Shown: positions 1-64,000, counted from the first letter of the stretch. The stretch is DNA of 64,000 nt from Chloroflexota bacterium (GCA_002719675.1 PBID01000016.1:2837-66836), one strand, 5' to 3'. Program-made: numbers and translations. Notes: generated by a model not told the origin, from the letters alone.

Positions 1-2
1 CT

Positions 3-926
3 TTTAGCTGGACAATTTATCAACAATACAATTCTTTAGTAGATCGCTCTATGAGTGCTTTGTTTTCAATAATATTTGTTTTATTGGCATTTTTAATCGT
101 GTTAATAGAATTCAAAACTCGTGGATTTCAAAAATACTACCGGATTGGAAGTGGAATTTCACGGAAACCAAAACCAATTTCCTTAGGCTTTTGGAAATTT
201 CCCGTCTATCTATTTTTATCTGTGGTTATTGGATTTTCTTTGATTTTGCCAATATCGATGCTGTTTGTTTGGTTATTTAAAGGAATGTATTTTGGTGATT
301 CAATTGTTTTTTCTTGGTCTCCAATTTTCAATTCAATTTTTGTTTCGGTTTCATCAGCATTATTAATTGTATTTTTTAGTTTCGCGGCATCTATTATTCT
401 TGTAAGGTATTCTTTAACTGGAAATAGATTTTTTGAATCTATAAGTTATTTGGGTTTTGTTTTGCCAGGCGTTGTAGTTGCAATTTCTGTAGTTTATTTT
501 GCTGCAAATTATATAGGTATTTTGTATCAAACTACAGTAGTACTGATTTTAGCGTATGTAATTTTATTTTTCCCAGTTGCTTTAGGTGCTATCCGTTCTG
601 TTTTATTACAAATTAATCCTAGGCTAGAAGACGCAGCTCATGGAATGTCACATAATTATTTTAGTGTTTTATTTAGAATCAATGTTCCATTGATGAAACC
701 TGGTTTAATAATGGGATTTGCAATGGTGTTTTTACTTGTTATGAAGGAATTACCTGTAACATTGATTTTAGGACCTTTGGGTTTTAAAACTTTAGCCACA
801 GAAGTGTGGTCTTTTTCTTCTGAAGCGTTTTTTGCAAGCGCAGCTGTACCGGCTTTAATAATAATATTAATTTGCTCATTACCTATGTTAGTGATTATAA
901 TTTGGGATAAGAGAATTGGTGATTAA
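3..926 (+). CDS. ABC transporter permease, Fe(III)-type (FbpB-like), probably 5'-truncated by the window edge
   Basis: ORF track 51..926. Multi-TM protein with an ABC permease cytoplasmic loop (AAHGMSHNYFSVLFRINVPLMKPG). The frame stays open back to nt 3 and there is no Shine-Dalgarno before ATG 51, so it may be the second half of a two-domain permease. The ATPase gene follows 3 nt later. Confidence 0.7.
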   Translation, partial: FSWTIYQQYNSLVDRSMSALFSIIFVLLAFLIVLIEFKTRGFQKYYRIGSGISRKPKPISLGFWKFPVYLFLSVVIGFSLILPISMLFVWLFKGMYFGDSIVFSWSPIFNSIFVSVSSALLIVFFSFAASIILVRYSLTGNRFFESISYLGFVLPGVVVAISVVYFAANYIGILYQTTVVLILAYVILFFPVALGAIRSVLLQINPRLEDAAHGMSHNYFSVLFRINVPLMKPGLIMGFAMVFLLVMKELPVTLILGPLGFKTLATEVWSFSSEAFFASAAVPALIIILICSLPMLVIIIWDKRIGD

Positions 927-929
927 CAA

Positions 930-1994
930 ATGAGTTTATTAAAATGTTCATCTGTATTTAAAGCATTTGGTAATATTGAAGCTTTGTGTGATGTTTCAAT
1001 AGATGTTAATCCTGGTGATATTTTAGCTATAGTTGGAGAAAGTGGTTGTGGTAAGACTACTTTGTTACGAGCTATTGCTGGATTTGAAACGATTGATAAT
1101 GGCGAGATTAATATCAAGGGACAAACCGTTTCATCCGATCAAATACACGTTTTACCTGAAAACAGGAATTTGGGAATGGTATTTCAGGAATATTCCTTGT
1201 TTCCACATATGAATGTTGAATCTAATATAATTTTTGGATTACGTTCCTATGATTCAATCGAGAAAAAAAATAGAGTTAAGGAAGTTTTAGATTTAGTCCG
1301 ATTGCCAGGTTATGAGAATAGATATCCTCATGAATTATCAGGAGGACAACAGCAAAGGATTGCATTAGCAAGAAGCTTAGCTCCAAACCCTACATTGATG
1401 TTGCTTGATGAGCCATTTAGTAACCTGGATTCAGTGAATCGGGTGGATATGTTAAATGATCTTCAGTCAATAATTAGAGATAGCCAAATGGCTACAATTT
1501 TAGTGACTCATGATAAAGAAGAAGCATTTTCTGTTGCTGACAATTTGGCTGTAATGGTTGATGGGAAAATCAATCAATATGATAAACCTAATGAAATTTA
1601 TTTTTATCCTAAAAATTATAAAGTAGCAAAATTGGTTTCGAATGCTGAATTTATATCTGGAAATGTGAATAATGGAGTTGTGGATTGTTTTTTGGGTTCA
1701 TTTCCTTATTTCGATTCAACTGGTCAAATTGATTCTAAGTCGGAAGTAACAGTTATGATTAGATTTGGAGATTTTAGAGCTGTTTATGATCCCAACGGTA
1801 ATTTTTTTGTTACTTCTATTGAATTTAAGGGTTCAAATTATATTGTTACGGTTAAATCTTTTAAAGGTGCTACTTATATCAAATCTGTTGAATCATTGGA
1901 TACTAATTTAGCTATAAATTCCAAAGTTAATTTGGTTCCGGTTAACTCTGATCCTTTGCTGGTTTTTCCTAAAATTTCAGAAGAAAATGACTGA
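930..1994 (+). CDS. ABC transporter ATP-binding protein (FbpC/PotA-like, with C-terminal regulatory/TOBE-like extension)
   Basis: Walker A GESGCGKTT, ABC signature [13 protein letters not shown], Walker B LMLLDEP. Adjacent to the permease. Confidence 0.88.
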   Translation: MSLLKCSSVFKAFGNIEALCDVSIDVNPGDILAIVGESGCGKTTLLRAIAGFETIDNGEINIKGQTVSSDQIHVLPENRNLGMVFQEYSLFPHMNVESNIIFGLRSYDSIEKKNRVKEVLDLVRLPGYENRYPHELSGGQQQRIALARSLAPNPTLMLLDEPFSNLDSVNRVDMLNDLQSIIRDSQMATILVTHDKEEAFSVADNLAVMVDGKINQYDKPNEIYFYPKNYKVAKLVSNAEFISGNVNNGVVDCFLGSFPYFDSTGQIDSKSEVTVMIRFGDFRAVYDPNGNFFVTSIEFKGSNYIVTVKSFKGATYIKSVESLDTNLAINSKVNLVPVNSDPLLVFPKISEEND

Positions 1995-2035
1995 AAGTGA
2001 TTAAAAAAATTTATTTGATTTAAAAATTTATTAGT

Positions 2036-2051
2036 GTTAGTTTAAATTAAC
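2036..2051. promoter_or_regulatory. Imperfect palindrome, candidate metalloregulator operator
   Basis: GTTAGTTTAAATTAAC is palindromic at 14 of 16 positions and lies 12 nt upstream of the DtxR-family start codon. It only loosely resembles the DtxR/IdeR box half-sites (GTTAG/CTAAC). Confidence 0.2.
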
Positions 2052-2063
2052 TAGGAGTGAAAA

Positions 2064-2765
2064 ATGTCTAAAATTAAGCAAGCCCGATTGTCTATGGCAA
2101 TGGAAAATTATTTGCTTTCAATTTTCCGAATTCAAGAAGAAGGAGAAACTGTTACTATCACGCAGTTGGCTGAACATTTGAAAACATTACCTGAGGGTGA
2201 AGGACTTGGCACTTCTTTACCATCTGTTTCTGGAATGTTACGTAGAATGCAGAAAGAAGGCTTTATAGATATTGAACCTAAGAAAAAAATTATCACTTTC
2301 ACTAGAAGTGGTATCGCAAATGCTGAAATTATAGTTCGTAAGCATAGGTTGTCGGAAAGATTAGTGGTGGATTTGTTTGGCGTAGAATTATATAGAGCTC
2401 ATACTGAAGCCCATCTTCTAGAACATGCTATTTCTCCATATTTGGAGAATAAAGTTCTAGCAAAACTTGGTAATCCATCAATTTCACCTTATGGGTTTCC
2501 TATTCCAGGTAGCAATTATGTTATAAATAAAAAAGCTATTCGTTTAAGTGAATTAGATTCAGGATTAAATTTTTTGATTGATAGAATTCCAGAAGATGAT
2601 GAAAGTTTATTAAAATATTTGGTAGAAAATAATGTTGTTCCAGGACAATCAGGGATATTGAAAGATATCAATAAATCTACTAAAACAATTTCTATAAATT
2701 GTTCTTCAAAGGAATCTTTTTTTGGATTTGAAGTAGGAACTTTGATTTGGGTAATACCAGCTTAA
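2064..2765 (+). CDS. DtxR/MntR-family metal-dependent transcriptional repressor with C-terminal FeoA/SH3-like domain
   Basis: N-terminal winged helix (ITQLAEHL...), metal-binding/dimerisation helix RKHRLSERLVVDLFG...HTEAHLLEHAISP. SD AGGAG lies upstream of the ATG. Confidence 0.85.
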   Translation: MSKIKQARLSMAMENYLLSIFRIQEEGETVTITQLAEHLKTLPEGEGLGTSLPSVSGMLRRMQKEGFIDIEPKKKIITFTRSGIANAEIIVRKHRLSERLVVDLFGVELYRAHTEAHLLEHAISPYLENKVLAKLGNPSISPYGFPIPGSNYVINKKAIRLSELDSGLNFLIDRIPEDDESLLKYLVENNVVPGQSGILKDINKSTKTISINCSSKESFFGFEVGTLIWVIPA

Positions 2766-2857
2766 AGTTAGAAAATTTTTATTTGATTTCTCTTTTTTTA
2801 TAGATTAAAATTATCCCAATTTATAGATGCTTGATTTTTATTGGGAATGATTATTTA

Positions 2858-4264
2858 ATGCAAACTTATCAAAATGTAAGCCATAGGCAGTTAATTTCTC
2901 ATTTGTTTAGACGGGCTGGTTTTGGCGTTTCTGATAGAGAAATTGATAAATATTTGGATAAAAGCTATGAGGATGTTGTCGACGAATTGCTTGGAACTGG
3001 AGATTTCATTGATTTTGAAGATGATGATATTCTTGAAAGATATTATGGAGAGAAAAATATCTATACAGTCCCAGCTCGTAATATTTATAGAATGATTAAT
3101 ACGAATAATCCTTTACAAGAAAAGGTTGCGCTTTTTTGGCATCATCTTTTAGCCACAGGGTATTCGAAAGATTCTGTTCCTTGGTCTAGTGATTTGCAAA
3201 TAAATTTATTTAGACGTTTTGGTTTGACAGATTTCAAAACAATTTTGGTTCAAATTTCTAAAGATCCAGCAATGATTTCATGGCTAGATAATAGTGAAAA
3301 TCATGCTGGAGAACCTAATGAAAACTACGGACGTGAATTGTTGGAATTGTTTTCAATGGGAGTAGGTAATTATACTGAAGAAGACGTAAAAAATTGTGCA
3401 TATTCTTTTACAGGTTGGACTTTTACTCAGCTAATTCCTTTATACCCAACAGGACATTATTTACCTGATTTTCAGTTTTTAAGCCATGAACATGAATATT
3501 CTATGAAGCAATTCTTAGGACATAATGGAAAATTTAATGGTGAAGATGTTATAGATATTATTGTTCAACAGCCAGCTACCGCTAGATTTTTATGCCGGCA
3601 TTTGTATAATTTTTTTGTTGCAGATGAAAAACAGATCCCTGCCTGGAATTCTGAGCAGCCGTTAGATCCTATTGCTATTAAGGAATTAGAACATGCATAT
3701 TTTGAATCTAACGGTGATCTCAAACATATTTTAAAAACGTTATTTAATTCAGATTTTTTCAAAAAATCTTTGTATAAAAAAGTGAAAAGTCCTACTGAGT
3801 TAATTGTAGGTGTAATCAAGTTGGTTGAGACATATGGGTTTCCTGAAATGGGTCTTACAGATTTGGTTTATGCAGGTACATATATGGGACAACAACTCAT
3901 TAATCCTCCAACTGTTGAAGGTTGGCATACGGGTACTGAATGGATTGATGGAGGTACATTGTCAGAAAGAATTAATTTTGCTACTGAGCAATTTGTTGAT
4001 ACTCAAAAACCTGGTGTTAAATTTATGCTAGAAAAACTTTCTTTGAATGCTGGAGATGCTTATAGTAATTTATTGCTTGATCATTGCTTAGAAATTGTTG
4101 GTTTAGTGGATGTTAAAAGTGAGACTAGACAAGGTATTTTGACAGATTTTGATTCAATGGAAGAATCTTTTTTCGGTAAATCAAATTCTGATGAATTTAA
4201 AATTAATCGTGTAGCTAGAATGCTTCAATTAGTTTTATCTACAAGGGAATATCAGTTGTGTTGA
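2858..4264 (+). CDS. DUF1800-family protein
   Basis: Family hallmarks LFRRAGFG, FWHHLLAT and MISWLDNSEN..EPNENYGRELLELFSMGVGNYTEEDVKNCAYSFTGW. I prefer ATG 2858 over the upstream TTG 2831 in the ORF track. Confidence 0.8.
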   Translation: MQTYQNVSHRQLISHLFRRAGFGVSDREIDKYLDKSYEDVVDELLGTGDFIDFEDDDILERYYGEKNIYTVPARNIYRMINTNNPLQEKVALFWHHLLATGYSKDSVPWSSDLQINLFRRFGLTDFKTILVQISKDPAMISWLDNSENHAGEPNENYGRELLELFSMGVGNYTEEDVKNCAYSFTGWTFTQLIPLYPTGHYLPDFQFLSHEHEYSMKQFLGHNGKFNGEDVIDIIVQQPATARFLCRHLYNFFVADEKQIPAWNSEQPLDPIAIKELEHAYFESNGDLKHILKTLFNSDFFKKSLYKKVKSPTELIVGVIKLVETYGFPEMGLTDLVYAGTYMGQQLINPPTVEGWHTGTEWIDGGTLSERINFATEQFVDTQKPGVKFMLEKLSLNAGDAYSNLLLDHCLEIVGLVDVKSETRQGILTDFDSMEESFFGKSNSDEFKINRVARMLQLVLSTREYQLC

Positions 4265-4282
4265 GTAAAAAGGAAAAATTTC

Positions 4283-5308
4283 ATGAGTAGGCCTTATGCA
4301 TTGTTGAGGGCAGGGTTCCCGTATTTGACTACTATAGGTGTTAGACGTAATCAAAATGTTACTCACCCAACTGATATAGCTTTTGGTAAAAATGGTGAAA
4401 TTTATATAGTTTGTCAGATGCATATATCTCAAAATACAGGAATTGTAGTTTTAAATATTAACGATGATTGCTTAGATTTTTTTAGTTTACAGGGATCAGA
4501 TTTTGGGCAAGCTAGATTCCCTGAATGTATATTAATTGATGATAATGAGACTCTTTATATTTCTGATTCTGCATTACATAGAATTACTTTGCTTTCAAAA
4601 AAAGGTGAATACATAAGCCATTGGGGAGAATTTGGTTCCAAAGAAGGCCAACTTAATAGACCATCTGGTATGTCATTTGATTCTACTGGCAATATTTATA
4701 TCTCTGACACCATGAATCATAGAGTTCAAAAATTTACCAAAGATGGTGAATTTATTGGATCAATAGGTGGATTTGGTTCAAAAAAAGGTGAAATGAATAT
4801 GCCTTTTGGTATAAAAATTGATGAGTTAGATTATTTATATGTAGCTGATTGGCGTAATGATAGAATTCAAAAATTTGATTCAGATGGAAAATTTGTTTTT
4901 AGTATTGGTAAATCAGGGAATGGGCTTGGAGAATTTAATAGACCATCTGGAGTAGATGTTGATTCAGATGGTGATATTTATATAGCTGACACAATGAATA
5001 ATAGAGTGCAATTATTTAACGAAAAAGGTCGATATGTTCAAAGATTTTTGGGCGATGCAACTTTATCTAAATCAGCTGTTGATCTGATGCAAGTTCAAAG
5101 TTTACCTCTACGTTTAAGAGATACTGCTGATTTAGAAGACCAGAAATGGTTGACTCATCCCAGAACCGTTAAAATTAATTCAGAAGGAATGATGTTTGTC
5201 CCTGATTATCATAGATATAGGGTGCAAATTTATAAAAAAGAGGCTTATCATCTAAAAGAAAGCCAACTAGCTCCAGAGCAGAGATCTCCTAAATTAAAGA
5301 CGGTTTAA
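4283..5308 (+). CDS. NHL-repeat beta-propeller protein, no obvious signal peptide
   Basis: About 5-6 repeats of the NHL pattern (NRPSGMSFDSTGNIYISDTMNHRVQKF, NRPSGVDVDSDGDIYIADTMNNRVQLF, etc.). Lies 18 nt after the DUF1800 gene. Confidence 0.8.
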   Translation: MSRPYALLRAGFPYLTTIGVRRNQNVTHPTDIAFGKNGEIYIVCQMHISQNTGIVVLNINDDCLDFFSLQGSDFGQARFPECILIDDNETLYISDSALHRITLLSKKGEYISHWGEFGSKEGQLNRPSGMSFDSTGNIYISDTMNHRVQKFTKDGEFIGSIGGFGSKKGEMNMPFGIKIDELDYLYVADWRNDRIQKFDSDGKFVFSIGKSGNGLGEFNRPSGVDVDSDGDIYIADTMNNRVQLFNEKGRYVQRFLGDATLSKSAVDLMQVQSLPLRLRDTADLEDQKWLTHPRTVKINSEGMMFVPDYHRYRVQIYKKEAYHLKESQLAPEQRSPKLKTV

Positions 5309-5313
5309 CTGAT

Positions 5314-6480
5314 CTATTTCGTATATCCAAAGATTTGGTTATTTGTTATTTTGTTATCTTTGATATAGTCAAAGTTAATATCTTCACCAATACCTGGTAG
5401 TTCTGGAACATGTACAAACCCATCTTTGTCTAATGGCTCAAATGGAGTTTTAAACCATTGAGGTCCAATATCTAGATTTCTAAATGGATGTTCTAGCCCT
5501 TTTTCGTAGTATGTTCCATCAATTCCCATAGCTGCAAGTACTTGTATATTTGCACCTTGTCCACCATGCACTTCCATATTCATTCCAAAAGATTCTGCAA
5601 GATGAACTAATTTAATTAATGCAGTAATACCACCTACTTCACCAGCTCCCCCTCTTAGCATGTCGCAAGCCCCAAATTTTGCCCATTCAGCTCTTGATTT
5701 GAAACTACCTTCAATATTCTCAGGACCAAGAATAGCTATATCAAGTTGATCACATAACCATATATATGAAGACATACTATGTTCATTCATTGGTTCCTCT
5801 AGCCATACAAAATCAAGTTTTTCGATTGCTCTACCTAATTCTTTAGCTTCCTGTCGACTATAATGATGATGAGGGTCTAGCATTAAGTCTATTTCTGGGC
5901 CTACGGCATCCCTTACTGCTTCACATGCTTCAATGTCTTTTTTTAAGCTTGGGGCCCAAGAAATTGGAGGGCACCATAGATGTAATTTAATTGCTTTATA
6001 TCCTCGAGATACTAGTTTTTTTGAAAAATTTGCATAATCTTCAGGAGAACTTAATCCGCCAGGAGTTTCATCACCTGGCATAATGCTTGCATAAGCGAGA
6101 ATTTTTTTTCGATTACCTCCAAGCATTTTATAAACAGGAATATTCAGAAATCTTCCACAAAGATCCCATAAAGCAATATCTGCAGCAGCCATGATCATAT
6201 CGGTGAGATTATGATTAAGTTTCTGAATTCTTCGAAATCTTTGCCAAATTTTCTCTCTATCAAAAGCATCCTCGCCTATCATTGCAGGTTCAATTACAGA
6301 TTTACATATTTCTTCGGATACGCCACCAAAAGCGTAACCTTCTGCTCCACTATCTGCTTTAATTGTTAATAATGTATTTTGAGATTCATGTTCTTTTCCA
6401 ACACTAGGATGCCCTTCAAGATCTCTCCAAACACTTGTGGTATATCTGAACCGAGTTGTTGTAACGCTAATTATCTTCAT
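5314..6480 (-). CDS. Enolase-superfamily enzyme (mandelate racemase/muconate lactonizing family; specificity unknown)
   Basis: N-terminal capping domain (DIALWDLCGR..VYKMLGG) and barrel metal-ligand motifs LMLDPHH, WLEEP and GPEN. Confidence 0.85.
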   Translation of the reverse strand: MKIISVTTTRFRYTTSVWRDLEGHPSVGKEHESQNTLLTIKADSGAEGYAFGGVSEEICKSVIEPAMIGEDAFDREKIWQRFRRIQKLNHNLTDMIMAAADIALWDLCGRFLNIPVYKMLGGNRKKILAYASIMPGDETPGGLSSPEDYANFSKKLVSRGYKAIKLHLWCPPISWAPSLKKDIEACEAVRDAVGPEIDLMLDPHHHYSRQEAKELGRAIEKLDFVWLEEPMNEHSMSSYIWLCDQLDIAILGPENIEGSFKSRAEWAKFGACDMLRGGAGEVGGITALIKLVHLAESFGMNMEVHGGQGANIQVLAAMGIDGTYYEKGLEHPFRNLDIGPQWFKTPFEPLDKDGFVHVPELPGIGEDINFDYIKDNKITNNQIFGYTK

Positions 6481-6495
6481 TTATAAACCTTTCTT

Positions 6496-7515
6496 TTATA
6501 AGAATTTGTTGAAAAAACTTACAACTTTGTTGAAATATTCCATCATGTATACGTGTTTTCCAGGCGGTCTATAGCATTCGAAGTTTTGAGATAAACCTTC
6601 TTTTTTGTATGCAGGTTTTACGATTTCCAACATATCATCAACACCACTTGAAGGCATATCTTCATCCTCGGTTGGAGCAATCATAATAAAAGGTCTTGGA
6701 GTAATGCATGTTGAAATAATTTCTCCATGGTCGAAGTATTTTAATATGCCAGGGATATATCCAGCAGAACTCTGCCTCCAAGGTTGTCCTTCATATAGAT
6801 TTCTATATAAACTTCCAATTCCTCCACAAACTGGAGCCCCTACTGAAATGGATGGATCACAGGCCATTCCATACCATGCTCCTACTCCGCCTAAGGACAT
6901 TCCTGTTAAGCCTATTCTGTCTGAGTTAACAGTGTTAATTGAGGCAAGAATTCGTGCAGCAATTAAGGTTTCTTCAACGATATATCCATATTGAGTCCTA
7001 CCTAATGGAGATAGTAATTTTGCTTCTTGTTCCCATTTAGCTACAGTTCCTCTTCTTTCAACGCATCCTTTTAGAGAAATTGATATAGTTGCGTATCCTA
7101 ATCTAGCTAGTTCTCTAGCCCATCCAAAAAGTTGTCCTTTGTTTGGGTGAGGTCTATAGAATTTTTCATTAGTGATGCTTTCTTTGGTGGCAGCAGTTCC
7201 ACCCATGCAAACAATTCCAGCTAATTTGTTAGGTTGATTTGTGATCGGAGTAATCACTGTAGCTTCAATTTTTTCAGATAATGAGTTTTGATATTTTATT
7301 TTATATTCAATTAGCCCTTCATTTTCCTTAGGTTTTGCTACATTGAAATTAATATTGGTAGGTAATTCTTCAATCCCTAAGATTTCTAAAAGTTTTTCTC
7401 TAACTTTTTCCGGAGCTATGTTTTGTTGGTATGTTGGCTTTAAGCCTTTTGGGATTTTTTGATTGATTTTTGGATACAGCTTATCTATATCTACAGGGAT
7501 ATTGTTATCGGACAA
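6496..7515 (-). CDS. Alpha/beta hydrolase (dienelactone hydrolase / acetyl-xylan-esterase-like)
   Basis: Nucleophile elbow GMSLGG and overall alpha/beta-hydrolase pattern. Lies 15 nt upstream of the enolase-family gene on the same strand. Confidence 0.7.
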   Translation of the reverse strand: MSDNNIPVDIDKLYPKINQKIPKGLKPTYQQNIAPEKVREKLLEILGIEELPTNINFNVAKPKENEGLIEYKIKYQNSLSEKIEATVITPITNQPNKLAGIVCMGGTAATKESITNEKFYRPHPNKGQLFGWARELARLGYATISISLKGCVERRGTVAKWEQEAKLLSPLGRTQYGYIVEETLIAARILASINTVNSDRIGLTGMSLGGVGAWYGMACDPSISVGAPVCGGIGSLYRNLYEGQPWRQSSAGYIPGILKYFDHGEIISTCITPRPFIMIAPTEDEDMPSSGVDDMLEIVKPAYKKEGLSQNFECYRPPGKHVYMMEYFNKVVSFFNKFL

Positions 7516-7660
7516 TTTTTCACCTATAAGAAATTAAAAATATTTTTTGTTACTTTACTATCTTAATAATTTATTGAAAAGGTCATTACTAGCTAAATAG
7601 TGTTTTTGTTTAGATTAAACAGACGCAACAGATTTATTAACTTAAATTGAAATACTAAAC

Positions 7661-7690
7661 TTGACACTTACTATTAATCTATCTTACATT
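7661..7690 (+). promoter_or_regulatory. Candidate sigma70-type promoter for the tRNA
   Basis: TTGACA (7661-7666), an 18-nt spacer, then TACATT (7685-7690). This sits about 12 nt upstream of the tRNA 5' end. Confidence 0.3.
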
Positions 7691-7702
7691 TGAATATTAG
7701 AG

Positions 7703-7778
7703 GGGCCCGTAGCTCAGTGGTTAGAGCGGTCGGCTCATAACCGATTGGTCGTAGGTTCGATTCCTACCGGGCCCACCA
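7703..7778 (+). tRNA. tRNA with CAU anticodon; elongator type, features favour tRNA-Ile2 (lysidine) over tRNA-Met
   Basis: Hand-folded cloverleaf: acceptor GGGCCCG/CGGGCCC, D stem GCTC/GAGC, anticodon stem GTCGG/CCGAT with loop CTCATAA, T arm GTAGG-TTCGATT-CCTAC, encoded CCA. It lacks the initiator features (G1-C72 is paired, and there are no three G-C pairs in the anticodon stem). C4-G69 and C5-G68 resemble tRNA-Ile2. Confidence 0.9.
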
Positions 7779-7779
7779 T

Positions 7780-8361
7780 TTATTTATTTGGCTCCCAATT
7801 AATTACGAATTCTTTTTGCATATCTGTTTGTGGGGATTGGAGCCATCTATTTGGTAAATTTTTTCTTAGTGAAGCTATCTTTTTTATAGCTTTTTCGCCT
7901 GTTTCACCATGTCGGACCAAATAACATCCAATTACTATACCTGTTCTACCTAAACCTCTCAGGCAGTGGACATAGATTTTTTCTCCTGCAGATATTTCTT
8001 GATCTATATAATTTAGTATTTCTTCCATTTCCGTTTTTTCAGGAGTAGACATATCTTGAATAGGCATTCTTTTATATTTAATAATTTTCGAGTCAGGATT
8101 CATTAATTCTATCAGTTGTGAATAAGGTGGTAATTCTCCTTCTACAGTTAAATCAATGAAAGATGTAATTCCAGATTTTAGTAGTGAATTTAATCGTTTT
8201 TTTGGTCCAAAATATCCTTTTGACGGGTCTTTTAGAAATGCTAAAATTTCATAAAGTTTAGTTACTATTATTCTCCAAAAAAATTTTGGATGTTGTTTGC
8301 CTGGGTAGTCTCCGGCTGTAATTTGACTTGAGGCTATATATGAATATGGAGGTATGGACAT
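7780..8361 (-). CDS. Dual-specificity / protein-tyrosine phosphatase family protein
   Basis: Catalytic P-loop HCLRGLGRTG (HCx5R[ST]). Confidence 0.8.
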   Translation of the reverse strand: MSIPPYSYIASSQITAGDYPGKQHPKFFWRIIVTKLYEILAFLKDPSKGYFGPKKRLNSLLKSGITSFIDLTVEGELPPYSQLIELMNPDSKIIKYKRMPIQDMSTPEKTEMEEILNYIDQEISAGEKIYVHCLRGLGRTGIVIGCYLVRHGETGEKAIKKIASLRKNLPNRWLQSPQTDMQKEFVINWEPNK

Positions 8362-8499
8362 TTTATTGAATAATTTCTAGAGGATTAGTTTAATTATTAT
8401 TTAGTTATTATAGATGATTCTGAAACAATTTGGGTATTTTTGTCGTTTTAATATATATTAGAGGTATAGAAGGTTATTTATTTAAATTGAGGTTAAATA

Positions 8500-9426
8500 T
8501 TGAGATATTTGATAACTGGCGCTACTGGATTTATTGGCAAAGAATTGGTTTCTCAAATCCGAAAAAATGGAGATTCATTTGATGTCATAACAAGAAATGC
8601 AAAACGGGCAAAAGAGATTTTTCCTGATGCGAATAAAATTCATCAGGTTGATTTAAAGAAGCAAGTGCCTCAAGAAGATATTTTTAAAGATGTTGATGTT
8701 GTAATTAATTTGGCGGGAGAATTTGTTTTTAGTTTATTTGGTTGGACAAAGTCAAAAAAATTATCAATTTATAATAGTAGAGTTGTGTTAACTAGAAATC
8801 TAGTTAAAGGAGTTGTTTCTAGTGGAAATAGTACTGTTGGTATAGTTTCAGCTAGTGCCGTTGGGTATTATCCGCAAACAGAAGAGAAAAAAATTCTTGA
8901 TGAAAAGTCTGAAAATGGAACACAGTTTCTTTCTGGAGTCTGTTTTGATTGGGAAAATGAAGCTATTTCAGCTACAAAGCTTGGTATTGATGTTTCAATA
9001 GTAAGACTTGGGATTGTTTTAGGAAGACAGGGAGGAGTAATTGCGAGTTTATATTGGCCATTCGTTTTAGGCTTAGGAACTGTATTTGGTAGAGGGACCC
9101 AATGGTGGTCTTGGATACATGTCTCAGATGTTGTCAATTTAATTTTGTTTTGTGCTGAAAATAGATTGAAGGGCATATATAATGGAGTATCAGTTGATCC
9201 TGTAATGCATAAGGATTTTGCTTTAACATTAGCTAAATCTTTAAACAGGGGGCTTTATTTTAAATTCCCTGAGTTTTTATTGAAGCTATTTATGAGAGAA
9301 ATGTCTTCTGAGTTATTAAATAGTTATTTTGTTAAACCTCATGCAATACTTAGTGCTGGATTCAGATTTAGATTTGACAATTTAAATGAAGCTTTAAAAA
9401 ATATTTTTTCAAGGAATGTTAAATGA
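8500..9426 (+). CDS. TIGR01777-type NAD-dependent epimerase/dehydratase family protein (SDR fold with DUF1731-like C-terminus)
   Basis: N-terminal Rossmann motif ITGATGFIG. Length and C-terminal pattern are typical of YfcH-like proteins. Confidence 0.78.
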   Translation: MRYLITGATGFIGKELVSQIRKNGDSFDVITRNAKRAKEIFPDANKIHQVDLKKQVPQEDIFKDVDVVINLAGEFVFSLFGWTKSKKLSIYNSRVVLTRNLVKGVVSSGNSTVGIVSASAVGYYPQTEEKKILDEKSENGTQFLSGVCFDWENEAISATKLGIDVSIVRLGIVLGRQGGVIASLYWPFVLGLGTVFGRGTQWWSWIHVSDVVNLILFCAENRLKGIYNGVSVDPVMHKDFALTLAKSLNRGLYFKFPEFLLKLFMREMSSELLNSYFVKPHAILSAGFRFRFDNLNEALKNIFSRNVK

Positions 9427-9773
9427 ATAAAATGATTTTAGTTGGTGCGATTACTGCGACATTTATACTTTTCATATTTATATTTGTGTTAATGAATTCT
9501 AATGAGACTGAAGTTCAAGTTCAGTATGATACTGGTGAGGAAACATGTAAACAATTGGAAGTTTTGTTAAATGGTGTAAATTCGTTGCCTGAAATTGAAT
9601 ATCAAAAAGCTGCAGCTAAATTAGAAATAATTTCTCGTACTTCTGAGCCAGCTTTTATTGAGGCTGCCAGGGCTGTTTCTTCAACGCTTGTACCTACGAT
9701 AAAGATGGAATCGTTTCTAATGGTATCAAGTCGAATGATTACGTTATGTGAAAAAGAAGGCTATTGGAATTAG
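9423..9773 (+). CDS. Hypothetical small membrane-anchored protein
   Basis: ATGA start/stop overlap with the upstream gene. It has a single N-terminal TM (LVGAITATFILFIFIFVLM). I recognise no family. Confidence 0.45.
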   Translation: MNKMILVGAITATFILFIFIFVLMNSNETEVQVQYDTGEETCKQLEVLLNGVNSLPEIEYQKAAAKLEIISRTSEPAFIEAARAVSSTLVPTIKMESFLMVSSRMITLCEKEGYWN

Positions 9774-9775
9774 CC

Positions 9776-11350
9776 TTAACGTCCTTCGAATTTTTTTAGT
9801 TCAGGCCATATACTTTTTATATTCCAGCTTTTAAAAAAAATTAATTCAGCATCACTGCCTTTTGAGAAAACGGAAATTCCATTACTGTTTTCAAGAGAAG
9901 GATATGTTCTAAGTGTTAAACATTGCTTTCTGTTAGCAAAGACTTCAACAATACTTCTGTCAATAAATATTCTTAATTCAAGGTTTTCGCCATTTTGTAA
10001 TTTTAATGGACCTGTTTCGGGAGATCTGGCTTTAACATTTTTCCTCAAAGAAGAGTTTGAAACATCTATTTGCAAAGAATCAATGATGGTTTCTGAGGGA
10101 TATCCTTCAGTATGATTTCCTTTGAGAAAAGATATTTTAGTTTCTTCTTCCTTGTTTGGTGATTGAAGGACGTTAATTCCAACTTCTCTAGCTTCTTTAG
10201 GATTGATAATTATTTCCAACTCTATTGCTTTGCCTTGGATTTCCTTTATATCGATTTGTGTGTTTGCAGGTATATTAAATCCGGCTACATTTTTTTGGTT
10301 AAATCTTAATTGTTTTAATTCTTCTATAGGATCGATATTTAAAGAATTATTTTGTAGAGATAAATGTCTTGGTAATGTCATAATTCCTTTTGTAGAATCC
10401 TTTTCTTGAGGTTTCCCTTCTATTGTATTGAAAATTGCAATGCACCTGCCTTTAGAATCAATTGTTGCTGAAGCTGCGTGTAGACTAGAAGACATCCAAG
10501 GTCCATAGTTCATTCGTCCGTGAATTTCCGGGTAAAATTTGTGATCTTCAGAATCATAAGTGCCTATGTAATAGTGACTGGCTCTTTTGTGGCTAAATAG
10601 TAGGAGTAGATGTTTATCTTCACTAATGGGAAGAAAATTTGGAACAGCAGCATCTTCTCCGGGATCGGCATAAAAGATATCTTCGAATAGTGATCCTATG
10701 TGTTCCCATTCATCCAGATTAGTTGATTTGAATAAATGGTCAATTCCAATTGCATCAACACCTCTGGTTCCGTTTTTATAGGTTCCAGAAATTGAATAAT
10801 ATTCATTATTTTGTTTCCAGATACAAGGATCGAATACTCTATAAGGAAGGCCATTTTGATCTGTTGGAATAATTGGAATCACAGGATTGTTTTTATTTTT
10901 TTTCCATTTTAGTAACAATTCGTCTGATGCAGTTGCGATGCAATTGCCAGACTCAGTTCCATGATATATTGCAATCACTCTATCTTTTTCTACTAAAGAT
11001 TGTCCGCTGAAGCAGTCCTTTTCATTTTCAGGGTAAATAGCAGGTGGTAAATCTATCCATGAGATTAAATCATGGCTAATTGCATGTCCCCAATGTACTC
11101 GAGTTTGGTTGTCGCCTTTGAATTGGTAAAACAGATGATATGCTCCCTGCCATTCACATAGTCCATTGGGATCATTCAGAGAATTTTGAGGAGGTGAAAA
11201 ATGGTATAAAGGACGATCAATATCCGCACTTAATTTTAGTCTTGATTTTTGAAATTCTTTTACAAGTTGATTCTCTTCAACTACAGACTGTAGTTTGGAA
11301 GAAATTTGAGAAGGGTAATGTTTTTTATCAATCGTCATTGCTTTTACCAT
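9776..11350 (-). CDS. Glycoside hydrolase family 32 (beta-fructofuranosidase / sucrose-6-phosphate hydrolase-like), cytoplasmic
   Basis: GH32 motifs LNDPNGL...YHLFYQ, WGHAISHDLISW, FSGQ and the RDP-like FDPC. It has a C-terminal beta-sandwich region and no signal peptide. Confidence 0.85.
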   Translation of the reverse strand: MVKAMTIDKKHYPSQISSKLQSVVEENQLVKEFQKSRLKLSADIDRPLYHFSPPQNSLNDPNGLCEWQGAYHLFYQFKGDNQTRVHWGHAISHDLISWIDLPPAIYPENEKDCFSGQSLVEKDRVIAIYHGTESGNCIATASDELLLKWKKNKNNPVIPIIPTDQNGLPYRVFDPCIWKQNNEYYSISGTYKNGTRGVDAIGIDHLFKSTNLDEWEHIGSLFEDIFYADPGEDAAVPNFLPISEDKHLLLLFSHKRASHYYIGTYDSEDHKFYPEIHGRMNYGPWMSSSLHAASATIDSKGRCIAIFNTIEGKPQEKDSTKGIMTLPRHLSLQNNSLNIDPIEELKQLRFNQKNVAGFNIPANTQIDIKEIQGKAIELEIIINPKEAREVGINVLQSPNKEEETKISFLKGNHTEGYPSETIIDSLQIDVSNSSLRKNVKARSPETGPLKLQNGENLELRIFIDRSIVEVFANRKQCLTLRTYPSLENSNGISVFSKGSDAELIFFKSWNIKSIWPELKKFEGR

Positions 11351-11455
11351 AGTAATTTATATTTATTCATTAATAGAATCATTATATTATTAAAATATTG
11401 ATTTCATATTATTTTTCAAGTTGTTTTTCAAAATTTCATAAGAAAAAAATTTAAA

Positions 11456-12256
11456 ATGGAAAAATCAGGAATTTTTATAGCTCTTGTGATGGGAGCAATT
11501 CAAGGCATATTTGAATGGCTTCCTGTAAGTTCACATTTAGTAATTAATAATACTATTTCATTATTTGGAGAATCTTTTCAAAATAATGATTTTGATTCTG
11601 GTTATGGTTTTTGGTTACATTTAGGAACTATGATTTCTATTTTAATAGTGTTAAGAAAGGACTTAACTACTTCATTCAAGAAAATCTCAATTGATAACGA
11701 TAAAATAACCATAAATTTTTATAAATTAATTACTATAGCTACGGTAGTTAGCTTATTTTTTGGGATGATATTTTTTTTAATTTCAGATTTAAAAATCATT
11801 AATTTGGTAGGGATATTTGTAATGGGAACAATGGGTGGTTTGTTGATTAGTGAGTCAACAACGAAGAATCAGGACTTTCGCAAAATATCTGATTTTAATT
11901 TTTTAGATAGTTTATTGATTGGATTAGTTCAGGGATTGGCAGTTATTCCTGGTGTTAGCAGATCTGGGGTTGCGATTGGTGTTTTAGTTAAAAGAAAGCT
12001 AAATATTCACAGTTCTTTTTTATTGAATTGTTATCTTAATATACCTTTGAGCTTAGCATCTTCAATATACATGATACTTTCAGCTAGAACAGTAATTTCA
12101 TATTATTCAATTATTTCTTTATTTGCGTCCTTTGCTGTAGGTTCAATTTTTTTGTTCCTCGTTTTGAAAGTTTTTGAGAAATTTGAACAAAGAAAATTAC
12201 TATTATTCACATCCTTGCTAATTTTAGGGAGTTGTTTTTTTCAGGTTGTTTTTTAA
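11456..12256 (+). CDS. uppP: Undecaprenyl-diphosphatase
   Basis: BacA/UppP motifs EWLPVSSH and IPGVSRSG. Polytopic membrane protein. Confidence 0.8.
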   Translation: MEKSGIFIALVMGAIQGIFEWLPVSSHLVINNTISLFGESFQNNDFDSGYGFWLHLGTMISILIVLRKDLTTSFKKISIDNDKITINFYKLITIATVVSLFFGMIFFLISDLKIINLVGIFVMGTMGGLLISESTTKNQDFRKISDFNFLDSLLIGLVQGLAVIPGVSRSGVAIGVLVKRKLNIHSSFLLNCYLNIPLSLASSIYMILSARTVISYYSIISLFASFAVGSIFLFLVLKVFEKFEQRKLLLFTSLLILGSCFFQVVF

Positions 12257-12565
12257 AAAACTCTTTTTAAAAAAAGTGTTCAGATTTAAAAGGGCTTTTT
12301 AAGTTTTTCGCAAAATTTCTTTTAATTTTCTAAAAAAATAACAAAACCACAATATGTTCTTTTAATTTCAATATTTTTCACTTTATATTGTATAAATTAA
12401 TAATGTGAAAAAATCATTACGATATTCGCAATTAAAAATATGCTTTCCTGCTGGATGTATTATGTATTATGTAAAAATTAAGGGTGTTAATCTTTGATTT
12501 TTATGAATAAATTAATCATCATTGATTTTGCAAGGGTTTTTTGATTATACATAAGGAGTGGTAAA

Positions 12566-13519
12566 TTGAAAGAAATAATTTTGAATAGAATTAATGTAAC
12601 TTTGTTTCTGATTTTCTCATTTGCCATTATGTCAGTAGCTTGTTCTTCAGCTTCAGAGTCTGAAAATGAGTTAACAGGAACAATCGAAATAGATGGTTCT
12701 AGTACAGTATTCCCAATTTCCGAGGCTGCTGCTGAAGATTTTGGTAAATTGCCTGGAATGTCTAAGGTAAGGGTAAATGTTGGTGTATCTGGTACTGGTG
12801 GAGGATTTAAGAGATTTGCTGTTGGTGAAACAGATATTTCTGATGCATCTCGATCAATTAAAGATACAGAAAAAGCAAAAGCCGTAGAAAATGGTGTTGA
12901 GTATACTGAATTTAAGTTAGGTGATGATGGTTTATCAGTTGTTGTTAATAAATCAAATTCTTTTGTAGATTGCTTGACAGTGGAAGAGTTGAAAGCAATT
13001 TGGGAATCGGGAACAACTATAACTAATTGGAGTCAAGTGAGAGATGGATTTCCAGATGTAAAATTGCAAAGATATGGTCCTGATACGGATTCTGGCACTT
13101 TTGATTTCTTCACTGACGAAATTAACGGTGAGGCACAATCTAGCACCAGTGATTACATTGCTAGTGCCGATGATAATTACCTTGTTAAAGGTGTTAGTGC
13201 AGATAAAGGATCTTTAGGATATTTTGGTTATGCATATTACATAGAGAACAAAAATATATTGAAGGTACTTGGAATTGACAACGGAAATGGTTGTGTAGTT
13301 CCTGCTCCAGCAACTATTGAAGATGGATCTTACATGCCTCTTTCCAGGCCTTTATACATATATGTAAATAACAAAAGTTTACAGAGAGAAGAAGTTAAAG
13401 AATTTCTTAAGTTTTACTTAGAAAATGGCGCAAATTTTACAAATGAAGTTGGATATGTAGCTTTGAGAGATTCTCTTTATGCAGAAAATTTGAAAATACT
13501 TTCAAGTCTTACCAGGTAA
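12566..13519 (+). CDS. pstS: Phosphate ABC transporter substrate-binding lipoprotein
   Basis: TTG start 7 nt after SD AAGGAG. Lipobox-like SVAC, PstS pattern IEIDGSSTVFP. Followed by pstCAB-phoU. Confidence 0.9.
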   Translation: MKEIILNRINVTLFLIFSFAIMSVACSSASESENELTGTIEIDGSSTVFPISEAAAEDFGKLPGMSKVRVNVGVSGTGGGFKRFAVGETDISDASRSIKDTEKAKAVENGVEYTEFKLGDDGLSVVVNKSNSFVDCLTVEELKAIWESGTTITNWSQVRDGFPDVKLQRYGPDTDSGTFDFFTDEINGEAQSSTSDYIASADDNYLVKGVSADKGSLGYFGYAYYIENKNILKVLGIDNGNGCVVPAPATIEDGSYMPLSRPLYIYVNNKSLQREEVKEFLKFYLENGANFTNEVGYVALRDSLYAENLKILSSLTR

Positions 13520-13671
13520 TATACTTTTCGATTGGTAAAATTGCTCTTAAATTTCAAAGCAAGAGGTTAGTTTATCCGGTCTCTTGTCATGTAGGTTACA
13601 GGGAATTGAAATTAAGTTAAAAAATCATGAATATATGTTGAATTATATCATTAAAAATATACGACAATTTT

Positions 13672-13687
13672 TTCACAAATGTTAACA
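13672..13687 (+). promoter_or_regulatory. Direct hexamer repeat TTCACA-n4-TTAACA in the pstS-pstC spacer (PhoP-box-like)
   Basis: The sequence is TTCACAaatgTTAACA. It resembles the Bacillus PhoP TT(A/T/C)ACA direct-repeat motif, but with a 10-bp rather than 11-bp period. No phoPR genes are in the window. Confidence 0.2.
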
Positions 13688-13753
13688 TTTCCTAGATCTA
13701 CAGATCATTTTTCTTTAATCAATGATTGTATTTTATAGGGAAAAAAATTAAAC

Positions 13754-14644
13754 ATGCTAAGGAATTTTTTCAGAGATATTGAAGGCAATATTTTCCGAGG
13801 CATATTTTTTACATGTGCTTTTTTATCTATTGTTGTTTCTGTAATAATTGTTTATAGCTTGGTTAGTCAAGCTTGGGGATTTTTTGCAGAAGTTTCAGTT
13901 TCAGAGTTCATTTCTGGGACACGCTGGTCTCCAATATTAAAGCCCCGCTCTTATGGTGTTTTACCTTTAGTTTCTGGAACTATCCTTGTATCTATTATTG
14001 CTGCAATGGTAGCTGTACCTGTTGGAGTTGGAGTGGCAATGTTTTTGTCAGAATATGCCTCCGAAAAAACTAGAAAAACTTTCAGGCCTTTATTAGAGAT
14101 ATTAGCAGGTGTTCCTACTGTTGTTTATGGCTATTTTGCTTTATCGTTTGTTACTCCAGTTTTGGAGAAAATATTTCCTGATATTATGGTTTTTAATGCT
14201 TTAAGTGCTGGATTAGTCATGGGATTAATGATTATCCCAATGATATCTTCCATCACAGAAGATGCTATGATTTCTGTACCTAAGTCTTTGAGAGAGGCTG
14301 GATATGCTTTAGGGTCAACGAAAATGGAAGTCTCACTTAAAATTGTTTTACCTGCAGCTCTTTCTGGAATTGTCGCAGCTTCTATCTTAGGAATATCAAG
14401 AGCAATTGGCGAGACTATGTTAGTTACAATTGCTGCAGGTGCTACACCAAAAATGGCATGGAATCCGTTAGAAGGAATTCAAACAATGACAGCATTTATC
14501 GTTCAGCTTAGCTTAGGTGAAACTCCTCACGGTACTTTGGAATATAATACAATTTTTGCTGTGGGCTTTGTATTGTTTGCTATGACATTGATTATGAATT
14601 CTTTAGGCCGATATGTAGTTACTAAATGGGGGATAAAATATTAA
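13754..14644 (+). CDS. pstC: Phosphate ABC transporter permease PstC
   Basis: Six-TM permease with EAA loop (SLREAGYALGSTKMEVSLKIVLPAA). Position in the pst operon. Confidence 0.9.
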   Translation: MLRNFFRDIEGNIFRGIFFTCAFLSIVVSVIIVYSLVSQAWGFFAEVSVSEFISGTRWSPILKPRSYGVLPLVSGTILVSIIAAMVAVPVGVGVAMFLSEYASEKTRKTFRPLLEILAGVPTVVYGYFALSFVTPVLEKIFPDIMVFNALSAGLVMGLMIIPMISSITEDAMISVPKSLREAGYALGSTKMEVSLKIVLPAALSGIVAASILGISRAIGETMLVTIAAGATPKMAWNPLEGIQTMTAFIVQLSLGETPHGTLEYNTIFAVGFVLFAMTLIMNSLGRYVVTKWGIKY

Positions 14645-15519
14645 TGGAGAACAATATTTTTCACCGTAATATTAAAAGACGTCAAAATGTAGGCAAGCTA
14701 TTTTATATTATATTATTGTTATTTAGTCTAATAGGATTAATTGGTTTATCAGCATTATTGATACAAATTCTTAGAGATGGGTTGCCATATTTGAGTACAA
14801 ATATAATATTTAATTACCCATCTAGGCACATTGACCAGGCTGGGTTGAAATCAGCATTGTTTGGAACTCTTTGGATTTTATCATTAACAGCACTTATTTC
14901 TTTGCCCATAGGTATGGGGGCTGCTATATATTTGGAGGAATTCGCAAAAAAGAATTGGATTACGAATTTCATTGAAATTAACATTGGAAATTTAGCTGGT
15001 GTGCCTTCAATAGTATATGGATTACTTGGTTTAACTATTTTTGTTGAATTACTGGGTTTAGGAAGAGTTGTACTAGCGGGAGCTCTTACAATGACATTAT
15101 TAATTTTACCAATAATTATTTTGTCAACAAGGGAGTCAATTAAAGCTGTGCCTAATTCTTATCGAGAAGCTGCTTTGGCTTTAGGAGCTACAAAATGGCA
15201 AATGGTTAAAAGAGTGGTATTGCCAATTGCTTTTCCTGGATTCTTAACAGGAGCAATTTTAGCTATGTCTAGAGCTATTGGCGAAAGTGCCCCAATGATT
15301 GCAATCAGTGCTTTAGTTTATATAACTTTTATCCCAAGCCATGCTATGGATAGGTTTACAGTTTTGCCTATTCAAATTTTCAATTGGATTTCTAGACCAC
15401 AAGCTGAGTTTGCAGGGTTAGCAGCAGCGGGAATAATTGTTCTATTAACTGTTTTATTATTAATGAATGCAGTAGCAGTTTATTTTAGGAATAGATATCA
15501 AGTAAAGTCGAATGAGTAA
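14644..15519 (+). CDS. pstA: Phosphate ABC transporter permease PstA
   Basis: Permease with EAA loop (SYREAALALGATKWQMVKRVVLP). I prefer ATG 14644, which forms a TAATG overlap with the pstC stop, over the ORF-track start at 14626. Confidence 0.9.
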   Translation: MENNIFHRNIKRRQNVGKLFYIILLLFSLIGLIGLSALLIQILRDGLPYLSTNIIFNYPSRHIDQAGLKSALFGTLWILSLTALISLPIGMGAAIYLEEFAKKNWITNFIEINIGNLAGVPSIVYGLLGLTIFVELLGLGRVVLAGALTMTLLILPIIILSTRESIKAVPNSYREAALALGATKWQMVKRVVLPIAFPGFLTGAILAMSRAIGESAPMIAISALVYITFIPSHAMDRFTVLPIQIFNWISRPQAEFAGLAAAGIIVLLTVLLLMNAVAVYFRNRYQVKSNE

Positions 15520-15534
15520 TTGTGGAGGATATAA

Positions 15535-16302
15535 TTGAGAGATAATATATTGAATGTTAAAGATTTAAATGTTTGGTATCGTGATTTTCAAGCTTTAAAA
15601 GATGTCAATATAGATGTTTTATCAAACAAAGTAACTGCTTTGATAGGACCTTCAGGTTGTGGTAAAAGTACTATGTTGAGATGTATCAATAGAATGAATG
15701 ATTTAATTCCTGATGCTAAGATTGAAGGGGAAATTAATTTTGATGGAGAAAATATCAATTCTAATCATCTTGACCCAATATATGTTAGATCTAAGATAGG
15801 AATGGTGTTTCAAAAGCCTAATCCTTTTCCCAAATCAATTTTTGATAATGTAGCATTTGGTTTGAGAATTAATGGTTTCAAAGGGTCTATAGAAGATGAA
15901 GTTGAAAAATCATTAAAGAAGGCAGCTCTTTGGGAGGATGTTAAAGACCGATTAAAAGATGGTGCTTTGGAATTATCTGGAGGTCAACAGCAAAGGCTTT
16001 GTATTGCTAGAACTTTAGCTGTGAATCCTCAAGTTATGTTGATGGATGAACCTGCATCAGCTCTTGATCCTATAGCTACATTAGCCATAGAAGAACTAAT
16101 TAGGGAGCTTTCTTCTGAAGTTTCAATTGTGATTGTTACACATAATATGCAACAGGCTGCTAGAATTTCTCACAGAACAGCCTTTTTTATGGTAGATGAA
16201 AACAGATGTGGTTATATGGTGGAAGAAGGGGAGACAAACCAGATATTTACTGACCCTCATGATGAAAGAACAGAATCTTATATTACAGGAAGATTTAGTT
16301 AG
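15535..16302 (+). CDS. pstB: Phosphate ABC transporter ATP-binding protein
   Basis: Walker [10 protein letters not shown], signature [13 protein letters not shown], Walker B LMDEP. TTG start after SD GGAGG. Confidence 0.95.
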
Positions 16303-16311
16303 GAGTATTTT

Positions 16312-16959
16312 ATGCCAAGAGAAAAATTTGATAGAGAAATAAATGCTGTATCTAGTGAGTTATTAATTTTAGGAGGCATGGTTGATAAAGCAATTGAATC
16401 TTCATTGATTGCTTTAAAAGATATGGATAACCAATTGGCAGAAGATATAATCTATCAAGATGATTTTATTGATAGAAAGCAAATTGAGATAGAAGAGAGA
16501 TGCAATAATTTAATTGCTACTCAACAACCTATGGCAAGTGATTTAAGGACGTTGATAAGTATTATTCATATTGCAGTTGAGTTAGAAAGAATGGGAGATT
16601 ACGCTGAAGGTATAGCAAAGATTGCTATCCAAATGGGAAAAGAAGGTCCATTAAAGCCTTTAATTGATATTCCAGCAATGTCTGAGATATCTAGAGATAT
16701 GTTAAGGAAGAGTCTGGATGCTTTAGTGAATCGTGATTTAATTGCAGCTCGAAATGTTTTGAAACAAGATGACCAGGTAGATCAGTTGTATCAGAGGGTT
16801 TTTCAAGAATTGCTTGGCTTGATGACTACAGATGTTGATTTAATTAAAAGAGCTACTTATTTGCTTTGGGTAGCTCATGATCTTGAAAGGGTTGCCGATC
16901 GAGCAACTAATGTTAGTGAGAGAGTTATATATTTAATCACTGGGAAGTTGGAAAGTTGA
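16312..16959 (+). CDS. phoU: Phosphate-specific transport system accessory protein PhoU
   Basis: Two PhoU repeats with conserved E/D..ERxGD motifs (ELERMGDYAEG, DLERVADRATN). Immediately follows pstB. Confidence 0.9.
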   Translation: MPREKFDREINAVSSELLILGGMVDKAIESSLIALKDMDNQLAEDIIYQDDFIDRKQIEIEERCNNLIATQQPMASDLRTLISIIHIAVELERMGDYAEGIAKIAIQMGKEGPLKPLIDIPAMSEISRDMLRKSLDALVNRDLIAARNVLKQDDQVDQLYQRVFQELLGLMTTDVDLIKRATYLLWVAHDLERVADRATNVSERVIYLITGKLES

Positions 16960-17043
16960 ATTTATTCATACCAATTGGTTTAGAAATAGCTTTTCATGGA
17001 CTATAGGTTTAAGTAATTCCGTAATATTTGGTATTATTGCTCA

Positions 17044-20000
17044 ATGAATTATTCAAAGTTTTTTACAAGATTTAGTTTATTTTTTTCAAACTATCTGCCT
17101 ATATTGTCTATTTTAATTTTATCAGCTATTTTTAGATTGAATGGCTTAGATTGGGATGTTGGATATAATTACACCCCTCATCCTGATGAACGAGCAATCT
17201 TAACCAAAGTTTCACAATTGGGATCAACTGTAGGGTATTCATTTTTTGATGCAGAAAATAATTCTTGGAATCCCAAATGGTTTGCATATGGAAGTTTTCC
17301 TTTATATTTACTGAAGTTTTTTCAAGAGATTACATCTTTTCTAAGTGGGGAAAAATTAACAGATTTACGTTTGTTGGGAAGATTAATTTCAGTTGTTGCT
17401 GATATGGGAACAATATGTTTTGTATATCTGATTGGGAAACAGATGTTTGGTAAAAGAGAGGCTATTTTATCTGCATTTTTGGTTGGATTTTGCGTTTTAC
17501 ATGTCCAGTTAAGTCATTTTTATGCAGTTGATACTTTGTTAACTTTTTTCGTTATCGCAATTTTATTTTACGTATATCAAATTTCCAAATCTTGCAATAT
17601 AAAATATTCGATAATTGTAGGTGTATTAACTGGTATCGGTCTTGCAACAAAGGTTAGTATATTTCCGATTTATTTCACAATTTTGATGTCATACGTGATT
17701 TTTGTTACCAATCCATTGAAATTTTTGGATTCAAGTGCTTCAGATTTTTTGTATAAACTCAAATATGCATTCGGATGTTTGTTGTTATCTCTTTTGACAT
17801 CAATTTTGATGTTTTTTATTTGTCAGCCATACATGTTATTGGATTATTCTAAGTTTATTTCTGATGTTTCAGAACAATCAATGATGGTTAGACGTTTATT
17901 GGATTATCCGTATACTAGGCAATATATTGGAACTTTGCCATACTATTATCAGTTGCATCATTTGGTCATTTGGGGTTTGGGTGTTCCTTTCGGTTTGCTT
18001 GCAATTTTTGGATTTATTGGAAATTTTGTTCGAGGTATTAATTTAAATTCTCTTATTTATTTCACATTATTTGCAATAATCATTCCTGCCGGAATAATTG
18101 TTTATAGCGCTAGTTTGTTGGGTATATTTTTTGCTCTTTTGATATTATTTTTTGTTTTATTTTTTAATTTTACAATTCGAAAACAAAAAGCTAGAGAAGA
18201 TGTTTTGTTACTTGCATGGATTTTACCTTATTTTTTAATCGTAGGTTCATTTGAAGTTAAATTTTTACGATATTTATTACCCATTGTTCCTGTTTTGTTT
18301 TTGTGTTCTTCACGGACCCTGGTATTGATTTGGGAGAACGTTAAAATTAGAAGTGTTCAATTGAAATATTCATTCTTGGGATTGATGTTGTTGGGGTTTT
18401 TGTTTGGTGTAATATATTTAATTTCATTTTCATCGATTTATTCTCAAAAACATCCAGCAGTCCGAATGTCTAATTGGGTTCAAGAAAACGTACCAGAAGG
18501 TTCATTGTTGTTAAATGAACTTTGGGATGAATATTTACCTAATATGGGTAAATATAAATTAAAAACTCTTAATTTATACCAACCTGAAAATCCATTAAAA
18601 AAAGCGGAAATTTCTTCTAGATTGGCAGAAGCAGATTACATATATATTTATAGTCACAGATTATACGCAACTATTTCTAATTTACCTGAAAGATATCCTG
18701 ACACATCTGCATATTATCGTACTTTGTTTTCTGGAGAATTAGGATATGAATTGGTACATTCAGAATCCACATTTCCATCAATAGGGGATCATTTGACGAT
18801 TGTTAATGAAACATTTTTTTCTTCTAACCTTGATCCACCTGAAAAATTAAGTAAGTTTTTCCCATCAAATTATATGAATTTTGGAAAAGCTGATGAAAGT
18901 TTTACTGTTTATGATCATCCTGTCAATTTATTGTTTAAAAATAGTTCAAGATACAGCGCTAATCAAATACAAAAAATCATTACTCAAGAATCAGAAAAAT
19001 TTTCTGAAAGAGATACACAATCTTCGAAGGGTATTTTGTCTGAAAATGATCGCTTAATTCAAACAAAAGGAGGTTCTTGGAAATCTATAGTAGATGAGAG
19101 GAGTGTTTTCCGAGATTTACCAGTACTTGTTTGGCTTGTTTTTATACAATTTTTGGGTTTGATTTCTTTACCTTTTACTGTTCTGATTTTTTCATCATTT
19201 AAAGATAAGGGGTTTTTATTTTCCAAAATCGTTGGGTTGCTAATTTTAAGTTATTTGATATGGATTTTGTTGAGTTTAAAAATCATAGATTTTTCAAGGG
19301 ATTTGGTTTTTATTGTTTTGTCTCTAATGTCACTAACGTCGATTTTAATATTTTTATTCAATAAACAGAATTTCATGAGTTATATCAAATTGAATTGGAA
19401 AATGTTTTTACGTATGGAACTATTGTTTTTATCTACATTTTTAATCTTTGTTTTGATTAGGATGTTGAATCCGGATTTATGGCATCCGAATTTAGGTGGA
19501 GAAAAACCAATGGACTTAGCCTATTTAACAGCAGTGATGAAATCATCGACTATGCCTCCTTACGATCCTTGGTTTTCAGGAGGATATTTAAACTATTATT
19601 ATTTTGGACAATTTATGGTTGCGGTAATAATTCATGCGACTGGAATTTTACCGGAAATTGCCTTTAATTTAGCAATAGCTACATTTTTTGCTTTCACATT
19701 TTCTGGGAGTTTTTCTATAGTATTCAATTTGGCTGTTAAAAGTTCACAGTTGCCAAATTTTAGAAAAATGATTTTTGCTAATAAATCAAGAACTTTTTTT
19801 CAAAATGTTAGAGGGTCACCAATTTTTGCAGGTATTTTTGCTGCTTTGTTATTGTCTGTTTTTGGTAACCTAGATGGTGGATTACAATTATTTGAAAATT
19901 TAACGAATATGATTTCAAATCGTGATTTTTCTATTTGGAATTTTGATTTTTGGCGTAGTAGTAGAATGATGCAGCCCGGTATAGAAATTACAGAATTTCC

Positions 20001-21492
20001 ATTTTTCACATTTTTATTTGCAGATTTACATGCCCATTTGATTTCTATTCCATATACGATATTGTCTTTGGGGCTTTGTGTTTCCTTACTATTTTCTTAT
20101 GACGAATTTGGAAAAAAAGTAAGAATACTTAATTATAAGTATGATATAAATGAATTATTGAAGTTATTTATTCTAGGTGTTTCTCTTGGTGCATTGAGAG
20201 TAATAAATACTTGGGATTATCCAATATTTCTTTTAATTTCGATAGTATCAATTTTTTGGATATCGATTTTCAAGTATAAATTTTTCAATATTGATGCAAT
20301 TTTTATTGGTATAAAAAAATCAACTTTTGTGTTTTTTGTTGGGTATATTTTATTTTTACCATATCATATCAATTATCATTCATCTTTTTCTTCAATAGAA
20401 AAAACCACCAACCAGACTGATATTACTCAATTTATTTACATTTTTGGTATCTTCATATTTTTAATACTTAGTTTTTATTTATATATAGGATTACAAAACT
20501 GCAGTAAATTTGATTTTACTAAGACTAGTTTTAAGTCAAATTTTAAAAAGAATTTATTTATATATACGTTTATTTTAATGTTTGTTCTTATGATTTTTTA
20601 CTTTATCTATTCATTGATAGGTTTAACTTCTGTGGTTTTATTTTTAATTTCTATTTTTATCTTTTTTGTTTCAACAAAATTTATTTCCAAAAGTTTATTT
20701 CAAGACCCGGTGATGTTTTTCGTAACTACATTGGTAATTGTTGGCATTTTTCTTGCAATAGGGTTAGAAATATTTAGGGTGTCCGGGGATGTTCAGAGGA
20801 TGAATTCAGTATTTAAATTTTATTTGCAAATTTGGACATTATTATCTATAGTTTCTGGTTTTTTTGCTTGGGTATTGATTAATTCAAATAACATTTTTAA
20901 ATTCAAAGTTGATGTTTTTTGGAGAATTTCTTTTTGCTTTTTATTGTTATGTGTAATGATTTATCCGATTTTTGGAACTGGTAAAAGAATTAACACACGA
21001 TTTGATCAATTACCGATAACTTTGGATGGAACAGAATTTATGAAAACATCGATCTATCAAAGCCCATATGGCCCGATTAATTTGAAATATGATTATGATG
21101 CAATTAATTGGATTCGTGATGAAATTTCTGGTTCACCTGTAATGTTGGAAGGGCAATTTCCTTTATATACTTGGGGTGGTAGAGTTTCAATTTACACAGG
21201 TCTTCCAACATTATTGGGTTGGTATTGGCATCAAGAGCAACAGAGATGGGGTAATAAAACTGAAGTAGCAGAGAGAAAATCAATTGTTGACACCATATAT
21301 AGTACTACGAACATTCAGCTTGCAAAAAATCTAATTAACTCATATAAAGTTGATTATATATATATTGGAGAATTGGAGAAGAATAAATATCCTGTTCAAG
21401 GTATAAAAAAGTTTAATAATATCTCTGAATTAAATCTCAAGATTATTTATGAAAATAAAGAAGTAAAAATTTATTCAGTTATACCTCGCTAA
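17044..21492 (+). CDS. Giant polytopic membrane protein: N-terminal GT-C (PMT_2/ArnT-like) glycosyltransferase module plus DUF2298 module
   Basis: 1482 aa with more than 25 predicted TM segments. The first-loop acidic motif HPDER and the R..S..AD...I...Y pattern are typical of GT-C enzymes. The DUF2298 hallmark [49 protein letters not shown] sits near aa 810. There is a C-terminal soluble domain (..[10 protein letters not shown]..). Confidence 0.75.
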   Translation: [1482 protein letters not shown]

Positions 21493-21628
21493 TCTGTTTC
21501 ATCTTTGATTGAAATAATTTTTGGAAATTCAAATTCGTTTGACATGGAAACACAGCCGACATAGAATGGGGTGGATCTATGAAAGATATAGAGAATTTTG
21601 AGTTGTAAATTTTTCTAGGAGGAATCAA

Positions 21629-21868
21629 TTGTCAGTTAAGGCTTTTATTTTAATAACTACAAAGGTCGGAAAATCCAGAGAGGTACTATCTAGGCTAAGT
21701 GAGATAGATTCTATCGAAGCAGTAGATTCTGTTTTAGGTCCTTATGATATTATAGCTATTGCCAGAGCTAATGATGTTAATTCTATAGGTGATTTGGTGC
21801 CTTCTATGATACATCCTATTGATGGTGTTGATAGAACTACAACATGTTTGTCTGTCCAAAAAGATTAA
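21629..21868 (+). CDS. Stand-alone Lrp/AsnC ligand-binding (RAM) domain protein
   Basis: 79 aa with a beta-alpha-beta-beta-alpha-beta pattern (KAFILITTKVGKSREVLSRLSEIDSIEAVDSVLGPYDIIAIAR). There is no HTH. TTG start after SD AGGAGG. Confidence 0.7.
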   Translation: MSVKAFILITTKVGKSREVLSRLSEIDSIEAVDSVLGPYDIIAIARANDVNSIGDLVPSMIHPIDGVDRTTTCLSVQKD

Positions 21869-22105
21869 TTGAGAATAAAATTGTAAGTTCTATTTAATTT
21901 TTTGTTATTAACATTTTTTATTTAAATGTTTCGTTTTTAGTGCTGTCTAATTCAATCAAAGAGAATCTTAGATATTATTTTTAGCCAGTTTTTTAGTATT
22001 AGGTTTATTCAAGTAATTTAAAAAGAACTTTGGATTTAACCTAATGCATTAAATATTTCAAGATTTTATAATTTGTGATAACAATGTTAGTTAAGGATAT
22101 TTTTT

Positions 22106-25100
22106 ATGTTTGAGTCTGTAAATTCGAAAATTGATTTTCCTTCAATGGAACGAGAAATTTTTTCTTGGTGGGAAGAAAATAATATTGTTCAAATGTATTT
22201 GGATAGAAATTCAAAATCTAATAAGAAGTTTTCATTCATTGATGGTCCAATAACCGCGAATAATCCTATGGGTGTTCATCATGCTTGGGGAAGAACTTAT
22301 AAAGATCTTTGGCAAAGGTTTAAAACGATGCAAGGTTTTAAACAAAGATATCAGAATGGTTTTGATGGGCAAGGTTTATGGATTGAAGTTGAAGTTGAAA
22401 AAGAATTGGGTTTGAATTCTAAGCGTGAGATTGAAACATTTGGGATAGATAAATTTGTAGAATTATGTAAAGCCAGAGTGAAAAAGTTTTCTGAAATTCA
22501 AACAGAACAATCTAAAAGATTAGGTTATTGGATGGACTGGGATAATTCATATCATACGTTGTCTGATGAAAATAATTATACTATTTGGAAGTTTTTGAAG
22601 ATTTGTGATGAAAAGGGTTGGTTGTATGAAGGGACAGACGTGATGCCGTGGTGTCCAAGATGTGGAACAGGATTATCTCAACATGAAATAGTTACTGAAG
22701 GTTACAAGGAAGTTGTCCATCCGGGTCTTTTTGTAAAACTTGAATTGAATGACAGGGAAAATGAATCGCTTCTTATCTGGACTACAACTCCCTGGACTCT
22801 TTCAAGTAATACAGGTGTTTATTTACATCCTGATTTGAAATATGCCAAAGTTCAATTGTCATCGGGTGGAATCATTTATGTATTAAATAGTCGTTTAAAT
22901 GTGATACTTGAAGATCATCAAGTATTAGAATTAATTGAAGGTAAAGAATTAGAGGGATTGAAATATAAAGGGCCATTTGATGAGTTGCCAATTCAAAAAG
23001 ATGTGATTCATAAGGTTGTTTGTAATGAAAATGTAAATGAGTCAGAAGGTACAGGGATTGTTCATACCGCTCCGGGAGCTGGTCAAGAAGACTTTTTAAT
23101 TAGTAAAAAAGAAGGTCTGGATGTGATTGCACCTTTAGATGAATTTGGAACTTTTATTGAAGGATTTGGATGGCTTTCTGGGAAAAATGTTAGTGATGTT
23201 AATGATGAAATTTATGAAGATTTAAAAAATAAAGGAATTTTTTACAGAGTAGAAGATTATACTCATAGATATCCTGTTTGCTGGAGATGTGATACTGAAC
23301 TTGTATTTAGATTAGTTGATGAATGGTTTATATCTATGGATGAACTTAGAGGTATGATTGCAGATGTTACTAAGAAGATCAATTGGTTTCCAGAATTTGG
23401 ATTAGATAGAGAGCTTGATTGGTTGAAGAACATGGATGATTGGATGATCTCTAAAAAGCGATATTGGGGGTTGGCTTTACCTATTTTTAAGTGTTTTGAT
23501 TGTGGTAATTTTGACGTTGTAGGAAGTGAAAAAGAATTACAAGGTAGGGCTGTTCAAGGTTGGGAATCATTTGATGGTAATTCTCCACATAGACCTTGGA
23601 TTGATTCAATAAAAATTGAATGCTCGAATTGCGGGAAAAATATTGATCGTATTAAAGATGTGGGCAACCCATGGTTAGATGCAGGGATAGTTCCTTTTTC
23701 TACACTAAATTATCGCAATGATAAGAAATATTGGGAAGATTGGTTTCCTGCAGATTGGATTTCAGAAAGTTTTCCTGGACAATTTCGTAATTGGTTCTAC
23801 TCCTTATTATGTATGAGCACTGTATTAGAAAATTCTCCACCTTTTAAAAATATTTTTTCTTATGCCTTGATGAGAGATGAAAAAGGCGAAGAAATGCATA
23901 AAAGTAAAGGAAATGCAATTTGGTTTCATGAGGCCGCTGAAGAAATGGGAGTAGATTCGATGAGGTGGCTTTATTCAAGACATAATCCAGCCAACAATTT
24001 AATGTTTGGCCCTAATATTGCTGATGAGGTTAGAAGAATGTTGATAATTCCTTTATGGAATGTTTATTCTTTTTTTGTAACATATGCCAATATTGATGAA
24101 TATGATCCAGCAACCAAATCAGACAAAAATAATCTTTCGGAGTTAGATAGATGGATTTTGTCTGAATTGAACATATTGATTGGAGATGTTACTGATTCAT
24201 TAGAAAAGTATCAGCCCGAACGAGCTTCTAGAAATGTAGAACAGTTTGTATATTATTTATCCAACTGGTATGTTCGACGAAATAGAAGACGATTTTGGAA
24301 AAGCGGTACAGATGAGGATAAAATAGCTGCTTATTCAACTTTATATGAGTGTTTAGTTGTGATATCTAAATTAACTGCTCCATTTATGCCATTTTTGAGT
24401 GAATCAATTTATAGAAATTTGGTAGGTAGTTCTAGAGGTAAATTAAGTGTACATCTAGAAGATTATCCTATAGCCGATAATTCTAAAATAGATAATCAGC
24501 TTTCTAAAAAGACGTCTTTAGCTATGAAATTGTCAAGTATTGGTAGATCAGCTAGAAGCAAAGCAGGAATTAAAGTTAGGCAGCCTATTTCTAAAGTTGT
24601 AGTTTATTTAGAGTCTCAAGAAGACGTGGATCTTTTTTCAAGTGTAAAGCCTCAAATGCTCGAGGAATTGAATGTTAGAGATATATTGGTTACACAAAAA
24701 AAAGAAGATCTTTTGGCATTAGAGATTAAAGCAAATATGCAAATTCTTGGTCCTAAATTTGGTAAAAAAGCTAACGAAATTAAAAGTCTTATCGAACAAT
24801 CCGATCCAGAGGATATTTTGTCTAAGTTAAATATTGAAGATTCATATGAAATTCAGGGAAATTTGATTTCTAAAGAAGATGTAGAAATTGTTTCTTCTGA
24901 TCAGGATGGATTTTCTGTTGGTGTAGATGGAGGTTATTTTGTAGGAGTTGATATTAATTTGACTGATGAATTACGCCTTGAAGGTTTAGCAAGAGAATTG
25001 ATTCATGCGATTCAAAATATTCGTAAGAATTCAGGATTTGAAATTTCTCAGAACATAAAAATCGAATATATTTCTGGAGAAAAATTTGATAGTGTTCTTG

Positions 25101-25237
25101 AAAGTTTTGGAGATTTAATATCTAAAGAAACTCTTGCTAAAACAATTTTGAAAGTTCAAGAAATTCAATCATCTGTAACCGAAGAACTGAGATTGAATGG
25201 TGAAGAAATTGTGATAGGTTTAACTCCTTTAGATTAA
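22106..25237 (+). CDS. ileS: Isoleucyl-tRNA synthetase (long, type-2-like architecture) with divergent class I signature motifs
   Basis: 1043 aa. IleRS-like blocks WCPRCGTGLSQHE, YPVCWRCDTELVFRLVDEWFISMD and DWMISKKRYWGLALP, Zn-ribbon cysteines, and a type-2-style C-terminal extension. The HIGH position reads GVHH and the KMSKS position reads EMHKS. Confidence 0.85.
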   Translation: MFESVNSKIDFPSMEREIFSWWEENNIVQMYLDRNSKSNKKFSFIDGPITANNPMGVHHAWGRTYKDLWQRFKTMQGFKQRYQNGFDGQGLWIEVEVEKELGLNSKREIETFGIDKFVELCKARVKKFSEIQTEQSKRLGYWMDWDNSYHTLSDENNYTIWKFLKICDEKGWLYEGTDVMPWCPRCGTGLSQHEIVTEGYKEVVHPGLFVKLELNDRENESLLIWTTTPWTLSSNTGVYLHPDLKYAKVQLSSGGIIYVLNSRLNVILEDHQVLELIEGKELEGLKYKGPFDELPIQKDVIHKVVCNENVNESEGTGIVHTAPGAGQEDFLISKKEGLDVIAPLDEFGTFIEGFGWLSGKNVSDVNDEIYEDLKNKGIFYRVEDYTHRYPVCWRCDTELVFRLVDEWFISMDELRGMIADVTKKINWFPEFGLDRELDWLKNMDDWMISKKRYWGLALPIFKCFDCGNFDVVGSEKELQGRAVQGWESFDGNSPHRPWIDSIKIECSNCGKNIDRIKDVGNPWLDAGIVPFSTLNYRNDKKYWEDWFPADWISESFPGQFRNWFYSLLCMSTVLENSPPFKNIFSYALMRDEKGEEMHKSKGNAIWFHEAAEEMGVDSMRWLYSRHNPANNLMFGPNIADEVRRMLIIPLWNVYSFFVTYANIDEYDPATKSDKNNLSELDRWILSELNILIGDVTDSLEKYQPERASRNVEQFVYYLSNWYVRRNRRRFWKSGTDEDKIAAYSTLYECLVVISKLTAPFMPFLSESIYRNLVGSSRGKLSVHLEDYPIADNSKIDNQLSKKTSLAMKLSSIGRSARSKAGIKVRQPISKVVVYLESQEDVDLFSSVKPQMLEELNVRDILVTQKKEDLLALEIKANMQILGPKFGKKANEIKSLIEQSDPEDILSKLNIEDSYEIQGNLISKEDVEIVSSDQDGFSVGVDGGYFVGVDINLTDELRLEGLARELIHAIQNIRKNSGFEISQNIKIEYISGEKFDSVLESFGDLISKETLAKTILKVQEIQSSVTEELRLNGEEIVIGLTPLD

Positions 25238-25243
25238 TATCAA

Positions 25244-26302
25244 TTAAGGTCTTTCGATAAGAGTTAAAGTAACGATGTTTTTGGTTTGATTTCTATAGAA
25301 TTCTACACTGATTTTGTCCCCGGGAGAAAGTTTCCATAATGCATCAAGGAATTTATTCATGTCAGGAGTCTGAATGTCGTTTAATTTAGTAATTATATCT
25401 CCAGGTTTAATCCCAGATTTACTTGCAGGACCATTAGAAGTAGTAGTTGTAACAATAATACCTTCGTAGTGCTTAATTCCTAATTCATTAGCTATTGCTT
25501 TGGTAAAATCTTGCCCTGAAATACCAAAAAATGGTCTAATTACTTTTCCTGTTTCAATTAGACTTTCAAGTATTTTGTTTGCAACATTAGACTCAATAGC
25601 AAATCCTATACCTTGTGCACCACGTACAGTTGCTTGATTTATTCCTACAACTTCTCCATTTAGATTAATTAAAGGGCCACCACTATTTCCTTCGTTAATT
25701 GCAGCATCTGTTTGAATTAAACCATGAAACTGTCCAATTGAAGTCGTGATTGTTCGTTTTAGTCCACTGATGATTCCAATTGTTACAGTGGGGCCACCTT
25801 TCAATGCTAAAGCATTTCCAACAGTTAAGACCCATTGTCCGACTTTTAATTTATCAGAATTTGCAAATGAAGCAAATTCAAGGTTTTTAGCATTAATTTT
25901 TAGAACTGCTAGGTCTGAAATTCTATCAATTCCAACAATTTTTGCTTTATAAGTTGGCTGATTTGGTAAATGTACATTAATTTGTTTAGCGTTTTCAATA
26001 ACATGTGCATTTGTAAGTATATATCCATTAGATTTAGTAACAACTCCTGTACCTGCACCTTCGCCTCTGACAGTATAAAATTTGCTAATTTGACTAGATT
26101 CTGTAGTAATAGAAGCTACCCATGGTGTGACTTTTTCTACTGCTTTGGAAACGGAATTAATTTGCGTAGGGAGTTCTTGAGTGGAATTTTCAGGTTCTAA
26201 TCCAATCTTGCTCTTAGGATTTAAATCAATATTGGTACAACTTGAAAAAAACAATATGAATAATATTGAAAATTTTAGTAAATATTTCTTGCCAAATATC
26301 AT
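25244..26302 (-). CDS. HtrA/DegP-family serine protease with one PDZ domain, lipoprotein-type signal
   Basis: Catalytic His block LTNAHV, Ser block GNSGGPL and a C-terminal PDZ. N-terminal signal ends in FFSSC. Convergent with ileS, with only a 6-nt gap. Confidence 0.9.
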   Translation of the reverse strand: MIFGKKYLLKFSILFILFFSSCTNIDLNPKSKIGLEPENSTQELPTQINSVSKAVEKVTPWVASITTESSQISKFYTVRGEGAGTGVVTKSNGYILTNAHVIENAKQINVHLPNQPTYKAKIVGIDRISDLAVLKINAKNLEFASFANSDKLKVGQWVLTVGNALALKGGPTVTIGIISGLKRTITTSIGQFHGLIQTDAAINEGNSGGPLINLNGEVVGINQATVRGAQGIGFAIESNVANKILESLIETGKVIRPFFGISGQDFTKAIANELGIKHYEGIIVTTTTSNGPASKSGIKPGDIITKLNDIQTPDMNKFLDALWKLSPGDKISVEFYRNQTKNIVTLTLIERP

Positions 26303-26336
26303 GTGTATATTTTAGGAGTGATTTGTTAACAGTTAT

Positions 26337-27194
26337 TTATTGTAGATTAATATTTTGATTATCGCTAGATTTATTTTGAATATATTTAGATGATAAAAAT
26401 GATCCGAATAGTAAAATTAAGCTGGAAATATATACCCAGGTAAGTAATGCTAAAATTCCAGCAATTGATCCATATACAAGGTTATAATGCGTCGAAATTT
26501 TTAGGTATTCTATGAATGCAAAATTTCCTAAATTAAAAACGAATGCAGTTAACAATGCAAATGGAATTATTTCTTTAATATTAATTTTTGTATAAGGTAT
26601 ATAAGTATACAAGAATAAAATTGTTAAAAATGACATCGTTGGGAAGATAACTTTAGAAGATATATTCCAAAAAAGTTGAGTAAATACTTCTGAATCAGGT
26701 AAAAAATATCTAATTAGTTCTATAGCAATTGACAAGATTGGGCCACTTAATAATCCAAAAATCAGTAGTATACTAACAATCACTACTAGCATGAAATCTA
26801 TAAGTTTTTCCTGAATAATATTTCGCGTTTTGTTGATTCCCCAAGTAATGTTAATACCTTTTCTTATAGTTGCAAATACGGAAGTGGATGCCCAAGCTAA
26901 AGCAACAACACCAAACGTTCCAGACAAAGGTCGATCTATAGAAATTCCGTAGATTGTATCACTAATAAAATCCTTGGATACGGGTAAGAATTTAGCTAAA
27001 TTTACTGAAAAATCTGCCAACTCAGAAGTATCTTTAGTACCTAAAATAAATCCCAAAATTGAAGTTGCCAACAAAATTAATGGGAATATAGCAAATAGAG
27101 TGTAAAAAGATATCGAACTAGCAATTAAATGGCAATTTAGGTCTAAGAATTCTTTAATTACAACTAAGATTTTCTTATTTTTAAGGGAGTTCAT
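26337..27194 (-). CDS. YihY/BrkB-family integral membrane protein
   Basis: Six-TM protein with the family N-terminal pattern (ASSISFYTLFAIFPLILL). Confidence 0.8.
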   Translation of the reverse strand: MNSLKNKKILVVIKEFLDLNCHLIASSISFYTLFAIFPLILLATSILGFILGTKDTSELADFSVNLAKFLPVSKDFISDTIYGISIDRPLSGTFGVVALAWASTSVFATIRKGINITWGINKTRNIIQEKLIDFMLVVIVSILLIFGLLSGPILSIAIELIRYFLPDSEVFTQLFWNISSKVIFPTMSFLTILFLYTYIPYTKINIKEIIPFALLTAFVFNLGNFAFIEYLKISTHYNLVYGSIAGILALLTWVYISSLILLFGSFLSSKYIQNKSSDNQNINLQ

Positions 27195-27288
27195 TGTAAA
27201 GTATATTAATTCCTTACTGTATTTTTAAATAGAATATTGCAAATTATAATTTAATTATAGGATTTTTTAGGTATAGTAATTTGTTTCG

Positions 27289-27318
27289 TTGACATGCTGC
27301 TTGTATCTAAATTAATAT
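27289..27318 (+). promoter_or_regulatory. Candidate sigma70-type promoter of the SRP RNA gene
   Basis: TTGACA (27289-27294), an 18-nt spacer, then TAATAT (27313-27318). This ends just upstream of the conserved SRP RNA 5' sequence. Confidence 0.4.
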
Positions 27319-27320
27319 TA

Positions 27321-27603
27321 TTCTTGGTCGTGCTATGTGAGGAGTTAGCGGTGCCTTGAACTCGCAATCCGCTATAGCGAGACTGAATTCCTTTTTTGAG
27401 GTTCTTTAGCAGATAATTATATTTGGTTGATTACAATGTTGATAGTTTGGGTCCTGTGCGACAGATTGACATCTAATCCCGTCAGGTTCGGAAGAAAGCA
27501 GCGGTAAGTGTTTTATTTGGGTGCTGCAGATTAACTTGGATTGAGTTGTATTAGTTGAGTATATATTTGTTAATGAATCGATTAAAAGGTGCACGGCCAC
27601 TAT
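27321..27603 (+). ncRNA. ffs: Signal recognition particle RNA, long Bacillus-type form with Alu domain
   Basis: By memory it aligns well to B. subtilis scRNA. 5' Alu domain: GGTCGTGCTA..GAGG..AGCGGTGCC..GCAATCCGCT.TAGC..GAATTCC. Central GTTTGGGTCCTGTGCGA. Domain IV: GTCAGGTTCGGAAGAAAGCAGC. 3' end: AATCGATTAAAAGGTGCACGGCC, pairing with the 5' end. Confidence 0.9.
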
Positions 27604-27632
27604 AATATTCAAATGAAATGTAGGTTAATATC

Positions 27633-28424
27633 TTGCGTATACCTTCTAAGAAATCTCTCGGGCAACACTTTTTATTTGACACAAAAATTAGAGATTCTAT
27701 AATTAAGGCAGCTCAATTAAAGTCACATGATTTGGTTTTGGAGGTTGGGCCTGGGAAAGGATTTTTAACCAAGGAATTAATTAAAAATTGTGGGGAAGTG
27801 ATAGCTGTAGAAATTGATGATCGACTAGTTGAAGTTCTTCAACAGTTGTATTCTACGTCAACAAATTTAAAAATTGTATCTGGTGACGTTAGATATATGG
27901 ATTTAAATGATTTGATCTCCGAGGATACTAAATATAAAGTTGTTGCGAATTTACCGTATTATGCTGCATCAAGGATTATTAGACAATTTTTGGAAATTGA
28001 ACATAAACCTTCTTCTTTAACAGTTATGGTTCAACTTGAAGTAGCGAATCAGATGATAGCATCACCTGGACAGATGGGAATGTTATCCGTTGCGATACAA
28101 TTATATGGAAATCCAAAAATTGTGAAAAAGGTTAGCCCTTCGTCATTTAAACCAAAACCTAAAGTTAGTTCAGCTGTAGTAAACATTCAGATTTATCAGA
28201 AATTTGAAGTTGAAATTTTATCAGAGAAACATTTTTTCGAAGTCGTAAGAGGTGGATTTTCTGCACCTAGGAAACAGTTGCGTAATTCATTGAGTAAAGG
28301 ATTAAATATTACACCTCAAAATGCTGAAAAATACCTTGAGAAATGTGAGATAGATCCTTCACGCCGGCCGCAAACTTTGAGCTTGAAAGAATGGTCCAAA
28401 TTGCATGTAAATCTTATGAGTTAA
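27633..28424 (+). CDS. rsmA: 16S rRNA (adenine1518/1519-N6)-dimethyltransferase
   Basis: KsgA motifs SLGQHFL and SAM-binding VLEVGPGKGFLT, plus NLPYY. TTG start. Confidence 0.9.
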   Translation: MRIPSKKSLGQHFLFDTKIRDSIIKAAQLKSHDLVLEVGPGKGFLTKELIKNCGEVIAVEIDDRLVEVLQQLYSTSTNLKIVSGDVRYMDLNDLISEDTKYKVVANLPYYAASRIIRQFLEIEHKPSSLTVMVQLEVANQMIASPGQMGMLSVAIQLYGNPKIVKKVSPSSFKPKPKVSSAVVNIQIYQKFEVEILSEKHFFEVVRGGFSAPRKQLRNSLSKGLNITPQNAEKYLEKCEIDPSRRPQTLSLKEWSKLHVNLMS

Positions 28425-28486
28425 ATTTTGATAAGATACAATAGAATTATATTTAGAGAAGGTTGTAAATAATTATTAAGAATTTT

Positions 28487-29542
28487 ATGTCTGTAAAATT
28501 TGGTGTTTTTTTAATACTTTTTGGATGTTTGTTATTTGTAATTTGGGCTTCATTTTTTGTTTGGACACAATTTAAAGTTACCAATATTGATGAACTAAAA
28601 ATTGTTAAACAAAGACCGTCTGAATTAACCAAAGAAGAATCTTTACGAATAGATACACCAGAAGAAAAAAATTTTGGGGAAATAAACTTAAGCAAGATTG
28701 TTAATTCTTTTCCATCATTTATATCTAATGATGAAAATATTAGTTCTTCTACCGTAGATGATATAAAACAAAACCAACAAGCCGATACTTTTAGCACTAA
28801 TAGAAATTCAAATAATAATTTTATAAAAACTGGAACAAGTAAAAATAATCAAGAAACACAATCTAATCAACCTAATATTAAAATTAATGTCAGGATAGCT
28901 CCCAAAGTAGGTGGAAATCCTCCTGGAACTGAATTTAAAGTTTTGCCGCAAATAGAGGGTAAGTTGTCTAATTCAGATTTAACCAATGCTAAATTCATGA
29001 CGAAGAATTTTTATCCAATTTCTATATTGGATTCTAATAATTTTCCGCCTGAATCTCCAATAAGAATTGTTATCCCTATTTTAGGAATTGATTCGGTCGT
29101 TGAAGATTTAGGAGTGGAGATTACTGCTAATAGCAGTTCGTGGGAAACTCCGAAGAACGTAGTTGGTCATATACCTTCTACTGCAAAGCCATCTGAAGAA
29201 GGTTCTGGTTGGTATTTTGGACATTTAGAGAGCCCAATTAGAGGTGAGGGAAACGTCTTTAGACGTTTGCCTGAAATCCCAAGACTTGTGAAAGAAGATA
29301 GATCGGTTCTAATTTATATACAAGATATTAATCGAACTTATTTATACGAGGTTTACAAATCCGATGTTGTTTATCAAGATGAATTATTTATAAAAGACTC
29401 TGGGAAAAGAGATATATTTTTAGTAACTTGCTACCCAAGATTAAAGTATGATCATAGGATAATTATTACTGCAGCAATGGTAGGGGTAACTGAAATAGAA
29501 AGACAGATTTCTCCAAAAATTACATCTTTTAAGGCAAATTAA
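28487..29542 (+). CDS. Sortase-family transpeptidase-like protein (class E/F-like) with N-terminal TM anchor and Asn/Gln-rich linker
   Basis: C-terminal domain with IRIVIPILGIDSVV, a His block (WYFGHLE), the Cys motif DIFLVTCYP (TLxTC-like) and a downstream Arg (DHRIIITA). Confidence 0.7.
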   Translation: MSVKFGVFLILFGCLLFVIWASFFVWTQFKVTNIDELKIVKQRPSELTKEESLRIDTPEEKNFGEINLSKIVNSFPSFISNDENISSSTVDDIKQNQQADTFSTNRNSNNNFIKTGTSKNNQETQSNQPNIKINVRIAPKVGGNPPGTEFKVLPQIEGKLSNSDLTNAKFMTKNFYPISILDSNNFPPESPIRIVIPILGIDSVVEDLGVEITANSSSWETPKNVVGHIPSTAKPSEEGSGWYFGHLESPIRGEGNVFRRLPEIPRLVKEDRSVLIYIQDINRTYLYEVYKSDVVYQDELFIKDSGKRDIFLVTCYPRLKYDHRIIITAAMVGVTEIERQISPKITSFKAN

Positions 29543-30172
29543 TTGGAGATAATTAAAAGTTTTTTTGGACATAATTTAAAGACAAAAATGTTATTTATTT
29601 TATATTTTTGTTTTATTGTTTTGTTTGTATTTTTATTAGGATGGGGAATATCTAATAGAACTCACATGACTGAATTAAGTGGTTCAACAAGAATAGGTAA
29701 ACCAGCTCCAGATTTTTCTTTGAATCTTTTTGATGGTAATCAAATTTCTTTTTCAGCGATGGTAGATCAACCAATGGTGATAAATTTTTGGGCATCATGG
29801 TGTGTTCCTTGCATTGAAGAAGCTAGTATATTGCAATCAGTTTGGGACTCTAATAGAAATGAGTCTATACAATTTATAGGTATTAACATTCAAGATTCAT
29901 CAAAATCTGCAAAAGCTTTTATTGCTTCTAATGGCATTGATTATATGAATGGATTTGATGCTGATGGAATAATAACTATTGAATATGGTGTGATTGGTAT
30001 GCCTACTACGTTTTTTGTAAATCGTGAAGGAATTGTTGAGGCAAAATGGGTAGGATCTATACCAGATTTTGTTTTAGATTCATGGGTAGAAGATCTAATA
30101 AATGGTGTGAAAATTGATATGGATGAATTTCGAGGCCAAAATCGTAACAATATATTTTTAATTGGAAATTAA
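29543..30172 (+). CDS. TlpA/ResA-like membrane-anchored thiol:disulfide oxidoreductase
   Basis: Thioredoxin-fold motif FWASWCVPC and an N-terminal TM. The TTG start directly abuts the sortase-like stop. An alternative ATG is at 29588. Confidence 0.8.
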   Translation: MEIIKSFFGHNLKTKMLFILYFCFIVLFVFLLGWGISNRTHMTELSGSTRIGKPAPDFSLNLFDGNQISFSAMVDQPMVINFWASWCVPCIEEASILQSVWDSNRNESIQFIGINIQDSSKSAKAFIASNGIDYMNGFDADGIITIEYGVIGMPTTFFVNREGIVEAKWVGSIPDFVLDSWVEDLINGVKIDMDEFRGQNRNNIFLIGN

Positions 30173-30174
30173 TG

Positions 30175-31341
30175 TCAAATTTTTAAAATGTCTGTAAGAT
30201 TTGAGAGATAAATTTCTTGATTCTTAGATGCAGAAATATATCCTGCAATTATTGATTTTAAAGTTTCATATCCCATTTGGGCATCTATTTCAGGCAATTT
30301 GTTTTTTTCAATACAATCGATAAATGCGTTAATATCAAGTTCTGCTATTTCTTGTGCGCCATCTATAGGGATCCAAGTTTTTTTGGGTTCAACAAAAAAT
30401 TTCTTGGATGTTTCTTTCCACATACCCATAGGATCTAATGGATTGTATGGAGGTGGGTTAAAAGGTTTTTGATTGTTATAAATTTCTATCCTAGGATTGT
30501 TTGAGTCTAAAATTTTTGTTGAATTTTCACCAATTAAAATTATTTTTTGAGGGCCTGATGAGGGATGGCTAGTCCATCCAAATCTTCCTCCAATTATTGA
30601 AGCATTTACTCCAGATTTAAATTTGATCAGAATACTTCCAAAGTCCTCTACGTCTACGTCAGAGTGTTCCTTGAATATATAATTTCCAGTGATCCCGATT
30701 ACCGATTTTGCTGAATCTTTTGTTAGCCAGTTAGCTAAGGTGATTGGGTAAACACCTATATCAAACATTTCTCGTTTAGCTTCTGTAAATGTCCATTTTT
30801 CAAATGTGGTTTTTTCTTTTCTAATCCTATGTTTGGGAACAGTTCCAGCTTTGCCTTTAGAGAAAATATTTTCTATATGTAAAGCTTTTAATTTTCCTAA
30901 TGAGTTTTTTGTTATTTCTTGCTTTGCTTTTTTTACCCAGGGTAAATGAACCATACTGAACATTTGTGTTTTAACAGAGTGTTTTTTTGCAGCAATCACA
31001 ATATTTTTTGCTTCTTCAATGTCTCCGCATAGAGGTTTGTCAAGATACAGATGTTTTCCTGCCTCAATACATTTGAGAGCGACTTCACCTCTTTTTTCAA
31101 CTTCTGGTGCAGAAGAGACAATTTGAACATTTTGATTTTCAAGTGCTGAATTTAAATTATCAAAATAAGGGACTTGATATTCATTAGCTAGCTTTTTTGA
31201 AAGCTTTTTTCTAAATGAACTAGTTTCGATGGGATCTGCAATTCCCACTATTGATGTTAGAGGATGTTTATTAAATACTTTTGCGTACATCTCTTGATGA
31301 GTACGTCTTCCTCCAATTAGCAAAACTCCATATTTATTCAT
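30175..31341 (-). CDS. Gfo/Idh/MocA-family NAD(P)-dependent oxidoreductase
   Basis: N-terminal Rossmann pattern YGVLLIGGRRTHQEMY, EKPL-like motif (LDKPL) and a C-terminal alpha/beta domain. I prefer the internal ATG at 31341 (preceded by AAGGA) over the ORF-track start at 31419. Confidence 0.85.
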   Translation of the reverse strand: MNKYGVLLIGGRRTHQEMYAKVFNKHPLTSIVGIADPIETSSFRKKLSKKLANEYQVPYFDNLNSALENQNVQIVSSAPEVEKRGEVALKCIEAGKHLYLDKPLCGDIEEAKNIVIAAKKHSVKTQMFSMVHLPWVKKAKQEITKNSLGKLKALHIENIFSKGKAGTVPKHRIRKEKTTFEKWTFTEAKREMFDIGVYPITLANWLTKDSAKSVIGITGNYIFKEHSDVDVEDFGSILIKFKSGVNASIIGGRFGWTSHPSSGPQKIILIGENSTKILDSNNPRIEIYNNQKPFNPPPYNPLDPMGMWKETSKKFFVEPKKTWIPIDGAQEIAELDINAFIDCIEKNKLPEIDAQMGYETLKSIIAGYISASKNQEIYLSNLTDILKI

Positions 31342-31369
31342 ATATATTTCCTTGGATGTACCGTTTATT

Positions 31370-31714
31370 TTAAGTAGAGTGATAGATACTACCCTTATCT
31401 CCAATAATAAGTACATCAAATTTTTCTGTCAGATTGATTTTGTCAATTGATATAGTTATTAAAGCACCTTCACCAGTATCCCATTTTAGTAATTTTGTTA
31501 TATAGGTAGACTCATCTTTGACATGAATATTTTGGGTTTCTGTTTTTGAAAAAGAAGATCTGCAAAAATCTTCAATTATTTTCTCGTATTTTTTTAAATT
31601 TTCAGGGTTATTTACTATTGCAGTATGTCTGATAAATTTTGGGATACCGATGTCCCCATTATTTATAGAGTTTAAAGATGTAGTATTTAAATTTTCGATA
31701 AACATGGATTTCAC
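31370..31714 (-). CDS. Hypothetical 114-aa protein, possibly related to the C-terminal domain of Gfo/Idh/MocA enzymes
   Basis: Its GTG start overlaps the recO TGA stop (GTGA). It ends 28 nt before the oxidoreductase start. The family resemblance is weak and by eye only (GDIGIPKFI..., GALITISI..FDVLIIGDKGSIYH). Confidence 0.45.
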   Translation of the reverse strand: MKSMFIENLNTTSLNSINNGDIGIPKFIRHTAIVNNPENLKKYEKIIEDFCRSSFSKTETQNIHVKDESTYITKLLKWDTGEGALITISIDKINLTEKFDVLIIGDKGSIYHST

Positions 31715-32514
31715 AGGGTGTTTTTGCTAGTAATGGAGTTTTTTGTTTGTTTAGCAATTAAGTCTAAAAATGGTTTGGTTTTAAGTTCTTTATCAAGAAT
31801 TGATCTCATATATCCAGAGATTACTCTTTCAATTTCTTCAAGCAAATTTTTTGTGGAATTTAGTTTTGCAATTTTTTCAAAATTTTCATTTTGAATGAAT
31901 CTGATCAATTTGATTGAATTTGTAGATAGTTTTTCTGTGAAAGAATGAATTTTTCCAGCACATTGATGGCATAAAAGTCCACCAGATTCAAAACTAAATT
32001 TATAGCTTCCAGGTACCAATTTAGTCCCGCATTCTGAACAAATAATCATTTCAGGTTTAAATCCTGTTTGGGACATTAATTTTATTTCAAAAAACTTTAC
32101 TAATATTTCAATATCTGGGGCTATTTGTAATAGAGTGATACATTGTAATAAAAGGTTAAATATTTGTTTAGATTCACTATGTTCTTGTACAAAATTTTCT
32201 GCTAATTCTGTCATGTAGGAGGCTTTAGATAATAAATATAAATCCTCTTTGATTTTTCGAAAACTTTCAATAGTTTCTACTTCAGTTATTTGATCTATAG
32301 TTTTTGTGTTAGCAACTGAAATCTTTACACGTGTAATGGGTATTAAGTGGCCACCCATTTTACTTTTAGGTTTTCTTGAACCTCTAGCTACCGCTCGAAT
32401 TTTACCTATGGAAGGAGAGATTAATGTGACAATTCTGTCTGCCTCTCCAATTGGAATATGTTTTGTAACTATTCCTTCAGTTTTTTGGATATTTTTAGAC
32501 ATATTTTTATTCAA
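31711..32514 (-). CDS. recO: DNA repair protein RecO
   Basis: N-terminal OB-fold pattern (EGIVTKHIPIGEADRIVTLISPSIGKIRAVARGSRK) and Zn motif CSECGT...CHQC. Starts immediately after the recR stop. Confidence 0.85.
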   Translation of the reverse strand: MNKNMSKNIQKTEGIVTKHIPIGEADRIVTLISPSIGKIRAVARGSRKPKSKMGGHLIPITRVKISVANTKTIDQITEVETIESFRKIKEDLYLLSKASYMTELAENFVQEHSESKQIFNLLLQCITLLQIAPDIEILVKFFEIKLMSQTGFKPEMIICSECGTKLVPGSYKFSFESGGLLCHQCAGKIHSFTEKLSTNSIKLIRFIQNENFEKIAKLNSTKNLLEEIERVISGYMRSILDKELKTKPFLDLIAKQTKNSITSKNTL

Positions 32515-33126
32515 TTAATCCAAGAGTTTTCTGCCTTCTAAAGCTTTTACTAAAGTTAAATCATCTGTGTATTCAAGGTCACTACCTATTGGCAATCCTC
32601 TAGCTAGGACACTAGTTTTGATTTTTTTTTCAGAAAGAAAGTTATTAATGTACATAGACGTTACTTCACCTTCCATACTAGGATTAGTTGCCAAGATCAC
32701 TTCTTTAATTTGTAATGAAAAAATTCTTTGAAAGAATTCAGTGATTTTTAAATTTTCGGGCCCAATTCCATTTATTGGAGAAATCACACCATTTAAAACA
32801 TGATAAAGACCATTAAAAACACCTGTGCGTTCTATATGTATTACATCTATTGGTTGTTCAACTACACAGATAATAGAAGTATCCCGAGAAGAGGAAGAGC
32901 AAATTTCACAGGGAGATTGCTCTGTGATGTTAAAACATTCTGAGCATGATAAAATTTTTTCTTTTAATTCAGAAATAGCGTGTGATAAATCAAAAGCTTG
33001 TTCCTTAGATGCTTTAACCATATAGTATGTTAATCTTTGTGCAGACTTAGGTCCTATTCCAGGTAATTTACTGAATTGTTCAATTAAATTTGTAATTGAT
33101 TTTGATGTGGACTGATGATTTGCCAT
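32515..33126 (-). CDS. recR: Recombination protein RecR
   Basis: HhH (LPGIGPKSAQRL), C4 zinc finger (CSECFNITEQSPCEIC), and Toprim and Walker-B-like regions. Confidence 0.95.
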   Translation of the reverse strand: MANHQSTSKSITNLIEQFSKLPGIGPKSAQRLTYYMVKASKEQAFDLSHAISELKEKILSCSECFNITEQSPCEICSSSSRDTSIICVVEQPIDVIHIERTGVFNGLYHVLNGVISPINGIGPENLKITEFFQRIFSLQIKEVILATNPSMEGEVTSMYINNFLSEKKIKTSVLARGLPIGSDLEYTDDLTLVKALEGRKLLD

Positions 33127-33138
33127 ATTAATTTGTAT

Positions 33139-33459
33139 CTAAATGTTTAATCCTGGAATATTTAATCCAGATGTGATTGAGGACATTTTTTTGTTTGAAA
33201 TTTCTTGGATTTGTTCAATACCATCGTTTATTGCACTTACTATTAAATCCTGTAACATTTCGACATCATTTGGATCAACTACTTCAGGATCAATAGATAA
33301 AGAAGTAAGTTTCATATTCCCGTTGACAGTTGCTTTTACTACACCACCCCCAACACTAGTTTCAATCTTTTCACTATCTAGTTTTTGTTGCATCTTTGCC
33401 ATATCTTTTTGGAATTTTTCACTTTGTTTTTGAGCTTGTCTTAGCATTTTTCTATTCAT
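33139..33459 (-). CDS. ybaB: Nucleoid-associated protein YbaB/EbfC
   Basis: 106 aa with the typical pattern (..VETSVGGGVVKATVNGNMKLTSLSIDPEVV..D.EMLQDLIVSAINDG). It overlaps the dnaX end by 8 nt. This is the classic dnaX-ybaB-recR order. Confidence 0.9.
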   Translation of the reverse strand: MNRKMLRQAQKQSEKFQKDMAKMQQKLDSEKIETSVGGGVVKATVNGNMKLTSLSIDPEVVDPNDVEMLQDLIVSAINDGIEQIQEISNKKMSSITSGLNIPGLNI

Positions 33460-35122
33460 TTGTTACTTCCTTTGTATCCAAAATTTGAGCTCCCTTAGCC
33501 ATGGCAGCTTTTACTAGAGGACTTTGTAATTGGCGATTATTATTTTTATTAACTTGGTCATTTGTTATATGAATAATTTTAAATTCTTTCCCCAAAACTT
33601 GAGAAAATGTGTTTTCAAAAATTTTTTTAGTGTCTATATGTTCTAGTTCTGTGATCATTCTTTCTAGGTGAGATATATGTGAATAAGTTAGTGTGATTTG
33701 ATCATTTTCGACTTTCCTCTCAGTAGTTGATCTCAATAAGGCCGATAAGTCGAATCTAGAACCTTTTTTGCGTAATTTTGAAAGAATTGTTTTCCAATTT
33801 TCTGTTGGTATTGAGTTTTGAGGATTTTCATTTGTCTGGATCACAGTAGGTTGATTAGTAGTGTGATTTTTTTGAGGAGTATTTTCTGTTGGTATTGAGT
33901 TTTGAGGATTTTCATTTGTCTGGATCACAGTAGGTTGATTAGTAGTGTGATTTTTTTGAGGAGTATTTTTTGCTGGCATTGAGTTTTGAGGATTTTCATT
34001 GCTTTTTTGGAGGTGAGATGGAATTTTTAAAGGACTTGAATTTTGATTTATTAAAGTATGGCTTTGAATAAATGCTAGTTCTAGGTTTAGAGAAGTTGTT
34101 TCATTAGTATGTAATAGAGGTTCTGAGAAAATTTTTGTAATTTTACTCAAAGATTCTAAGGTAGATAAATTAGATAACTTTGAAATTTGTTTTTGTATTT
34201 CTTCGCTATAACCTTGTGATGAGATATTTACCCCAGCTTTTACCAAAGTTACTGCTCTTAAAACATCAACTATTTGCGAGTTAAATTGTTTAATATTACC
34301 GCCTGAATCTGAGAAATTGATAATAATTTTTAATCCTTCAGCGATAGGTTTAGTTATTAAATTTGTAATTAGGTCTATTTCAGAATTATTAGTATTGAGT
34401 TCTAAAAATGATGAAATTTGGGTTTCAGAAATTGAATTTCCATATGAAATTATTGCTTGTTCTAATATATTTTCAGCATCCCTTAAGCTACCTGAAGCTT
34501 TCCTAGAAATTAGCTGGAGGGCTTCATTTGACACAGTAACATTTTCAGATGCACATAGCTGGTTTAGTTTAGTAATCATGATTTCCATTGAAATTCTTTT
34601 AAAATCAAATCTTTGGCATCTTGAGATTATTGTTAGAGGTAATTTATGAGATTCTGTTGTTGCCAAAATGAATATAACATGCTCAGGCGGTTCCTCTAAA
34701 GTTTTAAGGAGTGCATTAAATGCGGGATCAGTTAGCATATGAGCTTCATCGATAATGTAAATTTTGAATTTTCCCTGTGTAGGAAGAATGTATATTTTTT
34801 CTTTTATATTTCTGATATCTTCAATTCCCCTGTTGCTAGCAGCATCTATTTCAATAAGGTCTAAAGTATCTGATTTGTTAAAAGAAATACATGTTGCACA
34901 TGTGTCACAGGGCTGTGTGTTAATAGGTGTTTTACAGTTAATTGATTTTGCTAGAATTCTTGCGGTACTAGTTTTTCCAGTCCCTCTTGGTCCACAAAAT
35001 AGGTATGCATGAGATAGTCTATTTTGTTCAATAGCATATTCTAAGGTTTTAACCATATGTTCTTGACCTACAACTTGGTCAAGGTTTTTTGGACGCCATT
35101 TTCTATATAAAACTTCTTGCAT
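33452..35122 (-). CDS. dnaX: DNA polymerase III subunit tau (gamma/tau)
   Basis: AAA+ Walker A GPRGTGKTS, Zn module CKTP..CDTCATC, Walker B IIDEAHML and sensor SRCQRF. The repeat-containing linker begins near aa 375, followed by the C-terminal tau domain. Confidence 0.95.
   Translation of the reverse strand: MQEVLYRKWRPKNLDQVVGQEHMVKTLEYAIEQNRLSHAYLFCGPRGTGKTSTARILAKSINCKTPINTQPCDTCATCISFNKSDTLDLIEIDAASNRGIEDIRNIKEKIYILPTQGKFKIYIIDEAHMLTDPAFNALLKTLEEPPEHVIFILATTESHKLPLTIISRCQRFDFKRISMEIMITKLNQLCASENVTVSNEALQLISRKASGSLRDAENILEQAIISYGNSISETQISSFLELNTNNSEIDLITNLITKPIAEGLKIIINFSDSGGNIKQFNSQIVDVLRAVTLVKAGVNISSQGYSEEIQKQISKLSNLSTLESLSKITKIFSEPLLHTNETTSLNLELAFIQSHTLINQNSSPLKIPSHLQKSNENPQNSMPAKNTPQKNHTTNQPTVIQTNENPQNSIPTENTPQKNHTTNQPTVIQTNENPQNSIPTENWKTILSKLRKKGSRFDLSALLRSTTERKVENDQITLTYSHISHLERMITELEHIDTKKIFENTFSQVLGKEFKIIHITNDQVNKNNNRQLQSPLVKAAMAKGAQILDTKEVTNE
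33797..34000 (-). repeat. In-frame 84-bp tandem repeat (2.4 copies) inside dnaX
   Basis: The protein reads NENPQNSMPAKNTPQKNHTTNQPTVIQT / NENPQNSIPTENTPQKNHTTNQPTVIQT / NENPQNSIPTEN. Copies 2 and 3 are essentially identical at the DNA level. Confidence 0.9.
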
Positions 35123-35133
35123 TGCTAAAGTAT

Positions 35134-35637
35134 TTAACCTTTGTTAATTATTTGATTCAACAAAAATTTTGTTGCCTGTTCCATTTCAAAATTTTCTTTA
35201 ATATTAGTATGGTCAAATCCCAGTATGTGTAGAATACCATGTACAATCAAAGTTGTGATCTCATGATCTAAGCTATGGTGATGTTGTTTGGCCTGTTTTT
35301 TTGCTTGAGGGTAAGATAAATACACTTCTCCGAGGTATATATGGTTGTTGTCTGGGCTTAAAAGTTGGATTTGTGAATTTACGGAGTATGATGGATCTGA
35401 TTTGGAGGATTTTGCTGGAAATGCTAAGACGTCTGTTGGTGAGTCTTCTCCCATGAATTCTTGATTTAGATTATGTAAGAGAGTGTCATTAGAAATGATG
35501 ATATCTATTGAAAGGGTATCTCTTTGAATTTGAAAGAAATTTGATAAGGTCGTTAAGGCTATTTGACGCAACAAATTTTTAAGTTCTTTATTTTGGTATC
35601 GGGTTTGAATCTGAATATTTATTTTAAAGTCATGCAT
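35134..35637 (-). CDS. ybeY: rRNA maturation endoribonuclease YbeY
   Basis: Metal-binding motif HGILHILGFDH. 167 aa. Confidence 0.9.
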   Translation of the reverse strand: MHDFKINIQIQTRYQNKELKNLLRQIALTTLSNFFQIQRDTLSIDIIISNDTLLHNLNQEFMGEDSPTDVLAFPAKSSKSDPSYSVNSQIQLLSPDNNHIYLGEVYLSYPQAKKQAKQHHHSLDHEITTLIVHGILHILGFDHTNIKENFEMEQATKFLLNQIINKG

Positions 35638-35738
35638 GAATAGAGTTTATATTATGAAAACTCAAAATAAAAATTGATCAAGCAATAAATTTTTAATTAA
35701 TTAAACCAAAATCAACTAAAAAGTTATTTAGAAACTTT

Positions 35739-36596
35739 TTATTCTTGTGTCATGTATTTAAATAAATCGCTATCCAAAGATAGGATTATAGTGGAATTGT
35801 CTTTTAAGATTTTTGTGTAAACTTCTAATGATTTTGTAAAATCAAAAAACTCTGGATCTTTCTCTAGAGCATCAGCGTAAATTTTGATCGCTTCAGCATC
35901 ACCTTCACCCATAATTTGATTTGATTTTTTGATCGCTTCAGATTCAATGACGGTAGCTTGTTTGTCTACTTCAGCACGAATTTCTAAACTTCGTTTTTCA
36001 CCTTCAGCACGTTCTTCATTTGCTTTTCTAGCTCTTTCAGCTCGCATTCTGTCATATATTGCATTAAGTGTTTCATCAGGAAAATCAGCTCTTTTGACCC
36101 TGATGTCACTGATTTGTATTCCGAAGTCAATTATTTTTTCAGCTGAAGCAATAGTTACTGCTTCCATAATTTTTTGTCTATTTGATTTAATAACGTCGAT
36201 TTGTAGATCATTTGCAATTTCACTTCTTAAATCAGAGGCTATAATTCCGGTAGCAGCTGTGACAGCTCCTCTTGGAGTTTTTACTGTTTTAAAAAATTGT
36301 AGCGGATCAACTATTTTACCTATAGCATAAGCATCAATAATCAATCGTTTTTTATCTGATGTTAGCAAAGAATCAGGAGCGGCATCGAATAAAGTATTTC
36401 TTTTATCAAATTTAGTTACCGTGTCTATAAATGGTGTTTTTGCATACAAACCTGGAGATGTAATTGAAGGTCTAATTGGATCTCCAAATCTAGTAACAAT
36501 TGCAGTTTCAGTTTCATCTACAACGAATAATGCTTGGCCAGCAATAATTATGGATAAAATTATTAATAATGGAAAGAATATTGTTATGAATCTCAT
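35739..36596 (-). CDS. hflC: SPFH/band-7 protein HflC
   Basis: N-terminal TM then SPFH domain (FVVDETETAIVTRFGDP...). Immediately downstream of hflK. Confidence 0.85.
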   Translation of the reverse strand: MRFITIFFPLLIILSIIIAGQALFVVDETETAIVTRFGDPIRPSITSPGLYAKTPFIDTVTKFDKRNTLFDAAPDSLLTSDKKRLIIDAYAIGKIVDPLQFFKTVKTPRGAVTAATGIIASDLRSEIANDLQIDVIKSNRQKIMEAVTIASAEKIIDFGIQISDIRVKRADFPDETLNAIYDRMRAERARKANEERAEGEKRSLEIRAEVDKQATVIESEAIKKSNQIMGEGDAEAIKIYADALEKDPEFFDFTKSLEVYTKILKDNSTIILSLDSDLFKYMTQE

Positions 36597-36602
36597 AATG
36601 TT

Positions 36603-37649
36603 TTACTCACCTCCAGAAGTTTCTTCAGAAGTTTCTTTAGGAGGAGTAGAGAAGGGGATGAGTTGTTTACTAGTGCTATCACTATTATTAACCAAAACTA
36701 GATTAGTATTATCATTAACTAAAATTTTATTTATACCAGGAAGAAAACCTTCAACTGCTTCCAAATATAATCTGGTTCTTGTAACATCTGGAGCTTTTTT
36801 GTATTCAGTTAAAACAGATAAAAATTTATCAGCTTTACCTGTGGCAATATTGATCAGTTGTTGCTTATATGCTTCAGCTTCTCGTATGAGTTTTGTTGCT
36901 GTACCTCTTGCTTTAGGTAAGACATCAGCTTCGTAAGCCTGAGCTAAGTTGATAATTTTTTCTTTGTCTTCTCTAGCTCTGACTACATCATCAAATGCAT
37001 CTTGTACTTGGTTAGGCGGTCTAACGGTTTGCAACTTCACTTCTCTAATTCGTATACCTGTTTCGTATTTATCCATTAAACCTTGCAACATTACTTTTGT
37101 ATCAGCTTGAACAGCTTCTTTTTCGGTTGTTAAGACATCATCGATGTTGCGCTGTCCTACTATTTGTCTTAATGATGATTCTGCAGCACTTTTTAATACT
37201 AAACCATTAGGGTCAGCGGTCTTAAAAAGAAATTTCTCGATAGATGCTATGTCGTATTGAACTAAAAGTTGTGCGTCAACAATGTTTTCATCTCCGGTGA
37301 TCATTAAAGATTCGCTAGGTACTTCAGTGTCATCTCTGAAGCCAATTTCAAGTCTGCGAATTTCTTCAACTGAAACAACAGTTCTTTTACCGATAGGGGC
37401 AGGATACCACCAATGAAGACCAGTTCCTTGAATTGAATCGAATTTTCCAAGCCACTGCAATGCTGCTTGTTGACCAGGTTGAACCTGGTAAAAACCGCTT
37501 GCACCCCATAAAGCAACTGCTATTAAGACAATGATAATTTCTATAAATAACAATCTTCCGGGATTACTTTTTTTATTACCTTTTTTGCCACCAAAAATTG
37601 ACCCAAGTAATTTATTTAAGTCTATTTCTGGTTCAGGTGGTCTATTCAT
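36603..37649 (-). CDS. hflK: SPFH/band-7 protein HflK
   Basis: TM then SPFH domain (FYQVQPGQQAALQWLGKF.., MITGDENIVDAQLLVQYDI), and a coiled-coil C-terminal region. Confidence 0.85.
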   Translation of the reverse strand: MNRPPEPEIDLNKLLGSIFGGKKGNKKSNPGRLLFIEIIIVLIAVALWGASGFYQVQPGQQAALQWLGKFDSIQGTGLHWWYPAPIGKRTVVSVEEIRRLEIGFRDDTEVPSESLMITGDENIVDAQLLVQYDIASIEKFLFKTADPNGLVLKSAAESSLRQIVGQRNIDDVLTTEKEAVQADTKVMLQGLMDKYETGIRIREVKLQTVRPPNQVQDAFDDVVRAREDKEKIINLAQAYEADVLPKARGTATKLIREAEAYKQQLINIATGKADKFLSVLTEYKKAPDVTRTRLYLEAVEGFLPGINKILVNDNTNLVLVNNSDSTSKQLIPFSTPPKETSEETSGGE

Positions 37650-37735
37650 TTAATTTAATCACCAAACTTATAATTTATCGTGAAATTGTAACATATTTGT
37701 TTTGTTATATACATAATTATGCGGTAAGGATTCTG

Positions 37736-38434
37736 TTATTTTGAGAATAGATCTAAGAACCGATCTTCATAGTAATTAAATATGTTCCATCTGTCTAATT
37801 CTTTTTTTAGTATGTTTGGATCTGCACCATTTTTTACTTCGAAAAATAAATTTTCAATATTTTGAGCCACAGCTTTTGGTATGCCACCATATGAAGGTTC
37901 AGGATTAAGTAATCCTTTTGATTGCAACTGTTTCAAATTATCTGAAATCGAGGAAGCAGTAAATTCATAAATAAATTTTAATATACTAATATCCCACAAA
38001 GAGTCTTGGCCAATAATTACTACTGACATTTCTTCCTGTTTTTTATTTAGATCGTTGGTGATTCTGTCAGCAACTTCGTTGGGGAGGCCATGTACAATAT
38101 CTGTTTGTCCAGTTTCATTTTTATAAGAGTATAAAATTCCTGGATTATTGCCTCCATCGTCAGTGATTACTTGATTGAAAAATTCATAAGCATCTTTACT
38201 AAATCCTTCAAGATTCATAGCATAATGTGGGGTGATTATTTTAGGTTTTTCAGCTATTACTCTTCCTGTACGTATCACAGTTTCTTTTTCTTTGGAATCA
38301 TGACTTTGGTACACAGGTTGAGTTAGAACATAATATTTAATATTTGTTGACCCAAAAGTCGCGAGACGTTGTTTGGGGAAACGAACAATTAAAGAATGTT
38401 CTAAGGCTCGATTAAACTGTTGATTATTTTCCAT
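37736..38434 (-). CDS. Hypothetical 232-aa soluble protein, last gene of the dnaK operon
   Basis: Lies 32 nt downstream of dnaK with no terminator between them. No TM, no J-domain HPD motif, and I recognise no family. Confidence 0.6.
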   Translation of the reverse strand: MENNQQFNRALEHSLIVRFPKQRLATFGSTNIKYYVLTQPVYQSHDSKEKETVIRTGRVIAEKPKIITPHYAMNLEGFSKDAYEFFNQVITDDGGNNPGILYSYKNETGQTDIVHGLPNEVADRITNDLNKKQEEMSVVIIGQDSLWDISILKFIYEFTASSISDNLKQLQSKGLLNPEPSYGGIPKAVAQNIENLFFEVKNGADPNILKKELDRWNIFNYYEDRFLDLFSK

Positions 38435-38466
38435 TATTAACTTGGATACTTATTAAGTTGAAACAT

Positions 38467-40380
38467 TTATACTTCTTTAAACTCTCCTTCAACTGTATCA
38501 TCATCATCACTTTTACTTTCAGAATTTTCTTCAGACTCACTGTCAGTTGGTGTTTCGCTATTTTCTTGTTGAGCAGCGTAAATTTTCCCACCTATATTTT
38601 GCATAGATGTTTGTAGTGCATCTATTTTTTCTTGAATTTGAGAATTCTCAGAACTATCATCAGCTAAAACATCCCTAAGTGATTTTATATCTTCTTCTAG
38701 TTGAGTTTTGTCTGATTCTTCAATTTTATCAGCATTATCTGCAATAAGTTTTTCGGCAGAATAAGCTATATTTTCAGCGTTATTTTTTAATTCTATTGCT
38801 TCTCTTTTTTCTTTGTCATCTTCAGCGTGTTGTTCAGCTTCGTTTACCATTTTCTCAATTTCATCTTCACTAATTCCTGAGCTTGCCGTGATGGTAATTT
38901 TTTGTTCTTTACCGGTTCCTTTATCTTTTGCGGAAACATTTAAGATGCCATTAGCATCAATATCAAATGTGACTTCAATTTGTGGCACACCTCTTGCTGC
39001 TGGAACTATACCGTCTAGCATAAAACGTCCAATAGTTTTGTTTTCAGTCGACATAGTACGTTCACCTTGAAGTACGTGAACTTCAACGCTAGTTTGGTTG
39101 TCTGCAGCAGTTGAAAATGTTTCGGTTTTTGCAGTAGGTATTGTTGTGTTTCTAGGTATTAATGAAGTAGTGACGCCGCCCAATGTTTCGATACCCAATG
39201 TTAGAGGGGTTACATCTAATAGTAAGAGATCTTGGATGTCACCTTGAAGGATTCCACCCTGTATGGCAGCACCTATTGCTACGACTTCATCTGGGTTCAC
39301 TCCTTGATGAGCCTCTTTAGCGAATAGCTTTTGAACTTTCTCCTGTATTGCAGGCATTCTAGTCATTCCGCCTACTAAAACAACTTCGTCTATTTTACTA
39401 GCAGGAATTCCAGCATCTTTCAAAGCTTTTTTACATGGGGATAGAGTTTTTTCTATTAGTTCTGCAACTAATTGCTCAAATGTTGACCTCGTAAGATTCA
39501 TAATTAAATGTTTTGGGCCAGATGAATCAGCAGTAATGAAAGGAAGATTTATTTCAGTTTGCGTTAGAGTTGAGAGTTCAATTTTCGCTCTTTCTGCAGC
39601 TTCTCTCAATCTTTGTAATGCCATTCGATCATTAGTTAAATCTATTCCTTGATCTTTTTTAAATTCTTCTATAATCCATTCAATTAATTTTTCATCAAAA
39701 TCATCTCCACCTAAATTGGTGTCTCCATTGGTAGATTTAACTTCAAATACACCATCTCCAATTTGCAATATTGTTATATCAAATGTACCTCCACCCAAAT
39801 CATATACAGCTATAGTTTCATCAGTTTTTTTATCTAGTCCATAAGCTAGAGAAGCTGCTGTTGGTTCATTGATTATTCTTAGTACTTCAAGTCCGGCAAT
39901 TTTCCCTGCATCTTTTGTAGCATTTCTTTGGCTATCATTGAAATATGCAGGAACAGTGATTACAGCTTGAGTGATGCTTTCACCAATTTTTGCTTCTGCA
40001 TCTTGTTTCAGTTTTTGCAATATCATAGCTGATATTTCCGGAGGGGCATGATTTTTATCACCCATTTTCACATAAGCATCTCCATTTGAATTTTTGATAA
40101 TTTCAAATGGAACAGATTTAGATATGTCTTGTACACTTTTTTCTTGGAATTTTTTACCCATCAATCTTTTAACTGAAAATATTGTATTTTCAGGGTTGGT
40201 GATGGATTGTCTTTTTGCAGTTAGTCCCACGTATCTTTCTGCGGTTTTTGTGTTTAAACCTATTACAGATGGGGTGGTTCTGGCTCCTTCACTGTTTTCT
40301 AAAACTTTTTGGTCTCCAGCTTCTATGATTGCCATACAAGAATTAGTTGTACCAAGGTCGATTCCTAGAATTTTAGGCAT
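38467..40380 (-). CDS. dnaK: Molecular chaperone DnaK (Hsp70)
   Basis: [17 protein letters not shown] and the full Hsp70 pattern. I prefer the start [10 protein letters not shown] at 40380 (8-nt overlap with the grpE end) over the ORF-track start at 40422. Confidence 0.97.
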
Positions 40381-40993
40381 TGTTATTTTCCTCCTGATTT
40401 TTATTAGTTTCATTTTGAGCAACTACTACCTGGGCAGGTCGTAGTATTTTTTCATTGATCATATATCCTGTTCTTATAACTTCAATTACTTGCCCTTCAG
40501 TTGCATTTTTTGTTTCCTGATATAGAATTGCTTCGCAAGTGAAAGGGTCAAATGTTTGATTGAGTGGGTTAATTTTTGAAACTCCTTCGGATTCTAGTGC
40601 ATTTACTAGAGTTTTTTGTATCAATTCAATTCCAGTTTGCCATACATCTGAATCTGAGTTTTTAGGCAAAGAAGCTATAGCACGTTCTACATCATCTACT
40701 ACCGTTATTAATTTCAATATTATGTTGTGTTTACTTTTTTCTCTTATATCAGTTTTTTCTTGTTCCGTCCTGTTTTTGTAGTTAATTAGATCAGCTTGAG
40801 ATCGTTGAGCTACTTGCTGCAATTGTGTTTTTTCATCATTGATTGATACGATTTCATTTCTTAATTGTTCGATAATTTGGTCTTTTGTAAGTTTTTTGTT
40901 AGTTTCAGAATCTGACTCTTCTGAGTAGATATTATTATCTTCTTTACAATTATCTTGATTGCTATTTTTTTGACGTGATGATTTTTTATTCAT
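40373..40993 (-). CDS. grpE: Nucleotide exchange factor GrpE
   Basis: Coiled-coil N-terminal region, the [12 protein letters not shown] motif and a C-terminal beta domain. Directly upstream of dnaK. Confidence 0.9.
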
Positions 40994-41023
40994 AGGTCTT
41001 TCTATGGAAATTGAGGTTTAATT

Positions 41024-41431
41024 TCACTGGCTGTTTTGCAGAATATCCAGAATTTCATTTAAATTTTTTGCTATAAATTCTTGGTCAGCCTGTGACTTAA
41101 GTTCAGGAATAGAATTTCTCATTGCTAGTAATTTATTAAATATTCCCAGTATTAGATGTATTCCGGCTAAATTGATACCTAGTTCTCCAGCAAGACGTTT
41201 AATTAATTTCAATCTTGCAATGTCTTCCTCAGAGTAAAGCCTTAACATACCCACTGTTCTAGTCGGAGAAATAAGTCCAAACCTTTCATACTTTCTAAGA
41301 GTTTGTGGATGCATTTCTAAGATTTTGGCAGCGACGCTAATGATATACACACCTTCTTGAATATCAGGCTGTTGAAAATGATATTCTCTTTGTATAATTT
41401 TCCCCAATTTAGTGTGTGTAAAAAAATCCAT
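41024..41431 (-). CDS. hspR: MerR-family heat-shock regulator, HspR-like
   Basis: MerR HTH (YIISVAAKILEMHPQTLRKYERFGLISPTRTVGMLRLYSEEDIARLKLI). First gene of the grpE-dnaK operon. Confidence 0.8.
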   Translation of the reverse strand: MDFFTHTKLGKIIQREYHFQQPDIQEGVYIISVAAKILEMHPQTLRKYERFGLISPTRTVGMLRLYSEEDIARLKLIKRLAGELGINLAGIHLILGIFNKLLAMRNSIPELKSQADQEFIAKNLNEILDILQNSQ

Positions 41432-41470
41432 TATTTTCTATTTCAGATATAGGCTTAATATTATTTGATG

Positions 41471-41499
41471 AGTGTATAGGTTGACACGACTTATGTCAA
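41471..41499 (-). promoter_or_regulatory. Sigma70-type promoter with overlapping HAIR-like inverted repeat (candidate HspR operator)
   Basis: The minus strand reads TTGACA-taagtcgtgtcaaccta-TACACT, i.e. -35, 17 nt, -10. The -35 hexamer is one arm of the perfect palindrome TTGACA-N7-TGTCAA (41481-41499). This has the same TTGA-N13-TCAA geometry as the HspR-associated inverted repeat CTTGAGT-N7-ACTCAAG. Confidence 0.5.
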
Positions 41500-41712
41500 T
41501 GTTTTTTAGTAGATTTGATCAAGTTAATTAAGTTAAGTTACTAATTTTTGTTGAGAATTTTATATCTTTTTAATGTATAGATTAATTAAAAATTTTTTAG
41601 TGAACCATTTTAACTTTTGTTTAAAGTGTATTTCCTTTTTTTTAAAAAGGATGTTTTTGATTGAATTTCAGATATCTTTTTAAGTATACTTTATTTATGC
41701 TCGAGGTTAAGT

Positions 41713-42537
41713 TTGGAAAATATTAATTCAAATAGAATAGTAGAAGATGTCTTACATGGTTCTTTTGATTTACATGTACATTCTGGTCCAGATGATAAAT
41801 CCAAGTTAAGGCTTGGCCCATTGGAAACAGCTAGATATGCTCAAGAGTTTCAAATGAAAGGTTTTGTTTTAAAATCTCACCATTATTCTACCGCACCTAT
41901 AGCTATGATGTTAAATGATATTTATCCAGATTTGACCGTTATTAGTTCGATTACTTTGAATGACGAAGTTGGTGGAATTAATCCTAAAGCAGTTCAATCA
42001 GCGGCTGATATGGGGGCTAAAGTAGTTTGGTTTCCTGCGGATATACCATTTGGCCAAAACCATCCATTATTGACTGATGAATTAGGTAAATTAACAAATC
42101 CTGTTTTAGAAATATTAGAGATAGTTAAATCTAGAGATTTATTGATTTCTTCCGGGCACATTAATTTTAATGATTCTAGATTACTTTTCAAAACTGCAAA
42201 AGATATGAAAATTGAAAAGATGCTACTAAGTCATCCGTTGTCATTTATTGAACTTGACCAACAGCTTGAACTAGTAAATTTAGGAGTTAAAATTGAATTT
42301 GCCTTTTTAGCTTGTACTCCATCTAGAACACTGGCAACTGTTAAGGATTTTTCACAAATGATAAGGAAGGTTGGGATTCATAGTTGTGTGTTAACTACAG
42401 ATTTTGGCCAATGGTTAAATCCTGTTCCAGCTGAAGGAATGAGAATGGCAATTGCAGAATTACTAAATGTTGGCATGAAACCTGAAGAATTAATTTCTTT
42501 AACTAGGGAGAATCCTATTAATTTGGTTGGAATTTGA
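41713..42537 (+). CDS. Uncharacterised metal-dependent hydrolase-like protein (amidohydrolase/PHP-like TIM-barrel pattern)
   Basis: N-terminal FDLHVHSGPD..., then KGFVLKSHHYSTAP and later His/Asp positions typical of binuclear-metal hydrolases. TTG start after SD GAGG. The family assignment is tentative. Confidence 0.55.
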   Translation: MENINSNRIVEDVLHGSFDLHVHSGPDDKSKLRLGPLETARYAQEFQMKGFVLKSHHYSTAPIAMMLNDIYPDLTVISSITLNDEVGGINPKAVQSAADMGAKVVWFPADIPFGQNHPLLTDELGKLTNPVLEILEIVKSRDLLISSGHINFNDSRLLFKTAKDMKIEKMLLSHPLSFIELDQQLELVNLGVKIEFAFLACTPSRTLATVKDFSQMIRKVGIHSCVLTTDFGQWLNPVPAEGMRMAIAELLNVGMKPEELISLTRENPINLVGI

Positions 42538-42546
42538 AATAAGAAT

Positions 42547-43260
42547 TTATAATCCCCAAATTCTCATCCTGATAAGTCCTTTAATGTCTTCAATTATTGT
42601 TTTTATTACATTGACTTTGCTGTCTCGGTCATCAGTCCAATTTACGGGGATTTCTTTTATTTTGAATTTTTTTTTCTCAGCTAATAATAATAACTCTGTA
42701 TCAAAAAACCATCCAGAATCTTTAATTTTTGGTAGTAAAGTATTTGCTGTATGTTTGTTGATTATTTTAAAACCGCATTGAAAATCGCGAATTTTACTTA
42801 GGAATAAAAATCTAGTTAGAAAAGAATATGTTTTTGAGGTTAAAGTTCTAAGAAATTTTCTATTAGAAACGACGGAGTTTTTTAAAAGTCTGGATCCTAT
42901 AGCTATATCAAAGTTATTAAAATCAATCTCATAAATTAATGGTTTGAGAGAGGAGAGATCTGTAGAGAGGTCTACATCCATATATAAAAGTAGATCTGAA
43001 GAACTTTCAGACCATGCAGTTTTCAAAGCAATCCCACGGCCTTTAGTTTTTATTTTTTTTGCTTTTATATTATGATGAGATTTTGTTAGCTGATTTGCAA
43101 TTTCAAAAGTTGAGTCTGTTGAGCCATTATCAATAATAATTATATTTGTATCATAAGATGTAAGATTGTTTATTATAAATTCACAAATTATAGACACACT
43201 TTGTTTAAGTATGGATTGTTCGTTATATACTGGTAATACAATGTCTAGTGATTTTTTCAT
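42547..43260 (-). CDS. Family 2 glycosyltransferase (polyprenyl-phosphate hexose synthase-like)
   Basis: GT-A motifs IVLPVYNE, IIIIDNGSTDST and DxD (YMDVDLS). About 237 aa and soluble, like DPM/Ppm1-type enzymes. Confidence 0.8.
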   Translation of the reverse strand: MKKSLDIVLPVYNEQSILKQSVSIICEFIINNLTSYDTNIIIIDNGSTDSTFEIANQLTKSHHNIKAKKIKTKGRGIALKTAWSESSSDLLLYMDVDLSTDLSSLKPLIYEIDFNNFDIAIGSRLLKNSVVSNRKFLRTLTSKTYSFLTRFLFLSKIRDFQCGFKIINKHTANTLLPKIKDSGWFFDTELLLLAEKKKFKIKEIPVNWTDDRDSKVNVIKTIIEDIKGLIRMRIWGL

Positions 43261-43266
43261 AGAAGT

Positions 43267-44808
43267 TTAATGTCTAAAATGCCTAACACCGGTAAAGATC
43301 ATTTTGATTTCTAGCTCATTTGCTTTTTCAATAACCTCTTTATCGCGGATAGATCCTCCAGGTTGAATAATACAAGAAATATTTCCTTGATTTGCTAACT
43401 CGATAGTGTCAGGAAATGGGATGAAAGCATCTGAAGCTAAAATGCTTGATTGACTTTTGTTTCCTGCTTGTTTTAATGCGATTTCTAAACTTGAGACTCT
43501 ATTAGGTTGTCCGGCTCCCATTCCTAGAAGTGTGTGGTTTTTGGCTAGAATAATAGCATTAGATTTCACATATTTTGCGATTGTCCAAGCAAAAGTTGAA
43601 TCTGATAGATCATCTTGGCTTGGTTGTAATTTTGAAACAAACTGCCATTGATTATGATTTTCTGTTAAGGAATCTTTTTTTTGGATTAATGCACCTCCAG
43701 AAATTAATTTGATATCTATTTCTGGAGTTAAATCAGATTCTTTATTTGGATTTACTGAAATTATTCTAGATTTTTTTCGTTTTTTTAATATTTCTAAAGC
43801 TCCATCAGTAAACTTTGGGGCAACAATTACGTCAAAGAATATTCCTTTCATAGTTGATGCAGTTTTTTCAGTTACTTCAGAGTTAAATCCAACAATTCCG
43901 CCATAAGCTGAAACAGGGTCAGCTTGATAAGCCATTTGATAGGCTATGCTTTGATCAGAATTGATTGATAGGCCACATGGATTATTATGTTTAATTATTA
44001 CTACTGCATGATTTTCGAAATTAGAAACTAATTCAACTGCAGCATCAGCATCTAGGTAATTATTGAACGACATTTCAATACCATGGAGTTGTTCAGAATT
44101 TACAATCCCATTCTTCATAGATGGATTTGAATATACTGCAGCTTTTTGATGAGGATTTTCGCCGTATCTTAAATTTTGCTTTTTTACAAAACCAAAAGGT
44201 TGATATGTTCCAAAATATTCATCAGAATCATCTTTTAAATAGTTTGTAATTGTAGCATCGTAAACAGATATGTGTTCAAATGCTTTGACTGCTAAACTTT
44301 TTCTTTGAGACACAGTGATAGATTTTTTAGGTGATTTGGAATTTTTCATTGATTCATAAATCCATTGATAATCATCAGGATCAATCACTGGGATAACATT
44401 TAAGAAATTTTTTGCTGCAGCCCGAATCATAGTGGGACCACCAATATCGATATTTTCTATAGCTTTTTCTAAAGTTGTTTTTTCTTCTCTGATGGTTTCT
44501 ATGAATGGATAAAGGTTGACTATTACCAAATCAATTGAATCAATATTATGTTGAGACAGTTCATTTTTATGTTTATTATTATTATTAGCCAAAATACCGC
44601 CATGGATTGAAGGATGTAAAGTTTTGACTCTACCATCTAAAATCTCAGGGAATTTTGTAATTTCTGAAACTGCAGTTACAGGAATCTGATTATTTTCTAA
44701 AAACTGTTTAGTACCTCCAGTACTAATAATTTCGAAACCTAAATCAACTAAATTTCTGGCAAAATTTTGCAGGCCATTTTTGTTTGATACACTTATAATA
44801 GCTCTCAT
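43267..44808 (-). CDS. purH: Bifunctional AICAR transformylase / IMP cyclohydrolase
   Basis: MGS-like N-terminus (RAIISVSNKNGL..), the AICARFT core and the C-terminal ..FTGVRHFRH. Confidence 0.95.
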   Translation of the reverse strand: MRAIISVSNKNGLQNFARNLVDLGFEIISTGGTKQFLENNQIPVTAVSEITKFPEILDGRVKTLHPSIHGGILANNNNKHKNELSQHNIDSIDLVIVNLYPFIETIREEKTTLEKAIENIDIGGPTMIRAAAKNFLNVIPVIDPDDYQWIYESMKNSKSPKKSITVSQRKSLAVKAFEHISVYDATITNYLKDDSDEYFGTYQPFGFVKKQNLRYGENPHQKAAVYSNPSMKNGIVNSEQLHGIEMSFNNYLDADAAVELVSNFENHAVVIIKHNNPCGLSINSDQSIAYQMAYQADPVSAYGGIVGFNSEVTEKTASTMKGIFFDVIVAPKFTDGALEILKKRKKSRIISVNPNKESDLTPEIDIKLISGGALIQKKDSLTENHNQWQFVSKLQPSQDDLSDSTFAWTIAKYVKSNAIILAKNHTLLGMGAGQPNRVSSLEIALKQAGNKSQSSILASDAFIPFPDTIELANQGNISCIIQPGGSIRDKEVIEKANELEIKMIFTGVRHFRH

Positions 44809-44816
44809 TGATTCCT

Positions 44817-45839
44817 CTAATTTGATTCAATTCCATCAATTATTACTTGATGATTATTTTTTTCTATAAGTTCTCCAATTTTTGTACTTTCAGGTATGCT
44901 TGAAAGTATATTTGGCAAATTTTCTGACGAGACTATCAAAATCATTCCCATCCCCATATTAAACACATTCCACATTTCTTCATCAGATACATTTCCTTCA
45001 TTTTGTATTAGATTGAAAATATTAGGTATGTCCCAAGATGAAGGATATAATTTAGCGGTAACATTTGATGGTAGAACTCTAGGTAGATTTTCATAAAAGC
45101 CTCCGCCTGTGATATGGCATATAGCTTTTACTTTTTTTGCTGATTGATTTATTTGCTTAAGATAGCTTATATGGGGTTTTAGTAATTCGTCTCCTAAAGT
45201 TGAATTTAGTGAAGGTTCAAATTGAGATAGCCGGGAAGGAAATTTATCTAACTTGAAGACGTTTCGTATAAGAGAAAATCCATTTGTATGAATTCCATTT
45301 GAAGGTAATCCTACTAAAACATCCCCTTTTTTAACTTTGGTGTTATCGCAGATTTTTGAATCATCCAATACTCCTACTACAAATCCTACCAAATCAAAAT
45401 CTTCTCCAGTATATATTCCAGGCATTTCAGCAGTTTCACCACCTATAAGTTGACATTCATTTTCTAAGCAGGCAGATGCTATACTTCTAGCAATTTTGCC
45501 GATAGTTTCTGGGACAATTTTACTAGTTCCTATATAGTCAAGGAAAAATAATGGTTTTGCTCTATTAACTAATATGTCATTCACACAAGCGTTTACTATA
45601 TCAAAACCTATATAATTGAAATTATTTGTCATGGATGCTAATTTAGTTTTTGTACCAACTCCATCAGTACTTGAGATTAAAATTGGAGATTCATATTTTG
45701 AAAGATCAAAGCTAGCGCCAAATTTGCCGATTAAATTTCCCGTTGAAGTACCATGTATTTCAGAAACTGCTTGAGCTATTAATTTTTTTGCCTGATTAGC
45801 AGAATTTCTGTTGACACCGGAAGATTGATAACTATTCAT
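44817..45839 (-). CDS. purM: Phosphoribosylformylglycinamidine cyclo-ligase (AIR synthetase)
   Basis: PurM pattern (YQSSGVN.., DGVGTKTKLA, GGETAEMPG..). Confidence 0.95.
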   Translation of the reverse strand: MNSYQSSGVNRNSANQAKKLIAQAVSEIHGTSTGNLIGKFGASFDLSKYESPILISSTDGVGTKTKLASMTNNFNYIGFDIVNACVNDILVNRAKPLFFLDYIGTSKIVPETIGKIARSIASACLENECQLIGGETAEMPGIYTGEDFDLVGFVVGVLDDSKICDNTKVKKGDVLVGLPSNGIHTNGFSLIRNVFKLDKFPSRLSQFEPSLNSTLGDELLKPHISYLKQINQSAKKVKAICHITGGGFYENLPRVLPSNVTAKLYPSSWDIPNIFNLIQNEGNVSDEEMWNVFNMGMGMILIVSSENLPNILSSIPESTKIGELIEKNNHQVIIDGIESN

Positions 45840-45853
45840 AGGAAGTTTTTTTC

Positions 45854-47254
45854 TTATAATTCAAGATTTAGTTTGTCTAATTCCAATTGGAATGGTACAG
45901 GGTGATCTCCCGTGAAACAACCTGTACAATATTCAGAGGAAGGTTTATTCATAGTTTTCATTAATCCTTCTAGACTTAAATAACCTAAAGAATCTGCTCC
46001 TACGAAGTTGCAAATTTCTTCTATTGACATATTTGCAGCTATGAGTTCTTTTTTTGTTGCCATGTCGATTCCTAATTGGCAAGGGAATTTGATAGGAGGG
46101 GCTGTAATCCTTAGATGAACTTCTAAAACTCCTGCATTTTTAAGCAGTTTTACTACATGAGGAGTTGTAGTTCCTCTAACTATACTGTCATCTACAACTA
46201 CTAGTCTTTTACCCGAAATCAAATTTGTCAAAGGATTTAATTTGGTCTTTACTCCTAAATCTCTGAGTTTTTGATCAGGTTGAATAAAAGTTCTTCCAAC
46301 ATATCTATTTTTTACAAGTCCTTCAGAATAAGGAATTCCTGATTCTTGAGAATAGCCAACAGCTGCTGCAGTGGCAGAGTCTGGAATCCCTATCACAAAA
46401 TCAGCATCTACAGGATGTTCTTTTGCTAATTCAGATCCCATTAGCATTCTGCTATTATAAACCAATTGGTCATCTAGAATACTATCTGGTCTGGCAAAAT
46501 AAATGTGTTCAAATATACATGAATTACAATTTTTTTCAGTTGATTTGAAAATAGATTGGATCCCATTTTCATTAATTAGAACTGCTTCTCCAGGTTCAAT
46601 TTCTCTAATGAATTTCGCTCCAAGGTTGTCTAATGCACAACTTTCTGATGCAAGTATAAATCCTTCGTTTAAGCTTCCAACACATAAAGGCCTAACTCCC
46701 AATGGATCTCTAATTCCAATTATTCCTTTTTCTGTCAAGATTGTCAGAGAATATGCTCCTTTTAATTTTCTCATCAGATAGGAAATTCTTTCAGTCCAAG
46801 AAGTGTGTGGAGAATGGGTAATTAGGTTTGCGATAATTTCTGAATCGCTACCAGATGAAAAATCACATCCCCATTGAATCAACTCTTCTCTGATATCTTT
46901 TGCGTTAACGACATTTCCGTTATGTGCTAGAGCAATTTTGATTTCTGGGCCTTCTGAAATTATAGGTTGTGCGTTTCTAATATTGCTACTTCCGGTAGTT
47001 GAATATCTGGTATGGCCAATTGCTTTATCACCTTTTAATTCAAGTAAGTCATCACCGTGTATTGCTTGCGAAACCAAGCCCATTGATGTGAAAATATTTA
47101 TTTCGGTACCATCAAATGAAGCTATACCCGCACTTTCTTGTCCTCTGTGTTGAAGTGCATAAAGGGCAAAAAACGTTAATTTTGAAACTTCTTGAGATGT
47201 TGAATATACGCCTACCACACCGCATTCTTCCATTACTTTATCGTCAAAGAGCAT
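45854..47254 (-). CDS. purF: Amidophosphoribosyltransferase
   Basis: Ntn catalytic Cys after a short propeptide (..EECGVVGVY), the PRTase motif VVVDDSIVRGTT and C-terminal Fe-S cysteines. Confidence 0.95.
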   Translation of the reverse strand: MLFDDKVMEECGVVGVYSTSQEVSKLTFFALYALQHRGQESAGIASFDGTEINIFTSMGLVSQAIHGDDLLELKGDKAIGHTRYSTTGSSNIRNAQPIISEGPEIKIALAHNGNVVNAKDIREELIQWGCDFSSGSDSEIIANLITHSPHTSWTERISYLMRKLKGAYSLTILTEKGIIGIRDPLGVRPLCVGSLNEGFILASESCALDNLGAKFIREIEPGEAVLINENGIQSIFKSTEKNCNSCIFEHIYFARPDSILDDQLVYNSRMLMGSELAKEHPVDADFVIGIPDSATAAAVGYSQESGIPYSEGLVKNRYVGRTFIQPDQKLRDLGVKTKLNPLTNLISGKRLVVVDDSIVRGTTTPHVVKLLKNAGVLEVHLRITAPPIKFPCQLGIDMATKKELIAANMSIEEICNFVGADSLGYLSLEGLMKTMNKPSSEYCTGCFTGDHPVPFQLELDKLNLEL

Positions 47255-47290
47255 TTTAACCTCATGGGAAGTATATAATTTCCAAAATGA

Positions 47291-47320
47291 ATTATATTGT
47301 TTTAGTTTAATTTAGGTCAA
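47291..47320 (-). promoter_or_regulatory. Candidate sigma70-type promoter of purF-purM-purH
   Basis: The minus strand reads TTGACC (47320-47315), an 18-nt spacer, then TATAAT (47296-47291). This sits about 37 nt upstream of the purF ATG. Confidence 0.4.
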
Positions 47321-47418
47321 ATATCAATTATATCTAACATCTTACACAAATTGTTAATGCTTGATTTTTTCGAAGTTTTTGCAGTTAATTGAGAAATGTG
47401 CATTTCAAAAGCTGTTAA

Positions 47419-48660
47419 TTAAAAAATCTGTTGAAATTTTTTTCTAAATTTGAATAAAGCAATGGCAAAAACTGTTAATGATATGCCTAATGAGGAATTT
47501 AAAATCAGTGAATATTGGGGGCTGAAAATTTCTGCAACTTGACCTACAAATAATGCTCCAAATGGACCACTTCCTATAGCTATAGTGATCAATCCCAAAC
47601 CTAGTCCTCTTTTATTGTAAGGTGTGTTGGTAAGTATAATTGTAGATTGCATTGATGCGAACCCAGCAGTACCTAATCCTATAAAGATTAATATCATACT
47701 TGATGTAATAAAATTTGTTGAAATAGCGAAACAAAAAACTCCTAAAAAAGAAATTAAACATCCAATGTAGTAAATTTTAAAGTGATTCGGTATTTTGGGC
47801 ATGGAACATATCAGTATTGTCCCAATCATTGCTCCTGCTCCTGGAGTTGACTGTAGAATTCCCATTAGATCAGGCCCTAGTTCCAGTGTGTTTTTTGCGA
47901 TTACTGGTAGAATGAAAGTATACGGGAACATCAAAAGATTCATTATTACAGTTAGAAATATTGTAGGGACAATAATAGGATAAGCTTTTAATAGATTTAT
48001 TATTTCTTTTGTTTGGATTTTAAGTAATTTTCCTTTAGAATTTTGATTGATTGCCGGAGTGGAGGGAATTAAATTAATTAAAAATATAGACACAATATAG
48101 AAAATACAAATAAGAAATAATCCACTACTTATTCCATATATTGAAATTAATATTCCAGCCAATGCAGGGCCAATGATAGTAGCTAAACTGATTCCTATAG
48201 AATCTAAGGCTATTCCGTTTGCTATTGGTTTATCGCCCATAAAGTCGTGTATCAATGATCTACGAGAAGGCATGTCGATAGACCAACTAATTCCTATTAT
48301 TGTGATAGAGATATATACATGCCAATATTCAATTGAATTTGTAATTATTTCAAGAAGGAGAATTAGAGAAGTGATTAGAGAAATTAGTGCTGTAAACAAA
48401 AGCATTTTTTTTCTGGGGAGTTGGTCGGCTAATTGACCACCAAAAATTCCAATAATAAATAAAGGAATTGTTCCAAAAAATGCTACTAATGAAACCAAGA
48501 ACGGTGAGTTTGTAATCTCTAACACTATCCAGTTTGAAACTATAAGTTGAGTCCATCTCGATTGATACGAAATCATATTTGAAAACCACAAAATTTTATA
48601 TTTTGGATTATTAAATGGAGAAATGAGATGTTTTGGTGAAAATTTTGGGAAATTTAACAT
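47419..48660 (-). CDS. MFS transporter (EntS/MFS_3-like)
   Basis: 12-TM protein with the MFS loop motif G..ADQLPRKK. Confidence 0.8.
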   Translation of the reverse strand: MLNFPKFSPKHLISPFNNPKYKILWFSNMISYQSRWTQLIVSNWIVLEITNSPFLVSLVAFFGTIPLFIIGIFGGQLADQLPRKKMLLFTALISLITSLILLLEIITNSIEYWHVYISITIIGISWSIDMPSRRSLIHDFMGDKPIANGIALDSIGISLATIIGPALAGILISIYGISSGLFLICIFYIVSIFLINLIPSTPAINQNSKGKLLKIQTKEIINLLKAYPIIVPTIFLTVIMNLLMFPYTFILPVIAKNTLELGPDLMGILQSTPGAGAMIGTILICSMPKIPNHFKIYYIGCLISFLGVFCFAISTNFITSSMILIFIGLGTAGFASMQSTIILTNTPYNKRGLGLGLITIAIGSGPFGALFVGQVAEIFSPQYSLILNSSLGISLTVFAIALFKFRKKFQQIF

Positions 48661-48753
48661 TTTTAATCAATATAAAGCAATTGAATTTTTTTCATAATTT
48701 TGTTCTTTCTGGAAGTCAGATAATTTAAACTGAATATATTTCGTTCGATTAGC

Positions 48754-48782
48754 TTGACAGTAGCTACTTCACATCATACTAT
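48754..48782 (+). promoter_or_regulatory. Candidate sigma70-type promoter of rny
   Basis: TTGACA (48754-48759), a 17-nt spacer, then TACTAT (48777-48782). This sits 45 nt upstream of the rny ATG, which has SD GGAAGGTGG. Confidence 0.45.
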
Positions 48783-48827
48783 TTATGCTATCACAAAGTA
48801 ATATGTGATTAGAAAGGAAGGTGGGAT

Positions 48828-50357
48828 ATGAATACTACGGTATTAATTGTACTCACTGCCCTTTCCGGTTTAATTATAGGAACACTTTTAACCATTCTGT
48901 ACAGAATGTTAATGAATCATAGGAGGAATGGTCTAGCTTTAGATAAGGCTTCAGAGATATTAAAGAGTGCTGAAGAAGAAAAACGTTTGATGGTTTTGGC
49001 TGCTCAAGAGGAAGTAATCAGTATTCGTTCTGAAATGGAAAATGAATTGAAGTCAAGAAGGTTAGATCTTCAACGATCTGAACAACGTTTGTCAAATAAG
49101 GAAGATAACGTTGATCGTCGTTCTAGCAATTTGGATCGTAAGGATAAGGAGATATCTAGAAGAGCTGAAGAAATTAGCTCTGTTGAAGAGAAAATTAAAG
49201 ATATTGAACAAAAGGCTTTGAATGATTTAGAGGAACTTTCAGGGCTTTCGGTTTCCGAAGCCAGCGATGCAATTATGGCCAGAACTGAAGAAATGATTCA
49301 GCATGATTTGGCGGTTAGGTATAAAGAGATTGAAGATAGAATCTCTGAAGAATCAAATGACAAAGCAATTGAAATGGTTTCAAGTGCGATTCAGAGGTTA
49401 GCTTCTGATGTTGTCTCTGAGCAAACTCTTACTACTGTTACATTGCCAAATGATGAAATGAAAGGTCGCTTAATAGGCCGAGAAGGGCGAAATATTCGTG
49501 CTATAGAAAAAGCAACTGGTGTTGATCTAATTATCGATGATACTCCAGAGTCTGTAACTTTAAGTTGTTTTGATCCTATCAGGAAAGAAGTAGCTAGGTT
49601 GTCTATTGGAAAATTAGTTTTAGATGGAAGGATTCAGCCAGCCAGGATAGAGGAAGTAGTTTTTAGGACTGAAAAAGATTTAATGGATAATATCAGAAAG
49701 ATGGGACAGGATACTATTCTTGATTTAGGTTTACGTGGAATCAATAGAGAATTGACAAGATTGATGGGCTCTTTGAATTATAGATATAGTTATGGTCAAA
49801 ACGTTTTGAAACATAGTATAGAAGTTGCTTATTTAGCTTCAACCCTGGCGCATGAAATTGGTGCTGATCCAGGCGTTTCAATGATGGGAGGGTTTCTCCA
49901 TGATATAGGAAAATCTTTATCTCATGAAATTCAAGGCCCACATGCTCAAATTGGTGCAGATATTGCAGGGAAAAATAGAATAGGACAAAGTGTTTGTGCA
50001 TGTATTAGGGAACATCATGATGATGAACATTCTACAGCGGAATCATTCTTAGTGGCTGCTGCTGATGCTATCAGTGCAGCAAGACCTGGTTCAAGAAGAG
50101 ATACAGTTGAAAATTATGTTCAGAGGATGGAAGCTCTTGAGGCTATTGGATCTGGATTTGATGGAGTAGAAAAATGTTTTGCAGTTCAGGCAGGTAGGGA
50201 AATTAGAGTAATGGTAGAGCCTGAAAAAATTGATGATGCTGAAGCTGCAGTTTTGGCTAGTGAAATAGTTAAGGAGATTGAAGAAAAGTTAGCTTATCCT
50301 GGCCAAATCAAAGTAACAGTGGTACGTGAAAAAAGGTCAGTTGAAATTGCTAGCTGA
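48828..50357 (+). CDS. rny: Ribonuclease Y
   Basis: N-terminal TM, coiled coil, KH domain (GRLIGREGRNIRAIEKATGVDLIIDDTPE) and HD domain (..FLHDIGK..). Confidence 0.95.
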   Translation: MNTTVLIVLTALSGLIIGTLLTILYRMLMNHRRNGLALDKASEILKSAEEEKRLMVLAAQEEVISIRSEMENELKSRRLDLQRSEQRLSNKEDNVDRRSSNLDRKDKEISRRAEEISSVEEKIKDIEQKALNDLEELSGLSVSEASDAIMARTEEMIQHDLAVRYKEIEDRISEESNDKAIEMVSSAIQRLASDVVSEQTLTTVTLPNDEMKGRLIGREGRNIRAIEKATGVDLIIDDTPESVTLSCFDPIRKEVARLSIGKLVLDGRIQPARIEEVVFRTEKDLMDNIRKMGQDTILDLGLRGINRELTRLMGSLNYRYSYGQNVLKHSIEVAYLASTLAHEIGADPGVSMMGGFLHDIGKSLSHEIQGPHAQIGADIAGKNRIGQSVCACIREHHDDEHSTAESFLVAAADAISAARPGSRRDTVENYVQRMEALEAIGSGFDGVEKCFAVQAGREIRVMVEPEKIDDAEAAVLASEIVKEIEEKLAYPGQIKVTVVREKRSVEIAS

Positions 50358-50415
50358 TTAGATTTTAAATCTAATCAGTAAATTTAAGTAGAATTTTTTT
50401 ATTGGGAGTTTAATT

Positions 50416-51183
50416 TTGCGGGTATTGATGATTGGAGATATGGTTGGAAGAAACGGAAGGGATGCTGTCAAACAATTTCTTTCAAGCAAAAGAAAATCTT
50501 TAAATATTGATTTAGTGATTGCTAATGGTGAAAATTCAGCTGGTGGCTTTGGTATTACTCAAAGTATTACTCGCGAATTGCAATTAACGGGAGTGGATGT
50601 AATTACTTCAGGGAACCATATTTGGGATCAAAAAGAGATATTAGGTTTTATAGAAAAAGAACCTAGGTTACTTAGGCCTGCAAATTATCCTGAAACAGCG
50701 CCAGGGAATGGGTGGGTTGATTTGGGAGATATTGTAATAATCAACTTGATCGGCAGGCTTTTTGTAGGTGAATTTGATTGTCCTTTTAAGATTTCAGAAG
50801 AAATCATTTCTAAATTATCTACAAAAAAGATTTTGATTGATTTTCACGCAGAAGCAACATCAGAAAAAGCTGCTCTTGCACATTTTTTAGATGGGAAAGT
50901 TACTGCTGTAGTAGGAACTCATACTCATGTTCCTACTGCTGACGATTGTATATTGCCTAAAGGAACTGCATTTGTTTCTGACCTTGGTATGGTAGGTGCT
51001 TTAAATTCTGTTATTGGATTTGACCCTGATCCTGCTATTTTTAAATTCAGAAATCAAATGCCAACCAGAATGAAAGTAAAACAATCTTCGCTAGTACAAT
51101 TCAATAGTGTTTTAATAGATATTGATGATATTTCAGGGAAGGCAATTTCTATTTCTAGAATCGATGAGATAATAGAATTATGA
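50416..51183 (+). CDS. ymdB: YmdB-type metallophosphoesterase (2',3'-cyclic-nucleotide phosphodiesterase family, TIGR00282)
   Basis: MRVLMIGDMVG, ANGENSAGGFG and GNHIWD motifs. TTG start after SD GGGAG. This is the conserved rny-ymdB pairing. Confidence 0.9.
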   Translation: MRVLMIGDMVGRNGRDAVKQFLSSKRKSLNIDLVIANGENSAGGFGITQSITRELQLTGVDVITSGNHIWDQKEILGFIEKEPRLLRPANYPETAPGNGWVDLGDIVIINLIGRLFVGEFDCPFKISEEIISKLSTKKILIDFHAEATSEKAALAHFLDGKVTAVVGTHTHVPTADDCILPKGTAFVSDLGMVGALNSVIGFDPDPAIFKFRNQMPTRMKVKQSSLVQFNSVLIDIDDISGKAISISRIDEIIEL

Positions 51184-52022
51184 GTTATGAAATTGCCGTA
51201 GATTTACATTTACATACCTCTTATTCAGATGGTGTTTTAAGTCCTAAAGATCTTGTAAACTTATGTTATAAAAATGGGTTAAAACATATTTCTGTTACAG
51301 ATCACGATTGCACTGATGGAATTCAAGAATCAATTGAAATTGCCAAACACATTGATGGCCTTGAAGTAATTCCAGGTATTGAATTAAGTAGTCAAAATGA
51401 GATGCATATTCTTGGTTATTATATAGATTTTCAAGATATGCGATTACAAAAAATTTTATCTGAATTTAAAAATGACAGAGTTTCTAGAACTCAGGAAACA
51501 ATCTCTGTTCTCAAAAAACTTGGAATTAATATCGATTGGAACGTAGTTAAATCTTTTGCTGGAGAGGGCACTGTAGGGAGGCCTCATATTGCTAAAGCAA
51601 TGATTTCTGGAGGATATGTAAAATCTTTTGAAGAAGCTTTTGATACTTATTTAGGAAAAGATGGTTTAGCTTACACTGGTAAGGTTAAAATGACTCCTAA
51701 AGAAGCAATTGAATTAATTGATTCGGTAGGGGGAGTTTCAGCACTTGCACATCCTACATTTTGCATGCAAGGAGATGATGAGGAATCAATTAGAATATTT
51801 GATGAAACATTGATGGAACTTAAGTTATATGGCTTGAAAGGATTAGAAGTCTACTATAAAAATTATTCACTTGAGCAAGTTTCAATGTTGAAAAGATTAG
51901 CAGAAAAGAACAACCTTATATGTACCGGAGGTTCTGATTATCATGGAAATGGAGCAGCTGACGAAGTTTTACCTGGGCTAGTTGGTCCTCCAGTTGAAGA
52001 TTTTTTATTATTGGGAAATTGA
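51180..52022 (+). CDS. PHP-domain phosphoesterase (TrpH/YciV-like)
   Basis: VDLHLHTSYSDG, SVTDHD and later His motifs (ALAHP, GGSDYHG). ATGA overlap with the ymdB stop. Confidence 0.8.
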   Translation: MSYEIAVDLHLHTSYSDGVLSPKDLVNLCYKNGLKHISVTDHDCTDGIQESIEIAKHIDGLEVIPGIELSSQNEMHILGYYIDFQDMRLQKILSEFKNDRVSRTQETISVLKKLGINIDWNVVKSFAGEGTVGRPHIAKAMISGGYVKSFEEAFDTYLGKDGLAYTGKVKMTPKEAIELIDSVGGVSALAHPTFCMQGDDEESIRIFDETLMELKLYGLKGLEVYYKNYSLEQVSMLKRLAEKNNLICTGGSDYHGNGAADEVLPGLVGPPVEDFLLLGN

Positions 52023-52046
52023 CATCACATTTTTCAGAATTTTTTG

Positions 52047-52748
52047 ATGGAAAGTATTTATATTTTATTTGCTTATATGTTCGGTAGTATTCCTACCGCA
52101 TATATTCTTGCTAAACATTTTGCTGGGTTGAATATTTTATCTGTAGGTTCAGGAAATTCAGGAGCTACAAATTTGATGTTTCAAACCAATTTCTTTGTTG
52201 GTATTTTAGGAGGGTCTGTTGATTTTTTTATTAAAGGGTTTTTACTAATATTCTTAGCCAAAAATTTTTTCCCAAATCAGGATTTAATCCATTATATTGT
52301 TGGAATTTCTTTGCTGGCAGGGCATAACTGGTCTCCATACATAAAATTTAGAGGAGGTAGGGGTATAGCAATTTTTATGGGGATTTTGTTGGGTTTGGGA
52401 TGGTTGGAATTCGTTTTATTTTTAGTTTTTCTTCAAGGCTTGAATTGTTTATTATCTTTTTCCATTAGTAAAAATTTATTTGAACCTTCTGTATGGATAA
52501 TAATTTGGTTTATCTATTTATTATCGAGTGTTTTATTAGGTGACTATGGAACTTATCCCATATTGTTCATTTCAATATCATTTTTTTTAATTATCATAAA
52601 AAGACTTTTAGCTAATTTTGAACAATTAAATAGGGATCAATCTTATTTCAAGGTTTTAATTTTTCGATTATTATTAGATCGAGATATTTTGAAAAAGAAT
52701 CTTTGGTTAGATAGGAAGAATTTTATCAATGATAAAGAAGTTTTTTGA
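52047..52748 (+). CDS. plsY: Glycerol-3-phosphate acyltransferase PlsY, with a longer than usual C-terminal tail
   Basis: Motifs FGSIPTAY, GSGNSGATN and GHNWSPYIKFRGGRGIA. The ORF track starts at TTG 52044 and the ATG is at 52047. Confidence 0.8.
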   Translation: MESIYILFAYMFGSIPTAYILAKHFAGLNILSVGSGNSGATNLMFQTNFFVGILGGSVDFFIKGFLLIFLAKNFFPNQDLIHYIVGISLLAGHNWSPYIKFRGGRGIAIFMGILLGLGWLEFVLFLVFLQGLNCLLSFSISKNLFEPSVWIIIWFIYLLSSVLLGDYGTYPILFISISFFLIIIKRLLANFEQLNRDQSYFKVLIFRLLLDRDILKKNLWLDRKNFINDKEVF

Positions 52749-53214
52749 TAGATCAAAATGTAATTCGAAACACAGCAATGCTAACATTTTTTGTGTTAGA
52801 TGTAGTATTCCTGTTTGCCCCAAATGTATTGTTCATTCTCCGGTAGGAGTTAGATGTATTTCTTGCGGGAAATCTTCTTTATCTGTGTTGAATAAAATGT
52901 CTATTGGTTTGTTTTTGAAAACCTTATTTATTTCGGTTTTTTCAGGGTTGCTAATAGGTTATGTATTATTAATTATGTCGGATATATATTTATATTGGAT
53001 ACATTGGATTGGTGTACTTTTTGCAGCATATGCAATATCTGAAATTGTTTATAAAATCTCAGAGTATAAAAGAGGTTTTAAAGTTCAGTTAATTGGGTCT
53101 TTGGGATTGGGAGTTTGTATTTGTGTCCAATTATTTTTTTCTGGTTATTTTAGTGTGTTTACATTAATAGTCGGGGGAATATCATTTTATTTAATTATGT
53201 TGAAATTAAGATAG
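52729..53214 (+). CDS. Membrane protein with N-terminal B-box-like zinc ribbon
   Basis: Cys/His cluster CNSKHSNANIFCVRCSIPVCPKCIVHSPVGVRCISC, followed by 3-4 TM segments. Overlaps the plsY end by 20 nt. Confidence 0.6.
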   Translation: MIKKFFDRSKCNSKHSNANIFCVRCSIPVCPKCIVHSPVGVRCISCGKSSLSVLNKMSIGLFLKTLFISVFSGLLIGYVLLIMSDIYLYWIHWIGVLFAAYAISEIVYKISEYKRGFKVQLIGSLGLGVCICVQLFFSGYFSVFTLIVGGISFYLIMLKLR

Positions 53215-53310
53215 TTTATACGAATTATTTTTTCCTAAAATTACATCTTTTTGTTTCAAAGTTCTTGAAGTAGTAGTATGATTATATTCAAATAACTTTT
53301 GGAGAGATGT

Positions 53311-53748
53311 ATGGATTCTTTAGATTTAAAAATTGTTAAAATTTTACAGTCCAATGGCAGGGCTCCTAATGCAACTATTGCTAGAGAATGTGAAGTGAGC
53401 GAGGGAACGATAAGAAGGAGATTAAAGCACCTTATTGATTCAGAGGTAATCCATATTTCTGCTGTTCCAGATCCAGCTAAAATGGGATTAGAAGCAGAAG
53501 CGTTGGTTGGCGTTCAAGTTGATCCAGATAAAATCACTTCTGTAGCATCTAGTTTGTCAAGTTTAGATGAAGTTAGTTGGGTTGCCAATACGACAGGAAC
53601 TTTTGATATTTTTGTTTGGGTAGTTTTGGATACTTCGGAGGCTCTTGGGGCCTTTCTTAGAAGTAAAATTGGTTTAATTCCAGGTATTAGAAGGACAGAA
53701 ACTTTTGTGAAATTGACAAAAATGTCTGATCATGGGATCACTATTTGA
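53311..53748 (+). CDS. Lrp/AsnC-family transcriptional regulator (HTH plus RAM domain)
   Basis: HTH LDLKIVKILQSNGRAPNATIARECEVSEGTIRRRLKHL plus a RAM domain. ATG 53311 follows GGAGAG. The ORF track begins at TTG 53299. Confidence 0.85.
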   Translation: MDSLDLKIVKILQSNGRAPNATIARECEVSEGTIRRRLKHLIDSEVIHISAVPDPAKMGLEAEALVGVQVDPDKITSVASSLSSLDEVSWVANTTGTFDIFVWVVLDTSEALGAFLRSKIGLIPGIRRTETFVKLTKMSDHGITI

Positions 53749-53766
53749 TACATTTTTATTTTTTTA

Positions 53767-55596
53767 ATGGGGGAAAAATTGTTAAAAGATCATACTTGTG
53801 GAGAATTGGATATCTCACAAGTTGGAAAGCTTGTTAAATTATCTGGATGGGTAGCCAAAAGACGTGATCACGGGGGTTTGATTTTTATAGATTTAAGAGA
53901 TAGTACAGGACTTGTACAAATTGTGTTTGACCCTGAAATTTCAGTAGATTCTCATAAACTAGCTAATCAATTAAGACCTGAGTGGGTAATTTCAGTTTCA
54001 GGAGAAGTTAGATTAAGGCCAGAAGGAACTGAAAATTTGAATTTGGCTTCCGGACAGGTGGAAATTAAAATCAGTGAAATTGAAGTTTTTAATGAGTCTA
54101 AGACACCACCATTTTATATCAATGATGAGTCTGATAATGTAGATGAATTATTACGAATGAAGTATAGGTACCTAGATTTACGCCGTTCAAAGATGTTTTC
54201 TATTTTGAAACTTCGTCATAAAATTGTTCGTTATATACGCCGTTTTCTTAATGATAAAGATTTTTTAGAAATTGAAACACCTATCTTAATTAAAAGTACT
54301 CCTGAAGGAGCACGTGATTATGTTGTTCCAAGTAGGCTTTATCCGGGTAATTTTTATGCCTTGCCACAATCTCCTCAACAACTTAAGCAGCTTTTGATGG
54401 TTGCTGGGGTTGAAAAATATTTTCAAATTGCACGTTGTTTTAGAGATGAAGATCCAAGATCTGACAGACAGCCTGAATTTACTCAACTTGATTTAGAAAT
54501 GAGCTTTGTAGAACAAGATGATATTTTAAGTTTAGTTGAAGATTTATATTCTGGTTTAGTTAGAGAATTATTACCGGATAAAGAAATTGTTTTTCCTTTT
54601 CCTAGATTAACTTATCAAGAAGCTATTGATTTTTATGGGAGTGATAAACCAGACACTCGCTTCGGCTTATTAATGACTGAAATTTCTGATGTCGCAAAAC
54701 AATCTAAGTTTGTAGTTTTCAGTTCGGCTGTTGAGGAAGGTGGAATTGTAAAAGGATTTGTAGTTCCAAATGGTTCGAGTTTTTCTAGAAAAAAAATAGA
54801 TAAATTAACTGATTTAGCGAAAATGAATGGCGCGAAAGGTTTAGTATATTTTTCTATATCTGACTCAATAAAATCTATCGATGACTTAGATGAATCACAC
54901 GTTAAGTCTCCAGCTAAAAAATTTTTTAATGAAATAGAATTAAAGAATCTATTTAAAAAATTTCATGCTCAACCTGGAGATTTACTTCTTTTGGTAGCAG
55001 GTAATAAAAAGATTGTTAACAATTCTTTAAGTGAATTGAGGTTAAATCTAGGAAAAGAATTAGATTTAATGGATCCTGCGAAATTGAATTTTTGCTTTGT
55101 TGTTGATTTTCCTTTGTTTGAATGGGATGAAAATGAAGAAAGATGGAATTCTATGCATCATCCATTTACTTCGCCAGCTGGTGAAGTAGGCAATTTATCT
55201 GATTTTCCTCCAGATCAAATTAAGTCTACAGGTTATGACTTAGTTTGTAACGGACTTGAAATTGCTGGAGGAAGTATTAGAATCCATGATAGAAGATTAC
55301 AAGAGGAAATCTTTGAAATTTTAGGACATTCTTTAGAAGATATACGATCTCGTTTTGGGCATTTATTAGAAGCCTTTGAATTTGGAGCTCCTCCTCATGG
55401 AGGAATTGCTGGAGGTATTGAAAGGCTTGTGATGTTACTTGCTGGAACCGAAAACATTAGAGATGTTATAGCTTTTCCCAAAACCCAAAGTTTTTCAGAT
55501 CCTTTGTTTGAATCACCATCTGAAATTGATAGTGATCAACTGAATGAGTTAGGTATTATTATTCAAGAAAATAGAAAAAATTCTGAGGAGATTTAA
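53767..55596 (+). CDS. aspS: Aspartyl-tRNA synthetase, bacterial type
   Basis: OB anticodon-binding domain, class II motif 2 (FRDEDPRSDRQPEFTQLD), the bacterial insertion domain, and motif 3 (GGIAGGIERLVMLL). Confidence 0.95.
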   Translation: MGEKLLKDHTCGELDISQVGKLVKLSGWVAKRRDHGGLIFIDLRDSTGLVQIVFDPEISVDSHKLANQLRPEWVISVSGEVRLRPEGTENLNLASGQVEIKISEIEVFNESKTPPFYINDESDNVDELLRMKYRYLDLRRSKMFSILKLRHKIVRYIRRFLNDKDFLEIETPILIKSTPEGARDYVVPSRLYPGNFYALPQSPQQLKQLLMVAGVEKYFQIARCFRDEDPRSDRQPEFTQLDLEMSFVEQDDILSLVEDLYSGLVRELLPDKEIVFPFPRLTYQEAIDFYGSDKPDTRFGLLMTEISDVAKQSKFVVFSSAVEEGGIVKGFVVPNGSSFSRKKIDKLTDLAKMNGAKGLVYFSISDSIKSIDDLDESHVKSPAKKFFNEIELKNLFKKFHAQPGDLLLLVAGNKKIVNNSLSELRLNLGKELDLMDPAKLNFCFVVDFPLFEWDENEERWNSMHHPFTSPAGEVGNLSDFPPDQIKSTGYDLVCNGLEIAGGSIRIHDRRLQEEIFEILGHSLEDIRSRFGHLLEAFEFGAPPHGGIAGGIERLVMLLAGTENIRDVIAFPKTQSFSDPLFESPSEIDSDQLNELGIIIQENRKNSEEI

Positions 55597-57243
55597 ATGT
55601 TTGATGTTTTAATACGTGGTGGTTCTATAGTAGATGGAACAGGCAAATCAGCTTACAAAGGAGATATAGGGATAAAAGGTGATAAGATTATCGAAATTGG
55701 AGATCTTTCTTTAGCTGAAAGTAAAGAATTTATTGACGCTGAAGGGATGGTTGTTTCTCCTGGGTTTATAGATACACATGTTCATTCTGATGCTGTATTA
55801 CTTACTAATCCTCAACATCCTCAAGGACTAATGCAAGGGATCACTACTGAAATTTTAGGTCAAGATGGTCTTTCCTATGCACCTTTGTCAAAGAAGAATT
55901 TTTTAGAATATAGTAGATATTTGAAGGGTATTTTGGGTTCTCCACCCGAAGATATGAAGACTGCTTCAGTGGCAGAGTTTAGAAGCAATTATCATAAGAA
56001 AACAGCTATAAATACTGCATATTTGATTGCACATGGAGCTCTTCATTTAGAAGTATTAGGATTTCAAGATCGTAGAATGTCCGGAGATTTAATGTCTAGG
56101 GCAAAAGATTTAATCAGAGAGGGCATGGAACAAGGTGCTGTAGGCTTTGCCACTGGTCTTACTTATCATCCTCATGCTTGGAGTTATACCGAAGAGATTG
56201 TTGAATTATGTAAAGTTGTCAGTGAATTTGGAGGGGTTTATGTGACGCATCTTAGAGATGTGAATACAGATCGAGCAATTGGAGGTGGTGGAATTCCTGA
56301 AGCACTTGCTGTTGGTCAACTTTCATCTGTTAAAGTTCATTTTTCACATCATCGAACAGCAGAAAAAACTGCTGGAAAAGTCAATGCAAGAATGAGTTTG
56401 ATTGATCAAGCTAAATCAGAAGGAGTCGATGTTACTGGAGATTTATATCCATATCCAACAGGATCAACTTTTCCAATGGCATCTATGCCTAGTTATGTAC
56501 ACCAAGGAGGAACTCAAGCTATTCTGGACGTATTATCTGACAAAGATGGTTTTAAACAAATGTCTGATTATTTCAATGAGAGTAATCGTTTGAGTAAAAT
56601 TTTACCGGACCCAGAGTCTGAAAAAGCTAGCTTACAAAAACCTAGAGATCATACGTTAGATCTTGATGATACCATTTTAACATTTGTCCCAGGAAATCCT
56701 GAATATGAAGGTGTGCCAGTTAAAGAAGCTGCAGAAAATATGGGGATGAGTATGGGTGAAGCTATGTGCAAATTGTTATTGGATTCTGAACTTTGTATTG
56801 GATTTTGGGGGACACCGCCAGACAATGTTCAAGTTTGGGATCAATTAGGAAAAGATTTTATAGAAATTTTGTCTAGGGACGATTTTATGGTGGGAAGTGA
56901 TTCAATACACTTAGGTAAATTTAGACATCCTAGAGGTCATGGTACATTTCCAAGATTCTTAGGAAGGCTACGAAGAAAATATGATTTAATAAGTCTTGAA
57001 AAGATTGTGAATAGAGTTACAGGAACTCCTGCTGACCGGTTTGGGCTCACTAAACGAGGATATTTGAAGACAGGTTTTTTTGCTGATGTGGTTGTTTTTA
57101 ATCCTGAAACTTTGATTGATACTGCAACATATGATGATCCAATTCAATATCCTATAGGTATTTCGCATGTTTTGGTTAATGGAACAATTGCAGTTTCAGA
57201 ATCAAAATGCACTGGCAAACTAAATGGATATTCAATTCCGTAA
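55597..57243 (+). CDS. N-acyl-D-amino-acid deacylase family amidohydrolase (D-aminoacylase-like)
   Basis: DVLIRGGSIVDGTG...GDKIIEIG...PGFIDTHVHSD and the overall D-aminoacylase length and pattern. The ATG begins the nucleotide after the aspS TAA. Confidence 0.85.
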   Translation: MFDVLIRGGSIVDGTGKSAYKGDIGIKGDKIIEIGDLSLAESKEFIDAEGMVVSPGFIDTHVHSDAVLLTNPQHPQGLMQGITTEILGQDGLSYAPLSKKNFLEYSRYLKGILGSPPEDMKTASVAEFRSNYHKKTAINTAYLIAHGALHLEVLGFQDRRMSGDLMSRAKDLIREGMEQGAVGFATGLTYHPHAWSYTEEIVELCKVVSEFGGVYVTHLRDVNTDRAIGGGGIPEALAVGQLSSVKVHFSHHRTAEKTAGKVNARMSLIDQAKSEGVDVTGDLYPYPTGSTFPMASMPSYVHQGGTQAILDVLSDKDGFKQMSDYFNESNRLSKILPDPESEKASLQKPRDHTLDLDDTILTFVPGNPEYEGVPVKEAAENMGMSMGEAMCKLLLDSELCIGFWGTPPDNVQVWDQLGKDFIEILSRDDFMVGSDSIHLGKFRHPRGHGTFPRFLGRLRRKYDLISLEKIVNRVTGTPADRFGLTKRGYLKTGFFADVVVFNPETLIDTATYDDPIQYPIGISHVLVNGTIAVSESKCTGKLNGYSIP

Positions 57244-57267
57244 TTGTTGTTGATATAGGAGTTTTAG

Positions 57268-58410
57268 ATGAAAATTACATCCGTTGTACCTATTTTGGCA
57301 GATAGATTTTTGTTTGTAAAAATTATCACAGATAATGGTCTTGTTGGGATTGGAGAATCTGGAGCCTGGGGTTTCTTGGAAGCATCTGAGGCAGCAATAG
57401 TTAAATTTGGAGATTATTTAATTGGTAAGGATCCATTACTTATTGAACATCATTGGCAGACGATGTACAACACCAGTAATTTCAGAGGCGCAGCAATTAT
57501 GGGGGCTATCAGTGCAATAGATATTGCTTTGTGGGATATTGCTGGTAAAAATTTTCAAGTTCCTGTTTATCAATTATTAGGCGGAAAAGTCAGAAATAAA
57601 GCTAGAGTTTATTATCATGTTTACGGAGATACTAGGCAAAAATTATTAGATGGAATCAAAGAAGCTAAAGATTCAGGTTTTACAGCTGTGGGTCATTTAA
57701 CACCTTTTTTGGATGAAGATATTTCTGTTCCTTTTTATAAAAGTCATGTAGATAAAATGAAGAATGCTATTGATGCAGTTGAAATGTATAGAGAAGTAGC
57801 TGGAAATGATTTGGATTTATGTATAGAAATACATCGAAGATTAACTCCAGCTGAAGCTATAGTTTTAGGCAGAGGAATCGAACAGTTTTATCCCATGTTT
57901 TATGAAGATCCTATTTTGCCAGATAATTTAGATTCTATGGCTGAAGTGGCATCTAAAATCAATATTCCTATAGCTACAGGAGAAAGGATTCATACTACTT
58001 ATGAATTTAGTATGTTATTGAATAGAAATGCTGTTCAATATATTAGGCCAGATGTTTGTCTTGCTGGAGGCTTGACTCATTCTAAAAAAATAGCAGCTTT
58101 GGCAGAAGCAAATTATGTTAATGTTGTACCTCATAATCCTTTGAGTCCAGTTAGTACAGCCGCTTGTATCCAATTAGCCGCTTGTATTCCAAATTTTTCT
58201 ATTCAAGAATATCCGATAGGAGAAAATATTCATCCAAAAAGTTCACTGGTAAAAACCCCTTTGGAATTGGAAAATGGGTTCATTAAAATTCCAGATACTC
58301 CGGGTATAGGGATTGAGTTATCAGATGATATACAAGAAAAATGTCCACCAGTTAAATATGGACAAATAAATACTAGAAGACATTTCGATGGTTCTGTTGT
58401 TGTTCAATAA
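57268..58410 (+). CDS. Enolase-superfamily acid-sugar dehydratase, D-galactonate dehydratase (DgoD)-like
   Basis: Close by-eye match to the DgoD N-terminus (MKIT...GDYLIGKDP..WQTMY...AISAIDIALWDIAGK..VYQLLGGKVRNK) and barrel motifs FYEDP and ATGER. Confidence 0.85.
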   Translation: MKITSVVPILADRFLFVKIITDNGLVGIGESGAWGFLEASEAAIVKFGDYLIGKDPLLIEHHWQTMYNTSNFRGAAIMGAISAIDIALWDIAGKNFQVPVYQLLGGKVRNKARVYYHVYGDTRQKLLDGIKEAKDSGFTAVGHLTPFLDEDISVPFYKSHVDKMKNAIDAVEMYREVAGNDLDLCIEIHRRLTPAEAIVLGRGIEQFYPMFYEDPILPDNLDSMAEVASKINIPIATGERIHTTYEFSMLLNRNAVQYIRPDVCLAGGLTHSKKIAALAEANYVNVVPHNPLSPVSTAACIQLAACIPNFSIQEYPIGENIHPKSSLVKTPLELENGFIKIPDTPGIGIELSDDIQEKCPPVKYGQINTRRHFDGSVVVQ

Positions 58411-58444
58411 AACAAATATTATAAATTTTAGAAAAGAGGTTTAA

Positions 58445-59767
58445 ATGACTTCAATTAATCAAAGATATTCTGAAAAATTCAGAAAATCTGGTGACCTATA
58501 TTCAAAAGGACATGGAGTTATACCTGGAGGAGGACATCAATCTAGGGTGCAAAAACCTTTTCCATATTTCGTTAGTAATGCCAAAGGATCAATAAAATAT
58601 GATGTAGACGGGAATAGGATAATTGATTATATGATGGGGTTTGGTTCTTTAATCCTTGGGCATTCTCATCCTGAAGTCGTTGAAAGCGTTACAAACCAGG
58701 TCGAAAATGGAACACATTTTGGAGCATTGAGTGAATTAGAGTTAACGTGGGCCAGTAAAGTTCAAAATTTAATTCCCAGTGCTAAAAGGGTTCGATTTAC
58801 AAGTTCTGGAACAGAAGCAACTTTATTAGCTATGCGTTTGGCCAGAGGATATACCGGTAAAAATAAGATAATAAAATTTGTTGAACATTATCACGGTTGG
58901 CATGATTATGCTATTCCACAATCTGGTTTAAATACAGAATTTGGTATTCCAAGTGACACATTGAATTCTGTAGTTGTTCTTGAACCTAAAATTAGTTTAA
59001 TTGAAGATTATCTTAAGAGTAATGAAGATGTTGCTGGGATTATTTTTGAGGCTACAGGTGGTCATTGGGGACAGTTTCCTTTACAAAACCCTACTTTTGT
59101 TAAGGATTTACGTGAATTGACCACTAGATATGGCGTGATTATGATTATGGATGAAGTGATTTGTGGATTTAGAATGTCTAAGGGAGGAGCTCAAAGCAGG
59201 TTTGACGTAATCCCTGATTTAACTACCATGGCCAAAATTGTTGCAGGAGGTTTACCAGGAGGTTCAGTAGCGGGAGATGAGAAAATCATGTCTTTATTAA
59301 GTGAACAAGATGGTGTTCAAAAAATGTTTCATCCTGGGACTTTTAATGCTAATCCAGTTTCTGCTGCATCAGGAATAGCTACACTTAATTTGATTTCTAA
59401 AGAATCAATTAACCAAAAAGCTGATCAGTCTGCTAAAAAACTAAAGTCTGGCCTAAGAGAAGTTTTACATAAAATGGAAGTGAAGGGTCACGTACACGGC
59501 ATTGCATCTATTGTCCATTTGGTTTTGGGTGTTGAAGGCGAAGAATCTACGGAAGGTGTTTCCTCGGTATCCCATTCTGAGTTGGCTAAAGCTACTATGG
59601 GAGATGTTCCTAAAACGTTGAAAACAGCGTTTTTAAATGAAGGAATTGATATTATGGGTGGAATGGGCTTTTTTGTCTCAGCAGTACATTCTGAGGCTGA
59701 TATTTCAGAAACTGTCGAAAAGTTTGAGAACGTACTTATTGCTTTAAGAATTGACGGAGTTATTTGA
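58445..59767 (+). CDS. Class III (omega) aminotransferase, glutamate-1-semialdehyde aminomutase-like
   Basis: PLP-fold pattern (SGTEATLLAMRLAR, IMDEVICGFR, Schiff-base Lys in TMAKIVAGGLPGG). Confidence 0.85.
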   Translation: MTSINQRYSEKFRKSGDLYSKGHGVIPGGGHQSRVQKPFPYFVSNAKGSIKYDVDGNRIIDYMMGFGSLILGHSHPEVVESVTNQVENGTHFGALSELELTWASKVQNLIPSAKRVRFTSSGTEATLLAMRLARGYTGKNKIIKFVEHYHGWHDYAIPQSGLNTEFGIPSDTLNSVVVLEPKISLIEDYLKSNEDVAGIIFEATGGHWGQFPLQNPTFVKDLRELTTRYGVIMIMDEVICGFRMSKGGAQSRFDVIPDLTTMAKIVAGGLPGGSVAGDEKIMSLLSEQDGVQKMFHPGTFNANPVSAASGIATLNLISKESINQKADQSAKKLKSGLREVLHKMEVKGHVHGIASIVHLVLGVEGEESTEGVSSVSHSELAKATMGDVPKTLKTAFLNEGIDIMGGMGFFVSAVHSEADISETVEKFENVLIALRIDGVI

Positions 59768-59823
59768 TCTTTCGCTTTAACAAAGTATTTAGTTTATACT
59801 TTGTTAAATCTAAGGAGCTTGAT

Positions 59824-60312
59824 ATGTTGCCTAAATATTTTAAAGTTTTATTAATCTTTATTTTGGCAAACATCACATTTTTTGCTTTTGTTGATTGCGG
59901 ATCTGGAAATAAAACAATTAAAGGGGTCATTGTTGAAGGCTCTGTTTTATATGGAATAGGTTCTAAAACAAGCGGCTTTAATATTAAATCTGAACAAGAT
60001 CAAAGAGTTAAAGAAAAAAAATTACAGTCTATTTTATGGCAATCTTTTGAATACAAAATGATTAATAATAGATTTTTAGGAGCTTCTGGTGGAGCGCAAA
60101 GGGAACAGTTTTGCGTTGTATCAGGAAGTTCAGCTGGAATAGCAGTTGGAACTGAAGTTGATGTTGTAGAAGAAGCTACTTGTATGTGGGTATTACATCA
60201 GATTGACTCTCAGAATTCTGATAGATATCAAGTTAGCTTAACTAAAGTCCGATCTGTTGAAACAGGGGAAACGGGATGGACTTGGAGTAAATCTGTTAAG
60301 ATCTCAGAATAA
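59824..60312 (+). CDS. Hypothetical lipoprotein
   Basis: I prefer ATG 59824, 7 nt after SD AAGGAG. Signal peptide with a lipobox-like FVDC. I recognise no family. Confidence 0.55.
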   Translation: MLPKYFKVLLIFILANITFFAFVDCGSGNKTIKGVIVEGSVLYGIGSKTSGFNIKSEQDQRVKEKKLQSILWQSFEYKMINNRFLGASGGAQREQFCVVSGSSAGIAVGTEVDVVEEATCMWVLHQIDSQNSDRYQVSLTKVRSVETGETGWTWSKSVKISE

Positions 60313-60323
60313 AGTGAAAAATA

Positions 60324-60875
60324 TCAGTTTGCTTGATTGTCTGGATCAACTGGTTTATTTGATCTGTTTTTAATTATTGTTCTAATTGTTAAACTTAAAG
60401 CTATAATAAATGCTAGTAATGCTATAGAAGTAAGGATTCCTTGAAAAGGATCGCGTTTGACAACGTTACTTTCGAAATAAACAGTATTTGTTTGTATACC
60501 ATCATTTATAGTGAATCTGAATTGCCACATACCTTCAGTAGCTATTTCAATGTTTGAATGATAGTGACCAAGTTCGATTGTTTGAGTCATGTTTTTGTTA
60601 ATTGGATAAACTTTTTGCTGGTTTTCCTTTGCGGAAAAAGATACATTGCCTTTAGTCATGGGTTCTTCAGAATTGATATAGTTGATTTTTAAAGATATTT
60701 TTAAATTCCCTGTTGTAGGAGATTGTGGAGTGGTTCCAAAACCAATTTTGAAAGGATCTGACTCTTGGTATCGATAATTTATTTGTCCATTGGCAAAAAG
60801 TATTTCAGTGGAATAAATACATGAAGTAATTACAATTAATAAAAGTAAATATATGAAGCTTGAATCATGTTTCAT
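60324..60875 (-). CDS. Bitopic membrane protein with FixH/YtkA-like beta-sandwich ectodomain (tentative)
   Basis: N-terminal TM or signal (FIYLLLLIVITSCIYS), a beta-rich region with G.Y......EG.W.F pattern (LGHYHSNIEIATEGMWQFRFTINDG), and a C-terminal TM plus basic tail. The ATG lies 1 nt after the upstream stop (TAAaATG). Confidence 0.5.
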   Translation of the reverse strand: MKHDSSFIYLLLLIVITSCIYSTEILFANGQINYRYQESDPFKIGFGTTPQSPTTGNLKISLKINYINSEEPMTKGNVSFSAKENQQKVYPINKNMTQTIELGHYHSNIEIATEGMWQFRFTINDGIQTNTVYFESNVVKRDPFQGILTSIALLAFIIALSLTIRTIIKNRSNKPVDPDNQAN

Positions 60876-60876
60876 T

Positions 60877-62295
60877 TTAATCAATTTTGAAATTTTTTTG
60901 AGACATAAGTAAGCCTAGATTAATTAAGAAATCATCTGTTTTGAAACCATTGGGTAATTGGGAAGGGATTTCTAATTGAGTATTAGTAAGGTCTAGATTT
61001 TTTGATATTTTTTCAATATTTGAAAGATGAGTATCTTTTATTTTGCCAGTGAATATTAATGGTACAAAAGAACTAATACCTAATTCGTTATGAGTTAAAT
61101 TATGCTCATTTAAGGTGTTTGTTAATACATCTAATATTTTTTCAAATATTTCTTCTTTTTCGATAGAAAATTGTTGTCCCCAATATGCTGTTTGATAAGT
61201 TAAAGGTATCCAATTTTTTATTACAATTACCTCACAACCATCTTCAGATAAATATACACATACTGCATCTTTACGATTTACTGCCCTTGCAATTGCAAAC
61301 GGTTTAGGTTCAAGTATAAATGAAGTTTTTTTTGTAAATGAAACAGATGAAACCCAAGATTTAATTGATTTTTTTGTTGAAGAAATTGCTATCCATTTGT
61401 TTGTGTCAGATTGAGAATTATATTGCATCCATTTAATTTGGGAAATTTCTGATGAAATTCCAAATTTTTGATGCATTTGTATAGGGATAACTGAATTGGG
61501 TTTGATTTTACCAAATCGAGGCAATTCGATATTTCTAATGGTTGTTTGATAACCAGGAACGGCACCAAAAATCTTTAGATTTGTTGAAGAAACTCCATTT
61601 TCATTTAAAGTGTATTCTAGTAAGTTCGATGTCATTTGTGATTCTATAACTAGGCCTTCTTGGAAATGTGATTTTGGTAAGTTTACTTTCCAGCAGTCTA
61701 CAATTTGATTTTTTTCATATATTAATATCTTGGACACTCCAAATTCAAAAGTGATTGAAGCAATTTTTTTTGTTTTAAATTGAGGAAGATTTAAATTTAT
61801 TTGAGAAATTTTATTAAATAAAACTTTCGAGTTTTTAGAATATATTGATGTAATAATTTTTTTTGATTTGCAATATATATTTAGAGTCTTATTAATTAAT
61901 GATTTATTGATTGCTTTCAAATGTTTTTTAAAAGTATTGATATTGATTGTTTTAATATTTATTGAATGGAATGTTTTTATTAGTGTTTTAGGTATTTGCA
62001 AGAAATTTTTTTTAGATATAGAAATTTTGAAATTTAAGGGTAATAATTTTTTTTTCGTTCCTATATTTATTTTTTGAGGGTTTTTGTTTGAAATATTTAA
62101 TTGATTTTTTGAAACATCAATATCATTCATTATTATTTGAAGAACTAAATGTTTGTTTTTTTTTAATTCTGACAATAAATCTTGAGGGATAGCCTCAGGA
62201 GCTGAAATTGTTACTTTATCATTAACTATTTCAAATTCAGCACCTAAATTTTTAGCTTCATTGATTAACAGTTTAGTATTTTGTAAACCTTGCAT
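60877..62295 (-). CDS. Docking-domain-like N-terminus + Lys/Asn/Ile-rich linker + degenerate PilM/FtsA-like actin-fold domain (tentative)
   Basis: I prefer ATG 62295 (TAATG overlap with the upstream stop). The N-terminus LLINEAKNLGAEFEIVNDKVTISAPEAIPQDLLSELKKNKHLVLQII fits the TubC-N-type docking pattern. The C-terminal ~290 aa align by eye with PilM (ITFEFGVSKILIYE.., ..LPKSHFQEGLV.., KIFGAVPGYQTTIRNIELP, LEPKPFAIARAV, VYLSEDGCEVIVIKN). Confidence 0.5.
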   Translation of the reverse strand: MQGLQNTKLLINEAKNLGAEFEIVNDKVTISAPEAIPQDLLSELKKNKHLVLQIIMNDIDVSKNQLNISNKNPQKINIGTKKKLLPLNFKISISKKNFLQIPKTLIKTFHSINIKTININTFKKHLKAINKSLINKTLNIYCKSKKIITSIYSKNSKVLFNKISQINLNLPQFKTKKIASITFEFGVSKILIYEKNQIVDCWKVNLPKSHFQEGLVIESQMTSNLLEYTLNENGVSSTNLKIFGAVPGYQTTIRNIELPRFGKIKPNSVIPIQMHQKFGISSEISQIKWMQYNSQSDTNKWIAISSTKKSIKSWVSSVSFTKKTSFILEPKPFAIARAVNRKDAVCVYLSEDGCEVIVIKNWIPLTYQTAYWGQQFSIEKEEIFEKILDVLTNTLNEHNLTHNELGISSFVPLIFTGKIKDTHLSNIEKISKNLDLTNTQLEIPSQLPNGFKTDDFLINLGLLMSQKNFKID

Positions 62296-62705
62296 TAAAG
62301 TTCCTCTACCCACTTCGATATCTGAGGTTTTGATTTTATTTTTTGAGGGTTTTTATTTTCTGTATTAATAAAATGTTCAATCAAATGATTTTGGGCAGTG
62401 TTTTCTTCAACAATATATTTACCACATATTAAACAGACATATTCGTTTCTTGGAATTCTAGATGTCATTTTTATTAAGTTTAAATTTAATAAAACAGAGG
62501 GTGTATTTTTATACTGGGATTTAAATCTTTGAATTGTGATGATATTTACTTTTAATGTTTCACTAATGCGTTTTGATGACCATCCTTCTAAAATGGCCCA
62601 CAATATAAATCGTTTCTCATCATCATTCAATCTTTTTTGCAATGATTGTTTTTTTCTTGATGGAAAATTATTTCTAAAAATATCGGATAAAGTTTTTTCA
62701 GGCAT
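62295..62705 (-). CDS. Small DNA-binding protein: HTH (sigma-70 region-4/LuxR-like) plus C2H2-type zinc-finger signature
   Basis: HTH-like DDEKRFILWAILEGWSSKRISETLKVNIITIQRF, then YVCLICGKYIVEENTAQNHLIEH, which is C-x2-C-x12-H-x3-H. Confidence 0.55.
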   Translation of the reverse strand: MPEKTLSDIFRNNFPSRKKQSLQKRLNDDEKRFILWAILEGWSSKRISETLKVNIITIQRFKSQYKNTPSVLLNLNLIKMTSRIPRNEYVCLICGKYIVEENTAQNHLIEHFINTENKNPQKIKSKPQISKWVEEL

Positions 62706-62737
62706 AATATGTTAAATTTATATTTAAATGTTATATA

Positions 62738-62766
62738 ATTGTAATAATCATTTATTAATAAAGCAA
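62738..62766 (-). promoter_or_regulatory. Candidate sigma70-type promoter of the 62705-60324 operon
   Basis: The minus strand reads TTGCTT (62766-62761), a 17-nt spacer, then TACAAT (62743-62738). This sits about 33 nt upstream of the ATG at 62705. Confidence 0.3.
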
Positions 62767-62824
62767 TACTTTTTTTGTCCATTAATCAGGAAAAATTATT
62801 ACTGTTAAAATCAAATATTTTTCT

Positions 62825-62852
62825 AAAATGATATAAAAATGATATAAAAATG
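62825..62852. repeat. 11-nt tandem repeat (2.5 copies) in the intergenic spacer
   Basis: AAAATGATATA AAAATGATATA AAAATG, with a period of one helical turn. It lies 60-90 nt upstream of the candidate -35 and just downstream of the enolase-family stop. Confidence 0.6.
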
Positions 62853-62865
62853 TAACAAGATGATT

Positions 62866-63981
62866 TTAGACTTTATATTTGTTGAGTAGGTCCATGTTAA
62901 GTTCAAAACCTATACCTGGTCTGGTAGGCAAAGTAACGAATCCATCATTTTCTGGACGTAGTGCAGGTAGAAACATTTCTGTTCTGATTGGGTCAACTTC
63001 TGTTGGGTAATATTCTAAAAATATTCCGTTTTTAGTTGCCGCTGCTAAAGGTAATTGTAGTTCTTGGCATCCATGTGGGGCAATCAAAATCTTGTTGGTT
63101 TCTGCCATTTTACTGATTTCTAGGCCTATATCATATCCGCCACAAATAGTTACGTCTACGTTAAATATTGAAGCTGCATTATTAGTAATTAAATTTTGAA
63201 AATGTTCTTTTGTATATCCATTTTCTCCTGTTGCAATTTCAATTTCCGTACTTTCAGAAAGTATTCTGTGTCCTTCATAATCGTATATGTTCAAGGGTTC
63301 TTCAAACCAGAATATGTCATATGGTTCTAATTCTTTTGCAAATTCAAGTGCTTGTTTTAAATTTAATGCACAATTTGCATCTACCATTAATTTTATATCA
63401 GGTCCAATAGCTATTCGAGATGCTTCTACTCGTTTGATATCGTTAGCAATTCCAGTCTCTTGAGATCCAATTTTAATTTTCACTGCTGTTGCATGTAATT
63501 CATTTATGTTATATTGAAGCTCGTTTTGCAGTTCTTTGATACCTTTTCCTTTAGCATAATAACCCCCTGCAATGTATGATCTAATACGTTTCTGTTCTCC
63601 TCCAAGCATTTGATGGATAGATAAATTTTCTATTTTTCCTTTAATATCCCAGCAAGCAATATTGATAGCAGATAGCACTTGTGTATTTAATCCAGCAGGA
63701 CCAAGTATTTTAATCATATTTGTACCTAAGTCCGTTAAAATTTTTTTAGTATTAGTTGGGTTTTGATCAATAAGTAGAGGTTTAAAATATTCCACATATC
63801 CAGGCATCAAATGTAAAGGCCTTTCAGCAGCAGTACCTCCATTCCAACCAGTACCAGTAATACCTTCATCTGTGTATATAGTTACCTTATGAAGTTTTCC
63901 TGGTCCATAAAAATGATTTCCATTCCAAATCCCTGGTCGTTCCCATTCAAAAACTTCACTTGTTACATCTATTATTTTCAT
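62866..63981 (-). CDS. Enolase-superfamily enzyme (mandelate racemase subgroup-like; specificity unknown)
   Basis: Capping domain (SAINIACWDIKGK..IHQMLGG) and metal-ligand motifs LMVDAN, FWFEEP and ATGEN. Confidence 0.85.
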   Translation of the reverse strand: MKIIDVTSEVFEWERPGIWNGNHFYGPGKLHKVTIYTDEGITGTGWNGGTAAERPLHLMPGYVEYFKPLLIDQNPTNTKKILTDLGTNMIKILGPAGLNTQVLSAINIACWDIKGKIENLSIHQMLGGEQKRIRSYIAGGYYAKGKGIKELQNELQYNINELHATAVKIKIGSQETGIANDIKRVEASRIAIGPDIKLMVDANCALNLKQALEFAKELEPYDIFWFEEPLNIYDYEGHRILSESTEIEIATGENGYTKEHFQNLITNNAASIFNVDVTICGGYDIGLEISKMAETNKILIAPHGCQELQLPLAAATKNGIFLEYYPTEVDPIRTEMFLPALRPENDGFVTLPTRPGIGFELNMDLLNKYKV

Positions 63982-64000
63982 GAATTGTTACCTAATATAA

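What the first reader, a model, noticed from the sequence alone, without database searches (positions are those of the whole stretch)
60324..62865. Translationally coupled three-gene operon with an unrecognised domain combination
Three minus-strand ORFs are tightly coupled. The first junction is a stop/start TAATG at 62293-62297. The second is TAA-a-ATG at 60873-60879. They sit behind a 160-nt AT-rich spacer that holds a plausible promoter (TTGCTT-17-TACAAT) and an 11-nt tandem repeat.

- Gene 1 is a small HTH protein with a eukaryote-style C2H2 zinc-finger signature.
- Gene 2 joins a ~50-aa module resembling NRPS-type (TubC-N) docking domains, through a ~130-aa Lys/Asn/Ile-rich linker, to a PilM/FtsA-like actin fold. 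The first phosphate-binding motif of that fold is degenerate (ITFEFG instead of DIGS).
- Gene 3 is a bitopic membrane protein with a FixH/YtkA-like beta-sandwich and an HYH motif.

I see no pilN/O/P/Q, pilin, secretin or traffic ATPase gene nearby. I know of no described system with this trio. The pairing of an actin-like pseudo-ATPase with a membrane partner and a dedicated regulator suggests a membrane-associated scaffold or signalling module.
Basis: partly seen in the sequence, partly recalled or inferred. Interest (0 to 1): 0.72.

Follow-up and report, generated by a model that had tools for sequence, protein, structure and literature searches.

The report
Repurposed PilM-like three-gene module, SAR202
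A three-gene operon seen here only in the ocean bacterial group SAR202 links a DNA-binding zinc-finger protein, apparently through a docking domain otherwise known from antibiotic-synthesis enzymes, to a repurposed pilus-assembly (PilM-like) protein and a small membrane protein; public records call these proteins hypothetical, and the function is inferred, not shown.

Summary
Three minus-strand genes (g1 62705-62295, g2 62295-60877, g3 60875-60324) are joined by TAATG and TAA-a-ATG. All three are under purifying selection (dN/dS 0.16-0.27).

- **g1** is an HTH plus a CX2CX12HX3H finger that is invariant across the family.
- **g2** has an NRPS-type beta-hairpin docking domain (bhD), a 112-aa K/I/N-rich linker, and a PilM-fold domain (AlphaFold pLDDT 89.5; best Foldseek matches are PilM, then FtsA).
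- **g3** is a bitopic membrane protein with only weak YtkA-like similarity. Its HYH motif is not conserved outside the low-GC clade.

New findings:

- Distant high-GC relatives, one of them a named SAR202 MAG, keep the same g1-g2-g3 order.
- Five relatives fuse the g1 module directly to the PilM-like domain.
- Every split g1 ends in W-x-[EQ]-[ED]-L and precedes a g2 that starts with a bhD. Fusions have neither feature. This points to tail-to-bhD docking.
- In relatives, g3-like genes sit beside cupredoxin and CopCD genes.
- The upstream 11-nt repeat and the promoter are conserved across five loci.

Best reading: a membrane-tethered, ToxR/CadC-like transcription regulator built from separate parts. 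The architecture is well supported; the signalling function is inferred. I found no description of it.

The parts
62825..62852 (-). 11-nt tandem direct repeat (CATTTTTATAT x 2.5), a candidate operator or upstream regulatory site
   Evidence: TRF finds period 11, 2.5 copies, 100% match. The block is invariant in 4 of 5 orthologous loci and differs at 3 positions in the fifth, although dS is 0.6-1.4. No other good copy occurs in the window.
62738..62766 (-). Promoter-like element: TTGCTT, 17 nt, TACAAT
   Evidence: Read directly from the sequence. The -10 and its surroundings are invariant, and the -35 is TTGmTT in all five loci. The -35 is too weak for the generic scan. A TTGnnn-17-TAnnAT element also sits upstream of high-GC relatives.
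62295..62705 (-). g1: 136-aa cytoplasmic HTH plus single C2H2-type finger protein
   Evidence: ORF. dN/dS 0.16-0.20. Nine close homologues. The same module forms the N-terminus of P0028, P0030, P0038, P0039 and P0040.
62496..62633 (-). g1 helix-turn-helix (residues ~25-70), of HTH_23 / sigma-70 region 4 / LuxR type
   Evidence: Pfam HTH_23 scores 1.4e-3 for the window protein. It matches 8 of 9 family members, best 4.4e-7. PDB profile hits include 3CLO, Rns, SsrB and a sigma factor.
62373..62441 (-). g1 zinc-finger signature Y-x-C-x2-C-x12-H-x3-H (residues 89-111)
   Evidence: C91, C94, H107 and H111 are invariant in the family alignment A11, which includes 26-38% identical relatives. The profile hits classical eukaryotic C2H2 fingers: HIC2 4.4e-6, ZBTB20 1.2e-4, and weakly Zif268.
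62298..62318 (-). g1 C-terminal tail SKWVEEL, a candidate short linear docking motif W-x-[EQ]-[ED]-L-COOH
   Evidence: S130, W132, E135 and L136 are invariant in close homologues while the preceding ~15 residues vary. The same terminal motif occurs in all three distant split g1-like proteins: EWWEEEL, EGWEEEL and GDWEEDL. It is absent from the fusions.
60877..62295 (-). g2: 472-aa cytoplasmic protein made of a bhD, a linker and a PilM-like domain
   Evidence: ORF. The ATG overlaps the g1 stop. Five close homologues. dN/dS 0.20-0.21. No hydrophobic segment.
62116..62295 (-). g2 N-terminal beta-hairpin docking domain (residues 1-60), TubC_N-like
   Evidence: [quoted passage not shown] Pfam TubC_N scores 0.022 here, and 2.7e-5 and 1.2e-3 in relatives. 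The profile hits the NRPS docking domains 6EWT (4.2e-4) and EpoB 5T7Z (0.022). This is the most constrained part of g2 in two of three comparisons (dN/dS 0.06, 0.09 and 0.19).
61780..62115 (-). g2 low-complexity linker (residues 61-172; K 21%, I 17%, N 15%) with one invariant island, SNKNP-KIN
   Evidence: Composition. pLDDT is below 35. dN/dS 0.27-0.47. Relatives carry unrelated P/A/E/D-rich linkers of about 100 to 830 aa at the same place.
60880..61779 (-). g2 C-terminal PilM-like actin-fold domain (residues 173-472)
   Evidence: An exhaustive HMM search gave 212 hits; 41 of 71 scanned carry Pfam PilM_2 and 17 are PilM-PilN fusions. The AlphaFold model has pLDDT 89.5 and pTM 0.87. Foldseek top hits are PilM 5EQ6, 5EOU, 2YCH and 3JC8 (E 5e-15 to 1e-13, TM up to 0.70), then FtsA and GspL.
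60324..60875 (-). g3: 183-aa type-I membrane protein with a signal or N-terminal hydrophobic segment (4-29), a ~110-aa extracytoplasmic domain, a TM helix (142-170) and a basic cytoplasmic tail
   Evidence: ORF. Hydropathy. Eight close homologues. dN/dS 0.20-0.27. Distant homologues lie next to g2 relatives in L009, L016 and L017. Pfam YtkA scores only 0.0037, and only in the L009 homologue.

Best explanation
The three genes encode one cytoplasm-to-envelope assembly, seen so far only in SAR202-assigned or unassigned metagenome contigs. It works like a ToxR/CadC-type membrane-tethered transcription regulator, but it is built from separate parts.

1. g1 is the DNA-binding head: a sigma-region-4/LuxR-like HTH plus one classical-spacing C2H2 finger.
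2. g1 is held on g2 non-covalently. Its last five residues (W-x-E-E-L) dock on the N-terminal beta-hairpin docking domain of g2. This is how an NRPS subunit's C-terminal short motif docks on the next subunit. In several relatives a covalent fusion of the two proteins replaces this joint.
3. A long disordered linker lets the head reach DNA.
4. The PilM-derived actin-fold domain of g2 is the membrane-proximal adaptor. PilM clamps the cytoplasmic peptide of bitopic PilN, and FtsA binds FtsN. By analogy, g2 is proposed to hold the short basic cytoplasmic tail of g3.
5. The extracytoplasmic domain of g3 would report an envelope condition. Copper or another metal is the leading guess, because of the neighbours of g3 homologues in relatives.
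6. The output is changed DNA binding by g1, probably including autoregulation through the conserved 11-nt direct repeats upstream of the operon's promoter.

Shown here: the anatomy, the folds, conservation of the trio, the fusion/split pattern and the conserved non-coding block. Inferred: every physical contact, the signal and the regulatory output.
For: **Architecture and folds**
- g2 C-terminus is PilM-like.
- g2 N-terminus is a bhD.
- g1 is an HTH plus C2H2 finger.
- g3 is bitopic.

**g1 and g2 act together**
- Five relatives (P0028, P0030, P0038, P0039, P0040) carry the g1 module fused through a linker to the PilM-like domain.
- In all split cases the g1 stop and g2 start overlap.

**Docking**
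- All four independent split lineages end g1 in W-x-[EQ]-[ED]-L-COOH. This holds whether g1 is 136, 369, 717 or 725 aa long.
- In each, g2 begins with a bhD. No fusion has either feature.
- Published bhD domains bind the last ~5 residues of a C-terminal short motif through salt bridges and a hydrophobic face (PMC9113145).

**g3 belongs to the module**
- g3 homologues follow g2 relatives in L017 (overlapping; E 4e-14) and L016.
- They also follow the fused g2 relative in L009.
- This holds although all other neighbours differ from the window.

**Envelope or metal context in relatives**
- Neighbours include a cupredoxin (2e-7), a CopC-CopD-cytochrome c fusion, a His-rich membrane protein and a conserved 516-aa Cys-rich membrane protein.

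**Regulation**
- The 11-nt repeat and the promoter are near-invariant across five loci despite saturated synonymous sites.

**Precedents (background knowledge and PDB entry titles)**
- PilM binds PilN residues 1-12 (5EOU, 2YCH).
- FtsA binds FtsN residues 1-29 (7Q6I).
Against: - No interaction was tested.
- The cytoplasmic tail of g3 is basic but has no strongly conserved motif across lineages.
- Four lineages of g2 relatives (L005, L007, L012, L018) have no g3-like gene within 8 kb. g3 is therefore not obligatory, or it is encoded elsewhere.
- The window locus has no copper genes nearby.
- The histidines of HYH are not conserved outside the low-GC clade, which weakens a metal-sensor reading for the family as a whole.
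- Linkers of up to ~830 aa with repeated WHxAFExL motifs are not explained.
- The repeat lies ~58 nt upstream of the -35 and only 14 nt after the upstream gene's stop. It could instead belong to that gene's 3' end.
- The HTH hits are all below Pfam thresholds for the window protein.
Confidence: 0.42

Rival explanations
1. Nucleoid-to-membrane tether or cell-division/positioning scaffold. The PilM/FtsA-like domain polymerises or binds the membrane machinery as FtsA does. The long flexible linker and the HTH-finger head tie DNA to it, as RacA-DivIVA or FtsA-type scaffolds do. Transcription is not the output.
For: - FtsA is the second-best structural match.
- Linkers are very long and variable (100 to ~830 aa) and carry repeated short motifs. 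This suits a spacer or tether.
- In three high-GC loci a conserved pair of coiled-coil proteins lies directly upstream. Their DivIVA Pfam similarity is only faint.
- g3 is dispensable in several lineages.
Against: - The DivIVA hits are far below threshold (E 0.02-0.1), and the pair is absent from the low-GC loci.
- PilM, not FtsA, is the closest fold and sequence relative.
- No C-terminal amphipathic membrane-targeting helix is evident; the protein ends with the last helix of the fold.
- The conserved link to g3 and to envelope metal proteins is left unexplained.
Confidence: 0.2
2. An accessory part of a type IV filament machine (pilus or archaellum) encoded elsewhere in the genome. g2 is a working PilM that carries its own regulator, and g3 substitutes for PilN.
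For: - The nearest stand-alone relative with context, P0037 (E 2.4e-40), sits between PilN/PilO-like genes and a PilC (T2SSF) gene.
- Many weaker hits are PilM-PilN fusions.
- A fragment in one relative's cluster carries the KEGG label K02662 (pilM).
- Chloroflexota, including SAR202, carry type IV filament systems, and PilM/N/O have been reused around other machines (PMC12488501, PMC13319060).
Against: - No pilus or secretion gene lies next to the trio in any of nine distinct trio-type loci (L001-L004, L005, L007, L009, L012, L016-L018).
- None appeared in the partial Pfam census of the 64-kb window, which listed only the first 25 of 89 families.
- g3 has the opposite topology to PilN: a large N-terminal ectodomain and a C-terminal anchor. 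It shows no PilN/PilO similarity.
- Members of the g2 subfamily whose N-terminus could be identified carry an HTH-finger or a bhD, which canonical PilM lacks.
Confidence: 0.12
3. An envelope copper-handling assembly module. g3 is a YtkA/CopC-like metallochaperone. g2 is a cytoplasmic scaffold for it and for neighbouring copper proteins. The HTH of g1 serves as a protein-binding domain, not a DNA-binding one.
For: - Cupredoxin, CopCD-cytochrome c, a His-rich protein and a Cys-rich 516-aa membrane protein lie beside g3 homologues in L009, L016 and L017.
- There is a weak YtkA hit and a non-significant PDB 'copper resistance protein' hit.
Against: - The low-GC loci have none of these neighbours.
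- No metal ligand is conserved in the g3 family.
- An HTH plus C2H2 head on a long linker is most simply a nucleic-acid binder.
- The conserved upstream repeat suggests regulation at the DNA level.
Confidence: 0.1

Closest known systems
PilM of the type IV pilus alignment complex (T. thermophilus 2YCH, P. aeruginosa 5EOU, M. xanthus 3JC8; Pfam PF11104)
   Same: - Same actin-like fold of the FtsA/PilM type; PilM chains are the best Foldseek hits (E ~1e-14, TM up to 0.70).
- Homology is traceable through intermediate sequences.
- It is a cytoplasmic protein encoded next to a bitopic membrane protein.
   Different: - No Pfam PilM_2 hit for g2 itself.
- The domain is ~295 aa rather than ~350.
- Both phosphate motifs are non-canonical in the profile alignment to 2YCH: T-x-E for E/D-x-G, and Y-L-S for D-x-G (and sequence).
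- An N-terminal bhD plus linker, or an HTH-finger, is added.
- There are no pilN/O/P/Q, pilin, ATPase or platform genes nearby.
- The partner membrane protein has the opposite topology to PilN.
Beta-hairpin docking domain / C-terminal short-motif pairs of NRPS and PKS-NRPS megasynthases (TubC, EpoB, Kj12A-C, Bamb_5915; Pfam PF18563)
   Same: [quoted passage not shown]
- The upstream partner ends in a short conserved charged/hydrophobic tail.
- The partners are encoded by consecutive genes.
- A split/fused alternation occurs, as in engineered NRPSs (PMC9113145).
   Different: - There are no carrier-protein, condensation or other megasynthase domains. The docked proteins are a DNA-binding protein and a PilM-like protein.
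- According to the review, the >1400 catalogued pairs are all in megasynthase contexts.
- Sequence scores are below the Pfam threshold.
ToxR / CadC-type membrane-integrated one-component regulators
   Same: The proposed logic is the same: an extracytoplasmic domain, one TM helix, a disordered cytoplasmic linker and a DNA-binding head that works while tethered to the membrane.
   Different: - Those are single polypeptides with an OmpR-type winged HTH.
- Here the parts sit on two or three proteins joined by a PilM-like adaptor and a docking domain.
- No sequence relationship exists. The resemblance is functional inference only.
ROK-family repressors (Mlc, NagC)
   Same: - An HTH joined to an actin-like (ASKHA) fold domain, with a zinc site.
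- From background knowledge, Mlc is controlled by sequestration at a membrane protein (the EIIB domain of PtsG).
   Different: - A different branch of the ASKHA fold (sugar-kinase type, not PilM/FtsA).
- No long linker and no docking domain.
- No homology was detected here.
Classical C2H2 zinc fingers (Zif268 type) and bacterial Ros/MucR fingers
   Same: The CX2CX12HX3H spacing is identical to the eukaryotic consensus, and the profile hits many eukaryotic fingers.
   Different: - It is a single finger next to an HTH in a bacterium.
- From background knowledge, Ros/MucR fingers use a shorter Cys-His spacing and a different fold.
- Zinc binding and fold were not tested here.
YtkA-like / FixH / CopC-type extracytoplasmic beta-sandwich proteins
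   Same: - Similar size and predicted extracytoplasmic location, with a membrane anchor.
- Homologues sit in copper-type neighbourhoods.
- One relative hits YtkA at E = 0.0037.
   Different: - No hit for the window protein.
- No significant PDB match.
- No conserved metal ligands.

Membership tests
PilM (type IV pilus, PF11104) | Actin-like fold of the FtsA/PilM type | tested here: met
   AlphaFold model with pLDDT 89.5. The ten best Foldseek hits are PilM chains, E 5e-15 to 1e-13.
PilM (type IV pilus, PF11104) | Matches the Pfam PilM_2 model at its curated threshold | tested here: not met
   No PilM_2 hit for g2 or its close homologues even at E <= 10. The link is only transitive: the g2 C-terminal profile hits proteins of which 41 of 71 match PilM_2.
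PilM (type IV pilus, PF11104) | Encoded with pilN/pilO (and pilP/Q) and the pilus core genes | tested here: not met
   None next to the trio in the window or in syntenic and distant loci. For the rest of the window the Pfam census was partial.
PilM (type IV pilus, PF11104) | Canonical nucleotide-binding motifs (phosphate 1, phosphate 2, adenosine) | tested here: inconclusive
   In the profile alignment to 2YCH, phosphate 1 is T-F-E and phosphate 2 is Y-L-S in g2 (plus sequence). The same deviation occurs in related Chloroflexota-type PilM homologues. Binding was not assayed.
PilM (type IV pilus, PF11104) | Binds the N-terminal cytoplasmic peptide of PilN | not testable with these tools
   No PilN is present, and no complex prediction was available.
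Beta-hairpin docking domain (TubC_N, PF18563) | [quoted passage not shown] | tested here: met
   Model elements H2-17, E21-25, E28-32, H39-47 and H49-59, with pLDDT 61-81.
Beta-hairpin docking domain (TubC_N, PF18563) | Sequence match to the family | tested here: inconclusive
   Pfam TubC_N gives 15.3 bits (E 0.022) for g2 and 24.6 bits for P0024, against a cut-off of 26. The profile of six sequences hits 6EWT at 4.2e-4, 5T7Z at 0.022, and 6EWU, 6EWV and 6EWS weakly.
Beta-hairpin docking domain (TubC_N, PF18563) | The upstream partner carries a C-terminal short linear motif that docks on it | tested here: inconclusive
   A conserved W-x-[EQ]-[ED]-L-COOH co-occurs with the bhD in 4 of 4 split lineages. 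Both are absent in 5 of 5 fusions. Physical binding was not tested.
Beta-hairpin docking domain (TubC_N, PF18563) | Part of an NRPS/PKS assembly line | tested here: not met
   No megasynthase domains in g1, g2 or the neighbours.
Classical C2H2 zinc finger | C-X2-4-C-X12-H-X3-5-H signature, conserved | tested here: met
   C91, C94, H107 and H111 are invariant in A11, which includes 26-38% identical relatives.
Classical C2H2 zinc finger | Beta-beta-alpha fold and zinc binding | not tested
Pfam finger models score below threshold.
YtkA-like (PF13115) / FixH | Sequence match to the family model | tested here: not met
   No hit for g3 or its close homologues at E <= 10. There is only a sub-threshold hit (18.3 bits against 25.9) for the L009 homologue, and no significant PDB match.
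ToxR/CadC-type membrane-integrated regulators | A single polypeptide with an OmpR-type winged HTH, a TM helix and a periplasmic sensor | tested here: not met
   g1 and g2 have no TM segment, and the HTH is of HTH_23/sigma-region-4 type. This is an analogy of mechanism only.

The most novel reading that the evidence does not exclude
A previously undescribed way of wiring the envelope to DNA. A bitopic extracytoplasmic sensor (g3) is clamped by a PilM-derived actin-fold adaptor. That adaptor carries, on a long disordered arm, a classical-type C2H2/HTH transcription factor. The factor is attached either covalently or through an NRPS-style beta-hairpin docking domain and a five-residue C-terminal tail. 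If true, it would be the first docking-domain/short-motif pair known to me outside natural-product megasynthases. It would also be a reuse of the pilus protein PilM for gene regulation, in one of the most abundant bacterial groups of the deep ocean.
Probability: 0.3. Interest if true: 0.8.

Novelty: new variant of a known kind. Interest (0 to 1): 0.62.

Why it matters
- **Abundant but little-studied group.** SAR202 is among the most abundant bacterial groups of the dark ocean (background knowledge), and it has only recently been cultivated. A conserved, lineage-specific module under purifying selection is a concrete handle on its cell biology.
- **Portable docking joint.** The split/fused pattern suggests that the docking-domain/short-motif joint is a general, portable protein connector. 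Until now it has been treated as a speciality of NRPS/PKS assembly lines.
- **Reuse of PilM.** The PilM fold appears outside pilus machines, joined to a DNA-binding head.
- **A bacterial C2H2 finger.** It adds a finger with the classical eukaryotic C2H2 spacing to the short list of bacterial examples.
- **Directly testable.** Each of these points can be tested with small recombinant domains and peptides.

Tried and rejected
- **AlphaFold of full-length g2 with only six close homologues.** It failed (mean pLDDT 37). It worked once 45 remote homologues were added for the C-terminal domain.
- **PDB sequence search with the close-homologue profile.** No hits.
- **Pfam and NCBIfam on the window proteins.** Nothing at threshold.
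- **Word-index homology searches.** They found only 64-99% identical relatives. The exhaustive HMM search was needed.
- **Rfam on 59500-64000.** Nothing at E <= 1, so no known riboswitch or leader lies in the spacer.
- **Search for further copies of the 11-nt repeat in the window.** Only two 3-mismatch matches, which are unconvincing.
- **Alignment of upstream regions of high-GC relatives.** No shared operator beyond a promoter-like TTGnnn-17-TAnnAT.
- **Mobile-element origin, considered and rejected.**
  - For it: transposases flank relatives in L005 and L007, and HTH_23 is common in transposases.
  - Against it: the low-GC locus is stably syntenic among genomes diverged to dS ~1. It also has no composition anomaly beyond slightly lower GC.
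- **HYH as a family-wide metal site, rejected**.
- **Literature searches.** Searches for PilM-like/HTH, SAR202/PilM and membrane-sequestered PilM-like regulators found no description of this module.

Full report
**1. The observation**

- The window is AT-rich (GC 0.27-0.36).
- It carries housekeeping genes, including Hsp70/GrpE, tRNA synthetases, PurH and a phosphate ABC system.
- The junctions read TAATG (62297-62293) and TAA-a-ATG (60879-60873).
- The spacer to the upstream enolase-superfamily gene is 160 nt.
- It holds TTGCTT-17-TACAAT (62766-62738) and an 11-nt tandem repeat (62825-62852; 2.5 copies, 100% match).
- A generic promoter scan finds no excess of promoter-like sites in this AT-rich stretch (16 found, 19.9 expected). 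On sequence alone the promoter would be unconvincing.

**2. The genes and the spacer elements are real**

- Word-index searches of 5.8 billion proteins found only 5, 8 and 9 relatives of g2, g3 and g1. They are 64-99% identical and all unnamed.
- Four contigs carrying them keep the order MR_MLE, g1, g2, g3. One is a SAR202 cluster MAG (OSU_TB36, VFGW01000012.1).
- Against these orthologues dS is 0.6-1.4 and dN/dS is 0.16-0.27 for all three genes. Within g2 it is 0.06-0.19 for the N-terminal 60 residues, 0.27-0.47 for the linker and 0.16-0.17 for the C-terminal domain.
- At that divergence, the tandem repeat and the -35/-10 block with its downstream flank are still almost invariant in all five loci. 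They are under selection.
- Rfam finds nothing in the region.

**3. What g2 is**

*First attempts.* Curated libraries give nothing at threshold; the only hit is TubC_N at E = 0.022 for residues 11-53. A first AlphaFold run on six close homologues failed overall (pLDDT 37). It did fold residues 1-60 as alpha-beta-beta-alpha-alpha with pLDDT 61-81.

*Exhaustive search.* An HMM search of 1.84 billion representatives with the C-terminal 312 residues gave 212 hits.
- About twenty score E 1e-58 to 1e-26 and are 23-32% identical.
- Most of these carry the domain at the C-terminus, behind long low-complexity N-terminal regions.
- The weaker hits are ordinary PilM proteins: 41 of 71 scanned match Pfam PilM_2 and 17 are PilM-PilN fusions.

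*Fold.* With 50 of these sequences AlphaFold gives pLDDT 89.5 and pTM 0.87. The ten best Foldseek matches in the PDB are PilM chains (5EQ6, 5EOU, 2YCH, 3JC8; E 5e-15 to 1e-13, TM up to 0.70). FtsA and the cytoplasmic domain of GspL/EpsL follow. The mixed profile also hits PilM in the PDB by sequence (2YCH, 9.6e-27).

*Origin.* The nearest stand-alone relative whose context I could read (P0037) sits between PilN/PilO-like genes and a PilC gene. The g2 domain therefore looks derived from the pilus PilM of this phylum.

*Nucleotide motifs.* In the profile alignment to 2YCH, the phosphate-1 E-I-G of Thermus PilM aligns with T-F-E of g2. The phosphate-2 D-I-G aligns with Y-L-S (plus sequence). The motifs are non-canonical, but they are so in related Chloroflexota-type PilM homologues too. 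Whether nucleotide is bound is open.

**4. The N-terminal domain of g2 and the tail of g1**

- A profile of six N-terminal domains hits the NRPS docking domains Kj12B-NDD (6EWT, E = 4.2e-4), EpoB (5T7Z, 0.022) and Kj12A/C.
- Relatives P0024 and P0029 hit Pfam TubC_N at 2.7e-5 and 1.2e-3.
- In megasynthases this domain binds the last ~5 residues of a disordered C-terminal motif of the preceding subunit. Binding uses salt bridges and a hydrophobic face (PMC9113145).

The comparative pattern here matches that logic.
- **Fusions.** Five relatives (P0028, P0030, P0038, P0039, P0040) are single chains: a g1-like HTH-finger, a linker and the PilM-like domain. g1 aligns with the P0038 N-terminus at 29% identity (E = 8e-19). 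They have no docking domain and no W-x-E-E-L motif.
- **Split systems.** The window clade, L005, L016 and L017 each have a separate g1-like gene whose stop overlaps the start of a g2 that begins with the docking domain.
- **The tails.** The g1-like products are 136, 725, 369 and 717 aa long and cannot be aligned beyond the first ~115 residues. All end the same way: SKWVEEL, SRWIEEL, SNWIQEL and SKWKQEL in the window clade, and EGWEEEL, EWWEEEL and GDWEEDL in L005, L016 and L017.

I read this as a non-covalent joint that replaces a covalent one. It is comparative evidence, not a binding measurement.

**5. What g1 is**

- Across the family, including 26-38% identical relatives, C91, C94, H107 and H111 are invariant, with CX2CX12HX3H spacing.
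- The profile hits dozens of eukaryotic classical C2H2 fingers over exactly this stretch: HIC2 4.4e-6, ZBTB20 1.2e-4, and weakly Zif268, CTCF and others.
- Over residues ~16-90 it hits LuxR-type, AraC-type and sigma-region-4 HTHs.
- Pfam HTH_23 matches 8 of 9 members, best 4.4e-7.

g1 is therefore a DNA-binding-type head of an HTH plus one finger.

**6. What g3 is**

- It has two hydrophobic segments, residues 4-29 and 142-170. About 110 residues lie between them, and a basic C-terminal tail follows. This indicates a type-I membrane protein with an extracytoplasmic domain.
- No library places the window protein.
- Homologues lie beside g2 relatives in three other lineages:

| Locus | g3-like gene | Evidence |
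|---|---|---|
| L017 | 185 aa, overlapping the end of the g2-like gene | E = 4e-14 with a profile of the window clade alone |
| L016 | 198 aa, 0.5 kb downstream | E = 3.8e-9 with the same profile |
| L009-L011 | 183 aa, plus a paralogue abutting the fused gene | Pairwise E = 5e-14 |

- Only the L009 homologue gives a YtkA hit, and it is sub-threshold (E = 0.0037). The PDB gives nothing significant.

**7. Wider context**

- P0039 is annotated 'hypothetical protein [SAR202 cluster bacterium]' (MBM3933191.1). The g2 orthologue MQG18890.1 carries the same annotation. The only two loci with an organism name are therefore SAR202, one low-GC (0.32) and one high-GC (0.64). The other high-GC contigs (GC 0.62-0.65) are unassigned metagenome assemblies.
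- In the high-GC loci several envelope genes follow the g3-like gene:
  - a cupredoxin-like protein (Pfam Cupredoxin_1, 2.1e-7);
  - a conserved 516-aa polytopic Cys-rich membrane protein;
  - in L009, a His-rich membrane protein and a CopC-CopD-cytochrome c fusion.
- A pair of coiled-coil proteins with faint DivIVA similarity precedes the module in L016, L017 and L018.
- Four lineages (L005, L007, L012, L018) show no g3-like gene within 8 kb. L005 and L007 are IS-rich.
- No locus has pilus, secretin or traffic-ATPase genes next to the module.

**8. Mechanism**

The best-supported reading is a membrane-tethered regulator assembled from parts.
- g3 provides the ectodomain and the membrane anchor.
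- The PilM-like domain of g2 is the adaptor. This fold typically grips short cytoplasmic peptides of bitopic proteins: PilN residues 1-12 in 5EOU and 2YCH, and FtsN residues 1-29 in 7Q6I (entry titles).
- The disordered linker is the arm.
- g1 is the DNA-binding head, docked by its tail or fused.
- The conserved direct repeats upstream of the conserved promoter are the obvious candidate for autoregulation.
- The neighbours in relatives point to copper or another envelope metal as the cue.

Shown: anatomy, folds, conservation, the fusion/split pattern and the conserved non-coding elements. Inferred: all contacts, the signal and the output. I put 0.42 on this overall. The g1-g2 docking step alone is more likely than not.

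Rivals:
- a nucleoid-membrane tether or division scaffold (0.20);
- an accessory PilM for a type IV filament machine encoded elsewhere (0.12);
- a copper-handling assembly module without a DNA role (0.10).

**9. Comparison with what is known, and novelty**

- By fold and descent, g2 is a PilM relative. It fails the Pfam model and the genomic-context test for PilM, and it carries extra domains. I therefore do not file it as a pilus PilM.
- The docking domain resembles TubC_N-type domains in fold and in partner logic, but it lies outside any megasynthase. The review consulted lists only megasynthase contexts for the >1400 known pairs.
- The proposed logic resembles ToxR/CadC. The pairing of an HTH with an actin-like fold recalls ROK repressors such as Mlc. 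Both are analogies only.
- Literature searches found no description of this module.
- I rate it a new variant of known kinds: known folds in an undescribed combination, with function unproven. Interest is 0.62.

Noticed in passing
window 62335-62354 and 62066-62085 (minus strand): An exact 20-nt direct repeat, AAAAACCCTCAAAAAATAAA, occurs once in the g1 tail and once in the g2 linker (0 expected in shuffles). Both copies encode KNPQKI. In g2, SNKNP-KIN is the only invariant island of the linker across the clade. In g1 the motif exists only in the closest relatives. It may reflect a recent small gene conversion or a shared peptide motif. The KIN[IL] core faintly recalls, from memory, the PilN N-terminal peptide that PilM binds.
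   Followed up: partly
P0024, P0027, P0028, P0029, P0030, P0032, P0034, P0039; L005:5827-8004; L016:6396-8008: The disordered linkers of most high-GC relatives carry one to several copies of a conserved short motif, W-H-x-A-F-[EQ]-x-L. This holds for fused and split forms and for the long tails of g1-like proteins. The low-GC window clade lacks it. Its function is unknown.
   Followed up: partly
L009:14503-16056, L016:11271-12818, L017:12016-13566: A conserved ~516-aa polytopic membrane protein has a mature N-terminus starting AHGFGERYDLP and a Cys-rich CxxC...C...CxxC stretch. It has no Pfam family. It always lies downstream of the g3-like and cupredoxin genes.
   Followed up: partly
L016:4444-5854, L017:3958-5359, L018:6046-7430: A conserved tandem pair of ~220-aa and ~202-aa coiled-coil paralogues lies directly upstream of the module in three high-GC loci. 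Their DivIVA similarity is only faint. The pair is absent from the low-GC loci.
   Followed up: partly
L016:7502-9605: The g2-like gene appears split into a 168-aa ORF, which carries the docking domain and the start of the linker, and an overlapping 534-aa ORF (P0026). This is either a real split or a frameshift or assembly error in a long-read contig.
   Followed up: no
window 59764-60312 (+): A convergent 182-aa ORF ends 11 nt from the g3 stop. It has a lipoprotein-like N-terminus (…FAFVDCGSG…) and no Pfam family. A weak homologue occupies the same position in L002 and L004.
   Followed up: partly
window 55597-59767 and 62866-63981; L001-L004: The trio is embedded among two enolase-superfamily (MR_MLE) genes, a class-III aminotransferase and an amidohydrolase. 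This synteny is kept in the low-GC SAR202 loci. It is not kept in the high-GC relatives, so it is probably unrelated to the module.
   Followed up: partly
L005 and L007 flanks: Two high-GC relatives of the module sit among IS elements (DDE_3, Transposase_mut, IS110). In L007 the module also lies next to conjugation-type genes, with TraG/TrwB/relaxase-like hits. No g3-like gene is present at these loci.
   Followed up: no
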